A stretch of 22,173 nt of DNA from contig CAZEBC010000022.1 in assembly GCA_964510165.1 (NCBI GenBank), forward strand, positions 4,062 to 26,234, read 5' to 3'. The stretch comes from an uncultured bacterium (lineage in GTDB: Bacteria; Abyssobacteria; SURF-5). This document shows positions 1-22,173 of this stretch, one piece after another. The first letter of the stretch is position 1; each line of letters starts with the position of its first letter. The notes below the pieces were generated by a model. It saw nothing but the letters and a program-made list of their open reading frames with translations, was not told where the DNA came from and did not search any database. The position numbers and the translations under genes are program-made.

Positions 1-1
1 C

Positions 2-190
<189 letters not shown>

Positions 191-213
191 GACTGCCCCG
201 TAATCGGTATCTC

Positions 214-266
214 GTAGGGGCGGCCCTGCGTGGCCGCGCGGGCGCCCGCATAGGGGGCGCCCCTAC
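214..266. repeat. GTAG-type REP doublet (two inverted REP units, REPIN-like)
   Basis: GTAGGGGCGGCCCTGCGTGGCCGC is followed by GGGCGCCCGCATAGGGGGCGCCCCTAC. Each unit is GTAG plus a GC-rich hairpin. The first unit is nearly identical to the reverse complement of 8618-8642. Confidence 0.8.
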
Positions 267-305
267 ATTTGGCGCAGCCCTTTTTTCCGCATTTTCATCG
301 GGCAC

Positions 306-334
306 TTGTAATTTCCCGCAGATGGTGTTATAAT
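306..334 (+). promoter_or_regulatory. Sigma70-type promoter of the cytochrome operon
   Basis: TTGTAA (306-311), 17-nt spacer, TATAAT (329-334), preceded by TG at 326-327 (extended -10). Confidence 0.7.
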
Positions 335-482
335 TGCGCCAGTAACCGGTGTGCCGTTTTGCCGGTACAGCCCACATGCACTCCCGAGAGGTCGATGGGG
401 AGAGAGTCTTCGCAGTAACAACCCTTTGCACCAGACCCTCCTGACCGAGTAGCTTATTTTTTTCAACAAGGTTTGGGGAAAA

Positions 483-1739
483 ATGCACAGAAAATTTTTG
501 CTCTCTGCGTTTGCCATTCTCTTGGTGTTTCTGCTGAGCGCCTCTGCGTATGCGGAGTGGATCAAATGGGACAATTGCATCGCGTGTCATTCAGAAGCGC
601 GAGAGGATTCGCGAGCCCCGTTCGTGGACCCCGCTATCCTCGACAGCTCGGTCCACAAGAACATGAAGTGTCTTGACTGCCATGATGACGTGCGCGAGGT
701 GAAACACGTCGTCGGGGAAGTGCCTCATCAGAAATATCCCGAGAAGGTGAGTTGCACACGGAAATGCCATGTTCAGGGAAATAAGGTGGGCGCCCCCGAT
801 TTCTCGCCCATGGAGCAATACCGTGACAGCGTTCACGGGATGGCGAAAACCGCCGGAGTGGCCGATGTGGCAACATGCACGGACTGCCATGGCCGTCATA
901 ACATAAGGCCGAAAGACGACCCCGCGTCCACGGTCTACCGCGCCAACATACCCCGAACCTGCGCCCTGTGTCATGAGAATATGCAGGTGGTCGTCAAACA
1001 CCACATTCATGCCGAAAAGCCGTTCCAGGAGTATGAGCAGAGCGTGCATGGGAAAGCGCTCTATCGCGACGGGCTGATCCAGTTCGCGGCGGTGTGCACC
1101 GACTGTCACGGCGTTCACGATATCCAGGCCGCAGGCACACCCAATATTCGGCCTCGCCGCCCCGAGACATGCGGTGAATGTCACCTCGGCGTCTATGAGG
1201 TATATCGAGAAAGCACTCACGGGGTCGCCGCCATTGAGAAGCGTAATCCCGACGCGCCGGTCTGCGCCGATTGCCACGGAGAACACTCCATCTCGGTGCC
1301 GACGGAAGGCAATATTCCGCTGCTCTGCTCGAAATGCCATGGCGTCGAAGGCATCATGACCAAGTATGAAATCCCGGTCGACCGCACCGCCACGTATCAA
1401 CAGAGCTATCATGGCGTTGCAAGCAGTTACGGCAGCAAGACCGTGGCCAACTGCGCAAGCTGCCACGGTCACCACGATATTCGGCCCCCTACTGACCCCA
1501 AGTCCTCCATTCATCCGGCCAATCTGGAGAAAACTTGCGGCAAGGCCAGATGTCATCCGGGAATCTCCTCGAAGGTGGCATCGGCCAAGATACACGTGGA
1601 CGTAATGAAGCCGGAGGCCGGCAGCGTATATTACGTGCGCAAGGCCTTCGTCTGGGTCCTGGTCGGATTGCTGGTCGTTACATTCGTCTGGGTGATACCC
1701 GACCTCGCAAGAAGGTTCAGAAAAAGGAGCGGACTCTGA
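483..1739 (+). CDS. Membrane-anchored multiheme cytochrome c (9 CXXCH + 1 CX3CH + 1 CX4CH, up to 11 hemes)
   Basis: Sec-type signal peptide ending ASAYA. Motifs in order: CIACH, CLDCH, CTRKCH, CTDCH, CALCH, CTDCH, CGECH, CADCH, CSKCH, CASCH, CGKARCH. Repeating Y-x-x-S-x-HG...CxxCHGxHxI units. One C-terminal TM helix followed by a basic tail. Confidence 0.93.
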   Translation: MHRKFLLSAFAILLVFLLSASAYAEWIKWDNCIACHSEAREDSRAPFVDPAILDSSVHKNMKCLDCHDDVREVKHVVGEVPHQKYPEKVSCTRKCHVQGNKVGAPDFSPMEQYRDSVHGMAKTAGVADVATCTDCHGRHNIRPKDDPASTVYRANIPRTCALCHENMQVVVKHHIHAEKPFQEYEQSVHGKALYRDGLIQFAAVCTDCHGVHDIQAAGTPNIRPRRPETCGECHLGVYEVYRESTHGVAAIEKRNPDAPVCADCHGEHSISVPTEGNIPLLCSKCHGVEGIMTKYEIPVDRTATYQQSYHGVASSYGSKTVANCASCHGHHDIRPPTDPKSSIHPANLEKTCGKARCHPGISSKVASAKIHVDVMKPEAGSVYYVRKAFVWVLVGLLVVTFVWVIPDLARRFRKRSGL

Positions 1740-1741
1740 GA

Positions 1742-2986
1742 ATGCCGTTGTCTAAACGTACCGTTGTCGCCTTCGTGATCCTGTGGCTGATGGCATGGAC
1801 TCACGCGGCGGCCGCCGCATCCAACGAGGATTGCCTCATGTGTCACGAGGACCCCTCCCTGAAAAACGATGCAGGCGTCTCGCTCGCCGTTGACCGCGAG
1901 ATTTTCCAGAATTCGGTCCATGGACAGAGCGGCATTCAGTGCGCCGACTGCCACGCCGACCTCGCCGGCACGGAAGATTTCCCGCACGCCGCCCCCCTCG
2001 CAAAGGTTGACTGCTCAACCTGTCATTATCAGGAGTACGAGGATTACACGACGAGCATGCATGGGGAGGCCTTCATAGCGGGCGACAAGTCTGTCCCTAC
2101 CTGCGTTACCTGTCACGGCTCGCATAACATACTGCGGCCCGAAGACCCAAAATCATCCGTCTTTGCCCTGAACCTGGTCGAAATCTGCATCCAGTGCCAT
2201 ACCGACACGACAATAGTGGCTGAACACGACTTGGCGCCGGCCGAGAAGATCAGAGCCTACGAGAGCAGCGTCCATATGAAGGCGCTCAAGGAGAAGGGGC
2301 TGAGCGTTTCCGCCGCCTGTAACGACTGTCACGGCTCTCACAAGATCAAGCCGCCCGACAACCCCGACTCTCTCATCAACAGGTTCAATATCCCCAAGAC
2401 GTGCGCCAAGTGCCACCAGGGAATCTACCAGACCTACCTCGAGAGTGTTCACGGACAGGATTTCCTTTTGCAGAATAACGATGTCCCCATCTGCACCGAT
2501 TGTCACGGCGAACACTCAATCAAAGCGCACACCAGTCCCGATTCGGCCGTATACGCCACCCACGTGGCGGAGATTTGCTCCCGCTGTCACGAGGACGAAA
2601 CCCTGAGCAAGAGATACGGATTCGCCTCCCAGCGGCTCAAGAGCTACCTGGGCACTTACCACGGGATCGCTTCCAAGATGGGCGACACAAAGGTCGCCAA
2701 CTGCGCCAGTTGTCATGGGTTCCATGATATCCGGCCGCCTGAGGACCCGAAATCGTCGGTTCACCCCGACAATATCCCCACAACCTGCGGCAAGTGCCAT
2801 CCCCAGGCTGGCAAGAACTTCGCCGTCGGCAAGGTCCATGTGAGCGAGACCAAGGAGAGCAGCCTGGGCGCGTATTTCGTGGAGAAGTTCTATACCATAT
2901 TCATAGCTGCGTCAATCACTGGATTCCTGGTGTTCATCGTCGCCGACCTGTTCGCCCGGCGCAGAAAAGCCAGGAAACAGGCATGA
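1742..2986 (+). CDS. Membrane-anchored undecaheme cytochrome c (paralog of the upstream gene)
   Basis: Start reassigned to ATG 1742 (MPLSKRTVVAFVILWLMAWTHAAAA signal peptide, AAGGAG upstream). 11 CXXCH motifs: CLMCH, CADCH, CSTCH, CVTCH, CIQCH, CNDCH, CAKCH, CTDCH, CSRCH, CASCH, CGKCH. C-terminal TM helix plus RRRKARK tail. Confidence 0.93.
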   Translation: MPLSKRTVVAFVILWLMAWTHAAAAASNEDCLMCHEDPSLKNDAGVSLAVDREIFQNSVHGQSGIQCADCHADLAGTEDFPHAAPLAKVDCSTCHYQEYEDYTTSMHGEAFIAGDKSVPTCVTCHGSHNILRPEDPKSSVFALNLVEICIQCHTDTTIVAEHDLAPAEKIRAYESSVHMKALKEKGLSVSAACNDCHGSHKIKPPDNPDSLINRFNIPKTCAKCHQGIYQTYLESVHGQDFLLQNNDVPICTDCHGEHSIKAHTSPDSAVYATHVAEICSRCHEDETLSKRYGFASQRLKSYLGTYHGIASKMGDTKVANCASCHGFHDIRPPEDPKSSVHPDNIPTTCGKCHPQAGKNFAVGKVHVSETKESSLGAYFVEKFYTIFIAASITGFLVFIVADLFARRRKARKQA

Positions 2987-3007
2987 GGTAAGGGAAGGGG
3001 TTGTAGC

Positions 3008-3850
3008 GTGAAGATTAACGATGACGATCTCGAACTTCTGGCCAAGGCAAAAGAGGCCGGCCTGCTTTCAGCCGAAAAATTTGAAGACGCCGATCTGATG
3101 CCCGACGACGAGGAGTTTGTTCGGCTCACCCTCGCCGAACGCATCCAACACATCATCCTGTTCACGAGCTTTTTCACGCTCGTGCTGACCGGAATCCCGC
3201 TCGTGTTCCCCAATGCGCCGCTCATCCACAAACTGTTCTTCTTCCCTGAAAGCTTTTGGCTGCGCGGCGTCATCCATCGCGTCGCCGGAATCACCCTGAT
3301 GGGAGTGGGAATATTTCAGATCATCTATGTCATGGTCTCGCCTCAAGGCAACCGCGACTTCCATAAGATCATACCGACTCCTCATGACGCCAGAGACGCA
3401 ATCGCCTTGTTCCTCCACAATCTGGGGCTTCGCGACGAGAAGCCCAGGTTCGGCAAGTTCAATTTCATCGAAAAGTTCGAGTACTGGGCGCTCGTGTGGG
3501 GCATATTCGTAATGGCCGTGACGGGGCTGATGCTCTGGTTCCAGGAGGCCACCATCGCGCTCGTCCCCATCCGCGTCCTTGACATCATCCGCATCGTCCA
3601 TGGCTTCGAGGCGATCCTTGCCTTCCTCGCGATCATCATCTGGCACATGTATAACGTGCACCTCAACCCCGAGGTCTTCCCGATGAGCAAGGTCTGGATC
3701 ACAGGCAAGATTTCCAAGGAGGAACTCAAAGAACATCATCCCCTCGAGTATGAGGAAATCCTGAAGGAGCGCAGAGACCAGCGCGAGATGGAACGCATCA
3801 AGGCCCTGCTCGAAGAGGTGAGACAGCAGAAACGCCAGATGGTAGAGTAG
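3008..3850 (+). CDS. Diheme cytochrome b membrane subunit (FdnI/HydC-like; resembles the CbcL b-domain)
   Basis: About four hydrophobic helices with four candidate heme-b His ligands (ERIQH, VIHRV, IVHGFEA, IWHMYNVH). Motifs FGKFNFIEKFEYWALVWG and W-x-TG...EHHPLEY. GTG start preceded by purine-rich GGGAAGGGG. Confidence 0.9.
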   Translation: MKINDDDLELLAKAKEAGLLSAEKFEDADLMPDDEEFVRLTLAERIQHIILFTSFFTLVLTGIPLVFPNAPLIHKLFFFPESFWLRGVIHRVAGITLMGVGIFQIIYVMVSPQGNRDFHKIIPTPHDARDAIALFLHNLGLRDEKPRFGKFNFIEKFEYWALVWGIFVMAVTGLMLWFQEATIALVPIRVLDIIRIVHGFEAILAFLAIIIWHMYNVHLNPEVFPMSKVWITGKISKEELKEHHPLEYEEILKERRDQREMERIKALLEEVRQQKRQMVE

Positions 3851-3859
3851 GCGGATCGT

Positions 3860-3895
3860 GTCCGACTGGTCGGACAAGTCGGACCCGTCCGACCG
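3860..3895. repeat. 9-nt-period palindromic micro-array between convergent genes
   Basis: GTCCGACTG GTCGGACAA GTCGGACCC GTCCGACCG. GTCCGAC and GTCGGAC are reverse complements, giving two hairpins. Confidence 0.7.
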
Positions 3896-3903
3896 CTCCT
3901 GGC

Positions 3904-5337
3904 TCACCGGTACAACACGTTCAAGTACTGTCCCAGCAGCCGTTCGCGAAGGCTTGGCTTGAGCGCGTCGAGCATCTCGTTGATCGTCGCCCATTTCGTC
4001 GGCAGCGACGCCCCCTCGACTCCCGCCATCGCCAATAGCTGCACGAAATGCTCATCTCCAAACTCCTCGGGCCGCATCGCGCCAAACATCTCCCGCACCT
4101 TCGCGCCCACCTTTCCGTATTCCATTCCCTTCACTTTTTCGACCGACTCGCGCAGGTCGCGTATGAAATCGTCAATCCACCGATGATTACCCGGATTGAT
4201 CCCCATGTGCAGATGCTCGCGCGCGTCGCCGAAGCTAAACTGCGCCTGCGCGTGCCAGCCACGCTCGACCAGTTCATCGTAGAGATGGAATATCCCGATG
4301 GTGTCCGATGTGAACGCGAACATGTTCGAGTCGGTCCTGCCGAGCAGCCGCAAGTCGTCCATCTCCTCTATCGCGGCGCAGACTTTCCTGGTGTCCTCGA
4401 GCATATTCCTGAACATCCTGAGATAGCCGTCGTCACCCATGAAATGAAGTATCGCCCACGCCGCCGCCAGCGGACCCGCCGACTTGGTGCTCTGGACCGT
4501 CGTGTTCAAGTGCGTGTAGCCTGTCCACTCGGCGCACATGAAGAATTGGTGATATCGGATATCGCTGTTGCGATACAGCACCACGGACGCGCCCTTGGCC
4601 GCGAACGCATACTTGTGAAAATCCATCGACATCGAAGTGACGCCCGGCACGGAGAAATCGAAATCGGGAACCGGCGCGCCCAGCCGTCGGAAATACGGCA
4701 GCATGAACCCGCCCACGCACGCATCCACATGGAACAAAATGCCGCGCTCGAGCGCGAGCTTCCCGATGTCGCGGATGGGGTCCACCACCCCGTGCGCGTA
4801 CGAGGGCGCCGAGCCGACCAGCAGAATCGTGTTTGAGGTGACCGCCCTGCGCATCGCGTCCACGTCGGCCTTGAAAGTCACCGGGTCCACACGAACCGGA
4901 ACCTTCTTCAAGCAGAAATAGTCGGCCGCCTTGTGGAATGAGCCATGGGCGGTGACCGGCAGAATTATCTCCGGCTCTTTGATGTGCGGCTTCTTCGCGC
5001 GCGCATAATCGCGAGCCGTCTTGACCGCGAGCAGCACGCTTTCGGTTCCGCCGCTCGTGAAGTTGCCGACCACGCTCGAGTCGCCGCTCAGGTGCTCGGC
5101 CGCGATCGCCACAAGCTCGTTCTCGAACCGGAGCACGCTCGGGTACAGGTTTGCATACAGGCAGTTTTCGGAGAGAAAATCCACGTACGCTTTCTTGATT
5201 ACGTCAAGCGCTTCCTCGCCTGGGTCGTACACATACGCGAACGCGCGGCCCGTCCTCCAGTCAAAATCCCCAGCGCGGTAATCATTCAGCCTGGTGAACA
5301 GTTCTTGCTTTGACAGTCCCTTTTCGGGAAGCTTCAT
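3904..5337 (-). CDS. PLP-dependent group II decarboxylase-fold enzyme, sphingosine-1-phosphate lyase-like
   Basis: Motifs TSGGTESVLLA, TAHGSFHKAADYF, SAPSYAHGVVDPI, FHVDACVGGF, FDFSVPGVTSMSMDFHKY (PLP Lys) and KGASVVLYR. N-terminal LPEKG typical of SPL-like proteins. GGAGG RBS. Confidence 0.85.
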   Translation of the reverse strand: MKLPEKGLSKQELFTRLNDYRAGDFDWRTGRAFAYVYDPGEEALDVIKKAYVDFLSENCLYANLYPSVLRFENELVAIAAEHLSGDSSVVGNFTSGGTESVLLAVKTARDYARAKKPHIKEPEIILPVTAHGSFHKAADYFCLKKVPVRVDPVTFKADVDAMRRAVTSNTILLVGSAPSYAHGVVDPIRDIGKLALERGILFHVDACVGGFMLPYFRRLGAPVPDFDFSVPGVTSMSMDFHKYAFAAKGASVVLYRNSDIRYHQFFMCAEWTGYTHLNTTVQSTKSAGPLAAAWAILHFMGDDGYLRMFRNMLEDTRKVCAAIEEMDDLRLLGRTDSNMFAFTSDTIGIFHLYDELVERGWHAQAQFSFGDAREHLHMGINPGNHRWIDDFIRDLRESVEKVKGMEYGKVGAKVREMFGAMRPEEFGDEHFVQLLAMAGVEGASLPTKWATINEMLDALKPSLRERLLGQYLNVLYR

Positions 5338-5370
5338 TACGTTTTCCTCCTGAAACCTTCTTCAGAAAAC

Positions 5371-6774
5371 TCACATCGCGTCGAGCAGCCTGTTATACGC
5401 CTCGACCGTCCGCTTGATCTCCGCCCCCCCGTGCGCGCTCGTCACGAACCCCTTGCCCATCAGCGTCATCACGCCCTCGTTGCGCAGGAACGTCTGGTAA
5501 TTCGTTGCCGCCGTCTTCCGCTCGAATATCCGCGGAATCCCGTCCTCGCTGTTCACGTCAATATGGAATGCGCCCGTCATCTCGACGTGCAGTATCGAGC
5601 CGTAATTGTAAGCGAAGAACGGGAAATTCCTGTCCTCGAACAGCACGTTCAACTCATGGGTCAGACGGTCGGTTATCGCCGCGGCCTTCTCGATCGCGTT
5701 GGTCCGCTCGATCTCGCAAATGGTGAAGTACGTCGCCGCACACGAGAGCAGGTTCGCCGCGATCGTGCCTGCCACGAAGCACGATTTTCCGCCCGACAGG
5801 ATGCCGGAATTCAGGATATCCATCAACTCGGCCTTGCCGGCCAGCGCGCCGCTCGAGGGGAAACATCCGCCCATGATCTTGCCGAGCACAGTAAGCTCCG
5901 GGTCCACGCCGAAACGCTCCTGCGCGCCGCCCATGGCAACCCTGAATCCGGTGACCACCTCGTCGTAAATGAGCACGATGCCGTGCTCCTTCGTTATCTT
6001 GCGAAGCTCTTTGTGGAAATCCTCAGAAAGCGGCATCGTGCCCGATTCGGCCCCGAGGGGCTCCACGAGCACCGCCGCGATTCCGCCGTCTTTTTCGTGC
6101 TCCTCGACGGCTCGTCGAAGCGCATCGAGGTCGTTCTGCGGCACGATGACCGTGTTCGCCGTGACCTCCTCCGGGATTCCGTTTGCCATGAACCGGCCGC
6201 TGTTCGGCACCCACAGGTCCACCACAAGCTGATCCGACCAGCCGTGATAAGTTCCGCAGAACTTCACGATCTTCTTCTTGCCCGTGTACGCGCGCGCCAG
6301 CCGGATGGCCGCCATGTCCGCCTCAGTGCCCGATTGCAAGAACCTCACCTTCTCGACGGCGGGCATGTGCTCGACTATCTTCTCCGCCGCAAGCGTCTCA
6401 TATTCGTCGCACAGTCCGTGAAACGACCCCTTCTTCCTGAGCACGTCCGCCATCTTCTCGATGACGGCGGGCGGATTGTGACCGAGCAGCACCGGCCCGC
6501 CTCCATTCAGATAATCCACGTAGCGATTGCCGTCAACGTCCGTCAGGTACGCGCCATCTCCGCGGTCAATGAAGACGGGATACGGCACGGTGTGCGACAG
6601 CATGTGCTCGCAGCCGCCCGGTATCACTTTCTGCGCCGCCTTGAACATCTGCTCCGATTTGGGCGCCTTCTTCTTCAGTTGCTCAATCGTGCGCGCCATC
6701 ACGTCCTCGCGGATGTGCCTGACAGGCATCCCGGCAAGCGCGCTGCCTCTCTCCTCAATTTCCTTGAATTCCAT
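5371..6774 (-). CDS. Class-III PLP aminotransferase, glutamate-1-semialdehyde aminomutase-like but divergent
   Basis: Motifs GDGAYLTDVDGNRYVDY, SGTEADMAAIRLARAYTG, YHGWSD, LIYDEVVTGFR and LGKIMGG (PLP Lys). AAGGAGG RBS. Confidence 0.88.
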   Translation of the reverse strand: MEFKEIEERGSALAGMPVRHIREDVMARTIEQLKKKAPKSEQMFKAAQKVIPGGCEHMLSHTVPYPVFIDRGDGAYLTDVDGNRYVDYLNGGGPVLLGHNPPAVIEKMADVLRKKGSFHGLCDEYETLAAEKIVEHMPAVEKVRFLQSGTEADMAAIRLARAYTGKKKIVKFCGTYHGWSDQLVVDLWVPNSGRFMANGIPEEVTANTVIVPQNDLDALRRAVEEHEKDGGIAAVLVEPLGAESGTMPLSEDFHKELRKITKEHGIVLIYDEVVTGFRVAMGGAQERFGVDPELTVLGKIMGGCFPSSGALAGKAELMDILNSGILSGGKSCFVAGTIAANLLSCAATYFTICEIERTNAIEKAAAITDRLTHELNVLFEDRNFPFFAYNYGSILHVEMTGAFHIDVNSEDGIPRIFERKTAATNYQTFLRNEGVMTLMGKGFVTSAHGGAEIKRTVEAYNRLLDAM

Positions 6775-6807
6775 GGCCGTTCCTCCTTCGGATCAACGCC
6801 GCCGCCT

Positions 6808-6836
6808 CTCTTCGTGACCCTTCGTGTTCTCCTCGG
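6808..6836 (-). repeat. Short CACGAAG periodic intergenic repeat
   Basis: Minus strand reads CCGAGGAGAA CACGAAGGGT CACGAAGAG (about 10-nt period). CACGAAGAG recurs at 17302-17310. Confidence 0.45.
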
Positions 6837-6849
6837 ATAAATCTTTTCC

Positions 6850-8541
6850 TCACATCATGAGCCTGAAATGCGCATCCTTGCTGATAACGACATCAATAAG
6901 CGCGGGCCGGTCGCTCTGGATCGCCGCCTTCAGCGCGGCCTTGAGTTCTCCGGGCTTCTCGATCCTCAGGCCCTTGCAGCCGATCGAGCGTGCGATCCCG
7001 GCGAAGTCGGTCTCCGGATATTCGGTCGCGATCCGGCGTTCCGGCGACTGGAAGTCCCTCACGTTTCCAAGGCTCGAATTGTTCATGACGACATACGTCA
7101 GCGGTAGGTCATATTGTTTCGCCATCTCGAGGCAATACAGCATCATCATCATGCCGCCGTCGCCGCACACGCACGTCACCTTCCGCTCCGGCGCTATCAT
7201 CTGCGCCGCCAGCGAGGCCGGCACGCTCCAGCCCACTCCCGCTGCGCCGCCCGGCGCCACCACCTGTCCCGCCGACTTCGACCTGAAATGCTTGGCGCAC
7301 CACATGCGGTTATTGCCGCCGTCGAGCACGAGCAGGCCGTCCGGGCCGAGCGCGTCATTCAATTCGCGCACAATTCGCTCGGCGGCGATGGGTTCCTCGT
7401 CAGACGAACACCACTCGCACGAGAAGAATTCGTGCTCGACCTTCAGCTTCTTCAACTCGGCGAGCTTGGTGCCGACGTCTATCTTGGGGTTCCTCGCCTT
7501 GATGGAATCAATGATCGCGCAAAGCGCCGCCTTCGCGTCGGAGGCCACACCGATGGCGACCGGGAACGTCCAGCCGGCGTTTAACGGATCGATATCAATG
7601 TGGATGATTTTCTGGCGCTCGGCGTTGATAAAATCGGGCGAGAGCATCCGCGTGTTCTCAGGTGACAGGCCGGTGCCGACCGCAAGCAGCACGTCAGCCG
7701 CGCTGATCATCTCGTTCGCCACTCGCTGCCCGATGTTGCCCATCGTCCCGAGCGCAAGGTCGTGCGTCTCTGCAATGGCGCTCTTTCCCATGTAACTCGT
7801 CGCGACCGGCAGCCCGATAAGCTCGGCGAGTTCCTGAACCTCTTTATACGCGCGCGAGACGTGGATGCCTCTGCCCGCGATCATCACCGGGTTCTTCGCC
7901 TCGAGCAGCATCTCGGCCACTCTGTCTGCGTCGCCCGCCGAGATGCACGGCGGCGATACGCTCAGATGGCCGACCAGCGGATACACCCTCGGATGCGCAG
8001 ACTCAGGCTCGATCTCCGACGTCATCACGTCCCACCTGACCAGCACACACGCAGGCCCGGGGCGCCCTGTGACCGCGTGCTTTATAGCGAGCTGTGTCCC
8101 GTGCACGAACTCCGACGCCGTGTTCGCGACCGTGGTGTACTTGGTCATCGAACGCATGATGTTCGGAAGGTTGATCGAGCCGTACTCGCCGCCCGCGCAC
8201 TGATACGGCCCGTGCTGGATCAGCCCCGCGTAGTCCGATACGTCGCCGATTATCAGCATCGGCGAGCCGGCCATGTATGCCTCCATCACGGCGAACGCTG
8301 CGTTCGAGCCCATCCATGCGCCCTGACCTATGATCACCCCCGGCTTGCCCGTCAGCCTGCCGTACATGTCCGCCATGCAGGCCGCCCCGCCTTCCTGCCG
8401 GGCAAGCACGGTTCTGATTCGGTCCTGCCTGTCAAAGAGCGCATCAAAAAGGAACAGCGTCGCTCCGCCCGGCAGGCCAAACACGTGGTCAATGCCCGCC
8501 TCGATCAGGGTATCAACAACCGCTTCAGTCGCTTTCGGCAT
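6850..8541 (-). CDS. Thiamine diphosphate-dependent enzyme (acetolactate synthase large subunit-like fold)
   Basis: Start reassigned to ATG 8541 (GAAGGAGG RBS; the upstream extension runs through REP DNA). Motifs VFGLPGG, ARQE (catalytic Glu), GRPGP, IIHIDID and the ThDP/Mg motif GDGG...VMNN. Confidence 0.9.
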   Translation of the reverse strand: MPKATEAVVDTLIEAGIDHVFGLPGGATLFLFDALFDRQDRIRTVLARQEGGAACMADMYGRLTGKPGVIIGQGAWMGSNAAFAVMEAYMAGSPMLIIGDVSDYAGLIQHGPYQCAGGEYGSINLPNIMRSMTKYTTVANTASEFVHGTQLAIKHAVTGRPGPACVLVRWDVMTSEIEPESAHPRVYPLVGHLSVSPPCISAGDADRVAEMLLEAKNPVMIAGRGIHVSRAYKEVQELAELIGLPVATSYMGKSAIAETHDLALGTMGNIGQRVANEMISAADVLLAVGTGLSPENTRMLSPDFINAERQKIIHIDIDPLNAGWTFPVAIGVASDAKAALCAIIDSIKARNPKIDVGTKLAELKKLKVEHEFFSCEWCSSDEEPIAAERIVRELNDALGPDGLLVLDGGNNRMWCAKHFRSKSAGQVVAPGGAAGVGWSVPASLAAQMIAPERKVTCVCGDGGMMMMLYCLEMAKQYDLPLTYVVMNNSSLGNVRDFQSPERRIATEYPETDFAGIARSIGCKGLRIEKPGELKAALKAAIQSDRPALIDVVISKDAHFRLMM

Positions 8542-8573
8542 ATTGCCTCCTTCGGCAACCCTCGGCCTTCTCT

Positions 8574-8642
8574 GTAGGGGCGCGGCGCGCCGTGCCCCTA
8601 CGAAATGTGTGCGCCCCGGCGGCCACACAGGGCCGCCCCTAC
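8574..8642. repeat. GTAG-type REP cluster
   Basis: GTAGGGGCGCGGCGCGCCGTGCCCCTAC (8574-8601, near-perfect palindrome) and GGCGGCCACACAGGGCCGCCCCTAC (8618-8642; reverse complement GTAGGGGCGGCCCTGTGTGGCCGCC matches the unit at 214). Confidence 0.82.
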
Positions 8643-8653
8643 AATTCACGGCC

Positions 8654-10123
8654 CTATCCCTTGACCTCTATCTTCTTCAGCCTCGCCCATCTTGAATGTT
8701 CGTCGTCGGGGTCGGCCAGCTCGATGATCCTCGCAAGATGCTCCCGAGCCTGCTTCGAGCGGCCCAACTCCATGTGCGCCTCCGTCAAGAACCTGTAAGC
8801 GCGCACCTCCACCGCGGGCGCAATCTCGCGTTCGAATGTCCTGGCAAGCCACGCGGGCCAGTCCGGTCTCTTTGAAATCTCGCGACCCGGCGGCTCGCGT
8901 CTCAACGCTTCTATCGCGCGCTCAAGCATCTCGATGCCTTTTTCGCGCATGTCGAACACGACCGGAAGTATCGTATAGACCGCGCCGCAAACATACAAGG
9001 AAAGAAGCGACCAGACGTCATTAGTCTCGCGAGCGCCCTCGATGCGCCGCAGGCGCCCGAGCGCCTTTTTCAAGTAAACCATTGGTGACGAGAAGCCGGA
9101 GGCCGCCCCGGCCGCAAACATATACGCAAGCGCCGCCGCTGCGTTCTGCTCGGGTCGCCGCGCCGGACGGGGAACATGCCGCTCCGCCATGTCAAGCGCT
9201 GCGCTCGTGTCGCCTCGCAAAACATGCGCAACGATGGCCGCCGCCGAATACAGAGTGTCGTCCCCGGCGTCCGCCTTCAATGTCTCGAGAGCCGGTTCGT
9301 AGCGGCCCTGCAGCAAAAAATAAGCGAGCCGCTCATCGGGACTATTCGGCGGTTCGGCGGGCAATTCGCGGCCGGCAATCGGCAAGAATGACAGCATCGC
9401 CAGACGCTCCGAAAGCCCCGCTGTCTGCGCGATTGCGTCTCGGCTCAGGCTGCGCAGCAACTTGTGCCGGATCAGCACCACGAATCTGTCAAGCGATTCG
9501 TCGGCCTCGGTCAGGAACTTCACCGTCTGTCGCGTCGAAAAATCGCCGAGCATGTTCTTCGCGAACAGCCGGATGTCCTCGCGCACCGCGCGCTCCATCG
9601 CGTCCCGGTACGCCCGCACAGTCTCGACCGAATGATCGAACGGCACACCCGTCTCCTCGCGCCGCTTCATGATCTCGATGATCCGGCAATCAATCGAATC
9701 GTAATACTTGCCCCCATCAGCCGTGCCCGGCGTCACAAGCCCCTCCTTTTCGAGCAGCCTGATCTTCTCGATGGGGTAGCCCGTGTGCCGCTCGATGCGC
9801 GCCTCGCTCACCGGACGGCCCTCGGCGGGAAGCCGGTCGGTCTTGAAGATCGCTCGCCCGAGCTCAAGCTCCTCCTCCAACGCCGAGCCGGAATCGAGCA
9901 GGCGCTTGATGACATCGAGCGGCATGAATTTCTCGCGCTGAAGTTTCTTGATGAGACGGATACGCTCCACGCAGGCCTCGTCGTAATAGGCCATTGTCTT
10001 GCCCGTCTTATGGGGTCTCGGCAAGAGCCCTTCATTAACGTAATGCTTGATGGTTGCGGCGGAGACCCCGGCGCGCCTGGCGAGTTCGCCCGCCCGGAGC
10101 ATGTTTTTTGTTGCGTGTTTCAT
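8654..10123 (-). CDS. MerR-family transcriptional regulator with two MerR-like HTH domains and a long helical C-terminal extension
   Basis: N-terminal LRAGELARRAGVSAATIKHYVNEGLLP...YYD is a MerR HTH. A second, degenerate copy follows: VSEARIERHTGYPIEKIRLLEKEGLVTP...YYD. Ala/Leu-rich helical C-terminal half ending in a TPR-like LTEAHMELGRSKQAREHLARIIEL. Confidence 0.85.
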   Translation of the reverse strand: MKHATKNMLRAGELARRAGVSAATIKHYVNEGLLPRPHKTGKTMAYYDEACVERIRLIKKLQREKFMPLDVIKRLLDSGSALEEELELGRAIFKTDRLPAEGRPVSEARIERHTGYPIEKIRLLEKEGLVTPGTADGGKYYDSIDCRIIEIMKRREETGVPFDHSVETVRAYRDAMERAVREDIRLFAKNMLGDFSTRQTVKFLTEADESLDRFVVLIRHKLLRSLSRDAIAQTAGLSERLAMLSFLPIAGRELPAEPPNSPDERLAYFLLQGRYEPALETLKADAGDDTLYSAAAIVAHVLRGDTSAALDMAERHVPRPARRPEQNAAAALAYMFAAGAASGFSSPMVYLKKALGRLRRIEGARETNDVWSLLSLYVCGAVYTILPVVFDMREKGIEMLERAIEALRREPPGREISKRPDWPAWLARTFEREIAPAVEVRAYRFLTEAHMELGRSKQAREHLARIIELADPDDEHSRWARLKKIEVKG

Positions 10124-10151
10124 GATTAGAAGTTGGACGTGCTACATGCAA

Positions 10152-10180
10152 ATTATATCGTGAACCGCCGCCTTTGTCAA
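10152..10180 (-). promoter_or_regulatory. Consensus sigma70 promoter of the MerR gene
   Basis: Minus strand reads TTGACA-aaggcggcggttcacga (17 nt)-TATAAT, a perfect consensus, ending 28 nt before the ATG at 10123. Confidence 0.85.
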
Positions 10181-10202
10181 GTGCGTCAGACTCGCAATAG
10201 GC

Positions 10203-10232
10203 TTGGATTGGCGGCCCCGGATGATGTATACT
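10203..10232 (+). promoter_or_regulatory. Possible sigma70 promoter of the membrane-protein gene
   Basis: TTGGAT (10203-10208), 18-nt spacer, TATACT (10227-10232); divergent from the MerR promoter. Confidence 0.4.
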
Positions 10233-10276
10233 GCGAGGGGTGTCCCCGATATGGGACAGACTCAAGAGGCATTTTC

Positions 10277-11929
10277 ATGAAGTTTCGTGGTCTCCAGAGG
10301 TTCAGATATCCCATTTTGGGAGCGCTCCTGGTGATTTCCCTTGTGCTTGTGTTCAGGGACATGTTGTCTCTCTATGTCACGGGGGACCTTGTGGTATGGC
10401 TCCACCGATACCGATTTGCGTTTCCGACGATTTTCGCCGAGCAAACAAATTCATATCACTATCATCCGCTCTCTTTGGTACTGGCCGGGGCGCCCCTTTC
10501 GGTGTTCGGCTTCAATACGTTCTGGATAAACCTCAACCTGCTTATCATCCACCTGCTCAATGCGCTGGTCGTGTTTCGCCTGGCTGCCCTCCTGCTCGAA
10601 AGACCGTCTCATGGGTTCTTCGCCACTGTCCTGTTTTCGGGTGGCCTGTTCGTCCCGGAGACCATCATCGCGAACATGCCGGCCTCGGCATCCGCCCTCG
10701 CGCTCCTCATATGTTTCTTCCTCTTTCGGCGCCACGGAATCAGTCGCGCCAGAATCTTCTATGTCGGCTCGTGCCTCGTATTCGCCGTCTCATTATTTAC
10801 CTATCCGACGGCCATGAACTTCCTGGTGGTGCTTTTCCTCTACATCGTGTTTGACCCCGAAGGAGTATTCGGGGCGGGGGAGGCGAACACCTTCTCGCGA
10901 AGGTTGTGGGGCATCGCTCTGCTCTTAATCCCGTTCGTGCTGCTCGCAGCCGGGTTTCTGATCGTTCGTGCGGAGTTTGGATGCGCGCTGAGCCGACACT
11001 CGATCAACCTTCTCAGGCCGGACGTGCTCGCAAAATTCCTGTGGCGGGTCCTCACGGCATTCGATATGGTGTTGGCGCCGTCTCAGTTCATCCGGGCCGT
11101 CATACCGGCGGCGCTGGTTCCGTCACATGGGTGGTACCTTCGATGGAGTGCGGTCTTCATGACCGCAATAGCGGCAACCGCGCTGGTCAGGTCTTCACCG
11201 AAAGAACGATTTCTGGTAGGCTGGCTTGCGGCGAACGTCGCGCTTGTGGCGCTTGAGACGGACGTCAGATGTTGCCATCTGTACTTTCCCGCGATCGCCG
11301 CTTCGCTGCTGTTGACGGGGACAATCCACAAAGCGGCGGTCTGGCTGCTCGATATCGTTCCGAGAGGCGATGAATTCCTCCAGAAGTTCTCCGCCCGCTT
11401 CAGCAAGAGGGGCGTGGCGACATTGCTGACCGTGTGTGTCCTGATAGTCCCGATCAAGAACAACCTGGTCAATGTGAGCTATTTCATGGGCGCCTATACG
11501 CGGGCGTCCGAGATCGCTCGCGCTTCAGCGCAATACATCAACTCGATCGAGAACCCGCCCAAGGCCGGTGGAAGGATACTGCTTATCAATATGCCCGCCA
11601 TGCTGGTTCGCAAGGGGAGCATATCGGCGTTCGTCCTGCCCCATAGCTCATTATTGCTGTTAGCGGACCTGGAACGCGGGGAGGCCCCGCGGAAGGGCGA
11701 CCGCCTCATCGGAACCTGCAAGGATGTGTTCTCGGTGGATAAGGTCTCGACGCCGGATTTCGCGGGAGCGCAATATGAATTGGAAAAGGGGGCGCCTGCT
11801 TACTCGGCGGTTGAACTCCGCCGGAGCGTCGCTCAATCGGACACGGTCTTTGTTTTCGATTACGCTACGTTCCGGCCGGTCAAGCTAACCCTGGATATGC
11901 TCCCTGGGAACACACGGGATTCCCTCTGA
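10277..11929 (+). CDS. Polytopic membrane protein, GT-C (PMT/TMTC-like) glycosyltransferase-like
   Basis: Start reassigned to ATG 10277 (GAGG upstream). About 10 or more hydrophobic segments. Pattern YHPL...NLLIIHLLNALVVF resembles the YRP...NLLLH..N motif of GT-C proteins. Soluble C-terminal domain. Confidence 0.65.
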   Translation: MKFRGLQRFRYPILGALLVISLVLVFRDMLSLYVTGDLVVWLHRYRFAFPTIFAEQTNSYHYHPLSLVLAGAPLSVFGFNTFWINLNLLIIHLLNALVVFRLAALLLERPSHGFFATVLFSGGLFVPETIIANMPASASALALLICFFLFRRHGISRARIFYVGSCLVFAVSLFTYPTAMNFLVVLFLYIVFDPEGVFGAGEANTFSRRLWGIALLLIPFVLLAAGFLIVRAEFGCALSRHSINLLRPDVLAKFLWRVLTAFDMVLAPSQFIRAVIPAALVPSHGWYLRWSAVFMTAIAATALVRSSPKERFLVGWLAANVALVALETDVRCCHLYFPAIAASLLLTGTIHKAAVWLLDIVPRGDEFLQKFSARFSKRGVATLLTVCVLIVPIKNNLVNVSYFMGAYTRASEIARASAQYINSIENPPKAGGRILLINMPAMLVRKGSISAFVLPHSSLLLLADLERGEAPRKGDRLIGTCKDVFSVDKVSTPDFAGAQYELEKGAPAYSAVELRRSVAQSDTVFVFDYATFRPVKLTLDMLPGNTRDSL

Positions 11930-12023
11930 TTCCATTGGCCCGGGCAGTTTTTGGCGGTCAGGAAGGCCTTTAATCTCTCGCGCGGGGCAGGGTGATCTCG
12001 GCGGTCGCGTGTCTAAAGCTTTC

Positions 12024-12052
12024 TTGACAAAATCGAGTTCACGGCGTAAACT
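12024..12052 (+). promoter_or_regulatory. Sigma70 promoter of the tetR-RND locus
   Basis: TTGACA (12024-12029), 17-nt spacer, TAAACT (12047-12052). Confidence 0.75.
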
Positions 12053-12053
12053 A

Positions 12054-12075
12054 TTGTTTGAAACGTTTGTTTGAA
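12054..12075. promoter_or_regulatory. Putative TetR operator overlapping the transcription start
   Basis: Imperfect palindrome TTGAAAC-GTTT-GTTTGAA (12058-12075), which also reads as the direct repeat TTGTTTGAA at 12054 and 12067. It lies immediately downstream of the -10 box. Confidence 0.55.
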
Positions 12076-12096
12076 TACCCTGGCTTCGGGTGTGCG

Positions 12097-12756
12097 ATGG
12101 AAGACATCTCGAAAAAGAGCGATGACACGAAGGCAAAGCTGATTGAGGCGGCGGGAGAGGTGTTTGCTCAGCGTGGATTCCGGTCTGCGACGGTGAGGGA
12201 GATTTGCAGCCGTGCCGGCGCCAATGTGGCCGCGGTGAATTATCACTTCCGGGACAAAGAAGGGCTCTATGTGGCCGTTCTGGAGCACTCGCTCCAATCG
12301 GCGAGAAGAAAGTATCCGCCCGATTTGGGCCTTGGGGATGGAGCGACACCGGAGGAAAAACTGAGAGCATTCATTCACTCCCTTCTCTTGCGTATTTTGG
12401 GTGAGGGCGTTCCTGCCTGGCATGGAAAGCTGATGGCCAGGGAAATCTCCGATCCGACCGGCGCGCTTGGCCGGGTGGTGCAGAGTTCGATCCGACCTCT
12501 TCATGTGTACCTGGTGAGCATTCTCCGTGAATTGCTCCAGGAGGAGAGGGCCGGGGAGGGGGAGGAGAGCGACGAGATCTTCCTTTGTGCGATGAGCATT
12601 ATTGGGCAGTGTTTGCAGCATTTTACGGGAAAACAGATCATCGCGGCGCTTCGGCCGGAGGGTTTCAATCCTGCCGATATCGCGACGATTGGAGACCACA
12701 TTACGCGCTTCTCCCTCGGAGGTATTCGAGCGCTTAGAGCGGCGGCATCGTTGTGA
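12097..12756 (+). CDS. TetR/AcrR-family regulator, CecR/CerR-like (DUF1956-type C-terminus)
   Basis: TKAKLIEAAGEVFAQRGFRSATVREICSRAGANVAAVNYHFRDKEGLY is a TetR HTH. LMAREISDPT...SIIGQC...HITRFSLGGI is characteristic of the CecR-like C-domain. ATG 12097 is preferred over TTG 12058, which lies inside the operator. Confidence 0.9.
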   Translation: MEDISKKSDDTKAKLIEAAGEVFAQRGFRSATVREICSRAGANVAAVNYHFRDKEGLYVAVLEHSLQSARRKYPPDLGLGDGATPEEKLRAFIHSLLLRILGEGVPAWHGKLMAREISDPTGALGRVVQSSIRPLHVYLVSILRELLQEERAGEGEESDEIFLCAMSIIGQCLQHFTGKQIIAALRPEGFNPADIATIGDHITRFSLGGIRALRAAASL

Positions 12757-12833
12757 TGCCATAGCCCTGAAGCCGCGCCTGGAACGTGCAGCATCGCCCC
12801 AATGCTCACGGTGCGACGGAGCCGCGACCCAAG

Positions 12834-12912
12834 CCCCTCACCCTGCCTTCCCACAGTGGAAAAGAGAAACTTGAATGCGCCTTCTCCCAGTGGGAGAGGG
12901 TTGGGGTAAGGG
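12834..12912. repeat. Inverted pair of CCCTCACCC...CTCTCCC-type palindromic REP-like elements
   Basis: CCCCTCACCCTGCCTTCCCACAGTGGAAAAGAG on the + strand and CCCTTACCCCAACCCTCTCCCACTGGGAGAAGG on the - strand, facing each other between tetR and the adaptor gene. Confidence 0.65.
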
Positions 12913-12973
12913 AGAAGACCCGTGCAGTCTTGCGAGTATGCGCATGTCATGATGGATGTTTTGGAGGAGTTTG

Positions 12974-14164
12974 ATGGGTATGTATAGGAAGCGTTTTGAA
13001 CCATTAGGATGCGCCGTTGTGGTGCTGGCGCTTTTGTTGCTGGGCGGCTGCCACAGCGGAAGCGGGCGGCAAGCCGCTCAGGCACGTGTGCCGGAGGTGG
13101 CCACGGTGGCCGTCGAGACGCATGAGGTCGAGCTGAGCACGGAGTTGCCGGGTCGGACCTGTGCGTATCTGGTTGCTGAAATCAGGCCCCAGGTGAACGG
13201 CATCATCCAGAAGCGTCTATTCAAGGAAGGCTCCGATGTCAAGGCGGGCGAATTGCTTTATCAAATTGATCCCGCTCCGTTTCAGGTGGCGCACGATTCT
13301 GCGAAGGCGTCGCTGGGGAAGGCGCAGGCCAATCTTTCAGTGGTCCGGTTGAGGGCCGAGCGGTACGCGGACCTGCTCGCCGACGAATTGGTGAGCAAAC
13401 AGGCGTATGATGACGCGGCAGCCGCTCTGGAACAGGCGCGGGCCGAGGTTGAATATTCGAAGGCGCAGGTTGAAGGAGCACGCATCAATCTAGGCTACAC
13501 CCGCGTGACGGCGCCCATCTCGGGCCGGATCGGCAGGTCCAACGTGACAGACGGGGCGCTGGTGACGGCGTACCAGCCAATGAGTCTTGCAACCATTCAA
13601 CAGTTGGACCCGATTTATGTGGATGTGACCCAATCGTCGGCGGAGTTGCTGCGTTTGAAACGAAGCCTTGAGACAGGGCGGCTCAGTGCGGATGGGGAAA
13701 ATCAAAAAAGAGTCCGACTGGTTCTCGAAGATGGAACCCCGTATTCCCACGAAGGCACGCTGCAGTTCCGGGACGTGACGGTGGACCCGGCGACCGGGTC
13801 TTTCACGGTGCGTATCGTGGTCCCGAATCCCGAGCATCTGCTCCTGCCGGGCATGTTCGTGCGGGCGGTTGTGCAAGAGGGTGTGGCTGAAGGGGCGGTG
13901 CTCGTTCCTCAGCAAGGCGTGACGCGCAATCCGAAGGGCAAGCCGATCGCGCTGATTGTGGATGAGACTGGCACGGTGCAACAGCGGATGCTGACGCTTG
14001 ATCGCGCTATCGGCGATCAGTGGCTCGTTTCCTCGGGATTATCGAGTGGAGAGCGCTTGATCATTGAAGGCATGTTAAACGTGCGCCCGGGCGACACGGT
14101 GAAGGTTGTTTCCTCAGGCGGCCAGGGAGTTTCCGAAACGAGTCCGCCCGCAGAATCGAATTGA
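12974..14164 (+). CDS. acrA: RND efflux periplasmic adaptor (AcrA/MexA family) lipoprotein
   Basis: GGAGGA RBS before ATG 12974. Lipobox LLGGC. Motifs ELPGRT...AEIRPQVNGIIQKRLFKEGSDVKAGELLYQIDP, APISGRIGRS, QQLDPIYVDVTQS and NPEHLLLPGMFVRA. Confidence 0.93.
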   Translation: MGMYRKRFEPLGCAVVVLALLLLGGCHSGSGRQAAQARVPEVATVAVETHEVELSTELPGRTCAYLVAEIRPQVNGIIQKRLFKEGSDVKAGELLYQIDPAPFQVAHDSAKASLGKAQANLSVVRLRAERYADLLADELVSKQAYDDAAAALEQARAEVEYSKAQVEGARINLGYTRVTAPISGRIGRSNVTDGALVTAYQPMSLATIQQLDPIYVDVTQSSAELLRLKRSLETGRLSADGENQKRVRLVLEDGTPYSHEGTLQFRDVTVDPATGSFTVRIVVPNPEHLLLPGMFVRAVVQEGVAEGAVLVPQQGVTRNPKGKPIALIVDETGTVQQRMLTLDRAIGDQWLVSSGLSSGERLIIEGMLNVRPGDTVKVVSSGGQGVSETSPPAESN

Positions 14165-14176
14165 AGGAGCGTCTCG

Positions 14177-17100
14177 ATGTTATCGAACTTTTTTTTGGAC
14201 CGCCCGGTCTTCGCATGGGTCATTGCGATTGTGATGATGCTGGCAGGCGGGCTGGCGATTTATAACCTGCCGATTTCGCAGTATCCCCCGATCGCTCCCC
14301 CCTCGATTTCGATCAGCGCTTTTTATCCCGGGGCTTCCGCCGAGACGGTTGAAAACAGCGTGGTCCAGATCATTGAGCAGAAGATGACGGGCTTCGACAA
14401 GATGCTTTACATGTCGGCCACTAGCGACGCATCCGGCGCGGGAAGAATTGAACTCACGTTTGCTCCGGGGACCGATCCGGACCTTGCCTGGGCCCAGGTG
14501 CAAAACAAACTGCAACTCGCTATGGCGAGCCTGCCCGACGTGGTGCAGCGCCAGGGGGTCAAGGTCAGCAAATCCACAAGAAACTACCTTATGCTGGTGG
14601 GCTTGACCTCGGAAGACGGCAGCATGGACATGATTGACTTGGCGGATTACGCCCAATCCCAGGTTGAGAACGTGCTGGCGCGGGTGCCGGGTGTGGGCGA
14701 AGTGGAAAGCTTCGGTTCCCAGTATGCAATGCGGGTGTGGCTGAATCCGGATAAGCTGACCGATTATCGGTTGACGATAGAAGACGTGGTCCTCGGCCTT
14801 CGCGCCTATAATGTCGAGGTTTCCGCCGGCCAATTCGGCGGGGCTCCCGCGGTGAGAGGCCAACGATTGAACGCCTCCATCATTGTCCAGAACCTCCTGA
14901 AGACACCTGAAGAGTTTGCCGCAATCCCCTTGCGGGTCAATGCAGACGGCTCTGTCGTGCGGGTGCGGGACGTGGGGTGGACGGAATTGGGCGCCGAGCG
15001 TTACGAGACGCAATCACTTTACAATGGCAAGCCTGCCTCTGTGCTGGCCGTGCGGCAGGCCGCAGGCGCCAATGCGCTGGACACCGCGGACGCCGTCAAG
15101 GCCACCATGAAGGACTTGGAGAAATATTTCCCGTCCGGGATGAAGGTCATCTATCCCTATGACACCACGCCCTTCGTGAGAGTGGCCATCGAAGAAGTGG
15201 TCAAGACACTGTTTGAGGCGATTCTGTTGGTCTTCCTGGTGATGTATCTGTTCCTCGGAAACCTAAGGGCCACGCTCATTCCGACCATCGCGGTGCCGGT
15301 GGTCATTCTGGGGACTTTCGCAGTGCTAGGGTTGTTCGGATTCTCCATCAACATGCTGACCATGTTCGCCATGGTGCTGGCCATCGGGCTTCTGGTGGAC
15401 GACGCCATCGTAGTAGTGGAGAACGTGGAACGCGTCATGAAAGAGGAAGGACTGCCGCCCAAGGAAGCGACCCGCAAGTCCATGGGAGAGATCACGAGCG
15501 CGTTGATTGGCATCGGGCTGGTGCTGGCGGCGGTATTCGGCCCCATGGCTTTCTTCGGCGGCTCGACCGGAGTCATATATCGGCAATTCTCCATCACCGT
15601 CATCGCCGCAATGTTGTTATCGGTTGTGGTGGCGCTGATCCTGAACCCTGTTCTTTGCGCATCGCTTCTCAAGCCGGTGGCAAAGGGGCACGAGCCTGCC
15701 GAGACCGGCTTCTTCTTGTTCCGGCCATTCTTCCGCTGGTTTGATCGGGTTTTCTATCGTGTAAGAGACGGCTATCAGGCGATGGTCGGCCGGATTCTTT
15801 CCAGAAAACTGCGTTACCTGTTCATTTATGTCCTTATTGCAGCGGCCCTGGGTTTTCTGTTCCGACGAATGCCGACCGCATATCTGCCCGATGAGGACCA
15901 AGGCATCATGTTCGTCCAGGCGATGTTGCCGACCGGCTCGACCCTGGAGCAGACCGAGCAGGTCATGACGACTGTCCGAAACCATTTCTTGATGGACGAA
16001 AAAGAAGCGGTCGAATCCATCATGTCGCTGAGCGGCAGGAGTTTTGCCGGGGCGGGACAGAATGTGGGGATGGCGTTCATCAAGCTCAAGGACTGGGAAC
16101 TGCGCGACCGGCCTGAGCTGAAAGTAGACGCGGTGGTCGGTCGAGCGATGTCGGCGTTTTCGAGAATCCGCAATGCACGGGTACATGCGTTTCCGCCGCC
16201 GGCGGTTGTCGAGCTGGGCCAGGCGGGCGGATTCGATTTTCAACTGCAGGATCGGGGTGGGCTGGGTCACGAGGCGCTTATGGCGGCGCGCAACAAGTTG
16301 CTTGACATGGCAAGCCATGACGTGAGGCTGACGCGTGTCCGTCCGAACGGCCTGGAAGATGTGCCCCAATATCGAATCGACGTGGATTGGGAAAAGGCGG
16401 GCGCCCTGGGAGTTCCGATCAACGCCATTCACAACGCGATCTCGGCCTCATTCGGCAGCGCATATGTGAATGACTTCATTCAGGGGGGACGTGTCAAACG
16501 AGTGTACGTTCAGGCCGACGCTCACCACCGCATGTTGCCCACCGACGTGGAGCGGTTGTACGTGCGCAATGAAGCGGGGACGATGACGCCGTTTTCTTCA
16601 TTCGCATCCGGGCGCTGGAGCTATGGAGCATCGCGGCTGGAACGTTTCAACTCCTTCCCTTCGCTGAACATCTGGGGGGAACCGCCGCAGGGGAAAAGCT
16701 CAGGAGAGGCGATGCAGGCGATGGAAGAGATCGTCTCGAAATTGCCGAGGGGCATCGGCTTTGACTGGACGGGGGTGTCTTACCAGGAGCGGATGGCCAA
16801 ATCCCAAGCGCCGCTGTTGTATGCGTTTTCCATGATCGTGATATTCCTCTGTCTGGCCGCGCTTTACGAGAGTTGGACCGTTCCGATTTCGGTCATGCTG
16901 GCGCTGCCGCTCGGAGTCATCGGCGGAGTGGTCGGCACATCGCTTCGCGGCCTGCCGAACGACGTATATTTTCAGATTGGGCTCCTTACCGTCTTGGGGC
17001 TTACAACCAAGAACGCCATCTTGATCGTGCAATTCGCCATGGCCAGGGTCAGAGAGGGAATGGGGCTGATTGAAGCCACGCTGGAAGGGGCCAGATTGAG

Positions 17101-17329
17101 GCTTCGCCCGATCCTGATGACTTCACTGGCGTTCGGGTTTGGCGTGCTCCCTCTGGCGATGGCCAGCGGCGCAGGCGCTGGAGCGCAAACGGCCATCGGC
17201 ACCGGCGTTTTGGGCGGGATGATCACGGCCACGTTCCTGGCGATCTTCTTCATACCCCTCTTCTATGTGGGGGTGGTTCAATTGTTTGAAGGGGGCCTGT
17301 CCACGAAGAGCACAAAGAGGGAGGAATGA
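14177..17329 (+). CDS. acrB: RND efflux permease (HAE1, AcrB/MexB family)
   Basis: 1050 aa. [14 protein letters not shown]...LPISQYP start; [16 protein letters not shown] (proton-relay Asp pair); [19 protein letters not shown]. Confidence 0.96.
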
Positions 17330-17394
17330 GTGTCGGCGCGCGCCGTGCGGCCCCGCAATGGTGGTTGCGGTCAATTGGGCGAAGCGTGGCCGGC

Positions 17395-17423
17395 GGGGGC
17401 AGGCGCGGGGGGCTTGCCGCTAC
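17395..17423 (-). repeat. Degenerate GTAG-type REP
   Basis: Reverse complement GTAGCGGCAAGCCCCCCGCGCCTGCCCCC; similar to 18528-18555 and in the same orientation. Confidence 0.65.
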
Positions 17424-17451
17424 AGCCAATTCACAGAATTTCACGGCGTCT

Positions 17452-18459
17452 TTACGCCGAGTATGGCGGCAGTTCCTCGCCGAGGGCGAGGCGGCAGAGG
17501 TCGCTGAGCATGTAGATGTCGAGGCCGCGCTCGGTGCAGCCGCCGCCGAGTCCTCGGATGCACACCGGGCAAAGGAACGCCATCGCGGTGGCGCCGGTCT
17601 GTTTGGCGTCATCGAGATTCCTCCGCTGGAGGGCGGCGCCTTTCTCCATGTCGCGGAACATGAGGGGAAGCCCGCAGCACAGGGCGTTTCTGCGGTCGTA
17701 GGTTCTCCTGACGCGCTCGACGCCGATCAACTCAAACAGCTCGTCGAGCATCGGCTCCTTCTCGGGCGTGTAGCGCGACGCGCATGGGCGCTGGTACGCG
17801 ACTTTCATTCCGAGCTTCTTGACCTCGCTTTTCCGCGCCTTCATTTGGCCGCGCAGATATTCGATGATGTGGATTGGCCGGAACGGCACATCGAGGCCAT
17901 ATTGCTTCGCCTTGGTCGTGGCGGTGGCGTAGCAGTCGTCGTGCACGAACACGATCTCGGGTGCGCCGACGGCGGCCAGATTTGCGATGAAAGATCGGAT
18001 TCCTTTGTCTATCGGGCTTGACTTGCCCATGTGAACCCAGCCTATGTAGCAGAAATAATCCTCGCCCCGAATGTGGGTGAGGTCGTCGAAAAGCGAGCCC
18101 TCGAGCGGCCTGGGAAGGGCGGGCTTGATGACGCATGAGGAGATGGCGGGCTTGCCGGGCGCTCCCTTTCGGACTTCGTTTCGCCCCTTGCACATGTAAT
18201 CGAACATGCTGACGACCTCGTCGGGAACCTCGAGCGCGTTGGTCTTCTCCTGCGTTTCGCAGATGAGGTCGAAGGGGTTGGCGCCCTTTTCACACCACTC
18301 GTTGCAGGCGGCGCATGTGATGCACTGGCTGGCGACGGAGGTCGGTCTTCCCTCGATGAGCGCGGTCATCTCGGCGATGGCGTGCTCGCGGTCATAGTCG
18401 GTGTGCTGGCATTCGACGAGGCAATCGCCGCACAGGTCGCATTTTGATCGTTCGAACAT
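17452..18459 (-). CDS. Fe-S protein with a 2x[4Fe-4S] domain and CCG (HdrB/HdrD-like) domain(s)
   Basis: Start reassigned to ATG 18459 (AAAGGAG RBS). CDLCGDCLVEC and CITCAACNEWC ferredoxin motifs. YQRPC...ALCCG...FLCPVC is a complete CCG motif; an upstream CCG repeat is degenerate (FCYIG...HDDC). Confidence 0.88.
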   Translation of the reverse strand: MFERSKCDLCGDCLVECQHTDYDREHAIAEMTALIEGRPTSVASQCITCAACNEWCEKGANPFDLICETQEKTNALEVPDEVVSMFDYMCKGRNEVRKGAPGKPAISSCVIKPALPRPLEGSLFDDLTHIRGEDYFCYIGWVHMGKSSPIDKGIRSFIANLAAVGAPEIVFVHDDCYATATTKAKQYGLDVPFRPIHIIEYLRGQMKARKSEVKKLGMKVAYQRPCASRYTPEKEPMLDELFELIGVERVRRTYDRRNALCCGLPLMFRDMEKGAALQRRNLDDAKQTGATAMAFLCPVCIRGLGGGCTERGLDIYMLSDLCRLALGEELPPYSA

Positions 18460-18492
18460 TGTCGTCGCTCCTTTCAGGCAGAAGCCGTTTTC

Positions 18493-18555
18493 GGGCGCGA
18501 TGAATCGCGCCCCTACATCGGCGGCGCGGGGGCAGGCGCGGGGGCCTGTCCCTAC
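18493..18555 (-). repeat. Two tandem GTAG-type REPs
   Basis: Minus strand: GTAGGGACAGGCCCCCGCGCCTGCCCCC (18555-18528) and GTAGGGGCGCGATTCATCGCGCCC (18516-18493). Confidence 0.8.
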
Positions 18556-19508
18556 GAAGCATTGCCGAAGACGACGCGGGTTCCGACGCTGTTCTGGATG
18601 AATGCGTCGGGGAACTCGCGCGCGAATTGGTGTATCGCCTTCCAGCCCGTGCAGTGAGTGGGCAGGACAAAGGCGGGGCGCATCTCCTTGATCGCGGAAA
18701 CGGTCGGTTCGATCACTCTCTCGAACAAAGGCCCGGCCAGGTGGAACCCTCCGATGACGGCGTGGACTTTTTCCACGCCAGTGATCTTGCGCGCGTAACG
18801 TAGCGTGTTCACGATGCCTGCATGGGCGCATCCCGAGATTACCACCAGGCCTTTCCCCTTAACCGCCACCGCTATCGCCTGGTCATCGGGCGTGAGAAAA
18901 TCCGGCTGCTCAACACCATCCACAATGGCGTATTGGACGGGGAACCCGAATTCGAAGGCGGTTTCACGGGGGATTTCGCCGGTGACGAGGAGCATGCCGT
19001 CCGCGAGCGACGACGGACCCTTCTCGCGGACAATCCGCGCGCCCGCGCGCTCGAGTTCCGCCGGGTCGAGCGGGGTCATGCGCACCTCTGTCCCGTCCGG
19101 AATCCTTATGATGCGCGGCGCGAATGCGTGGGGATGAATGACGATGGGGATGCCCGGTCGCAGGCGCTTGAGCGCGGGCGCGAGCGCCTTGATGTGGTCG
19201 ATGTGGCCGTGGCTGATGACGACGGCCTCGACCTGTGAGTAATCTATTCCCAGGCGGTCGGCGTTTATGAGCATGGTGGTTTCGCTGAGGCCGGCGTCGA
19301 GAAGGATGGTATGCGAGGAGTCGCCGTGGGACACCTTGATCAGCGCCGAGAACCCATGTTCGGCGATGAGCGGCGGCGCCGGCTTCCCGTCGCGGATTCG
19401 CGGGGCGCGCTTGACGTGGTCGGCGTTTTCAAGGAGCAGATCGACGACGTTGTCGACCAAGGTGGTGATCTCGACGCTGTCAACCTCTCGGAGTGTGTCC
19501 GGGCTCAT
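18552..19508 (-). CDS. MBL-fold metallo-hydrolase (MJ0301/DHPS-like subgroup)
   Basis: Probable start MSPDTLREVDSVEITTLVDN at 19508. Motifs AEHGFS, LLDAG, SHGHIDH (HxHxDH), DDQA, SGCAHAG, GGFHL and HCTG. Confidence 0.88.
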   Translation of the reverse strand: MSPDTLREVDSVEITTLVDNVVDLLLENADHVKRAPRIRDGKPAPPLIAEHGFSALIKVSHGDSSHTILLDAGLSETTMLINADRLGIDYSQVEAVVISHGHIDHIKALAPALKRLRPGIPIVIHPHAFAPRIIRIPDGTEVRMTPLDPAELERAGARIVREKGPSSLADGMLLVTGEIPRETAFEFGFPVQYAIVDGVEQPDFLTPDDQAIAVAVKGKGLVVISGCAHAGIVNTLRYARKITGVEKVHAVIGGFHLAGPLFERVIEPTVSAIKEMRPAFVLPTHCTGWKAIHQFAREFPDAFIQNSVGTRVVFGNAS

Positions 19509-19631
19509 GGTTTGGTTTTCCTGTTTCCCATAAGCATGTTGAAAATCCCGATGTGGACCGTCCATTTCAAGTTGCATTTGGCCGCGATGCTTCAACTATA
19601 ATATCATATCAAACTGCGGCAAGGTGACTTC

Positions 19632-20066
19632 ATGATGAATGCGATTCGGCGGCTTGGAAAGAATCCGGTATCAGTCCTGCTTGTGGCGGGGCTTTTCCTG
19701 CATTTCGTCATTTCCGTCTTCCCTCTCGCCGCCGAGGTGCGCCTCCTTGCGCGGGAAGCACCGCTTCTGCGCGGGAGGTCGAATGAAGAGAGGCGGAAAT
19801 TGCTTCTTGACGGGAAGCTGGATTTGGTTGAGGACCATGAGTTCATCGCGAGATGCCAGAGGGAACTGCCGATTGACGCCGAGGTTCTCATCATCACGAA
19901 TTTGCCAGCGAACACGTTCATCCTGAATTATTACCTCTATCCCCGAAAGACGAGTGACGCGCCGGAAACGCTGCGCGACGGCCACTGGGCGATTCGCTAT
20001 TTTACGCCAAAGGCGGCGGGACAAAACGTGATAAAAGGTCCGGTTCATGGTGATTCAATTGATTAG
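19632..20066 (+). CDS. Hypothetical membrane-anchored protein
   Basis: 144 aa with an N-terminal TM helix and NYYLYPR motif. AAGGTG upstream. Overlaps the start of the next gene by 20 nt. Confidence 0.65.
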   Translation: MMNAIRRLGKNPVSVLLVAGLFLHFVISVFPLAAEVRLLAREAPLLRGRSNEERRKLLLDGKLDLVEDHEFIARCQRELPIDAEVLIITNLPANTFILNYYLYPRKTSDAPETLRDGHWAIRYFTPKAAGQNVIKGPVHGDSID

Positions 20067-21480
20067 AGCGGTGGCCGCAATACTGACAATAATCATCATC
20101 GGATGCGGCCTGCTGCTGGCGATACTGCGAGATAGACCGATGCGCGGGCTTGGACCGGGCCTCGCGCTCAGCATCGGGTTGGGTTTCGGATTTCTGGCCG
20201 AGTGCTCTCTTGTTTTTCTGGCGATTGGAAGGAAGATGAGCTTTGCCCCCGTGCGCGTCGCTGTCGCCGCAGGCGTCCTTGTCATAATGTACGGATGGAT
20301 GCGACGACGCCCGGATATGTCCGGCGTCGCGCGATGTCGCAGGCGAAAGACGCTGGTACTGGCCGCGTCTGTCGTCGTGGTCATTGTTCTGGCCCTTGTG
20401 ACGATCAACTTGATGATCCGTCCGATGTATCAGTTCGACTCCCGCGCGATCTGGGGAATGAAGGCGAAGATATTGTTTCATGAACGGACGATATTCTCGG
20501 ACGCGGTCATGCAGTTGTCAAGAAATCATCCGCATCCAAGGTATCCGCTGCTGGTTCCCGTCTCGATGGCGTGGGTGTTCGAGAGCATGGGAGAGGCCGA
20601 CGACCGGCTGGTTCGCATTGTGTTCCTGGCTTTCTTCACGGGGCTTGTGGTGGGAACGTACAGCCTTATGCGATTGGGCGGGAGAATGAGCGCCGCGCTG
20701 AGCCTGGCCGCCATGGTCACGGCGCCGTTTCTCTACAGCGCGACGAAGGCGGGCGCTTCGTCGGGATATGCGGACGTGCCCCTGACGTTTTACATTACGA
20801 CAAGCGCGCTGGCGATGCTCATGTGGTTGAAAAGAGGCGAGCGAGGCTTCGGATTTCTGGCGGCTGCGCTCGCCACGTGCGCCGTCCTGACCAAAAACGA
20901 AGGGATCGTTTACGTCGGCAACCTGTTCGTCTGCACCGCGGTTGTTGTGGTGTTTGGGAACAGGCGCGAGGGCGCTGAGGCGGAGGTTTCACCGATAAAC
21001 GCATCATCCCGGATGATGCACCTCGCGCTGTTCGCTGGGGCGGCCGTTCTGTTTCTTGTTCCCTGGCTGGTGGTTCGGACAAAGCTGCCGACGTTTCTGG
21101 ATGAGCACTACGCGCGCCACGTCGGATTCGGCCTCATCTTTTCGGGCCTGGACCGGTTGCCGCTTATCCTGAAGACATTTGGGGCGGAACTCGTGAATCT
21201 TCGCAACTGGGGGCTTGTGTGGATACTGGCGGCGCTCTCGATGCTCAGATGGAACAAATCCTGCGTTACCGGAATCGGGTTTCTTTGTGCGCTCGTACTG
21301 TTGCAGCTGGCGTGTTACGCCGCGATATTCGTGATCACGCCAAACGATCCGGCGGCACACATGAGGGATTCGCTTCCCAGACTGTTGCTGCACGTGCTGC
21401 CGTTGACGGCGGCCGTGTTTTCATTCAACCTTGCCGGAGTTATCTCTCCGTTATTCCCATCCGATCCACTCGACGAATGA
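20047..21480 (+). CDS. Polytopic GT-C fold glycosyltransferase-like membrane protein (PMT_2/RgtA-like)
   Basis: More than 10 hydrophobic segments. Motifs FDSRAIWGMKAK, HPRYPLLVP, GYADVPL, TKNEG and a C-terminal PRLLLH, as seen in uncharacterised GT-C proteins. Confidence 0.75.
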   Translation: MVIQLIRAVAAILTIIIIGCGLLLAILRDRPMRGLGPGLALSIGLGFGFLAECSLVFLAIGRKMSFAPVRVAVAAGVLVIMYGWMRRRPDMSGVARCRRRKTLVLAASVVVVIVLALVTINLMIRPMYQFDSRAIWGMKAKILFHERTIFSDAVMQLSRNHPHPRYPLLVPVSMAWVFESMGEADDRLVRIVFLAFFTGLVVGTYSLMRLGGRMSAALSLAAMVTAPFLYSATKAGASSGYADVPLTFYITTSALAMLMWLKRGERGFGFLAAALATCAVLTKNEGIVYVGNLFVCTAVVVVFGNRREGAEAEVSPINASSRMMHLALFAGAAVLFLVPWLVVRTKLPTFLDEHYARHVGFGLIFSGLDRLPLILKTFGAELVNLRNWGLVWILAALSMLRWNKSCVTGIGFLCALVLLQLACYAAIFVITPNDPAAHMRDSLPRLLLHVLPLTAAVFSFNLAGVISPLFPSDPLDE

Positions 21481-22125
21481 GTCGAGCGGGTCCTTCGTCG
21501 CCTTAAAGGAATTGATGACAGCCTCGTCGTCGGGATATCCGAGCGCGAGGCTGGTGATGATGCGTTCGGTGTCGGGGATGCCGAGTTCCTTTTTGATATC
21601 GGCGGCGTACATGAGCGGCATGCCGATCCAGCACGTGCCGAGGCCCTTTTCCACTGCGAGGAGCATGAGGTTTTGGACGGCTGCCCCTACGGTGCAGATG
21701 TTGTTTTCGCCGAGCGACTGGTCGAGAGTGACGAAGACCGAGACGGGCGCATCGAAGTACTTGAAACTGCCCTTTGCGAACGATTCGAGCGGCAGGTCGT
21801 TCTTCATGAGGAGTTCCATGATTGCTCTGGTGAGGGTTGTGCGGCGCGAGTTGAGCAGTTCCTTGACCGACTCGTCGCCGCCGTCACGCTCGACCTGGAG
21901 CTCGTTGCTGGTCTTTCGGCTTTCGGAAAGGCAATTGAGGAGAATATCGTCGAGCCGTTTCTTCCGATCACCCGCGACGACATAGAATTTCCACGGCTGC
22001 ATGTTGGAGCCGGAGGGCGCGAGGATTGCGGCCCCGAGCAATTCGGTCATGACTTTCTTGCTTACAGGGTCGGGTTTGTATGCGCGGATGCTCTTGCGGT
22101 TGCGCATTGCTTCGATTATATCCAT
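21451..22125 (-). CDS. Nitroreductase-family flavoprotein
   Basis: Start at ATG 22125 (AGGAAAGGA RBS). Motifs RKSIRAYK, APSGSNMQPWKF, FDAPV, QNLMLLAVEKGLGTCWIG and ALGYP. Confidence 0.93.
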   Translation of the reverse strand: MDIIEAMRNRKSIRAYKPDPVSKKVMTELLGAAILAPSGSNMQPWKFYVVAGDRKKRLDDILLNCLSESRKTSNELQVERDGGDESVKELLNSRRTTLTRAIMELLMKNDLPLESFAKGSFKYFDAPVSVFVTLDQSLGENNICTVGAAVQNLMLLAVEKGLGTCWIGMPLMYAADIKKELGIPDTERIITSLALGYPDDEAVINSFKATKDPLDSFVEWIGWE

Positions 22126-22173
22126 GACTGGTCCTTTCCTTATTGGCACATTTCCGTCCCATTTTTCCCTCAC

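Follow-up and report, generated by a model that had tools for sequence, protein, structure and literature searches.

A putative split relative of the CbcL-type respiratory cytochromes with an additional 11-heme cytochrome in 'Ca. Abyssubacteria'

CbcL of Geobacter sulfurreducens (GSU0274) is one of the few tested entries from the quinone pool to extracellular and periplasmic respiration. It joins a nine-heme cytochrome c domain to an FdnI/HydC-type diheme cytochrome b domain in a single chain with six helices. Its hemes are bis-His ligated by experiment (PMC9129911), and it is potential-gated and needed for respiration to low-potential acceptors (bioRxiv 2022.08.31.506072). The CbcL/MtrH/MtoC family combines homologous multiheme c and diheme b domains and lacks subunits of the Fe-S, flavin, NiFe or Mo type; the text of the survey that describes it reports fused chains of 416-1034 aa with 3-23 CX2CH motifs and 4-6 transmembrane (TM) segments, and proposes that the homologs work both ways (PMC6295460).

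Other systems keep the two halves on separate genes. CbcBA of G. sulfurreducens (GSU0593-0594) pairs a four-helix b with a C-terminally anchored multiheme c; it has seven hemes, requires both genes for function and is reported to share no sequence homology with CbcL (bioRxiv 10.1101/2021.04.15.440034). Split pairs of a diheme b gene and a TM-anchored multiheme c gene have been proposed as quinol oxidases in Carboxydocella thermautotrophica; the description of these pairs, to which our comparison is confined, mentions no second c subunit (PMC6085454). An analogy, again by description, is Mco of ANME-2a/2b archaea, in which a hydrogenase-type b is followed by a 7-11-heme cytochrome replacing the catalytic subunits; it is archaeal, VhtC-derived, methanophenazine-linked and has a single c gene (PMC9012536).

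Here we describe a locus of three genes, A, B and b, within a window of 22,173 nucleotides (the whole stretch of DNA analysed) from a genome of the 'Ca. Abyssubacteria' family. They encode a CbcL-related module that most likely acts as a quinone:cytochrome c oxidoreductase, a variation on an established respiratory type rather than a type of its own.

Anatomy of the locus

The features of the unit, with the basis for each in brackets, are as follows.

306..334, + strand: sigma-70-like promoter consensus, 10/12 with a TG-extended -10, about 150 nt ahead of A
483..1739, + strand: A, 11-heme c-type cytochrome of 418 aa with signal peptide and C-terminal anchor (motif count, trees, model)
753..836, + strand: heme-3 CX3CH of A with the extended insert that follows it (motif reading, alignment)
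981..1016, + strand: conserved beta-hairpin specific to A, with H176 as a 23rd conserved His (ortholog alignment, model)
1536..1556, + strand: heme-11 CX4CH of A, membrane-adjacent, found in some c9 subunits (see below) as well (motif reading)
1644..1700, + strand: membrane anchor of A, weakly conserved (0/24 columns at >=90%)
1742..2986, + strand: B, 11-heme c-type cytochrome, putative c half of a split c+b unit (motifs, homolog scores, trees, conservation)
2891..2959, + strand: membrane anchor of B with a conserved helical face (conservation in 40 orthologs)
3008..3850, + strand: b, four-helix FdnI-fold diheme cytochrome b of 280 aa (profiles, alignment, model, tree)
3846..3899, no strand assigned: short inverted repeats between b and a convergent gene (z = -1.38, not significant)

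A and B align end to end with 37% identity, and each has an N-terminal hydrophobic segment and a single C-terminal TM segment, as expected from the first-pass annotation, which had described two collinear 11-site paralogs with signal peptides and C-terminal anchors; the motif that it quoted, YHG.AS..G...VANCASCHG.HDIRPP.DPKSS.HP.N, is present in both. B carries 11 CX2CH motifs, and A nine together with one CX3CH (heme 3) and one CX4CH (heme 11), giving two non-canonical sites among its eleven. All 22 Cys of A, and likewise of B, sit inside heme motifs, which is beyond chance. Across 40 paired loci each protein has 22 invariant His, that is 11 proximal and 11 candidate distal ligands, a pattern that fits the predicted bis-His ligation of all c hemes. 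We place the start of B (414 aa) at the ATG two bases past the stop of A, where the signal peptide starts (1742); a TTG at 1535 in the list of open reading frames overlaps A.

The AlphaFold2 model of A (mean pLDDT 84) retrieved only HAO-family matches in Foldseek (TM <=0.35), which we read as common heme-packing motifs rather than a catalytic site. The ESM Atlas returned solely unnamed multiheme clusters, and sequence and profile searches of the PDB gave weak multiheme matches but otherwise no relative of A or B with a solved structure.

For b, the same PDB searches found FdnI as the sole solved relative. The protein has four hydrophobic segments, scores above the cut-off of PF01292, and its model superposes on FdnI (PDB 1KQF chain C) with a TM score of 0.76 at 27% identity. 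The four-His cytochrome b of the earlier reading is confirmed, with H48/H90/H198/H213 aligning to the E. coli FdnI ligands H18/H57/H155/H169, and N152 aligns to FdnI N110. The likeness to FdnI and HyaC thus extends to fold, ligands and the N110 position; it does not extend to an FdnG/FdnH or HyaAB partner, found neither in the unit nor in the genome.

Because the next gene after b (3904-5337) lies on the opposite strand and the contig has 390 nt upstream, the A-B-b unit contains no gene for a Mo, NiFe or Rieske protein or a porin; checking these boundaries bore out the earlier claim that the operon lacks a catalytic, Rieske/Fe-S or porin gene. No sigma-54 regulator adjoins the unit within the window. 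The promoter pattern occurs twice in positions 1-4100, against 1.8 expected from shuffles, and it is its position that makes the site ahead of A suggestive. The inverted repeats downstream are a possible terminator. The idea that the 3' hairpin belongs to a repeat family was dropped, its pattern having three matches in the genome, two of them at this locus.

Probable pairing of B with b

In the b tree, b falls among fused and split forms that have five helices (support 92), while six-helix CbcL-architecture proteins (97), the second cytochrome b of four-gene operons described below (b'; 96) and FdnI/HyaC form separate clades. We found 522 longer homologs of b, the best 120 of which are all multiheme-c fusions with 39-51% identity and 6-32 heme motifs. 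The c domains of these 120 match both A and B, and every one scores higher against B. The anchor helix of B is conserved along one face (Y384, I388, I392, F398, I399, D402 and R406, each in 90-100% of 40 orthologs). Since the best fused homologs are nearer B and the B anchor helix is conserved, we place B and b in the CbcL-related c+b group as one of its split representatives, with B the probable c partner of b; only B combines a conserved anchor face with kinship to the fused forms. This supports the CbcL-like quinone:cytochrome c module that had been proposed.

On a different assignment, b would serve as membrane anchor to a formate dehydrogenase or hydrogenase whose genes lie at another locus, with the c genes as bystanders. 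The best named matches of b are indeed FdnI models, and databases name its homologs 'formate dehydrogenase gamma subunit'. However, b scores 82.1 against TIGR01583, below the curated cut-off of 115.85, and 21.5 against TIGR02125 (cut-off 121.5); the assembly, 97% complete, has no match to the NiFe large subunit (PF00374) and none above cut-off to FdnG (TIGR01553); and the identity to the multiheme-c fusions exceeds the 27% seen for FdnI. We regard such an anchor as highly improbable, and the database label as a mis-labelling of CbcL relatives.

Comparison with CbcL itself was made through unnamed proteins of CbcL architecture. A and B are collinear with the c domains of these nine-heme six-helix proteins except that they have an additional two-heme module, at identities of 27-37% (c) and 28-34% (b) and E-values down to 1e-42. 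In contrast to CbcL, the module is divided among three genes, carries 11 hemes in each of A and B, has five helices (four in b, one in the B anchor) and includes an extra anchored c subunit, and its b falls in another clade than the six-helix b domains. All 28 six-helix proteins have a His in the first-helix anchor, whereas A and B have none at the corresponding site. The same position distinguishes CbcBA, where b supplies three His and the CbcA anchor the fourth, whereas here all four are in b. With B and b split and together comprising 694 aa, 11 hemes and five helices, we file A-B-b as a split relative of the CbcL/MtrH/MtoC group of fused chains and not as a member, probably working as that family does.

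Could A and B nonetheless be interchangeable outlets of different potential competing for one site on b, along the lines of the alternative outlets that the first-pass annotation had offered as its second option? They share an identical 11-site layout at 37% identity, and the non-canonical heme 3 and heme 11 motifs of A could shift its potentials. Yet none of the best 120 fused proteins is A-like, no A-clade gene was found directly ahead of b without B among the loci examined, and A has neither the conserved anchor face nor the membrane-proximal loop of B. Competition of this kind is unlikely, and a view of the two c subunits as equivalent outlets is not supported.

Ancestry and distribution of A

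Recent tandem duplication of A and B was rejected by an AU test (p=0.000168). The 'duplicated' module of the earlier description therefore stands as a pair of paralogs that diverged long ago, and not as a local duplication. A forms a separate clade in two c-domain trees and is sister to c9 in the one used for the AU test (SH-aLRT 90), c9 being a 9-heme subunit that partners b' in four-gene operons of the order c9-B-b-b' (loci L061, L106 and L136). A further tree, with its root on CbcL-type rows, places both A and c9 outside the group of B and the fused forms (92/85, unstarred) but resolves neither A as one clade nor the sister relation. A and c9 also share a long insert after heme 3, with 20-22 residues to the next His, against 12 in B and the majority of fused forms. 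The insert is missing from B, from 46 of 68 fused 11-heme forms and from the six CbcL-type rows in the alignment; a 21-residue insert occurs in five of the 68.

The anchors differ in conservation. At matched core divergence, anchor identity is 0.29 in A, 0.46 in B and 0.57 in c9, and the columns conserved at >=90% number 0, 6 and 9 of 24, respectively, which points to a relaxed anchor in A. The A anchors of Abyssubacteria and Glassbacteria retain the terminal Asp of the B and c9 anchors. We infer that A descends from the c subunit of b' in c-b-c'-b' operons, its partner having since been lost; among the loci examined, no A-clade gene is still trailed by its own b'.

The same A/B/b split occurs in seven other genomes of the family. 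A synteny survey for the c-c-b arrangement gave a divided answer to the proposal of a three-subunit complex: A lies directly ahead of B in 24 of 27 A-bearing genomes (Abyssubacteria, Aminicenantes, Glassbacteria), but B-b often stands alone, with A directly upstream at 28 of 80 genome loci and without it at 23, so that an obligatory trimer is doubtful. One family member (G002) lacks A. A paralog, A2, has no adjoining cytochrome b in six of six genomes, in all of which it is preceded by kinase and HmcB/C-like genes; a constant link of A2 to Qrc was rejected, as Qrc follows in three of the six. Heme-motif sensor kinases adjoin A-clade genes.

Two arrangements would make A more than an accessory. 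In one, A would be a stable third subunit, either docked on B in a branched 22-heme wire with a single b, or part of a b homodimer with A and B on separate protomers, replacing a lost b'. The frequent position directly ahead of B, with a gap of only 2 nt in the window, favours this reading, as do the retained A-specific hairpin with its extra His (H176, in 95% of 40 A orthologs) and the c9-B-b-b' order, which suggests an ancestral four-subunit complex. Against it, the relaxed anchor argues against docking on b, and B-b occurs without A; in a complete chromosome (G031) the A ortholog follows genes for a kinase and a sigma-54 regulator, at a distance of ~1.9 Mb from B-b, in G565 five genes separate A and B, and A2 has no b beside it. 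We consider a stable subunit possible but rather doubtful. In the other arrangement, which we hold to be doubtful, A-B-b would be an asymmetric heterotrimer left by a (c.b)(c'.b') complex after loss of b', with A on B in a branched 22-heme wire; the hairpin His and the CX3CH and CX4CH motifs would then mark a second exit serving a dedicated partner, such as heme-motif sensor kinases. If true, this architecture would be undescribed for CbcL-type enzymes and kept in at least three uncultured lineages. Structure prediction of B, b and A together gave A a score as partner of 0.48, against 0.56 in a control with B replaced, a result that counts neither for nor against binding. A charge-complementary A/B pair was rejected, the pI of A exceeding that of B in 16 of 41 pairs.

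Electron flow and implications

The explanation that we favour, at a probability of about 0.6, is that B-b is a menaquinol:cytochrome c oxidoreductase and A an accessory, orphaned wire. Together, B and b would amount to a CbcL-type bc cytochrome in split form, a relative with five helices, with B packed on b through its conserved anchor helix. Two b hemes would span the membrane, menaquinone would be exchanged at a cytoplasm-side site as in FdnI, and electrons would pass along the 11 c hemes of B, predicted to be bis-His, to periplasmic carriers. The likeliest direction would be quinol oxidation towards periplasmic reductases, possibly also a porin-cytochrome conduit, and B-b may provide a low-yield, low-potential route beside the ImcH-like protein of this genome. 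A would be an old, optional second wire, a relay or heme store tethered to the membrane that receives its electrons from B or from soluble carriers and not via the docking site of B on b.

The search for maturation and porin-cytochrome genes proposed earlier found four CcsA/ResC genes and a DmsE-like gene adjoining an MtrB-like porin; extracellular transfer is only one possible sink. The genome also encodes a c7 triheme cytochrome ahead of TtrA-like genes, as well as mqnE and mqnC. A functional link of A-B-b with the upstream mqnE/mqnC is unsupported, the flanks differing in relatives. Because many further quinone-linked complexes are present (Qrc-like, Hmc-like and Rieske/cytochrome b), the direction of electron flow is unreadable from gene content.

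The module might instead run inward, from periplasmic cytochromes to menaquinone as in MtoC- or Qrc-like systems, with protons taken up from the cytoplasm and a proton motive force built in the manner of FdnI in the formate redox loop. The FdnI fold is retained, as are its ligands and N110. According to the text of PMC6295460, MtoC homologs are present in organisms that oxidise Fe(II), and no sequence feature tells the directions apart; the genome also encodes exported molybdoenzymes, of DMSO-reductase type II, that have no assigned direction. On the other side, no NiFe hydrogenase or FdnG was found as periplasmic donor in the 97% complete assembly, the annotated exported enzymes include TtrA-like and octaheme reductase-like sinks, and CbcL, the one tested relative, works outward. 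Inward flow is possible, though on balance we do not favour it; it is a matter of direction alone, and the anatomy of the favoured B-b oxidoreductase would agree with it.

In summary, the claim of an undescribed system survives only for the extra A gene, as split pairs of CbcL homologs are already in print (PMC6085454). We found no description of the two-c-plus-b order in the open-access literature; the supplements and figures of PMC6295460 may list such neighbours. The textbook view would change only if A turned out to be a genuine subunit. A-B-b is the minimal stand-alone form of the cassette in Abyssubacteria, Aminicenantes and Glassbacteria/Gemmatimonadota, and it suggests that the lineage carries out multiheme respiration, a subject on which the text of its genomic description is silent (PMC6121073). 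Looking forward, the unit is small enough to be expressed whole and tested gene by gene. As a natural experiment, it could show what is gained from a second anchored wire, and how modules of c and b come to be split, paired or deprived of subunits.

Layout of the cassette and identity of its cytochrome b

The three genes run in the order A-B-b, with 390 nt between A and an upstream GH1 gene and a convergent gene after b.

483-1739, plus strand: A, c-type cytochrome of 418 aa with 11 heme motifs (nine CX2CH, one CX3CH at heme 3, one CX4CH at heme 11)
1742-2986, plus strand: B, c-type cytochrome of 414 aa with 11 CX2CH motifs
3008-3850, plus strand: b, cytochrome b of 280 aa with four TM segments and a PF01292 match above cut-off

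A and B both have a signal-like N-terminus and a single C-terminal TM segment, align end to end at 37% identity, and hold all their cysteines (22/22 in each protein) within heme motifs. Across 40 loci with both genes exactly 22 histidines are invariant in A and 22 in B, a count consistent in either protein with a pure wire of 11 bis-His hemes; the hemes of CbcL are bis-His by spectroscopy (PMC9129911). One additional histidine of A, H176, is conserved at 95% in the same 40 loci and sits in a predicted beta-hairpin. In b, H48, H90, H198 and H213 align to H18, H57, H155 and H169 of FdnI, which we take to be heme ligands, and N152 aligns to N110, presumably part of the quinone site; the AlphaFold2 model of b (pLDDT 87.6) has a TM score of 0.76 against FdnI. 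Motifs, TM segments and the FdnI alignment thus bear out the layout of two 11-heme c subunits and a four-His b proposed in the first-pass annotation. The closest named homologs are from 'Ca. Abyssubacteria' (93% for b, 89% for A).

We reject the reading of b as an orphan anchor of an Fdh or hydrogenase. Its scores lie under the TIGR01583 and TIGR02125 cut-offs. Rather than grouping with bona fide Fdh or hydrogenase subunits, an outcome that the first-pass annotation had considered, b clusters with the five-helix forms, both fused and split, in a 98-row FastTree phylogeny (support 92), apart from the six-helix CbcL-architecture proteins (97), from b' (a second cytochrome b of four-gene operons in relatives; 96), and from FdnI and HyaC, both long branches. 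Profile searches of the 97%-complete genome found neither a NiFe large subunit nor an above-cut-off FdnG; b alone passes the PF01292 cut-off there. A search gave 522 longer proteins homologous to b; the best 120 of these are without exception fusions of a multiheme c to b, and 68 of the 120 have 11 hemes.

Two unusual architectures were seen among the homologs. P0056, P0075 and P0118, near homologs of b (48-53%), have a response-regulator receiver domain (PF00072) fused to their N-terminus, a sign that phosphorylation may control a quinone oxidoreductase. P0121 (1636 aa, 32 heme motifs in total) joins a five-helix 11-heme-type c+b unit to a multiheme six-helix CbcL-type unit; this double fusion may be real or a gene-calling join.

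The first-pass annotation had called the module CbcL-like and possibly undescribed. For comparison, nine-heme six-helix proteins from one phylum (that of genome G156) were used in place of GSU0274; two of them have V at position 205, as in CbcL. A, B and b are homologous to these stand-ins (27-37% identity), with which A and B are collinear except for one extra two-heme module. The cassette is however no CbcL ortholog, being split, with 11 hemes, five helices and no anchor histidine, although it probably works like CbcL. CbcL/MtrH/MtoC homologs, whose heme motifs number 3-23 and helices 4-6 (PMC6295460), and split CbcL homolog pairs in Carboxydocella (PMC6085454) are already published, so a split c+b pair is not new; an account of the two-c-plus-b order was not found in the open-access text searched, and the portions covered of the lineage paper (PMC6121073) and a cytochrome survey (PMC11492766) do not mention the cassette. 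CbcBA is also split but non-homologous (bioRxiv 2021.04.15.440034), and ANME Mco is an analogue (PMC9012536).

Beyond the cassette, the minus strand at 3904-10123, convergent on b, encodes a PLP-dependent decarboxylase/lyase, a class-III aminotransferase, a TPP enzyme and a MerR-family regulator with a long C-terminal domain. An efflux operon (12058-17329, plus strand) comprises a TetR/CecR-type regulator, a membrane-fusion protein and a 1050-aa transporter that is RND-type by sequence, and has no adjoining outer-membrane channel gene.

Distribution of the cassette and the probable partner of b

Eight of ten family genomes, the window's included, contain b, and seven have A-B-b with unrelated flanks; G002 has B-b without A, none being found in the 1080 nt upstream or genome-wide at E<=1e-60. 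The best 80 of 589 confirmed genome loci comprise 28 with A-B-b, 23 in which B-b is not directly preceded by A, 10 with b after a c subunit of other heme count, six fused, and 13 short or otherwise arranged. Among the best 80 of 453 metagenome loci, 11 are A-B-b, as are L159 and L185, which a script had binned among 13 loci 'without A' owing to long open frames; 41/80 are too short or otherwise unassigned.

To avoid selection on b, extra searches used A as query. In the Aminicenantes, A occurs in 14/121 genomes, 12 of which have it directly before B. The A and B genes of G062 lie on two short contigs, with a fused form between them, and on the complete chromosome of G031 A is unlinked, preceded by a kinase and a sigma-54 regulator. 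In Glassbacteria/Gemmatimonadota records A occurs in 6/201 genomes, directly before B in five, and lies five genes upstream of B in G565. The 401 genomes of G156's phylum, with four candidates scored per genome, gave 13 matches at E<=1e-100, and the five fetched were B-type or other c+b clusters. Overall, in this synteny survey for the c-c-b arrangement, as proposed at first pass, A stands directly before B in 24/27 genomes, and all 27 have a B-type gene, counts that include non-independent kin and genome sets overlapping the 589 loci.

The Aminicenantes trio usually closes a longer cluster (18-heme c, cytochrome b6, 9-heme c, 4-heme c), and some of these loci have as neighbours an MtrA/MtrB pair or a fused gene of CbcL type. 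The module preceding A-B-b there is found in the window's genome on another contig (C12:29657-33733; L003 5658-9734), as an ExtKL-like five-heme cytochrome, Rieske protein, cytochrome b6, subunit IV and nine-heme c. Two-component genes adjoin these cytochrome clusters in several lineages (L041/L282, L093, L055, L224), two of the kinases having one CxxCH.

By sequence comparison, B is probably the partner of b. All of the 120 fused proteins, the best of the 522 longer homologs, score higher to B than to A. Over 40 loci a single helical face of the B anchor is conserved (Y384, I388, I392, F398, I399, D402 and R406 at 90-100%), and the A anchor has 0 columns at 90%; with core identity matched at 0.35-0.55, the anchors have an identity of 0.46 in B and 0.29 in A. 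The anchor histidine of 28/28 six-helix and 86/119 fused five-helix proteins is absent from both. For the role of A, the main rival reading, a stable A-B-b heterotrimer, would accord with the adjacency of A and B, but given these anchors we consider it unlikely.

Origin of A

A-type proteins are monophyletic in two trees (44 rows, support 98; 13 rows, 99). A recent A/B duplication was rejected: holding Abyssubacteria A and B together gave p-AU 0.000168. The pair is therefore old, and the duplication read into the window at first pass was not a local event.

In the tree with 13 A rows the sister of the A clade is c9 (SH-aLRT 90), the nine-heme subunit of the four-gene operons B-b-c9-b' and c9-B-b-b'. 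A and c9 share a long insert behind heme 3, with a median of 20 and 22 residues up to the next His, compared with 12 in B, in 46/68 fused 11-heme forms and in six aligned CbcL-type rows; the last heme of some c9 is of the CX4CH type, as in A. However, 5/68 fused 11-heme forms have a 21-residue insert. When the variable module is left out and CbcL-type rows serve as root, the tree puts both A and c9 outside the group of B and fused forms (92/85), without recovering them as sisters or A as a single clade. Of the anchors compared, that of c9 is the best conserved (identity 0.57; 9/24 columns), as expected if c9 packs on b'; no b' was found in the window's genome. We infer that A was probably orphaned by the loss of the b' it had partnered.

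The genome has a second A-clade gene, A2 (contig C15; 48% to A). In 6/6 family genomes A2 comes after HmcB/C-like genes and a histidine kinase bearing heme-c motifs and has no neighbouring cytochrome b, which indicates that the A clade can exist without b; Qrc genes follow it in 3/6. The region (C15:27500-40400; L002 2534-15363; orthologous loci L218-L222) also encodes three membrane-anchored GcvH-like proteins, conserved in 6/6.

Proposed electron path and its sinks

FdnI homology places the quinone site on the cytoplasmic side. Electrons would pass from menaquinol over the two hemes b to the membrane-proximal heme of B, then down its 11 hemes to periplasmic carriers. A would most likely serve as a tethered relay or heme store without occupying B's site on b. 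For CbcL, a quinone site so placed implies proton release inside on quinol oxidation, with no energy conserved there, which fits its low yield (bioRxiv 2022.08.31.506072), and B-b probably does likewise. Flow in the reverse direction seems to us less likely.

The genome contains mqnE and mqnC (futalosine menaquinone pathway), which lie upstream of the window on the same strand, within 4.5 kb (C22:21-3157; L001), a linkage to A-B-b not seen in relatives' loci. The suggested search for maturation genes yielded four CcsA/ResC genes and a probable ResB. The genome also encodes a TtrA-like enzyme preceded by a c7 triheme, a second TtrA-like Tat enzyme and an octaheme reductase-like protein. As sinks, extracellular acceptors and periplasmic reductases are equally plausible. 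A 504-aa protein (C87:32-1546; L298) with three N-terminal TM segments, seven heme motifs including CX3CH, and NrfH similarity has, by sequence, the layout of ImcH (three TM, CX3CH, NrfH similarity; PMC6295460). At C85:4200-11651 (L295), opposite the octaheme reductase-like gene, the DmsE-like, MtrB-like, probable ResB and CcsA/ResC genes form a candidate porin-cytochrome conduit; the DmsE-like lipoprotein, which contains an assembly gap, adjoins the 676-aa protein, whose MtrB match is weak (23.6 bits, cut-off 23).

Taken together, the core of A-B-b, a split c+b quinone module, is a known design. What it adds is the old, optional A subunit and its probable origin as an orphaned partner, within a compact cassette that is open to direct testing.
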